From Podarcis erhardii (lineage: Eukaryota), in NCBI GenBank assembly GCA_964252035.1, contig OZ176206.1: a stretch of DNA of 64,000 nt. One strand, written 5' to 3'. The notes beneath the pieces were generated by a model. The model did no database searches, was not told where the DNA came from, and was given only the letters and a program-made list of their open reading frames with translations. The translations under genes were made by a program, and so were the position numbers. Below are positions 1 to 64,000 of this stretch, piece after piece; position 1 is the first letter of the stretch, and the number at the start of each line of letters is the position of its first letter.

Positions 1-3000
1 GCTGCTAAACCCAATGTGAAGAATTCCAGCTGTGGCAGTAATTAATAGCCAAAAAACGATATGGAAATTGACAGCCTCTGCTAGCACAAGACATTTTTGT
101 GCCTGAGTTAAAAAAATCCAAATGGCACCCTACCTACTTAACATTAGGATATCCTCCCTTAGAAAGGTTGCCTGTATAAGCCTTGTTGAAATGAGCAAGG
201 AGACAGTAGAATTCTTGTTGTGAATTCATATTAGCTTTTGTTCAGCAAAACATCTAAGTAGGTTGGACTGTATCCCTGCCCACCGCTGCCCTCAGTGATA
301 CCCAAAATCTGCTGCCCCACTTGGTCTAATGCTGGTTGCCACCTCTGTCTGAACTTACTGAAGCTGAAATTCCTTCATTTGCCCTGTTAAGTATTTCATG
401 ACAAGCGTATTTTAGCAAAAAGACATCAGGCCTCTGTCCAAGTTGTATAATAAGAAAATAACATGTGTGTGTGTGTGTTGTTGTTGTTGTTTTTTGGTAA
501 GCAAGCTGTTATCCTTCATCCAAGGACCAGCTTGCATAATCATTCTTTAATGGCTCAGTGCCTCTGACCTGCGTTCAAAAATGTATTGTGTTCCTTGTCA
601 AACCTCCATGCTACAGAATCAGGACTGTAGGAAAAGTTTTCAGACCGGATACATCTACGTTACTGCTGCTGTTTCAAGAAAGAATGTAAAGCACAAAGCC
701 AATGCCTTATAGATAGGTGAAGCCATATTTGGTCTGGGGGGGGGGGGAAATGAGATATTACTACAGCTATAGCTAAAGTTGAACAAAAGTTGTACAAGAG
801 CCCACTGGATCAGACTATGTGGAGGATGCTTAGTAAGGGTTTCTGTGGGATCTGCCAAAAATGTTCTTAAGAAGCTCTCTGTATGAAGGTAACTCTTTCT
901 GTTTCAGCATGTTAGTTAGTTCTCACAGGATTATGGGACATGTTTTTGATTGTTCATGTGGATTGTGGCCTCATCAGTACCTTTACTGCTTCTGAATGCT
1001 GATTTAATATGCCAGGTGTTGTATAAAGTGCCTAAGTGACAATTATTCCTGCTCGGAGGCTTCTAATCTACAATAGATTATCATGATGGGGACTAGTCAG
1101 GTATTGGAACAAAATTGAGTTGGGGAGTGTCGTGGCAATGGAGAAGCTTGGATGGTTCAGGAAAGGCTTTGTTAAGGTTATGTGAGATATGGAAAGGACA
1201 CTGAGTGTGGAAAGGACAAGAAGCTTCAGAAGGCATTCAGATTTGGTGGAAACCCAGCTATGTGGGTCTGTCAGATGGGTTTTGGGTAGTGAGTGCTTTC
1301 TGCCAACATTGGCTCTCATGGTTCTAAACCACTTGCTACAGCTACGTAATGGCTTTTTGCACCATATTTCTGTTGGTTAAGCTTCAGCTAAGCTTGGTGT
1401 AGACAACTGCTGGCCTGGCTCCCAATGTGGTGCTTGAAACTTGTGTTAAAGGTCCTTCATTTGTAACCCCCTCTATTAATAAACGTATATTTAGCTTTAA
1501 GTGTAAATGTTATGATCATATACAATGTCGGCACCATAATTTTATTTTTAGAAGATAGCTCTTTGCCTGTTTGCTTTTTTATATTGAATTACTCTGACTT
1601 TCACCGATCATTCAATAACTTTTTAAGGCTTGGAACAATGCATCTGTTGTACTAATTATAGTTGGAATTGTTTTTTTTTCTGAACACTGTTGTGACAGCT
1701 AGTAATTTGTTGAATGGACAGAAAATCACTGTTGGAGGCACTACAGATGGTGGGTCTCCTCAAAGAGGGGGATAACTAACTTCTCCCTGTAACTGTGGGA
1801 AGCATCAGACAAATTTCTTTCTTTCAATGCTTTCATAACCCAGCCTTCTTCATCAGTACAGTACCAGGGTGGGGTTCGACATAAAGTAGTGATTACAAAA
1901 AAGTTAGTGAAACCAACAAAACATTGTTAGAAACAATGGCAAACGAAATAACTGCAAACTGCTTAACAGCAAAGACTAAAACAACCAGTCATTGAACACC
2001 TAAAAAGCCTAAGAGAACAGATATGTCTTTACTTGTTGCCAAAAATGATGTGGTGTCAGCACTGAATGTACTTATAGAGGAAGGGCGCTCCACAAATAGA
2101 GTGCTACCTTGTAGGATGCTCCACCACCCCGGGCAACTTTATATTAACAGTGTGATGTGAAGAAGAGCCGCTGTGCAAGTAAACAGGGTGTGTTTTATAC
2201 ATAAGAGGATGCACTGGGATAGTTTGCATGCCACGCTAAGCCAAACCATGGCTGGGCATGAATGCATTAATGTGTGACTACTTGGAGGAAAACTAGTGCT
2301 CCCTCTCTGGTGCTCCACTCCCTCTCCTGGTCCTCCTGCACTACCTTAAGCTAAGCCAGAGGTTGGCTATGCATTATGTCTGGATTCTGACCCACCCCCT
2401 GGGTGCATGGGTCGGGGTTATGAGTTGTCTCACTGCAAGCAAAGCAGAAGCAGTAAGCCAAGGACAACTTTGGCTGCAGCTCATGGTTTCTGTGGAGTGA
2501 GCCTGGTTTCTCTGGAGCCTGGGTTGGGATGTAATGCTAAGGCAAACATGACTTAGCTCCTGGTAGTGTGGCTAGCAAGAGGATCGGGGGAAAGGAAGTG
2601 GCTACCAGTTTACCTCTTGAGCACCTGCATGCTTGCACATTCATGTGTAGTGGTGGTTTGGTTCAGTATTAGTTAAGAATTGGGCCACTCTAATTCACTG
2701 ACAGAGTACATCACTGAAATTCTTATAACAAACTTGACATGTTTACTAAAACATTAGCAGTGTAGTCAGAAGAATTCACATTCATTTCAGTGGGGCTTAC
2801 TTCCAGGCAAACTGGTACAGGATCAAAGCTTAAATTTATTAATCATTTATTAGCCTTTTTTCTAAATCCTCATGTCAGTAACAAATTTTATTAAAAAGAT
2901 TCATAGCTGTTTACCCTAATTTTGCTGTTAGAACAAAATACATATGTAGAAGTAACTGATTAGTGAATTTGTAATTAAGTTCTGACGTCCCCGATTTTAA

Positions 3001-4184
3001 TATAATTGAAAAATAGTAATGCCATCTTGCCTGCTAAAAGAGATCCATGTTGCTTGAAGCTTGATACCTCCACATTTATAAACTTTGAACCTGTGAACCA
3101 GATTGCCTTGCCTGCTGTGTATTCTGTTTTGGGGAGCTAACAACTGTGTTACCAAACAACTCATGAGGCATGATTCTTACACTACCTTTGGTGAAGAATA
3201 TTCAGTGTGGTAGTAGCACATATTTTATAGTGATCAAGTGTAAAACAACAACAACACTCATTTGTTTGGGTAAAAAAATGTATGTATTGCCAGAGATGGT
3301 ACTCTGGGTTTCCCAAACATGGGTCTCCAGTTGTTTTTGTTTCTTATCATTTGTTTTATTGGTTAAAGGAAGTAATAGCTCATTATAATAATTAGGTGGT
3401 CACAAATTGCGACTTGCATTTCTGCAAACTTGGTCCAATAAAATAATTTTGTGTTGATTTAGTTCAGCTTTCCCCAACCTGCTACCTTCTAGATATTTTA
3501 GACTACAGTGCCTAGCACTCCATCACCATACAGCTATGCTTGCTGGCAAAAACTGATGGGAGGGCACCTGGTTGGGGAAGATGGATTTAGTTGTGGAGTG
3601 AAGGCTATTCTTGAAAACCATTTTCTAGTGTGCCAGCAAGTTCACTTACAGTTATGTTGGCCTTGCAGCTGTGAAATAGCACTTCATTTTGACACTGCAC
3701 CTTGAACATGGGGGGACAGAAGTGTTATGCCTGCTGTTAGGATTAATATAGTTGGTCAGCTAATTGCCAGGATTGTGGCAAGGCTCACATTTATCTTGCA
3801 CAGCAGATTGCTTTATTAGAACCATAACAAAATCAATAATGAAATCTGATTTTTGTTTTGTTCTTTTAAATGTTTCTAATAGGCACTTGCAAATCCGGAG
3901 TCTCTTGAACTTGCTTGAATGTTAGGTTTTGCCCTGCCCTGCTTTAAATTTTTCTCCTTTTTCTCAATTTTCTTAGCAGTTTCTCATATCTGTTCATACA
4001 TGTGGTAAGAGGTGCCATTAACCTGTGTGTGGGATTCAAAAGTTGTTCATAATCCTTTTGTTCCAAACACAGTGATTGCATTAACAATGTCCGCATTCAA
4101 CTTGGAGCATTCTTATCCAATCCATAGTTGTAGCAAGCAGTTCTTTCCTAGAACTTCCTGCTATAGTAATTATGAGTAGGCTTA

Positions 4185-4549
4185 GGTAAAGGTAAAGGTA
4201 CCCCTGACCATTAAGTCCAGTCATGGACGACTCTGGGGTTGCGGCGCTCATCTCGCTTTCCTGCCGAGGGAGCCCGCGTTTGTCCGCAGACAGCTTCCGG
4301 GTCATGTGGCCAGCATGACTAAGCCACTTCTAGCGAACCAGAGCAGCACACGGAAATGCTGTTTACCTTCCCGCCAGAGCGGTACCTATTTATCTACTTG
4401 CACTTTTGACGTGCTTTCAAACTGCTAGGTTGGCAGGAGCAGGGACTGAGCAACAGGAGCTCACCCCGTCACAGGGATTTGAACTGCCGACCTTCTGATC
4501 GGCAAGCCCTAGGCTCTGTGGTTTAGACCACAGCACCACCCGCTTCCCA
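4185..4549 (-). mobile_element. Sauria SINE, full length
   Basis: tRNA-like head with A/B boxes and (ACCTTT)n tail, seen as ggtaaaggtaaaggta; 14-bp TSD tatgagtaggctta at 4171-4184 and 4550-4563. Confidence 0.92.
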
Positions 4550-4709
4550 TATGAGTAGGCTTAAGTGCAAATAACTGAAGCAAATTGCCCCCTGAGTGAG
4601 TGCCCCAGGTGAGAGATGGAGTGGTTTCTGACTGGAATGGTTGGATTGATCTCTTTTATTTATTTCTCTACATTCTACTATTATGATTAGAGGTGGGTTA
4701 ACAGCAGTA

Positions 4710-4924
4710 CAGTGGCACCTCAGGTTACAGACACTTCAGGTTACAGACTCCGCAAACCCAGAAATAGTACCTCGGGTTAAGAACTTTGCTCCAGGATGAG
4801 AACAGAAATCACGCAGCGGCAGCAGGAGGTCCCATTGGCTAAAGTGGTGCTTCAGGTTAAGAACAGTTTGAGGTTAAGAATGGACCTCCGGAACGAATTA
4901 AGTTCTTAACCAGAGGTACCACTG
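4710..4924. mobile_element. Tc1/mariner (Tigger/pogo-like) MITE
   Basis: TA-flanked TIRs CAGTGGCACCTC ... GAGGTACCACTG. Confidence 0.85.
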
Positions 4925-6303
4925 TATGTGTCTGGGTCAGAGACGGAGGAGGGGAATGAGGTTTGAAGCTGGGCAAAGTTATGCAGAGACAACGAGGAGG
5001 GCTAGTTATATCACAGCCCTTGCTCTCTGTCTGCCGTATTTCAGAATCTAAGGATACTGGTTAGCCAACCCCACCCTCCTGGTCTGATGGTGTTGCTATT
5101 AAATGTCAGGTCTGATTTGATTATGGGTGAAGGGGGTGGCTTGGTGTGCGTAACAGAGACTTAGGTAGGTGAGCTGGGCGGCCATATGGTCACCTGGTAC
5201 AACACCACTCTGGGGCGGGGGGGGGGAGTTATAATTGTCCATAAAATGCTATCTCCCTTGCTAGGAAATTGCTCCGATTTGGACATTGCCTTCTCCTTCC
5301 TCAGTTGACTCCATTGTGTTAAATTATACATTGTATGCCTCTTGGGGTAGAGACCCATCCTGAAATACTTTGGAAAGCACCATTCTTTGTGAATGTGCCA
5401 TGCAGTACAAACAAACTAAGTGGTTATTATCAATGGTATGATTTATATCTGGAGTAGGGCATATTTATCTCATGCTCCGTGGAATGTGCTGTTTTTTGGC
5501 TTTGCATTATCTCTCTTGATGAGATCAAACCTTTTATCTTGGCAACAGAGCCAGCTATCTCATCTTTGCCTGCAGCATGAAACAGATGACCTTGTTTGCT
5601 GTAAAAATGTCCACTCTTCTGGTTCCGTTTAGCTCTGTAGACTCTGGTCATGCACAGGAGCTGAGCAGGACTGCACTCCCACAGTCACAGGGAAGTGGAG
5701 CTATGGTACAGCACATGATTGGAGCCTAGAAGACCAGCTTTTTGTGTGATTTGAGACTCTGCATGGGAAGTCTTTAAGCTTTAATACTCAAAGTACCCTG
5801 CAATTCACTACCTGAAATATACTCCCCTGGGTGCCATTCCTCCTTCAGAGTTATCAGAGTTAGTCTGGAATATCCACAAATAAGACATAACCTGTAATGG
5901 ATTCTCTCAAAACATTCTGATTCTCTTTTCCCTCTCCTTTTGTACTAGTGCATGAAGTTCAGCATTACCCTGAAGCTAAAACTTGACATGTGGTTGCAAA
6001 TGAAGAATTCCCAATCCAGTGTTTTGTTTTTAAGGTGCAACAAAGGGACCATTGGTGAGGCAGGTTTGCAGGGAAGGGCAGGAAGGAGGACGCCCTTCCC
6101 CTGCGCTGCCCTTTCCTCTAGTCAACCTGAAAGCCCAACCTTGCAGATTTGAGTTAAACAGCCACTGACTGCCATTTCTCCCCCAGAAAAGCACCCTGCC
6201 CCCTCCTTTTTATTTCTGTTTGCTACTGAATGTCCAGTGGAGCCCTGAAGCCTGCTTCACAAATATTTAAGATGTGCACATAGAAAAGAACATGTGATTA
6301 TGT

Positions 6304-6551
6304 CATGGGTAGGCAAACTAAGGCCCGGGGCCTGGATCTGGCCCAATCGCCTTCTAAATCCGGCCTGCAGACAGTCCGGGAATCAGCGTGTTTTTACATG
6401 AGTAGAATGTGTCCTTTTATTTAAAATGCATCTCTGGGTTATTTGTGGAGCATAGGAATTCATTCATCTCCCCCCAAAATATAGTCTGGCCCCCCACAAG
6501 GTCTGATGGACAGTGGACCGGCCCCCTGCTGAAAAAGTTTGCTGATCCCTG
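6304..6551 (-). mobile_element. hAT MITE, same family as 25008-25340 and 35011-35322, reverse orientation
   Basis: Termini CATGGGTAGGCAAACT ... AAGTTTGCTGATCCCTG; internal sequence is the reverse complement of the other two copies; no clean TSD. Confidence 0.85.
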
Positions 6552-6949
6552 GTATGTGATGAGCACATAGCTGGGAAACCCAGCCAGATGGGCGGGATAT
6601 AAATAATAAAATTAATTATTATTGTCATATATACATAGCTCCTTGCCCTCATTCACTTAACAAGAAACCCAGAATTGCTAGTGCCTAATGTAAGGAGCAG
6701 TCCTGATAGACTTGTAAGATGTAGTCTGCTATTGACTGCTGGTGGGTATGTCCTTTCCAGCACGTTCTTGAGCAGTTCTTGAAGGGTTGCTATATCCCCA
6801 GGCATTCATGGTAACCCTTCTCCTCTCTGCTCTGTCCTGAAGCACTTGCTTCCTTTCTCCACCCTTCATCAAAGTAACTTCCCTTTCAGCTTGACCTCTG
6901 CACACAGAAATGACATGCCAGCAGTTTTGCTGTGTCACTCTATATTGCA

Positions 6950-7100
6950 ATGGGCATAAGCGGAGCTCTTCTGATTCAGGCCAGAACTCCCATCTTGTCT
7001 AGCATATTGCTTCTTACAGGGATCATTCATAGCCATTGAGAAAGCCCACAAGCAGGGCTTTATTTGCTGCTCCCCAGCAACACAGAGGTGTCATTTAAGC
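6950..7100 (-). mobile_element. Degraded CR1 3' end
   Basis: Resembles squamate CR1 3'UTR (ggccagaactcccatcttgtctagcat...aagcccacaagcagg); boundaries approximate. Confidence 0.5.
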
Positions 7101-7119
7101 ATCTATTCTCCTATATCTC

Positions 7120-8560
7120 CTTTTTAAGAATATGTTTTTATTAACAGGTTTTTCTTGACTAACAAAGGTACAAAACACGTCTCTGTTTAATAATAGTTTA
7201 GTCCTTCATACAGGTCTGTTATGTGAGACATTATTGTTATAGGCAATATGGCGTAGCGGGAAAGTGAAGTGGTGAGAGAGAGGGGAGGAAATAGAGTGGG
7301 GGACACACAGTAAACTTTCATTCTTTGGCATAGTATATGAGCAGAGCTTTTGTGTCAGCATCACGTGGGTACGTATCTTATTTTTGCTGGTGAAGTGAGA
7401 GGCCAGAGGGCCCAGGACATGGCTGGTTGTATTTGATTGGTTGCAGTGTGCTGGGTTAAACCAGCCATATCAATTCACATGCTGTCAGGGGAGGTTGGTC
7501 TTTATCTTGTTGGCCTATATATGCAATAAAGAGGAACCACACCGGGTGAAAGCGTTCTTTGTTTTCCCCATGCTAATTTCAGTTTATTAGTTACCGGTAG
7601 CTTTTCGAGTATGACGGTTTCCCATACAGTTTGGTACCAGTGGTCCATGTTCACTCATGATAGGTCCCTCCAGTGTTTGGTTATGACACTCCTAACTTCT
7701 GAGAGTAAGTGGCTTATGAGTTATTTATCATGGGAGTGTGCATTGTTGTCTTGGAAGATATTTTGTAGAGCCGGTTCTGGAGTTGCAGATTTATTGTAAG
7801 ACTGCTATCCAAAAGGATTGAATTTGGGGGCAATTGCACCACATATGGAGGTATGTACCTATGGTGGTGCAGCTTCTCCAACACCTAGATGAAGATCCTG
7901 GGTGTATCATTGCCAGTTTCTGTGGTATTAGGTACCACCTGTAAATTAGTTTCAAAATGAGGTTCCCTCTTCTTGGCTGAGAGGGATTTGAAGGGCAATT
8001 TAGTCCACAGTTTTGACCACTGGGTTGAGTTTATTTTGTATATTGTGTCATGTTCCCATTGTAGTAAGGAGTGTAGTGTCCTGGAGTCGTGCTTTGTATA
8101 TTGCTGATACCGTCCCTTTGCTGTGTCCCTTTGTTGATAGTAGGAGTTTTTCAAAGTTAGTCAAGGGCCTAGTGGCAGTTGCCTTGTTGCTGGGTTGTTT
8201 AAGAAGGCATGTAGTTGTTGGGTTAGTCAGGGTATTTGGGTGTTCCCTACTTTGTCTTGTGTTCCTTGTATCAGCGTGGGGTTGCCATTTTGTAGGTGGT
8301 GTAGACCTTTGGCTTGCCAAAGCTTTATTTGAAAGCTTTGGGATGCATGGTAGAACAGTGGGTGGTAAACTGGGGGATTAGAGGGGGACAGGGCTGGGAC
8401 AGTATTCCTATTTTTTCCTTCCATGCTTTAAGCATGGTCTGTGTGAATCTGTTTTGTGTTGTGAGGGTTTAGAAATGAGTACATTGAGGTGAGGGTGTTT
8501 CTGATTATATCTAATTCTATGTGCACCCATTCTTTCGTTTCATCTTATAAAATGAATATT
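7120..8560 (-). mobile_element. Old L1-clade LINE, 3' part of ORF2 plus 3'UTR
   Basis: Minus strand translates KLIYRWYLIPQKLAMIHPGSSSRCWRSCTTIGTYLHMWCNCPQIQSFW (ORF2 Cys/His knuckle) and VITKHWRDLS; has frameshifts and stops; AATAAA near 7140; boundaries approximate. Confidence 0.8.
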
Positions 8561-9725
8561 GGGAATTCTCCATCCTCCTTCTGAGGTGGGGAAATGCAGG
8601 AATTTGGAATTTATTCTTGGCTTTCTATGTAAGAAGATAAATGAATGTAGTTTTTTTCTGCCACTTGCGGAGTTGGGTCTAATCACCTTTTAAAGGTGTC
8701 TTTAAAAGGAGGATAGAGCACCGGGCAGCGAAAGCACAAGAGGCAGCACCCTGCTTGCCCCACTGCTTCTGCAGCCAGAACACACACACACCTCGCCAGT
8801 GGGAGGGAGATGTTCCAGCGTATGGCATTGCAGCTCATCTTCTCTGCCCCAGGGCAGAGTACCCTGGCTTTTGCCAAGTACGCTGTGAGGGGGCATTGTG
8901 CTGGCAGTGAAAGTGAGGGCGGGGCGGGGCGGGGTAGGGAGAGACACATTCCCGTTTTACGAGATGTCCTGGTTATGGCATAAGCTTTCCTGTAGAACAA
9001 ACAACTTCATCAGTTGCATTTTTCATGAAAAGCTAGTATTGTAAATGACAGTTTCACAGATCACATTCCAAATTACTCATTTCTTGTATGACGAAGTAAT
9101 GTCTCCAGGCTATGAAGAATCTTATGAGCCTGTATAATTTATTGAACAGAAACAATGGGGTGTCTGGGCGAATTTCAGACATCCCTTTCCTGAGGGGCAA
9201 TTAGTTTAAGTGGAGGACTACAAGAACGGTCAGGAGACTTGCTCGAATCTCACAGTTGTGAGCTCACAGGCGGCATTTGACAGGCCATGCTTTTCAGCCT
9301 CAGCCCCTCCCCATCTATAATAGGGCATATAAATTTAACCTACATTACAAGGTTATTGTAAGGATTAAAGCAATATAATTCACATGAAACACTTTCGGGT
9401 GTGCAAAGTGCTATATAAATTGGAACAGATGTTTCCTTGTTCGATTAATACTTTTATATACTCAGAGGAGCTCCGGGTAGCAAACAACAAGGGATAAAGC
9501 AACAAAGCAATGAAAACATATTGAAGATATCTTTAAAACAATACTGCAGCTCTCTGTCATTGTTCCATTGATTAACATTTTCACCCTTTGTTCCATATAC
9601 CCTTCAATCCCTTTGATAAATGCTGTCCCAAAGTCCATAATTTCCATAATTCTCTTCATAAATACCCAAGGGACATTGTCGAACACCTTCTCAGCATCCA
9701 GAAATATTAAGATAGCTTCTTTTTC

Positions 9726-10295
9726 TTCTTTTTTTATAATAATTTTTATTGTTATACATTTTATAAAATTCCATCCAATTTTTCGTTTCAACCCGCCTAC
9801 AACAAATCTTAGTTATTTTTTGACTTCCTTCAGCGTCTCTGACAATCCTCCATGGTTATACCTTTAATACACATTCCCTTTTTTCGTATTGCCATTTTTC
9901 CTCCTTACTCCCATTATTTCTAATAAACAATACTTGTTTTCTTTTTTTTACAGTGCCTCTTTAAATCCCACTAGCGTTGTATTCACGCCACATATATTTT
10001 TCAGATAATCCACAAATTTCCCCCAGTCTTCGATGAACTTTTGATCTTTAGTATNNNNNNNNNNNNNNNNNNNNNNNNNNNNNNNNNNNNNNNNNNNNNN
10101 NNNNNNNNNNNNNNNNNNNNNNNNNNNNNNNNNNNNNNNNNNNNNNNNNNNNNNNNNNNNNNNNNNNNNNNNNNNNNNNNNNNNNNNNNNNNNNNNNNNN
10201 NNNNNNNNNNGGACGACCATCCCAGATAGAAGGAGTGTACTGTTCTTCGGTCAAGGGTATATGATAGCTGCGCTCCCCTGCTAGAACCTCCAAAC
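9726..10295 (-). mobile_element. Younger L1-clade insertion nested in an older L1, spanning the assembly gap
   Basis: 17-bp TSD aagatagcttctttttc at 9709-9725 and 10296-10312; poly(A)/AATAAA at the left end; ORF2 C-terminus KDQKFIEDWGKFVDYLKNICG...EAL* ending at 9948. Confidence 0.85.
10055..10210. other. Assembly gap (156 N)
   Basis: Run of n characters. Confidence 1.
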
Positions 10296-10914
10296 AAGAT
10301 AGCTTCTTTTTCATTCTTTTTTATGAAAACTTTCCATGAAAAATATAACAGTGGAATATTTCCACCCTGTATCACCCTGACGTTGTTTGTTTGTTTTTTA
10401 AAAAAACAAACCATACAACTTTAGTGAACAAATCCAGACATTCACTCTGCAGAAGAAATTAAAACATGCACCATCCATGGTCCAGTTTGGATTATTGTTT
10501 GAGCCTTCCTGAGCCACAGTTTATGAAATCATAAATAAACGTTGAAGCTGAGTTCTCCTTCCCTGGCTCATTTTCCTGGTTTATTAACTGATATTAAAAC
10601 ACAGCCCCCGTGTTCAGATGCAACATGTAATTCTGGCCTAATGCACAGATTTGTGGTGAAGCCAGTGCATAACAGCAAGAAGGGATGGGTTTGGAATTAC
10701 TACTGTCTATGCTAGGCCAGTGTGAAAGGAGTTGCTATTCAGGTTAGCTATACCACTGAAGAGCAGTAAACCTGTTCTTGATGGATAGTTCTGTGGAGTT
10801 GTTGTTCAGAAGAACCTGGCAAATGATTCCACAAAAGTTATTTGCCTACACAAAATGTTTACTTGCCCACTTGCCCACACAAATTTGTCTTAATGATAGT
10901 GGTCACCTTAGTTC

Positions 10915-11145
10915 AATTTAAAAGGGATTAGACAAATTCATGGAAGGTAAGACTATCAATAGCTACTGGTCATAATGGCTGTATCCCCCCGCCAGGACAA
11001 CCTTTGAATATCAGTTGCTGTGAAACAGCAGTGAGAGAAGGCTACTGTGCTTATGTCCTCCTTGTGGGCTTCCCATTGGAGTCCATTGGACCTGGCTGGC
11101 CACTGCAGAAATCAAAATGCTAGACAAGATGGGCCCCCAGTCTTT
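10915..11145 (+). mobile_element. CR1 3' fragment
   Basis: tttaaaagggattagacaaattcatggaagg...ctggctggccactg...gctagacaagatgggcc, a typical CR1 ORF2 end and 3'UTR. Confidence 0.7.
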
Positions 11146-11754
11146 TATGTTTAATTGATGTCTATAAGGGTGGAGGAAGGCATGAGGAAAGTTTTCCTAT
11201 CTGATCTTGTAGAAACACTTTGCCTGCCCTGGGTAAGGTCAGCGGAGTGGTTATCTACAAGCCCTGTTGTAAAAGACCAGGATGGAAATCCACATTTTAG
11301 AGCTGTGGGCTCTGGCATTGTGGCTTTTCATCTTAAGCCAAACCATTGAACATAGCTGCTGGAGGCATTGAAAAGGGACTGCTTAAGGCTATACAAACAC
11401 TGCGTCAAGTGTTAGAAGAAACCAGTGAAATTGGATGTCAGTACATGTGCATATGCGTAGAACACTGCTGCTTAGCCCAAAGAAGAAGAAAATGTTGGAA
11501 ATCAATAAATAAGGAAACAATTCCTGCATTACAGGGGGTTGAACTAGATGACCCTCAGGGTGCCTTCCAACTCTACAATTCTATATTTTAATAATGCACT
11601 TTCAAGTTAGGAAATATCACCTCTGTCTTTGCATACTGAAATGATGTATATGGTGGGGTCTTGTTTTAAGATTAATGAGAGGTGTTGGTGATTTATCAAA
11701 TGTCTTACCTGAGCATTGTGACCAGTATTTTTAATTATTAAGGAGAGAACTAGT

Positions 11755-11965
11755 AGTATTGTGTAGTGGTTAGGGTGTTGGACTTGGACTGGGGAGCCCT
11801 GACTTCAAATACTCCCTCAGCCTTAAAACTTGACTGGTCCAGAGATACTATCACTCAGCATCAGCTACCTTGTATGGCTGCTATGAGGATGAAATGGGGG
11901 GGGGGGGGCGGACCACATGTGCTACTTTGAGGTCCTTAGAGGAAAGGTAGGATATACAGGCAATG
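11755..11965 (+). mobile_element. Degraded tRNA-derived squamate SINE (Squam3/MIR-like)
   Basis: gtgtagtggttagggtgttggact...ttcaaat head, central gttgtgaggat-like core, gaggaaaggtaggatata tail. Confidence 0.55.
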
Positions 11966-13900
11966 TAACAAAGGTATAAAAAAAAGAAACATGGAAAGGA
12001 AAATGTATTCCTTTCCAGTAGACCTGCCTTACCATTACAGTAGTTTCTTTCCCATGTTCTGGCCAGGTTCTCAAGATGCCCTGTAAGTACATGGCAATGA
12101 GCTGATGTGAGCACTATTTGTGTGCTTATATATCACTTGCAGTGCTGTACTAAATCCAATGCAAATCATGTTTATATAGTCCCAAATTTGTGGTGAGTGG
12201 ATATTATTTTTGGGTGTTTGGGGGCAGAAGGAGCAAGCTCTGAAATGCTGATTATTTGCATATTCATATCTTTCCTAACATTAGAAAGAAAATCCTTTAC
12301 AATGATGCCATTCTTCTGAAATCAGCAATTAAATCTGCATGGCTTGTAATTTGCATTAATTATGGTGTAGGTCCTGTATAATTGCACACTCAAGGAGAAT
12401 ATAGAATCCACAGTGAATTAAATTCATCTGGAAACATTGCTATGGGGAGACATGAGCTCTAATTATCTTGGTGTATTTTACCCATCAAAATGAATTATGA
12501 ACACTGGACTTTGTTCAAGAACTAAAATATGTGTACAATAAGACTAAAATCTCCCACATCCTTTTTAAGAGTATGGCTATGATTCTCAGGTGGCTAACAT
12601 CACTGGAGCAGAGGACTGTAGTTTGAGGGTTGTATTTTTAAATAGTTTCTTTAAAATGTTAATACTTTTTTGTTGTGTATTCTTTCTCCTTGTGTTCTGG
12701 ATTTCATATTGCTAACTGTCTTCTATGTGAGTTTATCCTGTAAGAGTTGTGTAAACTAACACACTAAAAGAAGTTTTATAAAAAAAGGTTTTTCTCTTTG
12801 CGGAAACAATATAACTGTAAGTTTTGTCCTGTACTTTTTGTGGAACTGCCCTGCCTTTGGTGAGAGGTGAAATCCTCAAATCATTTTTTTTAAAAAACCC
12901 TAATTTCTTTTACCTTTATATCATTCATACCCCAAACACATCAAATGATTGAACGGTGTTATATATACAGTAGTGTGTGTTGGAAAACTTGTCAGAAGAA
13001 GAGTGATGTTTGCTTCCTCACGTGTCCTTTGTGAGAATGAATTTGTGAGTGTTTTTGTGGGGTATTTGCACTAATATTTACAAAGTATATTTGTACCGGA
13101 AAGATACTTCTGGTTTTTAAAAAAGTATATTTATTTTTTTAAAATACTAAATACAAATAGTGAGTGAGATATTTATCTTGTGATCCGCCCTGAGATCTTA
13201 CAATGCAAGGAAGTATATGTCTAATAAATAAAATAAAATAAAATAAAAAATAAAATAGTAATAGAACAGATCTTTCTGTGAGTGATGGAAGTGTGTTTGC
13301 TTCTCAATTCTGATGGCCACTTTGTGTGTGTGTTGTTGTGTGTGTGCCTGTGTACTTGCCTGCCTGCCTTCCAGTGGCTTAATGGCCACCACAAGTGGAA
13401 GCTAGATGGCGCTCTTGATTTGTATTTTTTTGCATTGAAATGTCCGGGTTTGAACATTTATTTTTTTAGGGAGCAATTGCAAGTTAAGGTTGTGGTTGTT
13501 TTGTGAGGGGAAAACTGTATTCTGTGCATTACCACAATAGCCTGAATTCTGAATTATCAACAAACCATATTAGTGCTTCCGAACTATATGCCATAAATGA
13601 TTATTTATGAAATTATAACCAAATGGAATTGTACAAGCCAAGAGGCTACACGATCAGCCCTTTTTAAAGACCCCTCAGGCACACAGCACAGAGTCATGTG
13701 TTTTGTCCATTTGTTATATTAATGAATCTCAAGCAAAGCTAATACTTAAATCTTGTCCCTTCGAGGAGTTGAGAGGGTCAGCCCCATGTTTGCCTGCCTG
13801 CTTGTATCAATCTTCCTCACACCAGGCTGATTGCACTAAAAGATACAAGGTTCCCCAAGGTTACTTAGTAAAGCTAAAACCTGGTATTTCCCCATACACT

Positions 13901-14080
13901 TAAGAACATAACCAAGAGCCTGATGGACCCAGCCAATGGCCCACCTAGTCCAGCATCCTGTTCTCGCAGTGGCCACCCAGATGCCAATGGGAAGCCCGCT
14001 CCTGCAGTTTCCAGTAACTGGACTTCAAAAACATTCTGTCTCTGACTGTGGCGGCAGAACATAGCCATAGTGGCCAGTAG
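13901..14080 (-). mobile_element. CR1 3' end, first half of a CR1 split by later insertions
   Basis: taagaacata tail; ...catagccatagtggccagtag continues at 16312 as agtagccatagatagcc. Confidence 0.75.
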
Positions 14081-14184
14081 GGATTATGGGAAGGCTAGCA
14101 GAATTATCTGATGTGCTACTTTTTCTTCTGCACATAGCGTATTTATCTTCATACATTGCTTCTCCATATTTAACCACCACTACT

Positions 14185-15851
14185 TTTTTTTTTAAAATAA
14201 TATTTATTAAAAGTTTCCAATTATAACAATATAAAAAAACAAAACATCCAAATTTAAAATCTTATTTTCTGTAACATCTTTCCAGGACTTCCCCTCCCCT
14301 CCCCCTCTTATATTCCAATTCTTACAAATAAATTCAGCAATTTATTATCCCAAATTTCAACCTTATTATCATTAACCCAATTTAAAAATATTTTCCCATC
14401 TCCTAAGATCGACCTATTCCCTTCCACGCGTTCCCCCCTTTAATATACATAGTAGATTAAAATATAATAAAATATAATATAATTTTACACCCTTTGGATT
14501 CCAAATTTCCCTCCCCCTTTTCCTGGTTGCGTTCCCCATATTAATCAACATCTGATGTCTTCCTGGAGCTCCCACACTTATTTAAACCATAGTCCTTTAC
14601 CAGTCTTCTTTAATTTTAAATGTCCAATCTTGGAAGGAGTCTATCTCAAAAAGGCCCATTTTTTCCATCCAGATTTTTATATACTTGGGAGTAAAAACTC
14701 CAATTTTATTTCTTAAACCTTTCAAATCTGGATGTCCCAAATGTTCCCACTTCCAACTTTGTCCAATTCTTATTATTCTTGTTGTTCTTGTTAATCTCTC
14801 TCCTCTTTCTTTTCCTGTTTTCCTGCACAAATGTTCTAATTCCAAAAGCTTCTAAATTCCACTGCAGAGGCTCTGTTATTCAGGAACGAAACATAATGCC
14901 AAGTCCCTTCCATTCTTCAATAGATAAGTCTATTGTCTACTTTAGTGTGGAAACCTCTGTAGCCAAAATAGTGTTCCATTTCTGCAGTTTCCCAGGAGAT
15001 AAAAAGTTCAGTCAAATTCGATGCCAACAACTTGTAATATCCCTCGGCTCCTCTGGGTGGATTGTAATAACTCAGTTCCCTTCCAGATCACGTCCACCAG
15101 TCAAAGTAACTTAATATTCCTTGTTTTAAACATTTTGTATCCAATTTGTAACAAATATAACCGGCAAAGTCCTCGTAACAAAGTTCTCATTTTTGTTCTT
15201 CTGCTTTGACAGCTCTTTGACAGCTGTCAAAACCTCTCCTTGTCTTCTCCCGGCGCTCTAACTAAAGCGCTCCCAGGTTCCGGGGGGGGGGGGTTGCTTT
15301 TTGATTAAATTCCACTTTTCTCCTCCAGCTCAGTCTTATAATTTTCCATCGCGAAATTTCATAACTTTATCAAAATAGGGTTGCGCTCAATCTTAGATGT
15401 TAAGTCCTTTACTTTAGCTCCTCTACAACAGGTGGGGGGCTGACTTCCTTTTTACGCCTCCCCCGCTCGTTCCAAATTCTTTAAAAATTTCTCGCCTTTT
15501 TTTAATTCAAGTTCCGATTACTCACGGGTTATGCTTTTAAGTCCAAATTTCCAATAGAAGAAGTCAGCGCTCTCCGTCGAATGGCATGCGGCTTCGCTCG
15601 GCAGGGGAAGCGGAGGACTCAAAGCACCACCCCCCCCCGTCACCCGTTCCGCAGCCTTTAAAAAGGCTCCTTCGCGGGTCGGGGGGGGCTCAAAAGGTGC
15701 CAGCCGAGTCACCATGTCCATGGGTTTCAGCGCCCATGGTTTTTAAGGGTCCCCGTGTCGCCGGCGCGGCAGGACCCAGCCCCTGCCGAGCAGGCTCCCT
15801 CCGGAGCTCGGAGGGAGTCCGCCATTCGGCGATGGCGCCAACCCGGAAGTC
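14185..15851 (-). mobile_element. Non-autonomous L1-like retroelement with intact 5' end, no recognisable ORF1/ORF2
   Basis: 21-bp TSD ccatatttaaccaccactact at 14164-14184 and 15852-15872; poly(A) and AATAAA (14203-14208 on minus); CpG-rich 5' end starting GACTTCCGGG. Confidence 0.85.
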
Positions 15852-15882
15852 CCATATTTAACCACCACTACTGAGAAGACCA

Positions 15883-16229
15883 GGGACGTGGGTGGCACTG
15901 TGGGTTGAACCACAGAGCCTAGGGCTTGCCGATTGGAAGGTCGGCGGTTCAAATCCCCGCGATGGGGCGAGCTCCCTTTGCTCGGTCCCTGCTCCTGCCA
16001 ACCTAGCAGTTCGAAAGCACGCAGTGCAAGTAGATAAATAGGTACCACTCTGGCAGGAAGGTAAATGGTGATTTCTGTGCGCTGCTCTGGTTCCCCAGAA
16101 GCGGCTTAGTCTTGCTGGCCACATGACCCAGAAACTGTACGCCGGCTCCCTTGGCCAGTAAAGCGAGATGAGAGCTGCATCCCCAGAGTTGTCCACGACT
16201 GGACCTAAGGGTCAGGGGTCCCTTTACCT
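15883..16229 (+). mobile_element. Sauria SINE, full length
   Basis: GGGACGTGGGTGGCACTGTGG head, B-box ggttcaaatcc, ctttacctt tail; 14-bp TSD tactgagaagacca at 15869-15882 and 16230-16243. Confidence 0.92.
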
Positions 16230-16311
16230 TACTGAGAAGACCAAATGCAAACTCAATGACTTGTATGATAATATTGGAGAGAACGACTTTGTCTGATCCA
16301 CCCAGAAAATT

Positions 16312-16691
16312 AGTAGCCATAGATAGCCTTGTTCTCCCATTAATCTGTCCAATGCTCTTTTAAAGGCATCCAAGTTGATGGCCATCCCTGCCTCTTGTGG
16401 GAGCAAGTGCCATAGTATAAAGGTGCGTTGTATGAAGAAGTATTTTCTTTTAACAGTATTGAATCTTCCAATATTCATCTACATTGGAGGTCCATGAATT
16501 CTAGTGGGAAAAACAGCTTTTCTCTATTTACTTTCTCCATGTCATGCAGCATAATTTTTAAAGCTTTTATGATGTCACCTCTTAGACACCTTTTCTCTAA
16601 ACTAAAAAGTCCCAAACTTTGATCTTTGTGGTTAACCTTTCCCAACAATACAATACCCTTTTCCATAGGTGGGGCAACCAGAACTGCACAC
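16312..16691 (-). mobile_element. CR1 ORF2 3' region, second half of the split CR1
   Basis: Minus-strand remnants LFSLEKRCLRGDIIKALKIM and IGRFNTVKRKYFFIQR match the CR1 RT C-terminus. Confidence 0.8.
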
Positions 16692-16943
16692 AATTTTCCA
16701 GTTGTCTACAGTAATCTTATCTAATAACTTTATTTTATATTTATATTTTTTACATAAATATATAGTTATTATACGTTACTAAATGAGATTAGTTATTAAG
16801 TTACTTGCTGATAAATATTCTACAGCCTTTTAAATGTGTCTGTGGGAAGCGGGATTATTGATTTGTTGTTTTGTTTTACTTATTTACTTGTTTTTATGTT
16901 CTCTTTTATTCTGTGAACTGCCCTGAGATGTTATGAAGGGTGG

Positions 16944-16945
<2 letters not shown>

Positions 16946-16989
<44 letters not shown>
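16946..16989. repeat. (AAT)n microsatellite at an L2-like tail
   Basis: Direct inspection; preceded by gtgaactgccctgag...gaagggtggtata. Confidence 0.9.
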
Positions 16990-17746
16990 GAGAATTGAGT
17001 AGGGAAACAGTTGGGTGCATGCAAAGGTTTCCCCACATCTGTGACTTTACCTTTCTCTAACAGCACTTTGGAGCACATCCTTTAGCACAGCTTGTAACTT
17101 GAGCAAACTTTTGCCACTGTGGCAGAAAATTGCATCCCAGCTTATGGTAGATGAGGCATAATTGCAAAAGTCGGTGCTTACGCTTTTGTTGTGGCCAAAT
17201 TGCGCCACATGTTTTTTGCAATATCATGATAGATTGTTAGAACGATGTCTTATGGAACTTGATGACTAATTTTTTTCTCATGACCTATATTTTCAACAGT
17301 AAACTTCATGGATTGCTCTACATATCTGTAACTGATAATAGAAGTGGGTGAACCAGAATAATTTGCCAGTGTGACAGTAGTTTTTCAGAACTGGGCATCC
17401 AGATTTTGAAGGACTTGGTTTCACACCTTCAAGGGGCTTTGCATACATACTGCACAATATGTAGAACAACTGATGATTACAGATGCAGTCTGCATTTTCC
17501 TTTTTGAGCTTGGTTTGCAGAAGCCAAGTACTGTTTAAAGGGATTGCTACTGTAATATTTACTCAAGGTTTCTAGTTATGTCAGAGGCATGTAGTAACAC
17601 CGTGTGACCATGTGGTGTGTCTTGGTATTTTTTAACAGTTGTGTAATGTATAAGCGCTTACTCTGATAGGATAAAGTACAGTTATACAATATATGGAATA
17701 TAAATCCTTCTGCATAATGCTTGTGGTGCTAGTATGATTGCTACAG

Positions 17747-17817
17747 CTGGCAGCTGCTCGTAGGAAGCAGGCGAAACTATTCCACAGAGACTCTGCTATC
17801 TGCCCTGGTATCTTGAG
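17747..17817 (+). other. Candidate non-coding 5' UTR exon of SLC23A2
   Basis: ctacAG acceptor and strong GAG|GTAAGA donor around 71 nt of non-repetitive, CpG-retaining sequence; weak polypyrimidine tract; no transcript evidence. Confidence 0.3.
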
Positions 17818-18166
17818 GTAAGATAGTCATTAACTGGCTGAAAGTTGTAGCTAATGTATGAGAAGTTCAGCTAGAGTATCTATATAGGTTATATGCTGAA
17901 GTTTTGGTCTTGAAAATATTACCACTTGAAAATTTGAATTTTCATAACTTGAAGTTTCTCCCCTCTTCAAGTTATGAAAATCCAAATTATCAAGAAGTTA
18001 GAAGTGTCAGTGTATTTCTGTGTCCTGAGAGAAATAAATCCAGACTAATCTTAAAACTGTTTCATGTGCATTGTTAATAGGGGTGGGGTTGCATAGTGTC
18101 TGGCTTGATTTGAAACTTGTCATGGCCATGAACTGACTAAATGGCCTTAGGCAAAAACTGCACTGT

Positions 18167-18600
18167 CATAGAATCATAGAATTGTAAAGTTGGAAGGGAC
18201 CCCAAGGGTCATCTAGTCCAACCCTCAACTAAAGCACCCATGACAGATGGCCACCCAACAATTGCTTAAAAGCCTCCAATGAAGGGAGTCCAGCCCTTCT
18301 GAGAGAGTCTGTTTCACTGTCAAACAGCTCTTACTGTCAGATAGTTCTTGCTGATGTTAGTTGGTGTCTTCTTTCTTATAGCTTGAAACCATTAGTTTGA
18401 GCCCTACCCTCCAGAGGTTGCCCGATCTTCTGTGTAGCAACCCTTTAGATATCTGAAAAGGGCTATCATATCTCTCCTCAGTCTCCTCTCTTCCAGGATA
18501 AACATGCCCAGCTCCCTCAACCATTCCTCCTAAGACTTGGTTCCCAGTCCGTTGACTACCTTGCTTGTCATCCTCTGCACACCTTCCAGCTTGTCGATAT
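18167..18600 (-). mobile_element. CR1 3' end
   Basis: catagaatcatagaat tail (reverse of the ATTCTATG repeat) followed by gttggaagggacc...ctcttccagg...ccagctccctcaacc. Confidence 0.85.
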
Positions 18601-19083
18601 CTAGTATTAGCTATCTAATCTGCATCTTGGGGGCAATAATATGAATCAAAGTTTACAAGATAATGTATGTGAAATGCTTTGAACAGACTAAAGTGGAGTG
18701 TCTGTTTCTGATGAGGAAAATGTAGTTCAGAATAAAGCTTTCAGTTTTGGAGATTTGGTGTCTTTTGTATCTTTATTGCTTGGCTTGAGAGGCTAATTGA
18801 AGTGCTTTGTTCAGGAGAAAACAGCTGCTTAAACTCCCCCCACCCACTTCGTTATTTTTTGTGATCCAGACAAAAAAGTGGCAGTACGTATGAACACCAA
18901 GCAAGAACAATTCCTTTCACTTTTCAGGAGATCATGTAACAATTAGAGCAGGAATTGAAATTTAAAACATGCATTTTCATTCTGAATGGACATATTTTTG
19001 CTGTCACAAACTGAAGGCAGGGCATTGCTCAAGCACAGCTATTTTCAGAAAGCATGATTTGGATAGGCTTGAACTGTTGGTAA

Positions 19084-19438
19084 GGGACGCAGGTGGCGCT
19101 GTGGGTTAAATCATAGAGCCTAGGACTTGCCGATCAGAAGGTCGGCGGTTCAAATCCCCACGACGGGGTGAGCTCCTGTTGCTCGGTCCCTGCTCCTGCC
19201 AACCTAGCAGTTCGAAAGCACATCAAAGTGCAAGTAGATAAATAGGTACCGCCCCAGTGGGAAGGTAAACGGCGTTTTCGTGCGCTGCTCTGCTTCGCCA
19301 GAAGCGGCTTAGTCATGCTGGCCACATGACTCAGAAGCTGTACGCAGGCTCCCTCGGCCAATAAAGCGAGATGAGCACCGCAACCCCAGAGTCAGCCACG
19401 ACTGGACCTAATGGTTAGGGGTCTCTTTACCTTTACCT
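19084..19438 (+). mobile_element. Sauria SINE, full length
   Basis: A-box TGGCGCTGTGG, B-box GGTTCAAATCC, tttacctttacc tail; 11-bp TSD aactgttggta at 19072-19082 and 19441-19451. Confidence 0.92.
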
Positions 19439-19467
19439 AAAACTGTTGGTATTGTGAATGCCAGCGC

Positions 19468-19517
<50 letters not shown>

Positions 19518-19540
19518 CGCGCGCGCTTGAGAGAGAGAGC
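19468..19540. repeat. Compound microsatellite (TG)n(AG)n(GC)7 tt (GA)n
   Basis: Direct inspection. Confidence 0.95.
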
Positions 19541-20147
19541 TTGCTCGGTGTACAGCATGGTGCTGCACTAGCAACAGTCACCACCACAGTTAAAGTGAAC
19601 ATTGGGATTCGATGGAGACAAACCAGAGACATGCCCCAGTGCAAGGTATTTGACCCTGAGTGCCACCTCTACTTAACAGCACAAACCTACAAGCATAACA
19701 TTTTGGGCTGAGCATCTTCTGATCATACGTGGACTTTAAAGTAATCAGAAGAGGCCCTTTTACATGTATGTGTCCTGCCCCCATCTGGGGCATGGCTGAT
19801 AGGAACACACAGAAAGGCTTTTTTGGGTTGGTGCACAAAGTTGGTAGAAATTCCTACCCAAGAGTTCCATGCTGACCCCTTGATTTCTTTGAAGCTTGAA
19901 TTTGTTTTATTCTGGGTTGTTGTATTTGTTGTAAACCACTTTGAGTTTTTTCTTTAAAATATATAGTATAGAAATGAAAATCATCATCATCATCAATTGG
20001 GGGGGGGGTGGCGCCTAGACATTCCATTGTGGTGACCATAACCTAAGTTTAAGGTGGCATTTGGCAATTAGCTTATATAACTGAGTTTCCAACACTGGTC
20101 TTAGCCAGTGGTCAGGGATGGTGGCTTTTATAATCCAAAACATATGG

Positions 20148-21578
20148 TTATATTATGAGGCCGCATGCCTTTGTTGGGTAAAAGATTGGATCGTTATCAA
20201 AAATAAAGAGTTGTTAGACCTAGAGGGGTTCAATTTAAGATTTGGATGGCATGCCTATCTATGGCGAGACAAGGGAAGGGTCCATAAAGGTTTTTCTAAC
20301 CATATCTTCAGAGGGCCACTACTGGAAGTCTGGGAAAGGAATAAAAAATTGCTGGAGCAGAAAACACCCTGGTGGCTATCACCAATTGATATTTTAACAA
20401 TTAAAAAATCAAATCTTGAGGGGGAACGGTGGACATATGAGGACCTACTAACCAAAACAGAATCCGGGTGGAGGATTAGACCATATGAAGAAATAAAAAA
20501 TAAGTTGACTGGTTGGATTCAATATCATCAAATAAATTCAATATGGACGGAAGACAAAAAGATTGGAATAAGTGAGAAAAAATCCAGATTCCAGATTGAA
20601 ATAATAGAAAGTAAAACAAAATTACTATCAAAAATGTACAACCAGTTGCTTGAGTGGGACACCAAGGACGAGGAAGTAAAGGAGGTGATGGTGAAGTGGG
20701 CGGTAGATCTAGGGTATAACATAGAATTTGATAAATGGGAAGCTTTATGGCGCAAAGATATGAATTATTCAGCATGCACGACACTCAAAGAAAACATGTA
20801 CAAGATGATGTACAGATGGTACATAACGCCGATAAAATTACATAAAATTTATAGAACAGGTGATAAATTGTGTTGGAAATGCAAGAACAAGGAGGGCGAA
20901 TTCTTCCACATGTGGTGGACGTGCGAGATTCTCAAAAAATTTTGGGAATCTATTTATAATGAATTTAAAAAAATTCTCAAATATACGTTTGTCAAAAAGC
21001 CTGAAGCCTTCCTGCTGGGGATAATTGGCAAGGATATCAAAGAAGAAGATAGGACCTTTTTCCAATACGCAACAGCTGCCGCTAGAACCCTCATAGCACA
21101 GTGCTGGAAAACACCAAAAATCCCAACATTAAAGGAGTGGCAATTTAAATTATTGGATTATTTAGAATTGGCAAAATTGACACAAAAAATAAGAAATCAA
21201 AAACGTACAAAATTTAGTAATGAATGGGATAAATTTAGAACATATATGGAAATAGAGATAAGGGGTACATCAAAATGTTAATCAGAAATATATATGTATC
21301 AAAAAAAAAAAAATCACAGTAGGCATGAAATAACGCTTACTACGTTACAAATGTCATTTTGGAATAGATACAGCAGATAGACAACTAAGATAACATTATC
21401 CGAAATCGAGATAAAGGGAAGTCGATCAATGTTGTTGTAAAATTAATGTTAAGTTGTGTTGTTTGGGTAGTATGTATTGTATGTCTTTTTTCTTTTTTAT
21501 GTTTGTTTTATTTACTTTTGTCTTTTGTATGTTTGTGAAATATACTTATGCAAAACTTAATAAAAATTAAAAAAAAAA
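20148..21578 (+). mobile_element. Young 5'-truncated L1-clade LINE with an uninterrupted ORF2 C-terminal frame to 21281
   Basis: 18-bp TSD ataatccaaaacatatgg at 20130-20147 and 21579-21596; CX2CX8HX4C knuckle at 20871-20924; AATAAA at 21559-21564 then poly(A). Confidence 0.93.
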
Positions 21579-21673
21579 ATAATCCAAAACATATGGAAGG
21601 CATCAGTTCAGGAAAAATGAACTAAACACCCTCTGCACTTTTGTTTGTGTGTGTGTGTGTGTACGTGTGTGTA

Positions 21674-21914
21674 CAGTGGTACCTCAGTTTAAGAACAGCC
21701 CTGTTTACGAATTATTCAGTTTATGAACTCTGCAAAACTGGAAGTAGTGTCCCAGTTTGTCAACTTTACTTCGGTCTAAGAATGGAATCCGAATGGTGGA
21801 AGGGCACCGGCGGTGGGAGGCCTCATTAGGGAAAGCACGCCTTGGTTTAAGAACAATTTCGGTTTAAGCATGGACTTCTAGAACAGATTACGTTCGTAAA
21901 TCGAGGTACCACTT
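21674..21914. mobile_element. Tc1/mariner MITE
   Basis: TA-CAGTGGTACCTC ... GAGGTACCACTT-TA. Confidence 0.85.
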
Positions 21915-21932
21915 TATATACATATATATACA

Positions 21933-22174
21933 CAATGGTACCTCGGTTCCTGAACAGCTTAATTGTCGAACAAATCAGCTCCCGAATTCTGCAAATCTGG
22001 AAGTAAGTGTTCCAGTTTGCGAATGTTTTTTAGAAGCCGAATGTCCAACGCGGCTTCCGCTTGAGTGCAGGAAGCTCCTGCAGCCAATCAGAAGCTGAAC
22101 CCTGGTTTTCAAGCGGTTGTGGGAGTCAAATAGACTCCCACAACGGATTAAGGTTGAGAACCAAGTTACCACTT
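21933..22174. mobile_element. Tc1/mariner MITE, related family, older
   Basis: CAATGGTACCTC ... AAGTTACCACTT-TA, degraded TIRs. Confidence 0.75.
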
Positions 22175-22402
22175 TACATGAATTGTGGTATAGATGCAGT
22201 GTGCTGTGCATATAATGAAAATAGATGGTGATGGTGAGTTTAATAAACAACAATCCCCCACCCCTGAATGACTTTGTCTTGACCAGGAATGCCCTGAATC
22301 TTTCTAGTTACAGATAGGTAGCCGTGTTGGTCTGCCATAGTCAAAACAAAATAAAAAAATTCCTTCCAGTAGCACCTTAAAGACCAACTAAGTTAGTTCT
22401 TG

Positions 22403-22440
22403 GTATGAGCTTTCGTGTGCATGCACACTTCTTCAGATAC
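22403..22440 (-). ncRNA. Minimal type I hammerhead ribozyme motif, intact core
   Basis: Minus strand reads GUAU-CUGAAGA-A-GUGUG CAUG CACAC-GAAA-GCUC-AUAC. Stem I is GUAU/AUAC, stem II is 5 bp, stem III is the palindrome AGCU, and the CUC cleavage triplet is present. Confidence 0.8.
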
Positions 22441-22446
22441 ATCTGT

Positions 22447-22484
22447 GTATCTGAAGAAGTGTGCATGCACATGACAGCTCATAC
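22447..22484 (+). pseudogene. Mutated hammerhead ribozyme copy
   Basis: GUAU-CUGAAGA-A-GUGUG CAUG CACAU-GACA-GCUC-AUAC: C11.1>U and A14>C relative to the minus-strand copy. Confidence 0.75.
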
Positions 22485-24656
22485 CAAGAACTAACTTAGT
22501 TGGTCTTTAAGGTGCTACTGGAAGGAATTTTTTTATTTTGTTCTGAATCTTTCTGTTGGACTACTGTTGATGGTTATTGAATATTGTAAGTTTCCATCAT
22601 GCCACAGTACCTCCACAATATCCCACATTGCCCTCTGTGAGAGACTTGAGCTTCTCGTCATTTGTCTTCTGCACAGCCTTGCTGCTTGAGGCTTCATGGT
22701 GCTTGCAAGTATTTAGTGATTCCCAGGTGCTTCTTGTCAAAGCCCAAAGGGGAAGAGCAGAGAGTGAGAATGAGAATGAGAGTGTAGTGAGGAGGAAGTG
22801 GAGGCATGTAACACTTCTTCTGTGCCCAATGCCAGCTGGTAAATCACTCTCAGCACATCAAAGTGATATTAGATGTGCTATCTATCATTTCATGTATGTA
22901 CGTAACTTCTTTTTTTTACGGATAAGCCATGAACAAACTTTATAAATTAATTAGAGGGATTCACAGCCTTTCCCCCCTATCCTGACTTCCACATCCACCC
23001 CATGTTAGTTCCATTCTTCCTATATTGAGTTTGAATCTTTGCACTCCCTTGTTATGAGGGAAATGTGTGAACCAGCTATTCACTCAGTTTCATTGGTAAG
23101 TTGTGTTGCTAGAAATGCTTTCTTTATCTCAGCTTCATGGATAAGGATTATGACTTCAGCCTGTCCAAGTGGAATTTCCCAGTTGATATAACTACTGTGG
23201 AAAGCCAGCAAGCTTGTATCTTATCAATGACACATCCAAATTTCTTGCATCCATCTTTCTGCAACCCTTTTTTCCACTGGGAGAGAACGAAGGCTTATTT
23301 GGTATCACTGGTCTGACAGGTGCCAAATAGAGACTCAGAAGCTGCTGTCCTGTAATGAATTGGGAATTGTCTTTTGTGCAAAACTGAGGCTCTGCCAAGC
23401 ATTGGTCTGCCGGCTAACTATTCTGGCTAATCAAAACTCTGCCCAAATACAGTAATTATCTGCTTCACTTGTTCAGAATGCTTAAAAGCATTATTGTTTT
23501 GCTAATCAGGACAGTCTGTGAATTTTTTTCCAAAATGTTCCTGGTCCACTGGCCAATCTTTTGATATTGATGTCAGTCTCTTAGCCAATCTGATTTTCAC
23601 TTATTTCCATCTTATTTCCCCACCTTAAAAGAAAGGTTTGTTGTCTCCCAATAATTTGTTGCAGAGTGCTGTGCAAGCATGTTTTTTTCTTCAGGTCAGG
23701 TCAGAAAGCAGAAATATAATTATGAAGCATTTCTAGTTTACATAACTAGCTGGGCCTTCCGCTGTTGTGAAAATGGAAAGCAGAAGCTGGAGGCAGCTAT
23801 CTTGAATGCATGGGTTGAATTAGATTCTAGCAAGCGTGATGTTTCCTTCCTGCAGGCCTTCACAGCCCACCAACCTGAATCCAGGTCTTTCTGCAGCAGA
23901 ATGTCTCTGACAGGTATTTGACAGACAGCCTTGGTAGCCTACCGAGACAGGGTGGGGTGGGTTTACTGAGTTTCTGGTGGGCTGTATTGACTTGGTTTGC
24001 AGGCCATTCTGTGCCTTCTAGGATCATTTCTCCACCACCCTCTCCCTTGCCCTCCTTGCCTATTTCTAGTTTTAAAATGTGCCTGTAATCATTCTTTCTA
24101 GGCAAGCTTTTGAGAGAAGAAAGGAAACAGTCTTTATTTTGTTAGGAAATTTTTTGTGAGATTATAGAGGGATTTGTTTCTCATGGTGATTTCTCAAAGG
24201 CCATTCATTGCCTTTTGCCTCAGGAATGTGGCTAAAAATGCTACAGGCTAATTTTTTAAGCTAACATGAAGGAAGATCAGTGTAATACTCTTGATTGCCT
24301 TTTTTATGAAAGCATTTTGTATTATTGCTGTTTCTGGCTTCATGATTTATCATATGCTTTTTCTTGGAGTCGAGCACCACTTATGTTAGCTGCTTTTAAA
24401 CTGCAGGTGTCCACTGATAGAATTTCAGAGCTGGAGCAGAACGTGCTTGTTGGCTACCTGCCATTCTTTGGAGGGAAATGAGTCATGGGACTTAAAGGAA
24501 CGGCAAAAACCTGAGAGCAAAATTGTTGTAACACACGATAATATGGTTGATCATACCCTTTTTGTTTGAGGAGGAATTTAGACTGAGGAAGGAATAATTG
24601 GTATCCCAGGAGTTCAGTCCAATCATTTCATGTGCCCCCCAACACTGCCTGTAGCC

Positions 24657-25772
24657 TAGTGGTTCCCAAGGATTTTAGGGCCTCCACCACCGCACCCCCC
24701 CCCCATTTCCATAAACTCATCCCCAGTGCCCCTACCCTATAAAAAGATTATTTAGTATAACACACGGCATAACACTAAATTCCATATTCAGAGACGTATT
24801 GTCCTTGCAGTGTAGGATGGGTCAAGACCATTGCACATGTCTTGTTCTAATGTCCCTTTTATGCAGTAATCGGCCACAAATATTTGAGCCCCCTGCTGAA
24901 GTAGAGGTTAAATTGTTCTGACTCCTACAGGGTTTTCTTTTTTTTTGAATAGCTGCTGGCATGATCGTATGGAGGAAGTAGCAGAATATCTGAGCAACGC
25001 CATGAAACAGGGGTCAGCAAACTTTTTCAGCAGGGGGCCGGTCCACTGTCCCTCAGACGTTGTGGGAGGCGGGCAGGGCGGACTGCATTTTGAAGGGGAA
25101 AAAAATTGAACGAATTCCTATGCCCCACAAATAACCCAGAGATGCATTTTAAATAAATGCACACATTCTGTTCATGTAAAAACACCAAGCAGGCCCCACA
25201 AATAACCCAGAGATGCATTTTAAATAAAAGGACACATTCTACTCATGTAAAAACATGCTGATTCCCAGACCATCCGCAGGCTGGATTTAGAAGGCGATTG
25301 GGCCGGATCCGGCCCCTGGACCTTAGTTTGCCTACCCCTGCCATGAAACTACGTCGTCATAAGACCTGAGTGGTACTTTTTAACCTTACTAGGCCTGTGT
25401 AGTTTTATCTTAAAGCATCTCCTCCTGTGAACAGATGCCAATTTTATGTTTCGATTAATATATTCCAGTCTTCTCTATATGCCCATAAAGGTTGGTTGAT
25501 TGATTGATTGATTGAACATAACAGTTTATGTTAACCACTAAGGAAGAAAATAACACAATAAAATTCAAAACGGCAATGATTAGTTGCATATTTAATTCAA
25601 AACCCAATTAAAACTATTTACTTTAATTCAGCAAAATTGATTGATCCAGTGATACCAGCTTTTCAAGGTCTGATAGTCATTTACACCTCTAGCACCCCCT
25701 TGCCTCATAGCACCCCACTGTGTAATCTCACTGCCCCCCAGGGGGTGGTACTGCCCACTTTGAGGACCCCTG
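24657..25772 (+). mobile_element. hAT MITE (family of 34615-34966) split by about 750 bp of other sequence, including a nested MITE
   Basis: 24657-24760 matches the 5' part and 25540-25772 matches the 3' part of 34615-34966. Confidence 0.65.
25008..25340 (+). mobile_element. hAT MITE
   Basis: TIRs CAGGGGTCAGCAAACT / AGTTTGCCTACCCCTG; perfect 8-bp TSD ccatgaaa at 25000-25007 and 25341-25348; internal duplication of the ccccacaaataacccagagatgcattttaaataaa block. Confidence 0.92.
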
Positions 25773-27002
25773 ACCTATCCCCGGGTTTTTCTACTTCCTC
25801 TGTCCCTCAACTGCTCATGCAAAGGCAAAATGCTCTTTAACTTGCCCACCCAATGTGCATGCCGCCACCACCAGTCTGCCTTTGTTTTGCTTCTCTGGAG
25901 AGGAAGGAACTGAAGCGCCCTTTGTTTGTGTCTCAACTTATATAGAAGTGAGCTAAAGGAGAGAGCCATTGTTATTGTCCCCAGGTCATTTAAAAGTGAA
26001 CTCTCTTAACAATTCATTTGCTCCCCATGCGACTAACATATTGAAAGCCTGGTCTTCCCAGTCTTTCATTTCTCTCTTGCGCCCTTTACTTTCACAGCAA
26101 TATATACTTCCAAACAGCCTTATGCTAAAGGAAGATGATTTCCCCAAAGCTGTCCCATGTGCCACCTGCCTTATCACTGAGTCATAGAATGGTAGCATCC
26201 CAATTTCCAAAAAGCCACTTGTATGTTCTATATCTCCTGTATTGCTATATGACTTTTAACACACAGTCCATGCTCTCAGTATTTTAGATGAATGTTAGCC
26301 TCATATTAAGTTAGAACACATATTAAGTGTTTTAACTTCAGTGGTTCTAAAGTCGAAGCATTATTGCACAAAAGTCGGATAGTAAAGGGAGTTGGTTAAT
26401 TCACTCATGCAAAAAACAAGATGTAAGAGACTGTGTAAAGTGAGTTGTCAACAGAGGCAAACATCTCTGGACATTTTGCAAGTCATGTCCCTTTATAGAA
26501 AAGGGTTTTGGAGTAGCCTAAAAATGAGTATGTGAACTTAAAGTACCGTACATACCCAGATGGATGGAGCACTGGTTTGTTTTTGGAACATCTTTGGACA
26601 TTTTGATTGTATAAATCTGAGTTTGTGCAGTTATTTTGTGTGTGAATTAAATCATCCTTGTTCATTTATCAAAGGCAGTCTTTACACAGCTTTAATTTTA
26701 TTAACCCCAGTTTCAGACTGAAATTTGATCTGTGTTCACATCTGTACTTTTGATTAGATCCATTTTTTTATTGTGACCAGCTTTAAATTGTCATAATGTG
26801 TGTGTTTGTGTGTGCTTTTTTGAAAGGTTTACCTACAACCAAGTGCGTAGGCAAGGTTTTTGTTGTTGTTTTGCCTTTGTTTATTTATGTAAACAGCACC
26901 ATCACTCAGTTGGTGTGGTGCTTCAGGCTATGGTGTCAGATGGTAGGACCAGGGACCTTTGCAGTTTATCATCTGAAATTCCTCAGTGGGGAGGCAATAG
27001 AG

Positions 27003-27140
27003 CAATGTTCCCCAATCTGGTACCCTCCAGCTGTTTTGGGGTATAGCTGCCATCAGCCCTGACATCCTATGACTGTGCTGGCTGGGGCTCATGTGAGTTG
27101 AGCCCTAAGCATCTGGAGGGTACCAGGTTGATGAAGGGTG
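27003..27140. mobile_element. Short hairpin-type hAT MITE
   Basis: caatgttccccaatctggtaccctccag ... ctggagggtaccaggttgatgaagggtg long inverted termini; degenerate 8-bp TSD caatagag/cagtagaa. Confidence 0.75.
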
Positions 27141-27549
27141 CAGTAGAAGGAGAGGAGGAAGGTGGGAGTATGGCTAAAAGGGAATGAATATATGCAGTTC
27201 GAAACTCAGGGTTAGTTTCAGAAGAGTAAGTGGTAAAACTTCATTTTGAGTTTTAAGGAAGAACTGGGGCAGGTTGGCATCATCAGCCTTGAAAAGGGCT
27301 GAATATCTGTTTCAAGATTCCTGTCACCAGAATCAAATAGGCTTGAGGGGTTTTTCTGCTATGTTGTGAAGGGGGGAAAGACTGTGTCTGACTGTCTTCC
27401 TTAGGGCATCCTTGGACATTGGTTGAAATACTCAATGTAATTATCTTGTCATAAAACCTGGATTCTCGGTCAGGTTTATACACTGCAGCAAATGTCTTGT
27501 GGAATTGTATTGCAAATTTTTTACTGGTGTTTCATTTCTTTATTTCTAG

Positions 27550-27709
27550 GTGCCATAGAAGCACATGTTACTTACAGGACCTCATGCTCCGTTGTGAACT
27601 CCTGTGATGCTCTTCTGACTCCCTGAGGTGCCCTAGTTTTTAATTGAAAACCCTATCCCCGTACTAATAACTTAGTGACTACGTGAATTTTAGAGCATTG
27701 TGGGAAACA
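27550..27709 (+). other. SLC23A2: 5' UTR part of the first coding exon
   Basis: Pyrimidine-rich acceptor ttcatttctttatttctAG ends at 27549. An in-frame TAA at 27668-27670 precedes the ATG. The exon start is inferred, not transcript-proven. Confidence 0.7.
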
Positions 27710-27814
27710 ATGGGAATTGGCAAGAACACCACGTCTAAGTCAGTTGAAACTGGAAGTCCAACAGAGGGCAAATATGAGGATGAATCCAAGCATCCTGCTT
27801 TCTTCACACTACCA
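27710..27814 (+). CDS. SLC23A2: SVCT2 coding exon 1 ([35 protein letters not shown])
   Basis: ATG in strong Kozak context (ACAATGG); donor CCA|GTAAGT; 105 nt, phase 0. Confidence 0.96.
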
Positions 27815-29239
27815 GTAAGTTGCATACTCCAAAAAGTTGCCTTGCTTCCCTGTGGTGGCACAATGTAATCACAAGCTTGGCCATGATATCTGCTTCTGCT
27901 TCAATCATCGTTCTCAGCCAGGTATTTCTAGGCACTGATTCTCCAAAGTGTGCCCCGTGAGGTCCAGTTAAAAACTCCCATTGTGTGGAAAATGCATTTT
28001 ACAATAGCACAACTTTGAAAATAGCATGGGTCAGTGGTGACTTGTGATATGCCTTTCACAGAAAGCTTTACTCATCTTTATTTTTGGAGTAGAAGTTGGT
28101 TGTAAAAGTCATCTTTGTTGTAAAAGCCATCTTGCTAATCCGGTTCTTCAGAAAGAAAGAGCTCTGAATGTATTTTTAGTATGGAGAGGCGACTAAGAAA
28201 AAATAGTTCCATGGTTTAGAAATGAATTTTAGGGCTCTGTATGAAAGACTTTGTTCAGAATGCAGGTACAAATGTTGTGTGCACTGATTAGATTGCTCAA
28301 GCAATCGGACTCTTACTCTTTGAGTACAGTTGACTAGATAGGCTTTGAACTATTGCATGCAAATGCTGATGATGCTTATGACAATTTAGCCACAGGTTAC
28401 CAAACCACTTTCAAGTAATGCAATTCATCATTTGATGATATCTTGACATTGGTTCATTGCAACATGGAAACATGAACTTGCTGACCATGGTTATTTGTTA
28501 GTCTAATTGTCATTTCCAGTGTTTGAATAGTGTATTGAGGGGTTGTTCCACCTTTGTTCTGCCCTGTGTAAGACTGGACCAGAGGGTTTCTAGTCTGCTG
28601 TTACAGTCACTGTCTCCATACCAGCGCTGTTTGTATTAAGTCACAGGGGCTGATGTCTTTCTAATGTGTACATTTTGTTTCCTGTTGTGGCATAATGTGT
28701 ATATCTCTTTAAATTGATAATATACTGTTGACGGGTCCTGTGCTTATGCTGCAGTATTCCTGTTCTGTCTAGTACTGTGCCAAGTCTTTCAATAGCTCCT
28801 CCACCCCAGTTCAGGGAGGGGAGAAAACCCAAACATGCCCTAAAAATCGGTGAGGTGAAAATGAAGTTCAGATAATATTTTGTCTGGTTTGGGGCCGGTG
28901 GGGATGGGACAGTGCTTATCTTCTTTTCCTTTATGAAATGGCCAAAGCCCTTCAAAGAAAAATAAACATTGCACAAGTCAAAGTGCTGGGCACACTTGCT
29001 GCTGCAGGACCAGCAGCCAGCTCTCTCTGTCTCTTCCAGCCAGCCTCCCTTCCTTCCTCGGAGGCTCATGTGACTACCTGGCATGAAGAGAGCTGCATGC
29101 TGCTGCAGCAAGTGGTTACAGTGCTTTTACCTGCACTTTTTTTGCTTGTACATCAGCTGGCTCAAGCTGATGGGAGTTGGCTCTCGATGAATTCAGTACG
29201 TTGAAAATGTTGCGCTCTTCGTTGAGAATAATAATTCCT

Positions 29240-29489
29240 GTGCTTTGGAACAAGAAGGAGACAGATTAAAACTGCAGAGTTTTGATAAATTAAAAAACAA
29301 AGTACGAGACTGGCTTCACTACTATCAAATAAGGGAGGTTTATAATTTGGATAAGAAAATTGGTTTTCAGGCGGGAAAATCAAAATTGGAAACAGAATTG
29401 TTAGACCCTAAAACTAAGAATTTGTCAAGAATGTATAACTTGCTGTTGAAATGGAATACAGAGGGTGAAACGGTGAAATCAGTTATGAT
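29240..29489 (+). mobile_element. Internal L1 ORF2 fragment with no 3' end, abutting the exon 2 acceptor
   Basis: Aligns without gaps to the 20118-21281 ORF (32/81 aa identical by hand count); flanked by 8-bp direct repeat taattcct at 29232-29239 and 29490-29497. Confidence 0.85.
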
Positions 29490-29513
29490 TAATTCCTTTT
29501 TTCTTTTTCATAG

Positions 29514-29612
29514 GTTGTAATGAATGGTGGAGCTACATCAAGTGGCGATCAAGATACGGAAGATACAGAGCTTATGGCAATCTATACAACTGAAAATGGA
29601 ATTGCTGAAAAG
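29514..29612 (+). CDS. SLC23A2: SVCT2 coding exon 2 ([33 protein letters not shown])
   Basis: Acceptor ttttttctttttcatAG; donor AAG|GTATCT; 99 nt, phase 0/0. Confidence 0.96.
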
Positions 29613-32600
29613 GTATCTTTCTGGAGTAGATTCTAACATTGGCTCTGGTGCAGCCAAAGTTTGCTCATTTGCTCAGCTCGGGATGCTTCACACACACTGG
29701 AGTGATCTCCAGGTGAACACTTGGAGTATTTTTGGAGGGAAGCCATGGGAAGGTAACTCAGTGACTGCCAGGAGGAGAGCTTGAGTGCTGGTAGTGTGTG
29801 GAGATGATGGGGAATTGCCTGGAGAAGCAAGGTGGAGACTGTAATGGTGTTTTAAGGTTACATAAATTTATCTGTTCATAACCTTTGTGTATCTTCTCTG
29901 GCTTGTGGCAGGCAGCATAGCTGGAAAAAAGTTCACCATTACCAGAATGAAAAATAAAGTGTGGAGCAGCATTGTTGCATAGTCTAGGTCGATCACGATG
30001 AACAATAAATCTGATTCATGAAATCCTGTTTATTGCATAATTCTTATTACCATGTGATGGTTGGTTATATGGCACAGTCTGCCAAACATTTACAGACAGT
30101 GCTTTTCCCATTCCACTAACAATATCTATCAGTGGAAGTTATGGTTTCTCAAGAGACACACCCTGGATTCAGTAATCAGTATCCTGACAAGCAGTTATGA
30201 AGAGACCTTGACAATCCTGTGGAAGCTCTTCACTCTTCTCTTGTTATTCTCAGTTTGACATTTCTACTAATTTTGCTTGTTCTTTGTCTTTCTTGTGGTT
30301 CCCTGACATTATCCATGTCTTTTGTTAAGACTTCAAGGCAATGTCTTTAGATAACAGTAAAACCCATAAATTCTGCTTACAAAATTAATTAAGCAGCTTG
30401 TGTAGTCTACCAAAGAAATTTAATTTGCTGTATTCAGGTTTCTGCAGACTGGAAAATATTTCAGCAAGACAGGGAAATATAAAAAACAAGGAAGCAAGTT
30501 TCATTTCACAGAACCTTTCCCCCCTGAACCTTAATAAATTGATTTTTTGCCATCACACACTTCCCTCTGTGCAATTCCTTGTTGCAATATTTAAAATGAG
30601 AGTTAGGATTATCTGGTTTCCCTCAAGGCCTGCTGGATTCATAAAGAATCTTTTGGAACTACAAGTTGCCCTTTCTGATCTTACATGATCTGCAAAATTA
30701 CATTTAAAAGGAAAAAATAAGCTGAGAATCACCTTTATTTATTCTATATAAAGATAGTATTAGATGGGCGAGTTTCAGCATCACGTTCCCACCCCCTTTG
30801 CTTTCTAATGAATATACTAGAGTTTATAAAGGCTTTGAAATTTGCAATTTGAGTTAGAGAAAAGATGCAGTAAATAGGATGGAGAAAAGGGGGGGGGACA
30901 CTATCACTGATTACCTTTTAACTAATTTAATTTCCCTTATTTTCTATCCTTCCATAATTTAGATAAAGTGTTAAGGAAAGGTTTCTTTGATTAAGGGAAC
31001 ATTGATAATTCTTAGAGTGAAAGCATCTTTTGGAAAGACTGTACTTGAAAACTTTCATGTTTTGGGCCTTCATAATTTACCAGTGGATTTTAGGATTGTA
31101 CATCATTTCCCTCTGGGCTGAAGTAGATGATTTGATAATCAGTTTTACTATAGCTGCAGTTGTCTTGTTGCACAAACCTCCTTTTTCCATAGTCCAGCTA
31201 TAAACACTGAGCTTATTCAAGAAGGCAAAATGACTGAGCGTTTCTGTTTTTAATGCCGCCTTTGTTTCAGAGATTAATGTTGGCAGCCAGGGAGATGCAA
31301 GGGAAACGGTGCCAAAGTTGGACCACCTAGACTTCCAGGATTGTAGGTGGTGGCAATCATAAGGGGATTAGGCAACTGCCGCATGTGTAACTAATAGGAT
31401 AAAGTTATACAACTGGGTTACTGGACTCCGGATTCCAAGACACATATTTTGAATATCTGATATCGGTTAAGTAATATATTTGCTTGGTCTTCACTCTGAC
31501 TCGTAGGACAGAAGCAGCACATCTGCTGATACTGCAGCTGCTACCTTAATGCTGGGTCTGCTGCCTTTGTGATAGATTTATGTTATCATTCTTATTTTGA
31601 ACAAAGGTCTCCCACATCCTATCACTCATCAGCTCTTCCTACACAAGCCTGTTTGTTCCCTGTGATGTGAGGAAGAGTAGGAAACTGCTGCATTTTTCAT
31701 GCAGGAAATATCCAGTTTTAGAAAGGCATTGTTTTCATAAAATTAATTAGCAGGCTTATGTATTACAAGTAAAATTGGGCAACAGCAATGGGTACAGTGC
31801 TAGTCAGACTGAAAAATCAAAGTTGTAACTACTTTTTTCTTCAAGTGTCTCTACGGAACTTAGATTTACACGCACACCTGATTAGAATCTGATACTTTGT
31901 TTTAAAAAATCACTTAATATCTAAATATAAAGGAAGTGCACACTATTAAACTGTCATGCCTTAAAATATTTACATGTTTTCCAGTAAAACAGTTTCCAAC
32001 AATTTAGTTCAGTTACTTTTGGCTACTGGGAGGGGGGGGGCGGCTCTCAGCAAATGTGGGGGTCACAGAAAAGCTGTAGAAACCCGTCTTCATGCTGTTT
32101 TTATGTAGCATAACTAACACTATTTTGCTTCTGTACAACTGCTTGCTAAATTAATGCTCTTTGCTTCTAATTCAGATATTTATACAACAGATAAAATTAA
32201 CACATCACTCTAAGTTTCATTGACTTTAAAGTTTAAACTTTGTTTACGTAAAAAAAAGGTTTCGTCAAGCATGCTAACTTGGACCTCCATTGGTTTTAGA
32301 CAAGTGGAAAATGTTCTTGAAAATGGTTTAGAAAACTCATGTCATTAGCCTGTTACGCACAGAGTTTGTTTAACAAAGCACAAAGCACCTATGAGTTGTC
32401 CCACAGATGATCAAACAAACCATGGCTTGCTTTTCAAAAGATTGTTTTGTTTTTTCATCTGCTCTTTATATCTTGGTTACCATCTGAGGTGTGCAAAGAA
32501 ACCATGGTGAAGGAATGGTGATGGGTTTGCATGTAACACAAAGCCTTATATGAAAGCACACCAAGGTTCCTGAGCCAACGACAAACCCTGAAGTTAAGCC

Positions 32601-34277
32601 ACTGGGTAGAGTTTGGACAATTATATGCAAACCAAGCCACTTTTCTGCTCCCATCTTCAGCGGAGCTCCTGATATAGCCATAGGCTAGGATCCTAAAATC
32701 TTAAGCAAGTTCACAGAAGGGAAGTTTGACATCTTGCCCTCCTCCCTGAAAAGCCTCGGGCAGGTGGGGAGCATGTTGGAGGACCAGCCTGAATTATGTG
32801 GATGAGGTGTGGGGACTGCAAGAGAGAGATGGGGATAGAAAACCTTCCCTGTGTTACCTTTGGATCCACGTCTAATTTTGTTTGATTTCTTCCCCTCCCC
32901 CAGTAGCCTTGCTTCATCCCATGTTGTTCATGGGGAGTGCTAGACCTTCTAGGGAAGCACTGGGGAAAGCTTGGAGGGGGTGGTAGGAAATGTACTTTTG
33001 TTAATGTTCTTACCTTCTCTTAGGACCTAAGATATTGTCCTCAGAATGAGAATCAGAACTCCCTAAAGGATTTTCTTTTGGGGAGGGGGCTTGAGTTCTT
33101 CCTACTGTCTTTTTTCAACCAAAATGTGCATCCTGGGTGAGCTGTAAGACAGACTGCAAAGGTTCTGTGCTCCTTTACATTGAATTGGTAAATAGTGCTC
33201 TAGGTCTTCTGGAATTCTTGCTTCTCAAACCCTTCCTGAGGAAGCTTTAAGTTATGGGGTGTGTATGGTCTTGATCCCCTCTTTCTTTAGTTTTCCTGAT
33301 TATTCAGCATTGAAGACATATCTGCTGGAGACTGAGCTAGAGCTTCTCTTGAAAGTGTTTATTTAGGTTGCTTTTACCCCTTAGGCTACACTGCATGAGT
33401 TATGAGAGTCTAGCTCTTGATCAGTTATTTTTGGGGAAATGTTGTTGGCATTTTTGAGCCATGTGTTGGGATGAGCCAAGCTACTTTCTGTCTTCTTCCC
33501 CCTCCTGCTCCCTTAGAAGGGTGTAGCCTTGAAATACATTCTGCATTCTCATAAGTTTAACTGTAGAGCCGTTTCCAAATACAATAAACGTACATCCCTT
33601 TTTGAATGAGGCTCTTCTGTCATCACACAACCCCAAATTCTGCTTTGTTTGTTTGATCTTTGGCAAGTTGGAACAGCTTCCATCAGATCTGTGACGTCCC
33701 ACTCGTGGATGTTTGCCTTCAACCACACCTCTCCTCTTCTCTACATACAAAAGGAGTCCTGTGAGAAGTCATGGTAGTTGAAAGACATTAAGAACATAGC
33801 CTTCTGCACCCTCCTCTCTCACCACCAGTCTCGCTGTCAGTGACTGTGTCCCAGGAGAGGGAGAATGGGAGAGCTTCCCTGTAGGCAGGAGCTCTGTGAG
33901 GAGTGTTCCACAGATCTGACAAGATTGCCTGCTCCCTGTCACATGCTACTTTGATAAATCTGGCATTAGTACAACTAGGTGTAACTATCCTGCATAACAA
34001 GCCGTTTTCCTTCATTAGCATCTCATTCAGTTCAACTGATGTCAGCCATGCTGTGCTCAGGGTTGAGTTGTCATGGTTGAAATCACAACCACAGGGAAAA
34101 CTTGAAAGTTCCCGTCAAAACAAAACAAAGGAACTCTCCATTGCCTTTTACAGAAGTATGTGTTTTGTTATTAAATCGGCACTGGAGTGGAAATAAAAAT
34201 TCATCTGCTGCTGTAGTTTCAATTATTCTCTCTGATACTAAACATAACATTGACGAGTAAATGGGTTTGGTTTTGGG

Positions 34278-34421
34278 CAGTGCTTTTTTCTGGGGGGACG
34301 CAGGGGTTCGCATACCCCTAAGCATTTTGTGAACCCAAGTTTGACCTTATTGAGGGGCAGTTTTTCAATATGAGTAGGAAAATGAGAGTACCCCTAAACA
34401 TTTTTTTTTTTAGAAAAAAAG
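34278..34421. mobile_element. Degraded DNA-transposon MITE with CAGTGCTTTTTT terminus
   Basis: Left end cagtgcttttttct; right end agaaaaaaag (partial); internal repeat tacccctaa. Confidence 0.5.
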
Positions 34422-34614
34422 GATTAATTTTGGGTCTCCTGTTCAACAACCAAATATAAATAATCAGCCAAATATGGATTCAAGTCAGCATGGTAGTTAT
34501 ACAAGCCCTTCTTTCCACTGAGATTGGTAAATTGAAAACATCCCCCTGGCTGTGGCCAGTAAAAAGTATCTCTTAACAAATATTTTAAAATGACTTCTGT
34601 GGATAGAGCTAGGC

Positions 34615-34966
34615 CACTGGTTCCCAAACATTTTTTGGGCCACCGCCCCTTGGTTCCATAAATTCATCTCCAGTACCTGCTACCCTATAAAAAGCATTAT
34701 TCAGAAGGGCGGTTTGCACAACCCAATAAAGAAGAGAAAAACACAGTGAAATTCAAAACAGTAACAACCAGTTGTTCATTTATTCAGAATCCAATTTAAA
34801 CTGTTTCCTGTATTTACTGTAATTAATTCAACAAAACTGATGGACTTGATCCAGTGTGGCCAGTCTGATAGTCGTTTACACTTCTGGCACCCCTCTGCCT
34901 CTTAGTAGCCCCTGAGTGACCCCACTGGCCCCCAAGGGATGCTACTACTCTCTTTGGGAACCACTG
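34615..34966 (+). mobile_element. hAT MITE
   Basis: TIRs CA(C)TGGTTCCCAAA / TTTGGGAACCACTG; TSD degenerate. Confidence 0.8.
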
Positions 34967-35010
34967 ATGTAAGCTGAACAACCATTTCAGACCTTTTAGA
35001 CCCTTTTATT

Positions 35011-35322
35011 CAGGGGTCAGCAAACTTTTCAGCAGGCATCCGGTCCACTGTCCCTCAGACCTTGTGGGGGCCAGACTATATTTTGAAAAGGGGGAAAAAG
35101 GAACAAATTCCTATGCCCCACAAATAACCCAGAGATGCATTTTAAATAAAAGCATACATTCTACTCATGAAAAAACACCAGGCAGGCCCCAGAGATTCAT
35201 TTTAAATAAAAGGACACATTCTACTCATGTAAAAACACGCTGATTCCCGGACCGTCTGTGGGCCGGATTGAGGAGGCGATTGGGCTGGATCCGGCCCCCG
35301 GGCCTTAGTTTGCTTACCCATG
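35011..35322 (+). mobile_element. hAT MITE, same family as 25008-25340
   Basis: CAGGGGTCAGCAAACT / AGTTTGCTTACCCATG; TSD cttttatt/cctttatt (7 of 8). Confidence 0.9.
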
Positions 35323-36630
35323 CCTTTATTCCTAATCTGATGCCTATGTTTTAGTTTGTGTGTTTAGTTTCACTGCATATAGTTTAGCTTCACTGTATTT
35401 GTTTATTTGCTGAATTGGGGGAAGAGCAGGATATAAGTAGAATAAATAAATACCTAAATCTGTTCCTTCCTCTGTCCTCCTCCGTCTGCTCTCTGTCTTC
35501 TTTTCCTCTCCAAAAGGTGGTTGTGGGCCACTGCCCATGTGGCTCACAATAGTGATCCACCAGCAAAAGACCAAGATTCTACAGCCCAGGTTGTGGCTGT
35601 TTACTGTAATTCTTTGCCCTGCATTGGAATAAGAAGAGCAACTAGCAATGAGGGGGTGAATCAGAAATGTGTCATGAGTAAACCTGAGGATACCATCAGT
35701 GTTTCTGATTTTTCACATTTTTGCTTACTATTCATAGAAACATTCTAGTTGCCAGAATTACAAGTGAGCCAACTCAGCGCTCTTGGCTTTCCAAATTATT
35801 ACTATGAAATATGAAAGACTTCAGTGAACGCTTGAAAAATATTGGACAATGTATGGCCTTGATACTTACAATTACAGAAAGACCAGCATATTTGGCTTCT
35901 TCTTAGTGTCTTAATGTTTGATCCTTGAGCAGTTTTTACCATGATGCTTTCAAATGTTAAGGAGTCTAGAAACTTTATTTTTATGCTGGATTTGTTTCAC
36001 ATTGGGCCTATAAAGGGAACCATTGTTTTATCTCTTGCTCTAGTAAGTGTGGTCAAACGTTTTATCCTGTTATGTCTTGCCTAAATTCTAATGCAACCCC
36101 GATTTGAGTCTAACTCACTGAAAATTCAGCTATGTGTACTGAAAGGAATACATCCATTGTAGTACGTAGTATTTGTACCATGAATTGTGAAATCTTGGTC
36201 TCTTATGCAAGGTTTGCCATTATTACTATATTTATTCTTAAACGCCCCTTTCCTGATGATATGTGATTTGGTGTTCCTCATGCTCTATTTGTTTGTGTAA
36301 TCCAATTGGCCATCATAATCTTTTTGGCATAATGTGCCATGGTTATATTACAAGAAGGGAATAATGCCCTGCTTGTAGGCAAAGGGAAGAGGTTGCTTAT
36401 ATGAAAGGGTGAGTGTGTGTGTGTACATATCTCTTGCATACTAAGTTCAACAGATTACTTGAAAGCTAAAAGATCTTGCTTTTTAAGTGTGCGTATTGAT
36501 GCTGCTTTGAAACAGGGCACAGATCTTGTCAAATGTGCTCTCGTAACCATGTTGCATATTGAACTGGTGCATTCTTCTATAATACTTAATTACTAATTAT
36601 TTGTTTCCCTCGCTTGATGTATTTTAACAG

Positions 36631-36747
36631 AGTTCGCTGGCAGAGACACTAGATAGCAGCGGAAGCTTGGACGCCCAAAGAACGGACATGATATACACAA
36701 TTGAAGATGTTCCTCCCTGGTACCTCTGCATATTCTTGGGATTACAG
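36631..36747 (+). CDS. SLC23A2: SVCT2 coding exon 3 ([39 protein letters not shown])
   Basis: Acceptor attttaacAG; donor CAG|GTACAC; 117 nt, phase 0/0. Confidence 0.97.
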
Positions 36748-37599
36748 GTACACATTGTGAGAAAAATATGGTGCTCTTGTTATTCCTACTGTGCTATATT
36801 TAATATTTTAAGTATTACTCAGCAGGAAAAAAAGCCTTAACTAATGCAGGCAAGAACTGATGTTGGCTTACAGACGGTTTTCTCTTTGGTCCTAGTTCTC
36901 TGAATTTTAATTGCTGAAGCTGGGAAGGTGAGAAGCCAGCTCTTCTTTCACAGTACTTCAATGCAACAGTAGCATATTGGTACACTGGAGAGGGCAAAAG
37001 TATTTTTGGAGCCTCTGGAAATGTTTGTCCTACTGCTTATATAGGCAGTTCTTTACCCCAAAATTCCACATTGATTTGCCCCATTGCTAGGTGCACTTGG
37101 CATATTAATTTGGGAATTCTAAATACAACCCATAATCTTGTACTGCTGTTCTACCAATGGGTGATCCTGGGAATTTTGGTACTGTAATCTGCACAGTCTT
37201 GTAGCCAAAATGAGGTATTTTAGAAGCAGAGGTGGCTCCACTAGGAGTCAAAATGAGGTGGCTACCTCAGGCAGCAGGTCTTAAGATGTATTTAAGAGAT
37301 ACAGACCTGACCAAAGAACAGAACAAGCCCTATTGAAACAAATGGAAGCTTTGGAAGGTCATAGTAATGCTTTTGCAAAGTTTCCATTCAAGTCATTGGG
37401 TCTTGTGCAGCAGAACTTCCCATTGCTCCTGTAGCCTGGGAAAGAAGTGCCATTTTGTTTGTGTGCTGCAGGGACTATACTATCATCGATCTGGTCCTGC
37501 TGAAGGGATCCCTGTGTGTGTAGTTCAAGAGAAAAGACCCAAGGATCCTTTGCCTGCAGTTCTGTTTCCTGTCCTATGAGGAATGGTTGAAAGACCAGG

Positions 37600-37830
37600 G
37601 TAGGTGTAGTAGCCTGAAGAAGAAAAGATTAAGTTGTGGACATGACAGTATCTGAAGGACTGTCGTGTAAGGTGGAACAGCTGTGTTATCTGTTGCTCCA
37701 GAGGGCAGGACTTCCAAGCATATTCCAACTAAATCTTAGGAACTGTTTGGCAGTGATGCAGACTGCTTTGGCAGCTGGTGGACTCTCCTTCACTAGAGGC
37801 ATTTAGGCAAAGTCTGGATGGCTGTCTGTC
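37600..37830 (+). mobile_element. Degraded CR1 fragment
   Basis: gctccagagggcaggac...ggtggactctccttcactagaggcatttaggc; boundaries approximate. Confidence 0.6.
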
Positions 37831-38371
37831 ACTGACTTCTGAATTGTAGATCCTGTACTGATCAGTAGGATCACTAGGTCCTTTCAAACTGATAAGCCTG
37901 CTGGCCCACAAACTCAATTTCCCCCATGCCCAGGAGTTCTGCTCTTGGTATCAAGGCATTTCTAAAGAAATGTTCTGCTCTTGGTAGAAACGCTTTCCAG
38001 TTTGTTTTGTAAAAAAATTATTAAACTGTGCTTTTGAGTTCTTCATTTTTGCAGTGAAGGGCCATGCCCTTTGAATATATAGGAACATTTGCCATTTATT
38101 ATGTAGTAAGACTTTGGGAGTTTGTCTATTTATAACTTATACAGCACCACTGTCCTTAGAGGAAGGTTTCCCAGAATCTTGCAATCAGGCAGAAATGAAG
38201 GGTGGAGATAACAATTCATTGATTATCTCCATTACAATCTTACATATCAATCTTCAAATTATGTTCCAGATCCTGCACTTGGCAGGGAACTGAACTGGAT
38301 GACCTCCAAGATTCTGTCTGACCCATTCAATTGTATGCTTCTATATCCTTAATTTTTTTAAGAATGACTTC

Positions 38372-38714
38372 ATACCCTCCAACATTTACTCTGATGAATA
38401 TAGGGACGTCCCATTCCATAATGATAATTTTAGTATTTATACCCCAGACATCTTATTGGGTTACCCCAGCACTCTGGGCAGCTTCCAACATATACAAAAA
38501 CATAATAAATCATTCAACATTTAAAGAACATCCCTATACAGGATTGCCTTCAGATGGCTTGGGGGTTGGATAACTCCATGCCCTCCAACACTTCTTTAAT
38601 GAAAATAGGGACATCCTAAGGAAAAGTGGGACGTTCTGGGATCAAATCAGAAACCAGGATGGCACCTCTAAATCAGGGACATCCCTGGAAAACAGGGACA
38701 CTTAGAGAGTCTGA
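38372..38714. mobile_element. Degraded squamate DNA-transposon-like repeat
   Basis: Ends cataccctccaac / acttagagagtctg; internal repeat of the left end at 38577-38618; gggac repeats. Confidence 0.5.
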
Positions 38715-39382
38715 GACTTCCATAGTTTCTGTGAAGTGGTTCTGCTCCAAGTCTTTATACAGAATCAGTCTCTTAGTCTTCATACACTGTCAGCAGCTCT
38801 CCAGGGTCTTGGACAGTTCCTGTCAATGCAGCTACCTGAGATGCCAGTGGCTGATCTTTTTGCAAGCAGAGCAGGCACTTTACAACTGAGCTATGGCCCC
38901 CTCCCCAGTGTTTACCAAATCCACACTACAGAAAACAATAGTTTTCAGTAAGGTTTCTTGGTAGTATAATATATACCTGCTGATTTTATTTTACACTGGC
39001 GTTTCCTAACCCTTGGCAGGAATCTATCCCAAGTGAAGTTCTGCACCGAGACTTCATTCCTTAGGGAGTGGTGATGCTGTGCTCTCCAGATGGCTCTTAA
39101 CAACCTATTGCATTGTCATCGTCTCACTTCTAGTTTGCTTTGTGCTGCAATGCAGCACCACTTCTGCTTTGCTCTTGCCAGACGGCGTGTGTCTTCACTG
39201 TTGAGTCCTGCTTCTAGAAATTGCTTATCCATAAGCAGGTGTTAATTGATGGCTGTTCGGAAGCAATTTGGAAATATATTGCGCTTGTAAAATAATGCTC
39301 TTGAGCTAATGGTAATGGTGTAAACAAACGGAAGGCAATCATACATCATGTTTGTAAATAAAATAACCCTCTGTATTTGCAG

Positions 39383-39540
39383 CATTACCTGACGTGTTTC
39401 AGTGGCACTATAGCTGTGCCCTTCTTGCTAGCAGATGCCATGTGTGTTGGATTTGACCAGTGGGCTACTAGCCAGCTGATTGGGACCATATTCTTCTGTG
39501 TTGGAATCACAACTTTGCTGCAAACAACCTTTGGGTGCAG
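39383..39540 (+). CDS. SLC23A2: SVCT2 coding exon 4 ([53 protein letters not shown])
   Basis: Acceptor ctgtatttgcAG; donor CAG|GTAAGT; 158 nt, phase 0/2. Confidence 0.97.
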
Positions 39541-42312
39541 GTAAGTTAAGAGGATGATATTTGACTGGCTGTTAACTGTTTAGAGGTACACCTCTCCCTA
39601 TCCCAAGCAACTAGTTCAACTTTGGCCAGTGATTCAAGAATTAGTGCAGCTTAAATAAAAAAAGTAGGTCAGAAATAAGTAGCCCGCCCGAGTATACATG
39701 TTAATTTATTAAAACAATAATTAGCTATTGGAACATTTTTTAAAAAAGCATGACTGATATTTCAAATATCTGAATCATGTGAACCTGCCTTATGCCAAGT
39801 GAGATGGTTGGTCCACTGGTTTTCTCTGAAAAAACTCCTCCAGAGGCCCTTCCCATCCTTCCGGTCATTTCCTGAGAGATGCTACTAACGATAGAGCATG
39901 GAGCCTTCTGCTTGCAAACATGCGCTTTGCCTCTGAACCAGGGCAAAGGGCCCTCATCCAGTTGCACGCATTTGTGGCATATTAGCAATCCAAAATGGGG
40001 ACCAAAAGCAACAGCAACTGACCTCTTTTCTGTCTAAAAATCACTTCTCTGCCTTGCTAACTGGGGGTGATTCCAGCTCACTGTAAGCATTGAGGGGATA
40101 AACTAGTTGATACAAGTATGGTTGTGGATAGCATGCACTGTTTTGTGGGTAGTTTTGCTCTCTGTGCCTTTCCAAAAATATATATTTAACTCCCACACCC
40201 CTCAAAAATATCCCTTGTGGTAGCAGGGAATTCTGCTCCAGTACTTCTTTCTATATATTTGTCCTAAATGTAACAAAAATTTAAAATAATATTAACAATT
40301 CATTGTATTAGGCTCTTGTTATCTCCTTCCATGGCACCTGTTCTTCCAAGTAATATCAAGTCTTGGAGTCTTTCCCTCAAAAACAAGGTATTTGGCATAA
40401 TTTACATATGAAATAGAATATTGGGTGGTAAGATAGCAGCAGCTCAGTAGGAGAGTTCAGTTAAGCCTGTTTAAATAAACGAAGATGATTGAAGAGAATC
40501 TTCCCAAAGAAAAACCTCAAGCCCTGGGCAATACAATTTCAAGTTTCTTGAATTAAAGTAGATATGATCTAGTTTCATGTCAAGTGATCCACAGAAAGAT
40601 ATCAATTGTACCAATCTAAGGGACATTTTTTTCCCTTTGTTTTTTCCTGACTTGCTCAGAATGTTCCTGCTGTTTCTTCCAAGACATGATACTATAGTTA
40701 TAGTTCCCAGAAAGGAAATCTTGCTCCTCCCTGTGAACTGACCTGCCCTGTAATTCTGACAAGCCTTAAAAGCAGTTCTTCCCTGAGCAGAGGAAGCCCA
40801 AAGGCTATAGCAACCATATGTAAAAATCTTCCTTAAAATAAGCACTAGAAGACAGAGCTCTCACTTCTGGTTTTCTCCCTGCAAAAATCAGTGCTAAGCA
40901 TGGTTAGTACGGGCCCTTTGCATTGTGATGAAGGGAAGTGAGATGGAGGGAGTGTAAGAATCTACACCACACAGCTGGTTTCCTAAGCGTGAACAGGAAA
41001 TTTGAGAATGGTACTTCTGTACCAGACTACAGTCCTTTAATCTTCCCCTTTCTCTTTAAGTCAAACTTTTCTGTATTTTGCAAGCTCAAATTCCACTGGT
41101 ACAAAAATACTTTAATGGTTTCTGGCTATTACTTCTGATTTTAAGAATCCAAGTTATTTACACCGGCATAGGTTCATCTAAAAAACTGTTAAACATCTTC
41201 ATTATTGCTCTTGCCACCTGGATGAACTCTAAATGTGCATTAGTAGAACATAAGTGAATAGATACAAGATTGTTTGTACGCTCCAGCCTTTAAAATAGTC
41301 TGTCACAGTATCTCCAGATTTTCTCTTAAACCTTTTGGATTCTCTATGTACCTCATTTTTAGAATGTTTTATGTTTGTTAATTAACAAAATGTATATACT
41401 GTTTGGTTGTAACAAAACCTGTAACAAAGTAGCACTAATTCCTTCCACCCCACCCCAAGTTATACTTGAAAGTATTTGCTGCATGCTAGCTGACAGACTT
41501 TTGACAAAGGGGTTATTGTGACTGAACTGTTTGAGAAGCAAGAAATGCACTTGTTAAGTCTGATATGTCTCACATGTCCTAAATAAATTTGCTCGGAATA
41601 AGAAGTCATGGATTCTGTAAGATGCTAAAAAGATCAGTCCTTAATCACCATAAAAAGTGAACTCATGGCTTAAATGCAATTTGATTTAGGTATGTAAAGA
41701 CATGGTCTGATTTTTATTTTTACCCCACAGAGAAGAAAGAAACCCTTTCTGGAACTAAATTCTAAACACTCAGTGATCTAACTTTTGAAGAATGTATTTA
41801 ATTGCCTACACTTAATTAGAGGGCTTTTGAAAGGGTAATGTGTACGTGAGTTAGAAGAGGAACAACTTTACCAGGGGCAGAGCACAAGAGCCAACAAAAT
41901 CCCCGTGATATTGAGTCATTCGCCCAGCGTACCTTTCTTCTATTGCAAAGAATAGTGTTCAGTTTTTGGATAGTTGTATGGGTTGCTCTTAAAAAGCAAA
42001 TGCCACAGCTTATTGCCTGTGCAAATTTGAGTTGTTTATGTGCACCTTAAAAATAATGATATTCTGCCAAAATATCTTGTATAATACAGATATTACACTT
42101 CACAAAGTTTAAGATGTTGTCACAGCACCTCTTTGTGGTCACAAATACATTGGGTTTGTATCAACAGTGTCACTCAGATGATGGTAAGGCTTCTATCAGC
42201 AGAACGGGATGGTAATCTTTTGGCTATTCCTCTTCCCCCCTTGTAGCTCCCCCTCAACCCCCCCACCAATCTGCTCTAGAACCAGAGGTTCCGTGCCAAC
42301 TTGAATAAAATA

Positions 42313-42640
42313 CAGTGGTGCCTCGCAAGACGAAATTAATCCGTTCCGTGAGGCTCTTCGTATAGCGGTTTTTTCGTCTTGCGAAGCAAGCCCATTGACA
42401 GCTTAGCGGATTAGCGCTATTAGCAGTTTAGCGGCTTTTAGTGGATCAGCTGATAAGCGGCTTAGGGTTTAGGAAAAGGGGGGGAAAAGGGGGAAAAACC
42501 CACAAGAACTCGCAAGACATTTCGTCTTGCGAAGCAAGCCCATAGGGAAATTCGTTTTGCGAAGCGCCTCCAAAATGGAAAACCGTTTCGTCTAGCGGGT
42601 TTTCCGTCTTGCGAGGCGTTCGTCTTGCGGGGCACCACTG
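42313..42640 (+). mobile_element. Tc1/mariner MITE, young CpG-rich family, copy 1
   Basis: TA-CAGTGGTGCCTCGCAAGACGAA ... TTCGTCTTGCGGGGCACCACTG-TA. Confidence 0.93.
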
Positions 42641-42873
42641 TATTGTGGGGGCCCAGATAAGGTAAAGCCCGCCTCGCATAATTGATCACATAATGCAGTG
42701 CACACACAGCATTTGAATGGGAATGCCCATCAACTTTGCGAGGGCCGAAGCCCCTATGGCCCCTAGGAGTTGGCTCCTAGGTCTAGAACCTATTTCTTCC
42801 TAGGGCATGGGGAAGAGATTGCTAACCTGCCTCACACTATAAGGACTTGGGTGGGTAGAGACATTAAAAATGA

Positions 42874-43000
42874 ATAGAATCATAGAGTTGGAAGGGATAC
42901 TGAGGATCATTTAGTCCAACCCCCTGCAATGCAGGAATATGCAGCTGTCCCTTACGGGGATCGAACAGCCAACCTTCATGTGATCAGCACCACACTGAGC
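42874..43000 (-). mobile_element. Short tRNA-headed SINE with CR1-derived tail
   Basis: Minus strand: gctcagtgtgg...gttcgatcccc head, then gcattgcagggggttggactaaatgatc...ctctatgattcta. Confidence 0.7.
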
Positions 43001-43528
43001 AATTTTGGAACAATTACTGAGACTGCCTTTTATCTGGATCTTGGAGCTCATGTAAAGGAGCCCTGCTGGACCATCTGGTGCAATTTCCTCTGACCTCTGA
43101 ACTATGCAGAGCCTGAGCATTTAGGACTTTGAATTCTACTGCATAATCAATACATGACTACAGTATGGGGAAATTATTTATTAAACTGTCCATGCCACTT
43201 TCTAGAAAAAAAAAAAAAAACTCCCAGGAGTGGATTGTATTAAAAATATTATTTACCTGTCTCTTTCATGAGAGAGCTCACTCTAATATTGCCATTTTGC
43301 TATCCCAAATAGTCCACAGATAAGCTGGGATGTGGACTCCTTCCTCACCCTCATTTATCTTATTGGTATTTAAGTCAAGATTTTGTGTAATCTGGTCAAA
43401 TGCATACTAACACATCCAAGGAGGACTTCTTCTGATTCTTATTTTCCTTAGAAAAAAAATCTGCATGAAAGTTATGACACTGCACAAAAAGTTTGAGGTA
43501 TCTCCTTTTTCTCTTTTTCTTTCTTCAG

Positions 43529-43617
43529 GTTACCTTTGTTCCAAGCCAGCGCTTTTGCATTCTTGGCTCCTGCCAGAGCTATTCTCTCTTTGGACAAATG
43601 GAGATGCAACAACACAG
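43529..43617 (+). CDS. SLC23A2: SVCT2 coding exon 5 ([30 protein letters not shown])
   Basis: Long polypyrimidine tract ending ttcttcAG; donor CAG|GTAAGC; 89 nt, phase 2/1. Confidence 0.97.
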
Positions 43618-44067
43618 GTAAGCAAAAGCAATTTCCATCTTAATCTTTCAGGTAGTTCAGAGTGGGAGATGAAACAGAGGAAAGTTGTCTCAATGCAGAT
43701 TTAATCTAGGAGGTAATATTGTCTAAAGAGTAGAAACCATATTGAATTTTGAAAATACCCAGACAAATGCGGCAAATTCCATAGCCTGTTCCCAGGGATT
43801 TGCATGCCAAACTGGGATTCACATAAGCTTGCCAGGTTACTCTAGCATGCCAGTTTGGGCTTGACTCTAGCAGGTGAGTGAGAAGAGGTCAGTTTCAAGC
43901 TGGTTACTTACTATGTGAAGACTGTCTAACATGTTTTAGCCAAAGCTTTTGATAAGGTTTTTGCTGTTCAAGTTGTTGTTATTTATTTATTTACACATTC
44001 CCCTCCCTTCTGGCTGGGTTTCCCCAGCCACTCAAGAGAGGTACCAGAATTTGTCTCACGCTAGTAC

Positions 44068-44544
44068 ACATCACCCTGCCAACAAAGGCCCGTATAGTCA
44101 AAGCTATGGTTTTCCCAGTAGTGATGTATGGAAGTGAAAGCTGGACCATAAAGAAGGCTGATTGCCGAAGAATTGATGTTTTTGAATTATGGTGCTGGAA
44201 GAGAGTCTTGAGAGTCCCATGGACTGCAGGAAGATCAAACCTATTCATTCTGAAGGAAATCAACCCTGAGTGCTCACTGGAAGGACAGATCCTGAAGCTG
44301 AGGCTCCAATACTTTGGCCACCTCATGAGAAGAGAAGACTCCCTGGAAAAGACCCTGATGTTGGGAAAGATGGAGGGCACAAGGAGAAGGGGATGACAGA
44401 GGACGAGATGGTGGGACAGTGTTCTCGAAGCTACGAACATGGAGTTTGACCAAACTGTGGGAGGCAGTGGAAGACAGGAGTGCCTGGCGTGCTCTGGTCC
44501 AGGAGGTCACAAAGAGTTGGAAACGACTAAACAACAACAACAAC
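44068..44544 (+). mobile_element. BovB (RTE clade) LINE, 3' end
   Basis: Translates MVFPVVMYGSESWTIKKADCRRIDVFELWCWKRVLRVPWT...LKLRLQYFGHLMRREDSLEKTLMLGKMEGTRRRG; 3' end gagttggaaacgact plus (CAA)n tail. Confidence 0.93.
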
Positions 44545-44574
44545 TACACTCATTAAACAAGTTTTTAAAAAAGT

Positions 44575-44805
44575 GTGGGCTGCTAGTAGTGATGGCTGTA
44601 TGGATCCTGCATCTTCAGGGACTTCAGTGTCTAGATGCAATAGTGGGAGAGGAATGTTACCTTCATCTCTGCATATGGGCTTCTTTTACCAGTTGCTGGA
44701 AACCACCAGAGGGGAGATTGCTCTTGTGCTTGAATCCTCTTGTGCCCAAATCCAGCTTGCTGGTTTCCCATGGGCATCTGGTTGGCCACTTATGTTACTA
44801 ATGTT
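44575..44805 (+). mobile_element. Degraded CR1 3'UTR
   Basis: ggctgctagtagtgatggct...gcttgctggtttcccatgggcatctggttggccact. Confidence 0.6.
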
Positions 44806-45519
44806 GAATTCAATTGGCTACTATGGGAATTGGCATGGAATGATCCAGCAGGGCTCCTCTTGTGAACATGCAACTCCCTCCCCATTTGCATGGGGGAGTT
44901 CTGCCCCCACCCTGACCCCTTTCTGGTGCCGAAAATGGCACACATGTGCGTGGTCCTATGCATACCAAATGCACACAATTGTGGAGTTGCCTGTATTCTT
45001 CTGTATACTTAAGTATAATGGTGTATGTATGACCTGTTTCACACAGCTGCCTAAATCTCCTCCTGTGGGTCTTCCCAAGCAATCTGAAAATATGTTGATG
45101 TATCTGTCTCTGCTCTTCTCTCTTCATGTGTCTTGAACCCCTGGCCACCAGTCCCGCTGGTGTATACAGTCCCAAGGGCAAATGTTAGTAGTCCCAACAG
45201 GTCAGGAAACACTGTCCATGTTCAATACTGAAAGCCAAGTCCATAGTCCAACAGTCAGGCCAGTCGGCCTCTGCAGCCGTTCCAAGGGGTTCAGTCCTGT
45301 GAAGCTCTTAGGACAACCAAGCTGTGGTCATTCAACATGAGAAGTTGAGCAGACACAGCACCTCAGCTCTGCTTCTCTTCTATCCCTTGAATCTTGATCG
45401 CAGCATCTGGGATTGATAAGGCAGGTGACCCCCACCTGTCCTGAGCCTAATCCACTGACACACCTCCTCCTAGGTCAGCTAGTGAGCTGGGCTGGGGAGT
45501 CTAGCCTGCCCCAGCCTCC

Positions 45520-45960
45520 TAGAGACCCATGTACCTACAGGACCGCCTCTCCTGGTATGCCCCGTGGAGGACCTTAAGGTCCACAAATGACAACATTTTG
45601 GAGTTCCCAAGTCGCAAGGTGGGTAGATTGGTCTCAACTAGGGCCAGGGCCTTTTCATTGCTGGCCCCAACTTAGTGGAATGCTTTGTCACAAGAAACTA
45701 GGGCCCTGCAGGACTTGACATCTTTCCGCAGGGCCTGCAAGACAGAGCTGTTCCGCCTGGCCTTTGGTTTGGACTCAGCCTGACCCTTATGTTTCCCTCC
45801 CCTTATGGTTTTGATCTATGGGCTACTTTTAAAATGAGGCTGCATTTTAAATTGGTTCTCTACCCCCCCCCTCCAATTATGTTTTTACTGTAATTTTACA
45901 GTAAAACCGCCCTGAGCCCAGCTCTGGCCAGGGAGGGCGGGGTATAAATAATAATTATTA
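45520..45960 (+). mobile_element. L2-clade LINE, 3' end
   Basis: Near-identical in part to 54390-54630; ends ccgccctgagcc...gggagggcggggtataaataat. Confidence 0.85.
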
Positions 45961-48886
45961 TTATTACAAGAGCATCTACGCCTCAGAGTCTGACATGTTC
46001 ATGGAGACGGGGGGCCCCTCTGGCTGTGGTGATGGGTCCTGCTCCTCTGATACCTGTGCACTGACCCTCATCCCCTCACCATCCCCCCGCCCCGTGTGTG
46101 TTTGTGAAAAGAAGCTAGCCTTAAAAAGTACAGTTTGAACTTGGCTTTTTCTACTAACTATAGTTGAGCATAACTGCAGTTTATCCTGGTCTGGATGTCA
46201 CAAACAAGCTGTGGTTTGTCTAAAAAAGAGTAGTAGAACCCAAACTCCACATGGCCATGCCAGAGGAGGAGGAGGAGGTAGTGTGTGAACCAAGTGTTTC
46301 AGTTTGTCCTTCTAATGCTAAACCATTGTTTTTGTTTCCATGGTTATGGTAAACCATTGTTTATTCACAGCAAACACTAAAGAATGAGCCTGATTTCTAC
46401 TCTGAAACCCCATTTTTTATTATTCCTGCCGTGCTTATACAACATATTTATAGCATTATTTGGAGCCACAGTGTCTTGACTACATTGGCAAGTCTAAGGA
46501 AACTAGAATATGATAATTTTTTGTGATGGTGGTGTGTGTGTGTGTGTGTGTTCATTCTCCTACGTATATTCTTTCTGACAGGTCTTAACAGGGCAAACAA
46601 GTATAAAATAGCACAAAGTACTTTTGGAAATAATTGGCATGTTTACATGACTAGAGGCCAGGGCCAGATCTGTTACTTAAGACTACAGTGCAGCCAACGC
46701 TAATATTGCACTTGATGAGAAACAACTGTCCTATGAAGAAAGAGAGTAGCAACAGTGTCCACATTCTTAGCTGATTGCTTGCCTTTTCTGAAGGGGCTGC
46801 AGGTTCTTTTCCTGAGCATTTGAAAGCAGAAACCACTTTTGGATTGGCTAGAGAGAACCTACAAGTCCCAAACTGGAAACTGGTCCAGTGATTACATAGG
46901 TTTTTGTTTTTCTTTGCTGAATGTGGCACAGCCCAGCAAGGAAGCAGAATAGGAAAGCACTCTGCTACAGATTTACCAAGCCCAGATGACTCAGGGCAAC
47001 TTTGCTTTGAAGCACCTTTGGGAATCAAAATATATGCTGGGTTCCCAGGACAGCCTAAACAGATATCTTAAGAAGATTATGTGGAATCTTTTTTGAGATG
47101 GTGGCCTATCATTAGTTCCAAAGCTTGCAAAGAGTTCTTACCTCATCCTCCAAACAACAAGTACTCATGAAAAGCCATTATTGTTCCCATGTTGCAGTGA
47201 GCAATTAAGGCTGAGAGGTCTAAGGTCAGCTCTATAAGTCCATGGTTGAACTGAGATTTGAACTCACTCTACTTGACATTGCAGGAATTAGTTTTGCAGT
47301 ATGGTAGGAGGTCCTGTGACATGCGGAGGAGCCAAAGGGAGGGGCATTGTTACCACCAGTAGTTAAAAATCTCAAAAATACAGTGTGTAATACATACATT
47401 CACCAAGATTCAGGGTCCTTATTCTACAAGAGTGATTTTTGTGTTGAGTAAATGTAGTGGAACAAGAAGCACACTTTCAACTGTATCTGCAGCTGCAAGA
47501 GAGGTTGGCATATTCCCCAAGTTTGATAATTCACAAATATTCAATATGAATATGATATTTTGGGCTGGGGAGTGTTGCCTCTGTTTCCCTGATTGACTCG
47601 CCTTGGCTGTCTTCTGATCTGCAGCTTCATGCACAGTCAGGAGACACATGTCCATTCGCTGCTCAGCTGAAGTCCTAGTTCCTTCGTAGTCCTGCAAATC
47701 CTCTTTTCCAAATAGATGACAATAAAAAGGCAAACACTTCCAAATTCTAAAATAATAATCTCAAAACAAGTGTACAAAATAATATGCTTTCAATTTTGTT
47801 TGTATAATAATTGTGCTGCTTTGGTTTTTGTGTAGAAGCTCAGGCCCCACTGGGCATCAGTGACACTGAGCATATATTCTTGTGTCCTAATTGCAGGATT
47901 TTAGGTCAAATAGCCTGACTGCAGCTCTAATAGATCAGGATAGCTACATTTCTGCACGCCTCAGGGAAGAGCTGCTGTATGGAAATTAGGAATCATAAAT
48001 ATAGAACATTTTGTTTATGAAAAGAATCTTTGTTCTTTCTTCCTTGACCACTTCTAACCTTCATGAGGCGTCAGACGGGAGCTGCTATTGCGGTCTAGCC
48101 ATCCCAATTAACAGGCGACAGATCTGGAGAAATAATATGCAAAAGTCACTTTATCTGCACTCTGAATCACCCCTCTGCAGCTCTTAAGTGGACCTTTGCC
48201 TCCTTTTGTGCCAACTCTGGTTACTTGTCCATTCCTAGTTTCATCAGTCTTGAAACTGGCATTAGAGATTAGCCCTTGAGGAATGAATTCATCTAGAACA
48301 CAGCCTAAATACAGAATGAATGATTTACAAATTATGTGAGGGAACAAATAAACAACGATGGGGTGGTTTTTAAAAAGCAAAACATATAAAATGATGTCCA
48401 TAAGAAATGCTGGGGGTGGGGCAGATTGGTGGTGGTAGATCCTGTTCATTCACTAGAATGGCCAAACAGTTGGGTTAAAGCTGTAGAAGGAAATAGGAGG
48501 TTCAGCACTGCACTAACCTCAGGAGCAACTCATATGAGTGTTGCCTGTGCCAGCCTTTCTAGCCATGGCCAGTCAGATGCCAACTGATCACTGACAAGCA
48601 GATTCTGGAAGTGATGACTGTCTTACTACCCAGCATCTGGTATTCGGGGGTATCATGGTTCAGTTTCAACAGAGCAAGTTGCTAAAGTTCTGCAGTCGTC
48701 TTTCTTGGAGATTTTCATAGAAAGGTTGGACAGTTTGGGGGATGCCTTAAGCAGACTATCCTCTTTGTGTTGTAATTCTGGACTTGGGCACCTTCTTGTT
48801 TCATACAGAATTTAATGCTGGGGTGCATGGAATCGTTGTGCTTTATTTTGCCGTAATGCGAAATATTTCTTTTTTGCCTTCCTAAG

Positions 48887-48957
48887 CTGTAATGATTACC
48901 AATGGAACAACAGAACTGCTGCACACGGAACATATCTGGTACCCTAGGATACGAGAG
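48887..48957 (+). CDS. SLC23A2: SVCT2 coding exon 6 (A-VMITNGTTELLHTEHIWYPRIRE)
   Basis: Acceptor tttgccttcctaAG; donor GAG|GTAACT; 71 nt, phase 1/0. Confidence 0.95.
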
Positions 48958-50182
48958 GTAACTTGCACCATGTAATCAGTGCCGTGTCCTCACTTCAGTA
49001 GGTTCTTTTCATCCAGATGCCCTGCTGCCTTGAACTGTTGAAATTGTTACCCTTTTTCGTTCTTCTCTTCGCATGTAACTTTTTCTACACATTCATTACA
49101 TGCAGGTTTTAATATTTTCTGTATGTTAATTGTGCCTGTGAAGCCCCCTCACCCTCCCCAAAACAACTTGAGGTGCACTATGGTCTTGATGGAGACATGC
49201 TCCCGTGTCAGGGGAGTTTGGCATTCTGCATCTTGTGATATGCTCAGCTGACCAGTGATAGCCAAAATAACCAATTAGCTTCTAACAAATTATTGGATTG
49301 TCTCTGCTCTGCAATGAGGATAATCCGCATTTATTGTATTTCTGTTTTGGAAAGCCAGGTACAATTGTAAGGAGTGCCCAGTTTCCCCAAAGCCATGTGT
49401 AGATTTGCTATTCGGTTTCTCCTCCTCCTCAAATGATCATTCGTTAGATGCAAATATCCATAAGATTCCAGGAGAGTTGTCTCACTACAGGGGGAAAAAA
49501 TAGAATAGACTCCAGTTCACACGTGTGTCATGGAACTTTTCTCCCATCCCATTGCTTTGGGCTGCCAGTTATTCCTCAATTTAAAAACATCCCCTCTCTC
49601 TTCCCCATCTTCAAACCGTAGTTCCATCCTGCCAAGAGGCCTGCAGCCAAGGGGGGGCTGGCAGTCTCCTGAGACCACAGCGCTGCTCTATGCCAGCTTC
49701 TAAAGAGCACGTGTGACCAAATGCATCATACACTCTGCCCCTAGGAGCTAAGAGCATCACCTCCGTGGCGCCACCAGCCCTTGCCGGTTCGATCTGAGAG
49801 CTTTAAAGGTTAGCTTGGAACCCAGGTCTTCCTGTATGACAGTGTGATGTGCTATGGACACAACGGCCAGGCTGGTCTAATGACCCCCGTTGTGCATTGA
49901 AAGCAAGCAGTGTGCTTAAGCGGTAAGAGGAAGTGGATGAAGTTGGGAGCTTTGCTATTGATCCAACTTCTGTTGGTACCACAGAACATACCTCTGACCT
50001 TCAGATATTCTTTAGCCCAGAAAACGTCTGCTTAAGCACCTAGCTGAATAACACATGCCATTGCCCAGTTCTGCCTAGTCACTGAATTATTTGACTTGCA
50101 GTTCATCCACCCATTGAAAAACCCTCAGAAGCATAGAATTTCTTTAAAAATCTAAATTACTATTATTTTTCTCTGTGTTCAG

Positions 50183-50364
50183 ATCCAAGGTGCTATTATT
50201 ATGTCATCTTTGATAGAAGTGGTGATTGGGTTCCTGGGCCTGCCAGGAGCGCTCCTGAGATACATTGGACCTCTGACGATTACACCAACTGTGGCTCTCA
50301 TTGGGCTTTCTGGCTTCCAGGCCGCTGGAGAAAGAGCAGGCAAACACTGGGGCATAGCCATGCT
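50183..50364 (+). CDS. SLC23A2: SVCT2 coding exon 7 ([61 protein letters not shown])
   Basis: Acceptor ctctgtgttcAG; donor GCT|GTGAGT; 182 nt, phase 0/2. Confidence 0.97.
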
Positions 50365-50559
50365 GTGAGTATCCTTTGTCCCTCAACAGTTGATGAAGTG
50401 CTGTCAGTATAAAACAGCCAATGTCTGTCACTATTGATCATTGCCTCTCCTAGGGGGTACTAAGGGCCATTATCTTCAAATGAAGATGAATCTATGAAAT
50501 GAGAATCCTTCTAAGTAATAATAATAATAATAATAAATAAATAAATAAATAAATAAATA

Positions 50560-50805
50560 AATTTTATTTATATCCCGCCCTCCCCAGCCGAAGCCGGGCT
50601 CAGGGCGGCTAACAACAATAAAACAGTACAACAGTACAACACAACACTCTAAAATCATTCATTATGAAATTGATTCAAATCAAGCCACTGGCAACCATTG
50701 GGCCAGAGCTCCGCGAAGATTGCCGCGGGAGGGAGTCAGGCTGTGCCCTGGCCAAAGGCCTGGTGGAACAGCTCTGTCTTGCAGGCCCTGCGGAAAGATG
50801 TCATA
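50560..50805 (-). mobile_element. L2-clade LINE, 3' end, same family
   Basis: Reverse complement of gacatctttccgcagggcctgcaagacagagctgttcc...ttagccgccctgagcccggc. Confidence 0.85.
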
Positions 50806-50949
50806 TTCTAAAGATGTTATATTCTAAAGTATTTCTTAAGCAATGGTGTGCTGGCTTTCCAGATGCCTAAAACAGCTAACAATGTAGTAGTGTCAGACTG
50901 GGAACTGGGAGACTAGGGCTTGAATCCCCACTCAGCCATGAAGCTTGGC

Positions 50950-51175
50950 CAGGGTGGGCACAACTACCAAGAAGGCCCTCTGCCTCATTTTCTGTAACAT
51001 CACTTCTCGCAATGAGGTAACTGCCAGAAGGCCCTCGGAGCTAGATCTCAGTGAATGATGGGGGTGGAGACACTCCTTCAGGTATACAGGGCCAAAGCCT
51101 TTTAGGGGTTTAAAGATCAGCACCAACACTGAATTGTGCTCAGAAACGTACTGGGGTCCAATTTAGATCCTTTAA
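50950..51175 (-). mobile_element. L2-clade ORF2 fragment
   Basis: Minus strand LKDLNWTPVRF*AQF...LVLIFKPLKGFGPVYLKECL...QRAFLVV. Confidence 0.8.
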
Positions 51176-51980
51176 GACCGGATTTACATTGGATCCCAGT
51201 ACATTTCCAATTCAGCAGCATCCCACTACTATTACAGAAAAAATGATCATGAGGCCTGGTGTTAACACTTTGCTCACAGAACTGTGGCATATTCATATGT
51301 TCAGAAGCAGAACATCATTCTTAACTCCTCTTGCAATCTTCATGCATATTCTACCCCTCCTGTAAGTTCTAGGTTCAGTGGCCATGTCTAAAATGCTACC
51401 AATAAATTCCAAGAAATCAGAGTAAATGTGACTATTAGGAAAACTGTCTTCATTCCAAGTTGATCACTCAAATATTACCAGAATTGTTGATAATGTTTTT
51501 GTGTATGTGTGTTATCACCTGACCACAAGGCAGTCTCCAGGCAACTTACAATCAAGTTTAAAAATTCAGTGTTTGTTTTTAGCCATCAAATTGGGACATC
51601 AATCACCAGGGACCGCAGGGAAGATTATCAGCAACCCAAAGCAGCCCTACCTTTAAAGCCTTGGCTCAAGGGCCAGGCTCAAGTGAAATGGATTATTGAC
51701 TCTTGGGGCACAGACAGACCTCTTAAATCAGTGTTGTTTTAGGAAGCAAGGCAGCCCTGAATTCACCCTGTCTCTGCAGTCTGACTCTGACCCACTTAAT
51801 AGCAGGTGTGGATTGGAATGATGAATGCATGAGGAGGTACAGCCTGGTTGCTCTGGCAACAGTGATCCCAGCCCCCGCCTCTCAGCGTGAGGACAGTATG
51901 AGGGTATTGTTTGGCATAATCATCAGTGGCAAAACGGACCTGCAGTTTCAGTACATTTACTTACATGATTCTGATGGCTA

Positions 51981-52334
51981 GGTAAAGGTAAAGGTACCCC
52001 TGACCGTTAGGCCCAGTCGCGGATGACTCTGGGGTTGCGACGCTCATCTCGCTTTATTGGCCACATGAGCCGGCGTACAGCTTCCGGCTCATGTGGCCAG
52101 CATGACTAAGCCGCTTCTGGCGAACCAGAGCAGCGCACGGAAACGCCGTATACCTTCCCGCCGGAGTGGTGCCTATTTATCTACTTTAACTTTGATGTGC
52201 TTTCGAACTGCTAGGTGGGCAGGAGTAGGGACCGAGCAACGGGAGCTCACCCCATCATGGGGATTCGAACCACCGACCTTCTGATCGGCAAGCCCTAGGC
52301 TCTGTGGTTTAGACCACAGCACCACCCGCGTCCT
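51981..52334 (-). mobile_element. Sauria SINE, full length
   Basis: ggtaaaggtaaaggtacccc tail; B-box gggattcgaacc; short TSD tggctagg. Confidence 0.92.
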
Positions 52335-53866
52335 TGGCTAGGACCACGTAATAAAGAAGTCATTTCAAGTTGTGTGGGTTTTTTAATTCACAGAATCAGC
52401 AGCAGATTGAGGGAATAGTTAGTTGTGAACAGGTGTAAAAAAGTGTATGAAAGAGTAGAAGCTGGTCTTAGGATGTTGGTGAACCCTCTTCACACAAGCG
52501 CACCCCCCAAAAAAAAAAACACCACCACCCCAGCAACTTTGTATAAATAATTTGACAGCACTAGATCAAATGCTGTTCCATAAAGAAGTCATATTTTAAA
52601 ACTACCATTAAGGCTTTCACGTTTAAAAAAACAACAGCACAAGAAAGCTTTCTTTTTTTTACTCATTCATTCTTAGCAGAAGGTCATGGTATCAAATGAT
52701 GCCACTGCAGAGTTCAGATCTTTGTGCCTGAAGGAGAAGAACAAAGGTCTTTGTCTGCTTCCTTTTGAGTTAAAGGTGATTTCGGCCTCACTCTTTTATA
52801 TACTGGGATGTAACCTGCCCTCCTAGAATTTCAGGGAAGTTTGTTCAGGAATTTGTAGCTGTGTTCTCAGTGGATTAGCATTTCTCGAAGCTGTGTTTGG
52901 CACTTAACATAAAGACAGCCTTCTTCCAGCATAGGAAGTCTGAACATGTATAATGGCACACACATTTTGTTGATAGGGGCATTCTGAGGATTTGGTTATG
53001 TAATTGGAAGCCCGCTTATTTCAGAGGCTAACAATTTAGACCTTAAGTTTGCTTACTTTGGCCATTGTTTCACATCCTGTGGCAACCAAGTGATGAAGCA
53101 TGGCCCCTGAGCAGTACATTTATTTAATTGATTTATTGAGCCTTTCTTGAGCTCAAGGCAGCTTACAGGCAGTGTTAATGCAGCTTAAAACACATTATAG
53201 AAACAAGCACAAAGATGAGATATCAGTCTAGCCCCCCCTATTAAGCAATATAATATAAAAATAAGGGGAAATTCCAGGTCCCCATACAGTGAAGATCTTG
53301 ACCCTGAGCTTAAAAAGAGAACCTGGCTGCCTAACCTTAAAAGTAAAAAAAAAAAAAAAAATCATCTCCCAACTACCCTACTGACACTTTGCAGACCCGT
53401 AATGTTGAGACCGAAGATGAGATTTCTTTCTTAGCACTGGGCAGGGTTGTTGTTGTTGTTGGTTTTGGTTTTGCTTCACTTCCAGAATGTGGATTTCGGC
53501 AAGACTTCAAAACATGCTAAAGCCTAAGCCGGCCTCCCACGGTAGTAAGTTTGCTTCTCTCCCAGACAAAACTTCATCTGTTCTAGGGGGCATAAGTTTT
53601 GCAGGCGGAAAGGCAAATTCACTGTGGGATTTCATTTCTTAAATCTTGTGAGCGGAACAAATTAAATTAAGCTTATGCTTATAAAGTTCATTAAAAAAGA
53701 AAGAAAGGAATGGCAACATTAAGTAACTTTTTCATTTTAAAAGGCTACTTCCTTACTTTCTCTGACTAAAAATAAAACTTTTGCCATGATACAATTCTAT
53801 TTCTGCAGTAGTTACTGTACTTTAAATATGCAGTTTTACTGTTGCTTTAAATATATAACAATAAAA

Positions 53867-54933
53867 CTGAGAGGTGATATGATAGTCATCTTCAAAAATC
53901 TAAAGTGGCATCCCACGGATGGTGGACCAAGATAGTTTTCTCCTTTCTCCTCTTTATTGTATTAAAAAAACTCTCAATAAATAAATAAATAAATAAAAAG
54001 ATAGTTTTCTCCTGCTCCAGAGACTAGGACCCAAGCCAATGGATTCAAGTGGCAAGGAAGGCGATTCTGACTAAGCACGAGGAAGAAATTTATGACAGTA
54101 AGAGCTGTCCAACAGTGGAACAGACTCTCTCAGAAGGTGGTGGACTCCTTGAAGGATTTTAAGCAATGGTTGGGTGGCCACTTGTCAGGGATTCTTTAGT
54201 TCTCTACGTGGGGCTGCCCTTGAGACTGACCCAGAAACTCCAGCAGGTGCAGAATGCAGCGGCGAGACTCCTTACGGGGTCCTTGCCGCAGGATCACATT
54301 CACCCGGTGCTATACCAGCTGCACTGGCTCCCAGGTTTAAGGGTCAGGTTTAAGGGGCTGGTTTTGACCTTTAAAGCCCTACGCGGCCTAGGACCCTCGT
54401 ACCTATGGTACCGCCTCTCCTGGTATGCCCCACGGAGGACCTTACGGTCTTCAAACAAAAACATCTTGGAGATCCCGGGCTGCAGGGAAATTAGACTGGC
54501 CTTGACTAGAGCCAGGGCCTTTTCGGCCATGGCCCTGGCCTACTGAAATGCTCTCCCACAAGAGACCAGGGCCCTGCGGGATTTGACATCTTTCCGCAGG
54601 GCCTACAAGACGGAGCTGTTCCGCTAGGTCTTTGGGCAGGATGCAGTTTGTCTTACTTTCCTTTGTATAAAACAAGCCTGAAGGAGGCCCCCAACCCGCT
54701 CACAGGTCCTTGTATGATCAGTGGAAACAGTTGGTCCTGGCAAGTATTAACCACTCTCAATTCCACCCTGATAATTGTCACCTGCCCGGATTTTAACTTG
54801 CTTGAATTAATTTTAAGATGTATTTTAATTTATTGATGTCCGTTTTTATGCTTATTGTGTTGTTTTTATGATGTTAGCCGCTCTGAGCCCGGTCTCAGCC
54901 GGGGAGGCAGGATACAAATAAATAATAATAATA

Positions 54934-54972
<39 letters not shown>

Positions 54973-55035
54973 TCCAATTCCTTCATTGCAGGGGGTTGGA
55001 CTAGATGATCCTTTCATCCCTTCCATCTCTGTTAC
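53867..55035 (+). mobile_element. CR1 3' fragment interrupted by a 53-bp tailed insert (53945-53997) and an L2 (about 54203-54935)
   Basis: CR1 motifs ctgagaggtgatatgatag, gacagtaagagctgtccaacagtggaac and cattgcagggggttggactagatga are collinear once the inserts are removed. Confidence 0.75.
54203..54935 (+). mobile_element. L2-clade LINE, ORF2 C-terminus plus 3'UTR
   Basis: LYVGLPLRLTQKLQQVQNAAARLLTG...DHIHPVLYQLHWLP...FKALRGLGPSYL; (AAT)n tail. Confidence 0.9.
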
Positions 55036-55147
55036 TGTAAGCACAGCAGTAACTGCTAGAAACTGCAGTTGCTTCTGTTGGCTAACTATTATCTCAGTGA
55101 AGAGTTAATTGATTCATTAACTTTTCTCCTTCCTCTCCCTTCTCTAG

Positions 55148-55268
55148 GACTATTTTCCTAGTGCTATTGTTTTCTCAGTATGCCCGAAATGTCAAGTTCC
55201 CATTACCCATCTATAAATCAAAAAAAGGATGGACTGCATACCGGTTACAGCTTTTTAAGATGTTTCCT
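55148..55268 (+). CDS. SLC23A2: SVCT2 coding exon 8 ([41 protein letters not shown])
   Basis: Acceptor cccttctctAG; donor CCT|GTAAGT; 121 nt, phase 2/0. Confidence 0.97.
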
Positions 55269-55699
55269 GTAAGTTCTCTCTTCAGCTTTCACTGTGTTTT
55301 ATTGTTCTGTCTACTGGTGTTTATTTTAGTTAATTTTATTTATTTTACAAAATTTGTATACTCCTTAACTGTGCATAAAATCTCCAAGCAGTTTACAAAG
55401 AATATCAAGTTTGCATTTAAAATGTGAATAAAAGTCAACAGTAAAATCTAGTTTTTAAAAGGCAAAAAGAAGAAAACCAACAGATAAAAATATTCACTGT
55501 AAACGAAATTTACAGTTTAAAGTACACACCAACTTTATATGTCTCAGTAGACTTGCATAAACAGGGCAAGAATAAAAAGGAAGTTCCAGAGTGTCGGAAC
55601 TGTGACACTAAAAGATGAGAACATTATGTGGCCCTTGTAAGAGTGGCTGAGTGGGTACATATGTGGCAAAGTGATCCTTCAAGTAAACTGGTCCCAATA

Positions 55700-56200
55700 T
55701 GATAATGGCTTTATATTCTAATAGTAACATCTTGAACTTGGGCTACTAACCAGTTGGCAGCCAGTGTAGAACTCTGAGCACGGGTGTTAGATGCTGACAG
55801 AATCCTACTCCTGTAAGCATTAAATGCAGCAGTGTGGTTGCTAACTGCAGTTTCTGGACGAAACTCAAGAAAAACCCCATATAGAGCGCATTGCAGTAAC
55901 CCAACCTTCAGTGTCACCAACGTCGCAGCTGTTGTGATTCAGCTAACCAGGTCCAGGGATTGCTGCAGCTTCTCATGCGAGTTGGAGCTAGTAAAAGGGA
56001 CTTCAAGCAACTGATGTTACCTCTGCTTCCAGCGACAAAGCTGGATCCAGAAGCACCCCCCAGACCACATATCTGCTTCTTTAGGGCAAGGGCAACCCCA
56101 CCCAGGGCAGGCAACTGGCTGATTTCTCAGAAATGGGAAACCATCACCCACAGTGTTTGCTGGGTTTCAAGCTCAGTTTAGTTCCTCTCATCTATCCCAT
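55700..56200 (-). mobile_element. Old L2-clade RT fragment
   Basis: Minus-strand remnants GGVALALKKQICGLG and VTLKVGLLQCALYG resemble L2 motifs GVALPLKEQVRSLG and VTSRLDYCNALY. Confidence 0.65.
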
Positions 56201-56341
56201 CACTGCAGCCAGGAACTGGTTCAGCGCCCACAGGGCCTCTCCTGATTCAGGTCTTATGGAGAAAAAGAGCTGAATTTAATTGGCATGTTGATGGCACCTT
56301 GCCCCAAATCTCCTCATGACCATTCCCAGCATCTTCAAGTA

Positions 56342-56693
56342 CAGTGGTGCCTCGCAAGACGAAAAGAATCCGTTCCGCGATTCTCTTCGTCTAGCGGTTT
56401 TTTCGTCTTGCAAAGCAAGCCCATTGACAGCTTAGCGGATTAGCGCTATTAGCGGTCTAGCGGCTTTTAGCGATCAGCTGTTAAGCGGCTTATCAGCGGA
56501 ACAGCTGATAAGCGGCTTAGCGGCTTAGGAAAGGGGGGGAGCGAAAAAAACCTGCAGGAACTCGCAAGATTTTTTCGTCTTGCGAAGCAACCCCATAGAG
56601 AAATTCGTTTAGCCAAGCGCCTCCAAAACAGAAGACCCTTTCGTCTAGCGGGTTTTCCGTCTTGCGAGGCGTTCGTCTTGCGGGGCACCACTG
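56342..56693 (+). mobile_element. Tc1/mariner MITE, young family, copy 2
   Basis: TA-flanked, same TIRs as 42313-42640; longest internal gcttagcgg-type array. Confidence 0.93.
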
Positions 56694-56769
56694 TAGTTAT
56701 TCAAAAGACCATAAATTATTTAATTAGCGAAAAATCTGGGAGAAGAGGAATGTTTTTGCCTAATGCCTG

Positions 56770-57240
56770 CAGATTTGTAATGAAGGCACCAGATGAGCCT
56801 TCCTGGGGAGAGCATTCCACAAATGGGGAGCCACCACAGAAAAGGCCCATTCTCATGTTGCCACCCTCTAGACTTTGCACAGAGGAGGCACACAAAGAAG
56901 GGCCTCAGCTGATGATCACAGGGCCTGGTTTAGTTCATATGAAGAGAAGTGGTCCTTGGTACTGCGGTCCTGAGCTGTTTATAGGTCAACATCAGCACTT
57001 TGCATTGGGCCTGGAAACTAATTGGCTGCCAGGGGAGTTAGGCCAGATTGACTTTATGTTCTGAAACCATCTTGCCCCAGTGAGCAACCTGGACACTGAA
57101 TTCTGAACCATCTTCAGAGACAGCCCCGTGTATAATGTGTTCCAGTCATCTAACCTTTCAGTTACCAGAGCCTAGACAACAGACGCTAGGCTATCCTTGT
57201 CCAGATGGGGGTGCAGGTGGGCCTCTAACCAAAGCTGATG
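56770..57240 (-). mobile_element. Old L2-clade fragment
   Basis: HLDKDSLASVV and gggccttttctgtggtggctcccc on minus; boundaries approximate. Confidence 0.65.
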
Positions 57241-57589
57241 GAAGGCACTCCAGACCACCCAAGCCACCTGAGCCTCACGTGAAGGGGATTCAGGACTGCA
57301 ATGAAGGATGTGGAAAAAGTGGTAGTGAAACCATTCACTCTCCAAGGCATGGAAATTCAGGCTCAGTCGGTGAAAATTATTGGCATTCACTTCACGTTAC
57401 CCACTTAAATGGTTTTTAAAAGAATTAAGCAGATTTAGCTATCGGGTCTGTTGATGGCAGTTTAGCTGAACGGAGCCTCCATGTCCATCAGCCGTGTATC
57501 TCTGATAATCAGATGCTGAGAATGAACAGGGGGTGGCCATCACCTTGATACCCTGCTTGTGAGTTTGGCCGCAGTTTCAGATAATGCTA

Positions 57590-57925
57590 CAGTGGTGCCT
57601 CGCAAGACGAAAAGAATCCATTCCACGAGTCTCTTCGTCTAGCGGTTTTTTCGTCTTGCGAAGCAAGCCCATTGACGGATTAGCGGATTAGCGCTATTAG
57701 CGGCTTTTAGCGGTTTATCGGCTTAGCGGATAAGCAGATAAGCAGCTTAGCGGCTTAGAAAAAGGGGGGGGGAGGAAAAAAACCCCGCAGGAACTCGCAA
57801 GACATTTTCGTCTTGCGAAGCAAGCCCATAGGAAATTTGTTTTGCGAAGCACCTCCAAAACGGAAAACCCTTTCGTCTAGCGGGTTTTCCGTCTTGCGAG
57901 GCATTCGTCTTGCGGGGCACCACTG
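57590..57925 (+). mobile_element. Tc1/mariner MITE, young family, copy 3
   Basis: TA-flanked, same TIRs and body. Confidence 0.93.
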
Positions 57926-58340
57926 TAAATCCAGTTCCTAAAGAGCTCTACAGAGTGTGCTACAACACTCCCACCCCACCCCAAATCAATTTATTTATTC
58001 TTCAGCTAGCCCTCTGGGATCCACTCATTTTATTTTTGTAAATTGTTGTGAGTTTATCAGTGTGCACAATGCTCAGTTTTGTCTTAAAAGGATTAATGGC
58101 GCTCCTTTAAGTGCTTATTTGGAGATATTCCCAGTTTGGGGAAATTGTATGAAAGGATCCATTTTGAACTAGAAGGGTCTTTTAAAAATTGTAAAGGGAA
58201 TGTGTTCACAAAATCCTTGACGCAACAACTCCCCACTACCAGTTTGAATATTATTATGCAGAGTTGGTAAGGAGATCCTCTGTGGGCAATTATTGTTTCC
58301 TTGCTGGTGTGCTTTAAGCCCCTTTCTGTTCCCACTGCAG

Positions 58341-58497
58341 ATCATTCTAGCCATTCTGGTATCCTGGTTGCTGTGCTTCATCTTCACTGTGACAGATGTG
58401 TTTCCACCTGATAGTACAAAATACGGATTCTATGCACGCACTGATGCCAGGCAAGGAGTGCTTTTGGTAGCTCCATGGTTCAAGGTTCCTTATCCAT
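58341..58497 (+). CDS. SLC23A2: SVCT2 coding exon 9 ([52 protein letters not shown])
   Basis: Acceptor ttcccactgcAG; donor CAT|GTAAGT; 157 nt, phase 0/1. Confidence 0.97.
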
Positions 58498-59187
58498 GTA
58501 AGTGTATTTAGCAAGCACTTAAGGGAGAGTTTCCCACAAAGCTTTGCTCTTTGATACAATTACTCCAGACTTACATTAGTTTATTTTTTTTCTGCACCTT
58601 GCATGAGTACAGAAGAAGTTACCTGGTCACTGGCATGTGCTTGCAGAAATGAGAGTTTGTGATTCGGCTCCCAAGTTGCTGCCAGGTCTGTGGTTCAGCT
58701 GCCCAAGATCTCCAGTGAAAAGGGAGCAAGGCTGTGAAAGATCTCTGTCTTGGAGATCTGCTGCCAGTGGGACTAGAGACGATACTGACATATCTGGGCT
58801 GGTGGTCTAAGGCAGTTTCATGCCTCTTGGTTTAACTGTGGTTTGAATTGAGCTGATGGTTCCCTTAGTGCTATGTCAGCAAAATAACCCCCTTTCTCTT
58901 TGGCCACACCATGTTTGGTAGGTCAGTTCTGAAGGCAGATTCCGCTTTAGTGGGGGGGGGGGGGAATCTGTATAATCTAAGATGAGAGTGGGCAACCGTC
59001 AGATGCAGTTCTCAAGGCAATCTGGTCCAATAACCTCTGGTAAAGGTTGTCCATGCTTCCACTCATGAGGAAAATAGACAGGTTGCATTAGATAAATATT
59101 CCACATTATTTTTAATCTAATTTTTGGATTTTAAAAATGTGATGTGCAGGTAAACCTATCTGTATGTGATGCTAATAAAACTGCTAA

Positions 59188-59524
59188 GGTAAAGGTAAAG
59201 GTACCCCTGACAGTTAAGTCCAGTCGCGAATGACTCTGAGGTTGCGGCACTCATGTCGCTTTACTAGCTGAGGCAGCCGACTTTTGTCTCCAGACAGTTT
59301 TTCTGGGTCATGTGGCCAGCCTGACTAAGCCACCTCTGGCAAAACCAGAACAGTGCACGAAAATGTCGTTTACCTTCCCGCTGGAGGGTTACCTATTTAT
59401 CTACTTGCACTTTGAGGTGCTTTTGAACCGCTAGGTTGGCAGGAGCTTATGACTGAACAATGGGAGCTCACCCCGTCACGGGGATTCGAACCACCTACAT
59501 TCTGATCAGCAAACCCTAGGCTCA
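59188..59524 (-). mobile_element. Sauria SINE, slightly 5'-truncated
   Basis: (ggtaaa)3 tail; B-box gggattcgaacc; A-box region missing. Confidence 0.9.
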
Positions 59525-59886
59525 GTATTGCAAAAGCTAAGCAGGGTACGGTATGGTTTCAAATTGGGTGGCGGACTGTGTGTTGAGACTCCTGCATTTC
59601 AGGGAGTTGGACCACATGACCCATGGGGTTCCACCTAAATCTACAATTCTGATTCTATGTAAATGCATGTGGGAAGACCTCCTGAGTAGATGGTACCAAT
59701 TTATTATGCTGGCAGACTACATATGAAGTGTCAGTTTGTGTGGCATGACCACTGTTTTGAGAACACTATTGCCCACCCCTAAAACCCAGAAATTGGCCAT
59801 CCTATGAGCTGAGAGAACATTTTACACCTTAAAAGTAATTGCTTTAAATACAGTAAGAACAATTATGGGTTTTTTTGTCTTCACAG

Positions 59887-60034
59887 TTCAGTGGGGATTA
59901 CCTACAATATCAGCTGCAGGTGTGATAGGAATGCTCAGTGCTGTGGTTGCTAGCATCATTGAATCAATTGGCGATTATTATGCCTGTGCGAGGTTATCTT
60001 GTGCTCCTCCACCACCAATCCATGCAATAAACAG
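59887..60034 (+). CDS. SLC23A2: SVCT2 coding exon 10 ([50 protein letters not shown])
   Basis: Acceptor tttgtcttcacAG; donor CAG|GTGAGC; 148 nt, phase 1/2. Confidence 0.97.
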
Positions 60035-61171
60035 GTGAGCCTCCTGAAAAAGACCTTGCTTCCTTCTCACCCTTTGCTGTGTTTCCCTGGACTCAAAAGT
60101 CCTAACTTCTTTCAGATTTTGCAATATTATAGACTTTTGGGACCCAAAAATTCAGAACTGTAGCATATATGAGGATGAGTTTGCATGTGGATACTCATAA
60201 CTCGATATTGCAACATCAATTAGTGATGTCGATGATCAAACTACCTTAACTGATCAAATCCCACAGGCAGATTTCATATCACATTGCTTTACTTCTAACC
60301 TGTTTTCACTAGGGACAATTACACGTTCATCCGCAAGTCAGAAAGTGAATAATCAGGAAATGGTTCTATGGTTGTTTTTGCACTGAGCAGCCACAGAGAG
60401 AAAATTACTCCACTGCATCCTTCTCAATCATGTTCCAACCTGATTCTGGTACTGCATTGCCCTGCCAAACATCCAGTTTCGCTTGGCTTCAAAATATTTG
60501 AATTGGCAGGGTGGTCAGCTGACCAGTCAGTTGACTACCTCTTTCCCTCTCCCCATCGTGACTGTAAAGTTCAGGGTGTCTAAATAGTTTTAAAATCTAG
60601 AATCAACATGTTTATTGATATGATGCCTTTCCATTAAAAAAAATGCTCAAAGCACCGTACAATAGCAGTGGGAGCACAATGCATAACAAAGATCAACAAT
60701 CCTGATAACAATTCCATAACAAAAATAATATGCAACAATACGTAAGAGATACAACACCAGTGCAATGACAAATTCATACAGAACAATAATTATAATATAA
60801 TAATGCATACATAAAAAACAGACCATTCAGTAGATGCTATAATGAAAAAGAATCATACTGAGAAGCTAGATAGCAATTTGTGACCCCTATGCAGTAGTGA
60901 AAGACAATAGCAGAAGTTTCATATGTAAAGACAAAAGTTAGTGTGAGTTTCCTTAAAACATGCTAGGCAGCTGGAAAGGACACAAGGAATCCAGAAAGTG
61001 AGAGTTGACAAGAACTGCAGAAGGGGGCAGAGATGAGAAGGTCAGGAAGAGGATGTCTCTCATGGGCTTGAGTTTTCTTGGATCTTTCTACTGCAGGCCA
61101 GGAGACAGTGTGGCTTTTTCCTTTTGCTTGCATGAGGTTGGAGGGGAAATCACTTCGTTTTATTTGTAGTA

Positions 61172-61396
61172 CAGTTGTACCTTGGAAGTTGAACGGAATC
61201 CGGTCCAGATGTCCGTTCAACTTCCAAAACGCAGCTTTTGATTGGCTGTAGGAGCATCCTGCAGCTAATTGGAAGCCACACCGGATGTTTGGCTTCCGAA
61301 AATCGTACGAAAACCAGAACAATCACTTCCGGGTTTCAATCGTTTGGGAGCCGAAATGTTCGAGTTCAAAGGTGTTCAGCTTCTGAGGTTCCACTG
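61172..61396. mobile_element. Tc1/mariner MITE
   Basis: TA-CAGTTGTACCTT ... GAGGTTCCACTG-TA; body resembles the 21933-22174 family. Confidence 0.8.
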
Positions 61397-61606
61397 TATT
61401 CTGTATTCTGTGTTACAAATGCATAAGAATATTTGACCAGTTGATGACATCTTTAACTGTCAAATACCCAGCCCTTAACTACAGTGGCTGCCAGTCCTGC
61501 TTGAGAGTCAGAAAATAACTACTTGTGTTTGCCTGGCCTCGACTGGTTTTCATGCTTTTCTAACATGCTGTATAGCGTAATCTCAACATTTTCCTTCCAA
61601 TTGCAG

Positions 61607-61712
61607 GGGCATTTTCATAGAAGGCCTTTCCTGTGTATTAGATGGAGTGTTTGGCACTGGGAATGGATCTACTTCCTCTAGCCCCAACATCGGAGTCTTG
61701 GGGATTACGAAG
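61607..61712 (+). CDS. SLC23A2: SVCT2 coding exon 11 ([36 protein letters not shown]), carries the NAT signature motif
   Basis: Acceptor ttccaattgcAG; donor AAG|GTACAT; 106 nt, phase 2/0; [10 protein letters not shown] fits the [Q/E/P]NxGxxxxT[R/K/G] NAT motif. Confidence 0.97.
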
Positions 61713-62214
61713 GTACATATCTGTTCAAATAAGCTTGAGGTTTATCATGGTGGGAGCTTCCCCTGCACATGCTTAGTGAAGAGAGAGGGACTTGCTCAAG
61801 AGCAGAGTTCAGTTAAGGTTGTACATAGAAAACACAGTCTGATTGCTGTGTTGTTGTTATTATTTTAAAACGCACCCTCTTCAGTCAGAGTACTTAAAGA
61901 TCAGTGAACATGAGATGTTTCACGTGTCACTGCATGAAAAAGCTGGACTCAACTCTCCATTAACATTTGCAAATATGAAATGGGATGGTTGCTCCCACTT
62001 AATTAAGTGGAATGCTGGGGTGTGGTGAGTTAAAAAGCTATAAAAGTCACGTGCGAAACCCCTTTGGGATCTAACAAGTGCCAACACCGATGGTATTGTG
62101 ACACTTGTTAAAATTGTATTCTTATTGTATATTGCATTTTAGTATATTAAAAATCACACTCCTTTTGTGTGCGAAGCAATACATAAATTCAATAAATCTA
62201 ATGTTATCTAAATA

Positions 62215-62493
62215 CAGTGTTGCCCCGCAAGACGAATGCCTCGCAAGATGAAAAACTCGCTAGACGAAAGAGTTTTCCGTTTTTTGAGGTGCTTCGCAAG
62301 ACGAATTTCTCTATGGGCTTGCTTCGGAAGACAAAACGTCTTGCGACTTCTTGCGAGTTTGTTTCCTTTTTCTTAAAGCCGCTAAGCCATTAATAGCCGC
62401 TAAGCCGCTAATAGCCGTGCTTCGCAAGACAAAAAAACCGCAAGACGAAGAGACTCGTGGAACAGATTAATTTCGTCTTGCGAGGCACCACTG
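62215..62493 (-). mobile_element. Tc1/mariner MITE, young family, copy 4, opposite orientation
   Basis: TA-flanked; the first ~130 nt are the reverse complement of the 3' end of 57590-57925. Confidence 0.92.
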
Positions 62494-62838
62494 TAGTTTA
62501 GTTCCAGTAAGATTGTTAAATTATGTGTATCAACTGCACTTTAGTTTGATTTGTATGAAGACGTCATTGTTTTAATAGTCTTATTAACAATGTCTTGTTA
62601 GACATTGCCTTGAAACTCACCATATTAGGTAGTACATAAATACTTTTATGAATGAAATAAATAAGCTGTGTATATGCATACAGTTTAATATCCTTGAGGA
62701 ATGGTTTGCAGGGAATGCAGGTGGTGGTTTCAGCATCTTCCCCCCTGCACCCCGCATCTTGTGTTGTAAGTTGTACTTCCATCCAGCATGTTTTATACAT
62801 GATGGGGACAGGTGCTTAAAGACACATGATTTCTAGAG

Positions 62839-63850
62839 CAGTGTTTCCCAACCGGTGTTCCGCGGCACCCAACCGGTGTTCCTCGCCGTGCTCGAGGGAG
62901 GCGCTTCCTCTCGTGAGGGAGGCGAGAAGAAGGGAGGCGGGGCCGAGCAGGCGGATTGGCCCGGCGGCGGCCGTGACGTCACCCTGCGCGCGGCGGCAGA
63001 TTCGAAACTCCTCAGGCGCAGGCGCGGCTGGAGCAGGAAGGCCGCTCTGCTTGAGAGGAAAGAGAGGGAGCCGCCGCCGGCGGGATGAAGAACACCGTGA
63101 AGAAGCTGCTGAGCAAGCACAAGCCGCACTTGCCTCAGGGTCTTACTGCCCACCCGCCTCTGTTTCCTTGCTGTGCTTGCTCAAACGGAACAAAGAGCAG
63201 GGAAAGCCCCTCCCCTCCAGGCAAGCAGGCAGGAGGGAGAGGGAGAGAGAGAGAGAGAGAGAGAGAGCGCGTGCGAGCTGGCTGGCTTGGGTGAGTAGGT
63301 GAGGGAAAACTTTTGCCTTCCTTTCCTCCCTCCCCGTTAAATCCCTCTCCTGCATTCTTAGCCAGCTGCTTCTCTGCACACCCCTCTCGTGCTCCTTGTC
63401 CGTTCTGTGTTTTTCCTTCCCTCCCCACTTAAAATGTGGTTTAAAAGCATGGATCCACAGGGATTCTCAGGATTTTTGCATTGGGTCACCCCAAATTCAC
63501 CATCAGATCATATGTCTGTGGCCACAGCATGAAGCACAAAAATGATACATCATTAATATTCACTGCCCACGGCGGCAGCCAATCGGCTGCTGCAAAGGGC
63601 GGGCCCTCACAGGTTCACTGAATAAAGTATTTTATAATTTTTCATATTTCTGTTTACTTACTATTTCATAATAAAGTAATTATAAAATACTTTATTTGTG
63701 TTTATTTGATTCCTATTAAAGAGAGTTACTTTATATATAGTCAATATAGGCACAGAGTTAATTTTTTAAACATTTTCTAATGGTGGTGTGCCTCGAGATT
63801 TTTTTCATGAAACAAGTGTGCCTTTGCCCAAAAAAGGTTGGGAAACACTG
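62839..63850 (+). mobile_element. Non-autonomous hAT-Charlie element with GC-rich promoter-like cargo
   Basis: 15-bp TIR CAGTGTTTCCCAACC / GGTTGGGAAACACTG; perfect 8-bp TSD ttctagag at 62831-62838 and 63851-63858, matching the NTCTAGAN Charlie target. Confidence 0.92.
62930..63030 (+). promoter_or_regulatory. CpG-island-type promoter motif cluster inside the hAT element
   Basis: GC box GGGAGGCGGGGC 62932-62943, inverted CCAAT (ATTGG) 62955-62959, full CRE TGACGTCA 62974-62981, NRF1-like GCGCAGGCGC 63016-63025. Confidence 0.6.
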
Positions 63851-63994
63851 TTCTAGAGTCATGTGTAGCCTGGCCCTTAAATCTTTTTTTTTTATCGTCA
63901 GTGATTTGCTTGTGAAAGTCTGAATATGAACATCGCCATCTACTGGGTGCAATTTTTTTTTTAGGCAGGGAGGTCGAGGTTTCTTACAAAAATA

Positions 63995-64000
63995 CAGTGG
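63995..64000. mobile_element. Possible start of a further mariner MITE at the window edge
   Basis: TA-CAGTGG only; truncated by the window. Confidence 0.3.

What the first reader, a model, noticed from the sequence alone, without database searches (positions are those of the whole stretch)
22294..22554. Penelope-type palindrome carrying a hammerhead ribozyme: intact antisense copy, core-mutated sense copy
Seen: a 237-bp insert with a 12-bp TSD, made mostly of two 96-bp inverted arms (22345-22440, 22447-22542; 94/96 identical; 6-nt spacer). The minus strand reads GUAU CUGAAGA A GUGUG-CAUG-CACAC GAAA GCUC^AUAC, with predicted cleavage between 22407 and 22406. The only two differences between the arms both fall in the plus-strand ribozyme (C11.1>U, A14>C). 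Established: PLE terminal repeats encode minimal type I hammerheads whose palindromic stem III needs dimerisation; an extra nucleotide after A9 is a known tolerated variant; A14 is essential. Inference: the copy that would be transcribed with SLC23A2 pre-mRNA is the inactivated one, consistent with selection against self-cleavage. Caveats: two mutations is a small sample, one is a CpG transition, and the long hairpin may sequester both motifs. The hairpin is also a candidate ADAR or Dicer substrate.
Basis: partly seen in the sequence, partly recalled or inferred. Interest (0 to 1): 0.8.

Follow-up and report, generated by a model that had tools for sequence, protein, structure and literature searches.

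The report
Penelope fold-back insertion with hammerhead motif
This is an ordinary young copy of a lizard Penelope-like retrotransposon fragment, inserted as two mirror-image arms that each carry a minimal hammerhead ribozyme motif; nothing shows that its two arm differences were selected.

Summary
A 237-bp insert (22306-22542) lies between perfect 12-bp target-site duplications. It consists of two head-to-head arms of 97 nt (95/97 identical, 4-nt spacer) plus a one-sided 39-bp extension. The minus-strand arm carries a complete minimal type I hammerhead, cutting at 22407^22406; chance expectation is 0.003 such motifs per window. The plus-strand arm differs only by C11.1>U and A14>C.

Inverted 5'-truncated copies, a one-sided 30-40-bp tail, a TSD and a hammerhead are the published signature of Penelope-like element (PLE) insertions. 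So this is a known kind of repeat.

The selection story is not supported:
- One difference sits at the arm's only CpG.
- The full pattern has a chance probability of 2-4% per locus.
- The sense ribozyme is always transcribed after its own antisense, giving a hairpin of -166 to -176 kcal/mol against about -7 for the ribozyme fold.
- No second sense copy for dimerisation exists in the 64 kb.

The insert lies 5.2 kb upstream of the first recognisable SLC23 coding exon, so co-transcription with the gene is plausible but unproven.

The scan has noted this element many times elsewhere in this genome, including intact sense-strand copies in other introns (unchecked notes).

The parts
22294..22305 (.). 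Left target-site duplication, CTGAATCTTTCT
   Evidence: Exact 12-nt direct repeat with 22543-22554; it abuts the insert ends.
22306..22344 (-). One-sided 39-bp 'tail'. This is the 3' extension of the minus-strand arm beyond the point where the other arm ends. It holds an AC-rich stretch, CAGACCAACACGG.
   Evidence: Not part of the inverted repeat inside the insert. A 30-40-bp tail present at only one end is a described PLE trait (PMC8557442). In PAc it equals the stretch between two reverse-transcription start sites (PMC11167929).
22345..22441 (-). Arm 1 (97 nt), sense on the minus strand. It runs from 5 nt ahead of the ribozyme core (C3) to the proximal end point.
   Evidence: Inverted repeat with 22446-22542, 95/97 identical.
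22403..22440 (-). Intact minimal type I hammerhead motif. Helix I 22440-22437 with 22406-22403; C3-A9 22436-22430; extra A 22429; helix II 22428-22415; G12 A13 A14 A15.1 22414-22411; G15.2 C16.2 22410-22409; U16.1 22408; C17 22407. Predicted cut 22407^22406.
   Evidence: Descriptor search gives the single intact hit in the window, against 0.003 expected. The architecture matches the PLE min-HHR of PMC4209133. Cleavage was not tested.
22442..22445 (.). 4-nt spacer (TCTG) at the centre of the palindrome, where the two arm 5' ends meet
22446..22542 (+). Arm 2 (97 nt), sense on the plus strand. It ends 39 nt short of arm 1 at its 3' end.
22447..22484 (+). Hammerhead motif with two changes: C11.1>U at 22472 (CpG to TpG) and A14>C at 22475
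   Evidence: It matches the descriptor only with GACA in place of GAAA.
22543..22554 (.). Right target-site duplication
27694..27811 (+). Context: first recognisable coding exon of the SLC23-family gene. ATG at 27710, candidate acceptor AG at 27692-27693, donor GTAAGT after 27811. It lies 5.2 kb downstream of the insert.
   Evidence: Six-frame reading. Downstream exons at 39.4, 50.2, 58.3, 59.9 and 61.6 kb hit Pfam Xan_ur_permease in collinear order on the plus strand. The closest solved structures are SLC23A1.

Best explanation
The feature is a young, non-coding fragment of a Penelope-like retrotransposon (PLE), inserted by target-primed reverse transcription. The template RNA began a few bases ahead of the element's minimal hammerhead. 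It was copied from two alternative internal start sites 39 nt apart, once on each strand of a target cut with a 12-bp stagger. The two cDNAs ran to the same RNA 5' end and were joined head to head. That gives two 97-nt mirror arms, a 4-nt centre, a tail at one end only, and a 12-bp TSD. Each arm inherited the hammerhead motif of the element's terminal repeat. That motif serves the element, if it serves anything, and not the host gene. After insertion, or through template or RT differences at insertion, one arm acquired a CpG transition and a nearby A>C transversion. These are best read as neutral. In this fold-back neither hammerhead is expected to cleave a read-through transcript, because its antisense partner is transcribed first, the pair forms a 97-bp duplex, and no second sense copy is available for dimerisation. 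Shown: the anatomy, the motif, the differences, the hairpin energies and the plus-strand orientation of the SLC23 gene. Inferred: the integration pathway (by analogy with PAc), the neutrality of the changes and the lack of cleavage.
For: The anatomy is: TSD, arms, spacer and one-sided 39-bp tail. The min-HHR motif is far beyond chance. Its traits are a 4-bp helix I, a long helix II, an extra base after A9, a G10.1-C11.1 pair and a palindromic 15.2-16.2 pair. These are the ones listed for metazoan PLE hammerheads, and dual motifs on opposite strands were already seen (PMC4209133). Craig et al. 2021 describe an adjacent inverted 5'-truncated copy and a 30-40-bp tail, often at one end only, as typical of PLE insertions (PMC8557442). 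The purified Anolis Poseidon protein cleaves and extends both DNA strands and starts reverse transcription at internal sites that delimit the tail. Its hammerhead is protein-assisted and not needed for insertion (PMC11167929). Both arms start within 4 nt of the same template base, which fits a defined RNA 5' end. The hairpin folds at -166.4 kcal/mol (minus strand) and -176.4 kcal/mol (plus strand), z about -28 to -30. The monomer hammerhead fold is -6.8 kcal/mol, with no excess stability over shuffles. There is no other copy or hammerhead in the 64 kb.
Against: The direction of the two changes therefore rests on the hammerhead consensus and on the perfect 14-nt palindrome of helix II in the intact arm. 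Homology to an RT/GIY-YIG-encoding PLE was not shown. No Rfam hammerhead model hits the motif. The two differences lie 3 nt apart (chance about 6-9%). That hints at a single event or a variant template rather than two independent neutral hits. A recent preprint reports depletion of tandem retrozymes from Xenopus introns, so some selection against genic hammerhead repeats may exist in general.
Confidence: 0.85

Rival explanations
1. The fold-back lies in the SLC23A2 pre-mRNA, and the sense-strand hammerhead was inactivated because self-cleavage of the pre-mRNA was selected against, while the antisense copy stayed intact.
For: The gene is on the plus strand and the two differences both fall in the plus-strand motif, one at invariant A14. 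That pattern has 2-4% chance probability for one pre-specified locus. Tandem retrozymes are reported as depleted from Xenopus introns (bioRxiv 10.64898/2026.07.22.740005).
Against: The sample is two changes, and one is at the only CpG. The locus was picked from many, with 139 notes for this genome. The sense ribozyme is preceded by its antisense and buried in a hairpin of -176 kcal/mol. There is no dimer partner in 64 kb. PLE min-HHRs cleave poorly even as dimers, and the Anolis one needs its protein. The site is upstream of the first coding exon, so transcription with the gene is unproven. Unchecked notes report intact sense copies in MAPK14, VGLL4 and RAPGEF5 introns.
Confidence: 0.04
2. Same element, different origin of the palindrome. 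A single cDNA reached the RNA 5' end, snapped back on itself and primed its own second strand. The second arm is then a copy of the first, and the 4-nt spacer is the hairpin loop.
For: The spacer is very short at 4 nt, and the arms start at the same base. The arm without the tail ends where 3 of the next 4 template bases match the target (TTGA against CTGA), as expected if the copy was resolved by microhomology.
Against: The one in vitro PLE system shows cleavage and extension of both strands, with the same internal start sites on each (PMC11167929). That alone explains inverted copies and the one-sided tail. One locus cannot separate the two routes.
Confidence: 0.2
3. The hairpin has been taken over by the host or by genome defence as a source of small RNAs or as an ADAR editing substrate.
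For: It is a near-perfect 97-bp stem with a 4-nt loop. It gives sub-threshold matches to long-hairpin miRNA models.
Against: All Rfam matches are far below gathering scores and equal on both strands, so they are generic hairpin matches. There is no conservation or expression evidence, and the insertion is young.
Confidence: 0.05
4. It is a foldback or MITE-type DNA transposon with long terminal inverted repeats, not a retroelement.
For: It has long inverted arms, a tiny centre and a TSD.
Against: A 12-bp TSD and a 39-bp extension at only one end are not expected for cut-and-paste elements. The arms carry a PLE-type min-HHR at the inner end, and the layout equals the published PLE insertion scheme.
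Confidence: 0.02

Closest known systems
Minimal hammerheads (min-HHR) in the pseudo-LTRs of metazoan Penelope-like elements (Cervera and De la Pena 2014, PMC4209133)
   Same: Type I topology, a 4-bp helix I and a long helix II. An unpaired base between A9 and 10.1, a G10.1-C11.1 pair, and no real helix III but a palindromic 15.2-16.2 pair (AGCU) that allows dimer formation. The motifs are widespread as single or opposite-strand pairs from truncated PLEs and were reported in reptiles.
   Different: Position 7 is A (CUGAAGA) rather than the commoner U; this position is variable. The family was not linked here to a coding PLE, and activity was not tested.
PAc, the Poseidon element of Anolis carolinensis (PMC11167929)
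   Same: A lizard PLE with its hammerhead at the pLTR end. Reverse transcription starts about 100-140 nt downstream of the hammerhead, at two internal sites that delimit a 30-40-bp tail. Both target strands are cut and extended.
   Different: In PAc the ORF starts at helix II and the cut site is 26 bp after the start codon. Here the only ATG in the motif opens a 9-codon frame, so this is another family or a non-coding derivative. None of four 11-14-nt probes from the element (hammerhead, arm, tail) occurs in the PAc supplementary files.
General PLE insertion architecture (Evgen'ev and Arkhipova 2005; Craig et al. 2021, PMC8557442)
   Same: An inverted 5'-truncated copy adjoining the element, a 30-40-bp tail at one end, and a TSD.
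   Different: Here both copies are truncated to the last ~100-140 nt, so there is no ORF and no direct pLTR.
Non-LTR retrozymes (Cervera and De la Pena 2020, PMC7229834; Li et al. 2026 preprint)
   Same: Short non-coding units with type I hammerheads, derived from PLE terminal regions.
   Different: Retrozymes are direct tandem repeats that can yield circular RNAs by double cleavage. This locus has inverted copies, only one sense motif per transcript and no tandem partner.
L1 twin priming (from my own knowledge, not checked here)
   Same: Both ends of a staggered break prime reverse transcription, giving inverted segments within one TSD.
   Different: Twin priming inverts different parts of the RNA. 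Here both arms copy the same part, giving a true palindrome.

Membership tests
Penelope-like element insertion | Adjacent inverted 5'-truncated copy forming inverted repeats | tested here: met
   Arms 22345-22441 and 22446-22542, 95/97 identical, head to head. The trait is described in PMC8557442.
Penelope-like element insertion | 30-40-bp tail extension, often at one end only | tested here: met
   A 39-bp extension, 22306-22344, at the left end only.
Penelope-like element insertion | Target-site duplication bounding the whole complex | tested here: met
   12/12 TSD.
Penelope-like element insertion | Hammerhead motif in the terminal (pLTR) region | tested here: met
   A min-HHR sits at the inner end of each arm.
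Penelope-like element insertion | Sequence homology to an element encoding a telomerase-like RT and a GIY-YIG endonuclease | not testable with these tools
   The insert is 237 bp and non-coding. There is no other copy in the window. No eukaryotic genome or repeat library was available, and the public collections searched hold no relative.
Hammerhead ribozyme, type I minimal (PLE min-HHR) | Invariant core C3 U4 G5 A6 N7 G8 A9 / G12 A13 A14 / A15.1-U16.1 / H17 | tested here: met
   Met on the minus strand (22436-22407). Not met on the plus strand, where A14 is C.
Hammerhead ribozyme, type I minimal (PLE min-HHR) | Helices I and II with a G10.1-C11.1 closing pair, and a palindromic 15.2-16.2 pair for dimeric helix III | tested here: met
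   Helix I is 4 bp, helix II is 5 bp plus a 4-nt loop (a 14-nt palindrome), and AGCU is present. The plus arm has G-U at 10.1-11.1.
Hammerhead ribozyme, type I minimal (PLE min-HHR) | Self-cleavage at H17 | not testable with these tools
   This needs an in vitro or in vivo assay. Published PLE min-HHRs cleave weakly, as dimers or with protein.
Rfam hammerhead families (for example Hammerhead_1) | Score at or above the gathering threshold of the covariance model | tested here: not met
   No hammerhead hit at gathering score on the window, and none at E<=10 on the locus or on a single arm. This is expected, because the motif lacks helix III. Cervera and De la Pena also needed a dedicated descriptor.
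Non-LTR retrozyme | Direct tandem repeats, each with a hammerhead | tested here: not met
   The copies are inverted and no tandem or further copy exists in the window.
miRNA precursor families hit by cmscan | Score at or above the gathering threshold | tested here: not met
   The best hit is 66.6 bits against a gathering score of 211 (MIR8562). The others are also below threshold and score equally on both strands.

The most novel reading that the evidence does not exclude
Intronic Penelope fold-backs in this lizard are under strand-specific selection, so that hammerheads lying sense to host genes lose core bases faster than antisense or intergenic ones. This locus would be one visible case.
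Probability: 0.04. Interest if true: 0.55.

Novelty: already known. Interest (0 to 1): 0.1.

Why it matters
As it stands this is a routine repeat annotation: one more truncated Penelope-like insertion with the family's hammerhead motif. Its use is as a clean textbook example. It has a perfect TSD, two arms that start at the same template base, and a tail at one end. Together with many other copies, such examples could help define the element's RNA 5' end and its two reverse-transcription start sites in vivo. The selection idea would matter only if a genome-wide census showed strand bias, and one locus with two changes cannot show that.

Tried and rejected
- Rfam: gathering thresholds on the whole window, and E<=10 on the locus and on one arm. 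There was no hammerhead hit, only sub-threshold generic hairpin matches.
- My first IUPAC pattern was one base out of register and found nothing. A descriptor script replaced it.
- BLAST of the unit against the window found no further copy.
- Exact and degenerate pattern scans of the metagenome, prokaryotic-genome and viral collections. The degenerate pattern gave 30 loci. BLAST and reading the two best showed that all were chance matches.
- A full-text search for element strings in papers, and in the supplements of PMC11167929 and PMC4209133, found nothing.
- Lunse et al. 2017 (PMC5785218) is not held.
- The energy of the double-hammerhead dimer could not be evaluated, because the structure is formally a pseudoknot. 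The co-fold minimum is instead a 14-bp intermolecular helix II duplex at -32.4 kcal/mol.
- Pfam on the ten longest ORFs gave nothing useful.
- The MITE/foldback DNA-transposon and retrozyme readings were considered and rejected on TSD length, the one-sided tail and the inverted rather than tandem layout.

Full report
**The observation.** The sequence is as described. CTGAATCTTTCT occurs at 22294-22305 and again at 22543-22554, and it brackets a 237-bp insert. The repeat finder reports inverted arms of 101 nt at 97% complementarity, 4 nt apart. The outer 4 nt of that match run into the right TSD. Inside the insert the arms are therefore 22345-22441 and 22446-22542: 97 nt, 95/97 identical, with spacer 22442-22445. 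The left end has 39 nt (22306-22344) with no counterpart on the right. The only differences between the arms are at 22415/22472 and 22412/22475.

**The ribozyme motif.** The minus strand reads GUAU CUGAAGA A GUGUGCAUGCACAC GAAA GC U C^AUAC. C3 is at 22436 and the predicted cut is between 22407 and 22406.
- I wrote a descriptor for the minimal hammerhead. It requires helix I of at least 4 bp, CUGANGA, an optional extra base, helix II of at least 4 bp, GAAA, a palindromic insert, U, H, and the 3' strand of helix I.
- The descriptor finds this as the single intact hit in 64 kb on both strands. In 300 second-order Markov random windows the mean was 0.003 hits.
- The plus-strand copy matches only if GACA replaces GAAA, and it has U at 11.1.
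- Rfam finds no hammerhead, at gathering thresholds or at E<=10. This is expected for a motif with no helix III. Cervera and De la Pena also needed a special descriptor (PMC4209133).
- That paper lists the same traits for metazoan PLE hammerheads: a short helix I, a long helix II, an unpaired base between 9 and 10.1, a G10.1-C11.1 pair and a palindromic 15.2-16.2 pair. It also notes pairs of motifs on opposite strands and their presence in reptiles.

**What the element is.** Craig et al. 2021 describe PLE insertions as highly 5'-truncated. They often have an inverted 5'-truncated copy immediately adjacent and a 30-40-bp tail, often at one end only (PMC8557442). The locus shows all of this, plus a TSD. 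The in vitro study of the Anolis Poseidon element (PAc) supplies a mechanism (PMC11167929).
- The protein cuts and extends both target strands.
- It starts reverse transcription at internal sites of the RNA.
- The tail corresponds to the stretch between two such start sites.

Here one arm ends at ...ATTTTGTT and the other 39 nt further on, after an AC-rich stretch. Both arms begin within 4 nt of the same base, 5 nt ahead of C3. The simplest reading is two cDNAs made on the two strands of a 12-bp staggered break, each running to the same RNA 5' end, then joined head to head. A snap-back of a single cDNA would give the same product and cannot be excluded. I could not link the unit to a coding PLE. 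The window holds no other copy, and the searchable public collections hold none. Notes from other windows of this genome call it a very abundant lizard PLE whose copies mostly begin at one fixed base before the ribozyme. I did not check those notes.

**Gene context.** Stop-free segments on the plus strand at 39.4, 50.2, 58.3, 59.9 and 61.6 kb hit Pfam Xan_ur_permease at profile positions that rise in window order. One of them matches solved SLC23A1 structures at E 1e-21. Further exons lie at 36.6, 43.5, 48.9 and 55.2 kb. An N-terminal exon with its ATG at 27710 reads like the long N-terminus of SVCT2. The paralogue assignment rests on my recollection of that N-terminus.

But the insert lies 5.2 kb upstream of the first recognisable coding exon.
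- That exon is preceded by a candidate acceptor (TTTTAG at 27688-27693).
- No CpG-rich stretch lies between 22.5 and 27.7 kb.
- Mammalian SVCT2 has upstream non-coding first exons (PMC3332055).

A 5'-UTR intron location is therefore plausible. It is not shown.

**The selection inference.** Several points weigh against it.
- The C>U change is at the only CpG of the 97-nt arm, which is the most mutable site.
- With two differences placed at random, both fall in the 38-nt motif in 15-26% of trials. Both fall in the plus arm, with at least one at an invariant core base, in 2-4% of trials, depending on the CpG weight.
- This locus was selected from a genome for which the scan holds 139 notes containing both words, hammerhead and Penelope. 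A 2-4% pattern is expected to turn up.
- The two differences are 3 nt apart (6-9% by chance). That fits a single event or a variant template as well as two independent hits.

Mechanistically, the sense motif is always the downstream arm of a head-to-head palindrome, so its antisense is transcribed first.
- The full insert folds into one hairpin of -166.4 kcal/mol (minus strand) or -176.4 kcal/mol (plus strand), with z-scores near -28 and -30.
- The hammerhead fold of a free arm is worth -6.8 kcal/mol and is no more stable than shuffles.
- The motif has no helix III of its own and needs a second sense copy. None exists in the window.
- In a free dimer the favoured pairing is a 14-bp intermolecular helix II duplex, not the double hammerhead.
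- Published PLE min-HHRs cleave weakly even as dimers. The Anolis one cleaves only with its protein, and no cleaved ends were seen in RNA-seq.

An intact sense copy here would therefore be nearly harmless, and there is little for selection to act on. Unchecked notes from other windows report intact sense-strand copies in MAPK14, VGLL4 and RAPGEF5 introns. In favour of some general constraint, a 2026 preprint reports that tandem retrozymes are under-represented in Xenopus introns. That result concerns tandem, cleavage-competent arrays and gives no strand or core analysis.

**Other readings.** The hairpin's matches to miRNA models are all far below gathering scores and score equally on both strands, so they reflect a long stem only. 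A DNA-transposon foldback is unlikely, given the 12-bp TSD, the one-sided tail and the PLE-type ribozyme. A retrozyme is excluded by the inverted, non-tandem layout.

**Verdict.** The thing is a known kind of repeat copy, seen many times in this genome by this scan. The proposed selective inactivation is unsupported. Interest is low. The one test that could raise it is a genome-wide, age-matched comparison of core mutations by orientation, which these tools cannot run.

Noticed in passing
window 20118-21281 (+), A-runs at about 21302-21314 and 21567-21580: A 387-codon open frame with no Pfam hit. It ends in a Cys/His pattern (CWKC...H...C) that I recall as typical of the C-terminus of L1 ORF2 proteins, and A-rich runs follow it. 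It is probably a 5'-truncated L1 about 1 kb upstream of the Penelope insert.
   Followed up: partly
window 21675-21910 and 21935-22170 (+): Two similar SINE-like units in direct orientation. Each starts with (C)AGTGGTACCTC / AATGGTACCTCGGTT, and a (TG)n microsatellite lies just before them at 21645-21672. Not identified.
   Followed up: no
window 27710 to 61700 (+): Ten coding exons of an SLC23-family (SVCT2-like) transporter on the plus strand, at about 27.7, 36.7, 39.4, 43.5, 48.9, 50.2, 55.2, 58.4, 59.9 and 61.6 kb. Five hit Pfam Xan_ur_permease in collinear order.
   Followed up: partly
window 22306-22446 (-): In the single 141-nt unit RNA the 5' end (ACAGAUGUA) pairs with the 3' tail (UACCUAUCUGU) in the minimum-energy fold, though the fold is no more stable than shuffles. 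The 4-nt centre of the palindrome (CAGA/TCTG) also resembles the ATCTGT of the tail. This may be chance or may bear on how the cDNA ends are joined.
   Followed up: no
window 19001-19600 and 15401-16200: CpG-rich stretches (GC 0.53-0.65, CpG observed/expected 0.7-0.9) upstream of the insert. The second lies in what another note calls an L1-like element. The first could be a repeat or a candidate promoter or first exon for the SLC23 gene.
   Followed up: no
window 10055-10210: A run of 156 N (a gap or masked stretch), left as it is.
   Followed up: no

Follow-up and report, generated by a model that had tools for sequence, protein, structure and literature searches.

A young hAT element in an SLC23-family intron of the lizard Podarcis erhardii probably carries a copy of the CENPW promoter and start codon

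Introduction

Plants are well known for the capture of gene fragments by DNA transposons; vertebrate cases are known but rare, and to our knowledge they have been documented mostly as single, old and inert copies. One plant system is that of the Pack-MULEs of rice and other grasses, Mutator elements with long terminal inverted repeats (TIRs) and target-site duplications (TSDs) of 9–11 bp, of which there are thousands. Pack-MULEs can put gene fragments in or near other genes (PMC5861414). A survey of 100 animal genomes has reported 370 Pack-TIRs (208 hAT; only four multicopy) and none from a lizard, and has documented hAT Pack-TIRs with a bias toward GC-rich DNA (PMC8277862). Pack-hAT-N8_XT of Xenopus tropicalis is a multicopy example, which carries 291 bp of the CAPSL 5'UTR and has copies on three chromosomes (Tan et al. 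2021, PMC8277862).

Here we report an element of 1012 bp from Podarcis erhardii, found in a window of 64,000 nt (the whole stretch analysed, from contig OZ176206.1 of assembly GCA_964252035.1), to which all positions given below refer. We consider it very likely that this is a hAT Pack-TIR in which a DNA-level copy of the CENPW 5' end has taken the place of the interior, and which has recently been inserted in sense orientation into an intron of an SLC23-family gene. The copied part would consist of a core promoter and leader of about 180 bp, the start codon and about 16 codons. In common with Pack-hAT-N8_XT, the lizard element is a non-autonomous hAT with intact ends around a few hundred bp of host 5' sequence, and it shares with Pack-TIRs distinct TSDs, a GC-rich cargo and presumed transposition after capture. 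The two differ in host (Xenopus against a squamate) and in cargo, which is only 5'UTR in Pack-hAT-N8_XT, whereas in the lizard it would be the core promoter of a cell-cycle gene together with its start codon. Like the Pack-MULEs, the element belongs to the TIR transposons and duplicates GC-rich pieces of genes as truncated, non-functional gene starts; unlike them, it is found in an animal and is of hAT type, with an 8-bp TSD and 15-bp TIRs.

Structure of the element and its insertion site

According to sequence reading and a repeat finder, the element occupies positions 62839–63850. Its 5' TIR, CAGTGTTTCCCAACC (62839..62853, plus strand), is complementary at 15/15 positions to its 3' TIR (63836..63850, minus strand), which is the exact reverse complement, and both ends are bordered by the 8-bp TSD TTCTAGAG, whose left copy (62831..62838) is the same at 8/8 positions as the right copy (63851..63858). 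Short ends beginning with CAG/TAG and an 8-bp duplication on both sides are what we looked for in a hAT element, and both were found. The TSD consensus of hAT elements is nTnnnnAn / nnnTAnnn, and TTCTAGAG fits both forms. Within the 64-kb window the TIR occurs three times at no more than two mismatches, against 0.10 occurrences expected, and no second copy of the element was found there. The perfection of both the TIRs and the TSD indicates a recent insertion of this copy. The absence of internal TIRs makes it unlikely that the element is a composite "macrotransposon" built from two hAT copies.

Two tandem subterminal repeats (CCCAACCGGTGTTCC..., 62847..62885, plus strand) with a spacing of 21 bp lie at the junction of the transposon end with the cargo. 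The direct repeat that underlies them (62847–62861 against 62868–62882) is identical at 15/15 positions and reaches 18 nt at 94% identity in the repeat finder; it is likely to be a transposase-binding motif and/or a footprint of template slippage. At the other end, the AT-rich 3' part (63431..63835, plus strand) is presumed to be transposon backbone on the basis of sequence reading, repeats, composition and motifs. It contains a perfect 19-nt inverted repeat (63621–63639/63678–63696) and two AATAAA signals (63621, 63670), as well as a short GC-rich islet (63565–63612) with a CCAAT and a GC box inside. No Pfam domain, that of a transposase included, was found in any open reading frame (ORF) of the element, and no Rfam family was found across it. 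The preliminary description had pointed to perfect TIRs and TSD on a 1012-bp element, to the 15-bp direct repeat and to the absence of a transposase motif, and all of this has been borne out.

The transposon ends (62839–62882 and 63431–63850) enclose an insert homologous to a host gene, as is characteristic of a Pack-TIR; the parental locus was compared in its orthologous form, from CENPW of four other reptiles. The element is, on these features, a non-autonomous, transposase-less hAT, very probably of Pack-TIR type.

The host gene was recognised from two exons found as PF00860 (Xan_ur_permease) in the six-frame translation, one SLC23-type exon at 39362–39541 (plus strand) and one SLC23/SVCT-family exon upstream of the element at 61607..61712 (plus strand). 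The former matches solved SVCT1 structures with an E-value of 7e-24, and the residues in which it differs from SVCT1 are presumably those of SVCT2, which would make the gene SLC23A2 and not SLC23A1. The exon at 61607–61712 is followed after 1.1 kb by the element, and the ATG of the cargo is on the same strand as the exons. Because the host exons and this ATG are all on the plus strand, the cargo is sense-oriented in the intron. Of the earlier placement in sense orientation inside SLC23A2, the orientation and the SLC23-family intron have therefore held.

Origin of the cargo

The GC-rich interior is sharply delimited as a compositional island at about 62850–63050, with 69–76% GC. The interval 62883–63084 has 72% GC and 27 CpG, and its CpG observed/expected ratio is 1.08 against 0.29 in the remainder of the window. 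We have assigned 62907..63084 (plus strand) as CENPW-derived promoter and 5' leader, basing on blastn, a five-way alignment, motifs and the CpG ratio; it is possible that the cargo begins already at 62883. This region contains, in order, a GC box (62936–62942), an inverted CCAAT (62955–62959), a perfect CRE TGACGTCA (62974–62981), a CDE plus CHR GGCGGCAGATTCGAA of the form GGCGG-CAGA-TTCGAA (62992–63006) and an NRF1-like site GCGCAGGCGC (63016–63025). The GC box, CCAAT, CRE and NRF1-like site are just where the preliminary description had placed them. The ATG at 63085, contained in GCCGGCGGGATGA, opens the reading frame MKNTVKKLLSKHKPHLPQ, and G or C occupies 16 of the 17 third positions after it, again as had been described.

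When residues 1–22 of this ORF were compared with PDB sequences, only chicken CENP-W was matched, weakly, over residues 7–22 (E 0.11), and Pfam gave no match for the short cargo ORF. A search with chicken CENP-W, a query identical to PDB chain 3b0c_W over residues 2–76, gave 302 CENPW proteins; the best 120 of these include the squamates Varanus (P0050), Salvator (P0071), Candoia (P0095) and Elgaria (P0118), and no lacertid CENPW is among these best 120 of 302. The N-termini of the squamate proteins (MKRTVPRSTLKRVVKKHKPHLRLG...) align with the element peptide MKNTVKKLLSKHKPHLPQG, and the alignment begins at the N-terminus of CENPW itself. The BLOSUM62 local score against squamate CENPW is 58; the 2000 shuffled peptides score 24 +/- 4.6, the highest of them 50, and none reaches the observed value. 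The PDB match, this permutation test and nucleotide identity together mark 63085..63134 (plus strand) as the putative CENPW start and about 16 codons (MKNTVKKLLSKHKPHL).

The nucleotide comparison was made with the native CENPW loci of Varanus, Elgaria, Candoia and the turtle Pelodiscus, in which the exons were placed by tblastn. These loci are native genes with exons 2–3 downstream, and the four outgroup species are taken as very anciently diverged. Positions 62907–63020 match Elgaria CENPW from -155 to -44 relative to the ATG at 71% over 118 columns (blastn, E 1e-10), and a second match to Elgaria, in exon 1, follows collinearly at 63093–63129. Candoia CENPW gives two collinear HSPs with the cargo (E 1e-4 and 3e-4); the CENPW matches are all short alignments, of 84–118 bp at 68–71%. 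In the reciprocal direction, the cargo is the only significant match of the Elgaria CENPW 5' region in the 64-kb window (E 5e-8). In the five-way alignment, GCGGCGGCAGATTCGAA (62990–63006) is found at the homologous place in 4/4 outgroups with 1–4 substitutions, and within this block GATTCGAA is invariant even in the turtle and the flanks of TTCGAA are nearly so. Blocks of TGACGT and GGGGC-GAGCAG are common to the cargo and the squamate CENPW promoters. Over 62925–63010 the cargo is 59–67% identical to the outgroups, which are 54–72% identical to each other, and by this measure the cargo promoter behaves like one further CENPW orthologue. The first 14 bases of the TIR are nowhere matched exactly in the four outgroup loci, so a shared transposon is not the source of the similarity.

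Among functional CHR sites TTCGAA is one of the three commonest, the G/C-rich CDE lies 4 nt upstream of the CHR, and CHRs are located on or beside the transcription start site (TSS) (PMC4176359); CENPW, moreover, is included in a listing of p53-DREAM targets (PMC5729532). In the cargo, the CHR TTCGAA has its CDE 4 nt upstream, and this arrangement is conserved in the four outgroup CENPW promoters. Very probably, then, the cargo contains the regulatory heart of the CENPW promoter. It has the same GGCGG-4 nt-TTCGAA, CRE and GC-rich context as the native promoter, with the ATG spacing of the other reptiles, but it lacks exons 2–3, ends after about codon 16 and is flanked by transposon ends. One further difference is that the anguimorph outgroups have a TGACG-type site upstream of the CRE, where the cargo has an inverted CCAAT. 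Judging from these alignments, the source gene of the cargo is CENPW, and the earlier proposal that the GC-rich interior is host DNA with a captured promoter and start codon agrees with its alignment to CENPW of four reptiles. A processed retrocopy of CENPW was also considered and rejected: upstream sequence to -155 is present, and exons 2–3 and a poly(A) tail are absent.

The region downstream of the captured codons

Exon 1 of the outgroup genes has some 30–31 codons (about 30 plus one base) and ends with ...ANTDLL|GTGAG. In the cargo, five codons (15 nt) after MK that are present in all outgroups are missing. The approximately 16 captured codons are 66–76% identical in nucleotides to the outgroups, against 80–94% among the outgroups themselves, and in the next 31 nt, past about 63134, the values fall to 39–48% against 65–77%. 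Because homology collapses there, the part of the ORF past about codons 17–19 is not CENPW coding sequence. Capture of a first coding exon, as had been proposed, thus stands for the CENPW start and about 16 of 31 codons, and the five codons near the N-terminus are lacking.

We have assigned 63135..63430 (plus strand), on the basis of this identity drop and of weak intron-1 matches, as a GC/CT-rich stretch that is not CENPW exon 1. It contains a weak GT at 63140, (GA)12 at 63243–63266, GTGAGT at 63291–63296 and a pyrimidine-rich tract. These roughly 300 bp of the GC-rich interior match outgroup CENPW only weakly, though collinearly, in intron 1, and they may represent intron 1 of CENPW in rearranged form or else another captured piece. 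Just beyond the end of homology, at 63172–63183, a 12-nt stretch repeats the CENPW codons of 63110–63121 perfectly in inverted orientation. What the preliminary description had called a consensus donor (63291) and an intron-like stretch do exist, as GTGAGT and a pyrimidine-rich tract. We have rejected this GTGAGT as the native exon-1 donor, because the native donor follows the ...DLL codons and these are absent here.

With regard to splicing into the host gene, the exon at 61607–61712 terminates on a whole codon, followed by GTACAT, and the coding nucleotides before the candidate donors number 55 for 63139|63140 and 206 for 63290|63291. From these values neither of the two would join in frame to the host exon that comes next; the frame is deduced from phase, since that exon lies outside the 64-kb window. 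A fusion protein is accordingly not predicted at the SLC23 site.

Searches of sequence collections

We searched for relatives of the element in protein and metagenome collections. A word-indexed protein search with the 158-aa ORF that spans the cargo gave no match, the query having probably been swamped by a low-complexity run of RERE. A search of the same kind with residues 1–40 of the 69-aa ORF gave, among 5.8 billion sequences, one candidate and none scoring; an identity of 16 residues might fall short of E<=10 in a collection of this size. There was no match in an exact look-up of 10 ORFs of the element and 10 flanking ORFs, none (0 matches) when 1.84 billion representatives were searched exhaustively by HMMER with a profile of two ORFs from the other two long frames, and none in exact scans of metagenome contigs with a 22-mer of the cargo and a 23-mer of the TIR. 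We conclude that the collections searched contain no ORF calls from the non-coding DNA of this lizard.

Alternative explanations

Three other accounts of the interior have to be weighed against capture from CENPW. It is very improbable that the interior is the transposon's own sequence, such as the promoter or 5' end of an autonomous hAT transposase retained in an internal-deletion derivative. Derivatives of this sort are the usual non-autonomous hAT elements, but the interior is collinear with promoter and exon 1 of native CENPW in four reptiles, its 15-nt regulatory block is conserved as far as turtles, its ORF matches the CENPW N-terminus, the 14 outermost bases of the TIR do not occur exactly in the CENPW loci, and a transposase-like domain is absent. 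The preliminary description had itself named alignment to the 5' region of an autonomous hAT as the contrary case; what the interior aligns with is the 5' part of native CENPW (promoter and exon 1) in four reptiles, at loci in which this TIR 14-mer has no exact match. It is scarcely credible, furthermore, that the likeness to CENPW has arisen by chance between GC-rich promoter-like DNA and a short basic peptide. The single PDB match at E 0.11, the empty Pfam result and the commonness of CRE and GC boxes in promoters would leave room for it, yet in several species two to three independent collinear segments match, correctly ordered and spaced, the cargo is the reciprocal best match in 64 kb, none of the 2000 permuted peptides scores as high, and the annotated start codon is where the match begins. 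A third account concerns the extent of the capture and is possible, if rather doubtful: 62883–63430 would be one contiguous CENPW piece (promoter, exon 1 and the start of intron 1) that was scrambled later between about 63135 and about 63230. In its favour are weak collinear matches of Varanus intron +1..39 to 63249–63287 (69%, E 0.02), of Candoia intron +69..92 to 63371–63394 (21/24, E 0.001) and of Varanus +132..154 to 63301–63323, and the occurrence of GGAGGGAG...GCTGGCTGGCT after exon 1 in Varanus and Elgaria as well as at 63231–63287. These intron matches are, however, short, of low complexity and inconsistent in spacing, and the highly conserved second half of exon 1 (...ANTDLL with its CTG|GTGAG donor) is missing, identity being 39–48% where 65–77% is seen among the outgroups.

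A separate question is whether the CENPW-derived cargo does anything at its present site. Young transposon copies are frequently silenced, and the cargo may equally well be an inert passenger, silenced or methylated, that gives no transcripts, has no effect on the host gene and owes its CpG richness to youth only. The perfect TIRs and TSD mark a copy so young that CpG decay is uninformative, the captured gene start is truncated, lacks five codons and has no in-frame route into the host gene, and the transcription of surveyed Pack-TIRs was mostly attributed to host promoters (PMC8277862). Against inertness, the set of core-promoter motifs is intact with a conserved CDE/CHR at the expected TSS position, and CHR/CDE modules bind their complexes even within foreign DNA (PMC4176359). 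The odds that the carried promoter is transcriptionally competent, as estimated from its motifs, are about even.

Proposed capture, spread and activity

For the capture of the CENPW 5' end, a single acquisition is most likely, by template switching while a hAT copy was being repaired or replicated. Models of template switching and gap repair, together with a bias toward GC-rich DNA, have been described for multicopy Pack-TIRs and for Pack-MULEs (PMC8277862, PMC5861414), and our view follows them. The duplicated junction motif and the 12-nt inverted repeat are compatible with slippage or switching, without proving it. An autonomous hAT would mobilise the element in trans by recognising the 15-bp ends and the subterminal repeats, and after capture the cargo would have been spread by transposition.

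A bolder proposal, which we put forward only tentatively and think somewhat unlikely, is that a young lacertid hAT lineage repeatedly captures CpG-island promoters together with the first 16–21 or so codons and amplifies them to tens of copies. If this is true, copies of the CENPW type would scatter cell-cycle-regulated (CDE/CHR) promoters through introns, and the lineage would be a vertebrate counterpart of the rice Pack-MULEs and an ongoing source of transcription starts and chimeric first exons. Repeated captures, if real, would also allow the mechanism of capture and its bias toward gene 5' ends and GC-rich DNA to be studied in a vertebrate. A young and perfect hAT copy with an intact-looking core promoter amounts to a portable promoter that could be inserted into other genes; should the family have tens of copies and the promoter fire, each insertion would be a natural experiment in alternative transcription starts. 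A family of that size, if real, would also be conspicuous beside the mere four multicopy cases of the animal survey (PMC8277862).

If active, the promoter would fire near the CHR, at about 63000–63040, in proliferating cells, and a start in this interval is plausible because the promoter looks complete. Transcripts would end at the AATAAA of 63621 or 63670, or would be joined out of frame to downstream host exons, with 63139 or 63290 as the donor. The practical consequence of the single copy in the SLC23 intron is probably small because no in-frame fusion is predicted; firing of the promoter here would place a transcription start inside a vitamin-C-transporter-type gene.

Junction and interior of the captured segment

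The perfect 12-nt inverted repeat located at window 63110-63121 and 63172-63183 is placed just at the end of the CENPW homology: its first arm consists of the CENPW codons TGAGCAAGCACA (63110-63121), and its second arm is their reverse-complement copy, present 50 nt downstream and directly past the point where the homology ceases. This repeat may be a footprint of the capture, left by fold-back or by template switching, or it may have arisen by chance, for which we estimate a probability of roughly 0.3-1%. Further downstream, in the part of the cargo past the CENPW exon 1 homology, window 63249-63394 has short collinear similarities to CENPW intron 1, within its initial 150 nt, at the native loci of both Varanus and Candoia; in one of these, TCTCTGCACACCCCTCTCGTGCTC of the cargo and the Candoia intron are identical at 21 of 24 positions.

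Within the promoter portion, the five-way alignment of the cargo with four outgroup CENPW promoters points out one site upstream of the CRE, where the cargo carries an inverted CCAAT box (GATTGGC, 62955-62959) and Varanus and Elgaria carry a TGACG-type site. The difference may reflect a lineage-specific exchange of one activator site for another in the promoter of CENPW.

In the AT-rich 3' region of the element lies a small islet of GC-rich sequence (63565-63612) that contains CCAAT and GGGCGG; it aligns weakly and in inverted orientation with the CCAAT region of the cargo (local score 15, a score reached by one of 300 shuffles). The islet could be what is left of an earlier capture or of a partial duplication in inverted orientation. 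The same AT-rich region also includes a perfect 19-nt inverted repeat, whose arms (63621-63639 and 63678-63696) are 38 nt apart and whose two arm regions have one AATAAA each on the + strand, at 63621 and 63670.

Other features of the window

At 34615-34966 lies another hAT-like miniature element, older and about 350 bp long, with the ends CACTGGTTCCCAAA and CAGTGGTTCCCAAA and without a matching TSD; its kinship with the studied element is confined to the termini. An isolated TIR-like 15-mer, CAGTGTTTCCTGACC, is present with two mismatches on the - strand at 45200-45214; no partner was found for this 15-mer, which may represent the solitary end of a related hAT. The window also includes 156 consecutive N at 10055-10210, an assembly gap or masked sequence. 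When the studied element was searched by self-BLAST across the window, the sole other match was a GA/AG microsatellite (19485-19535) resembling the (GA)12 within the element.
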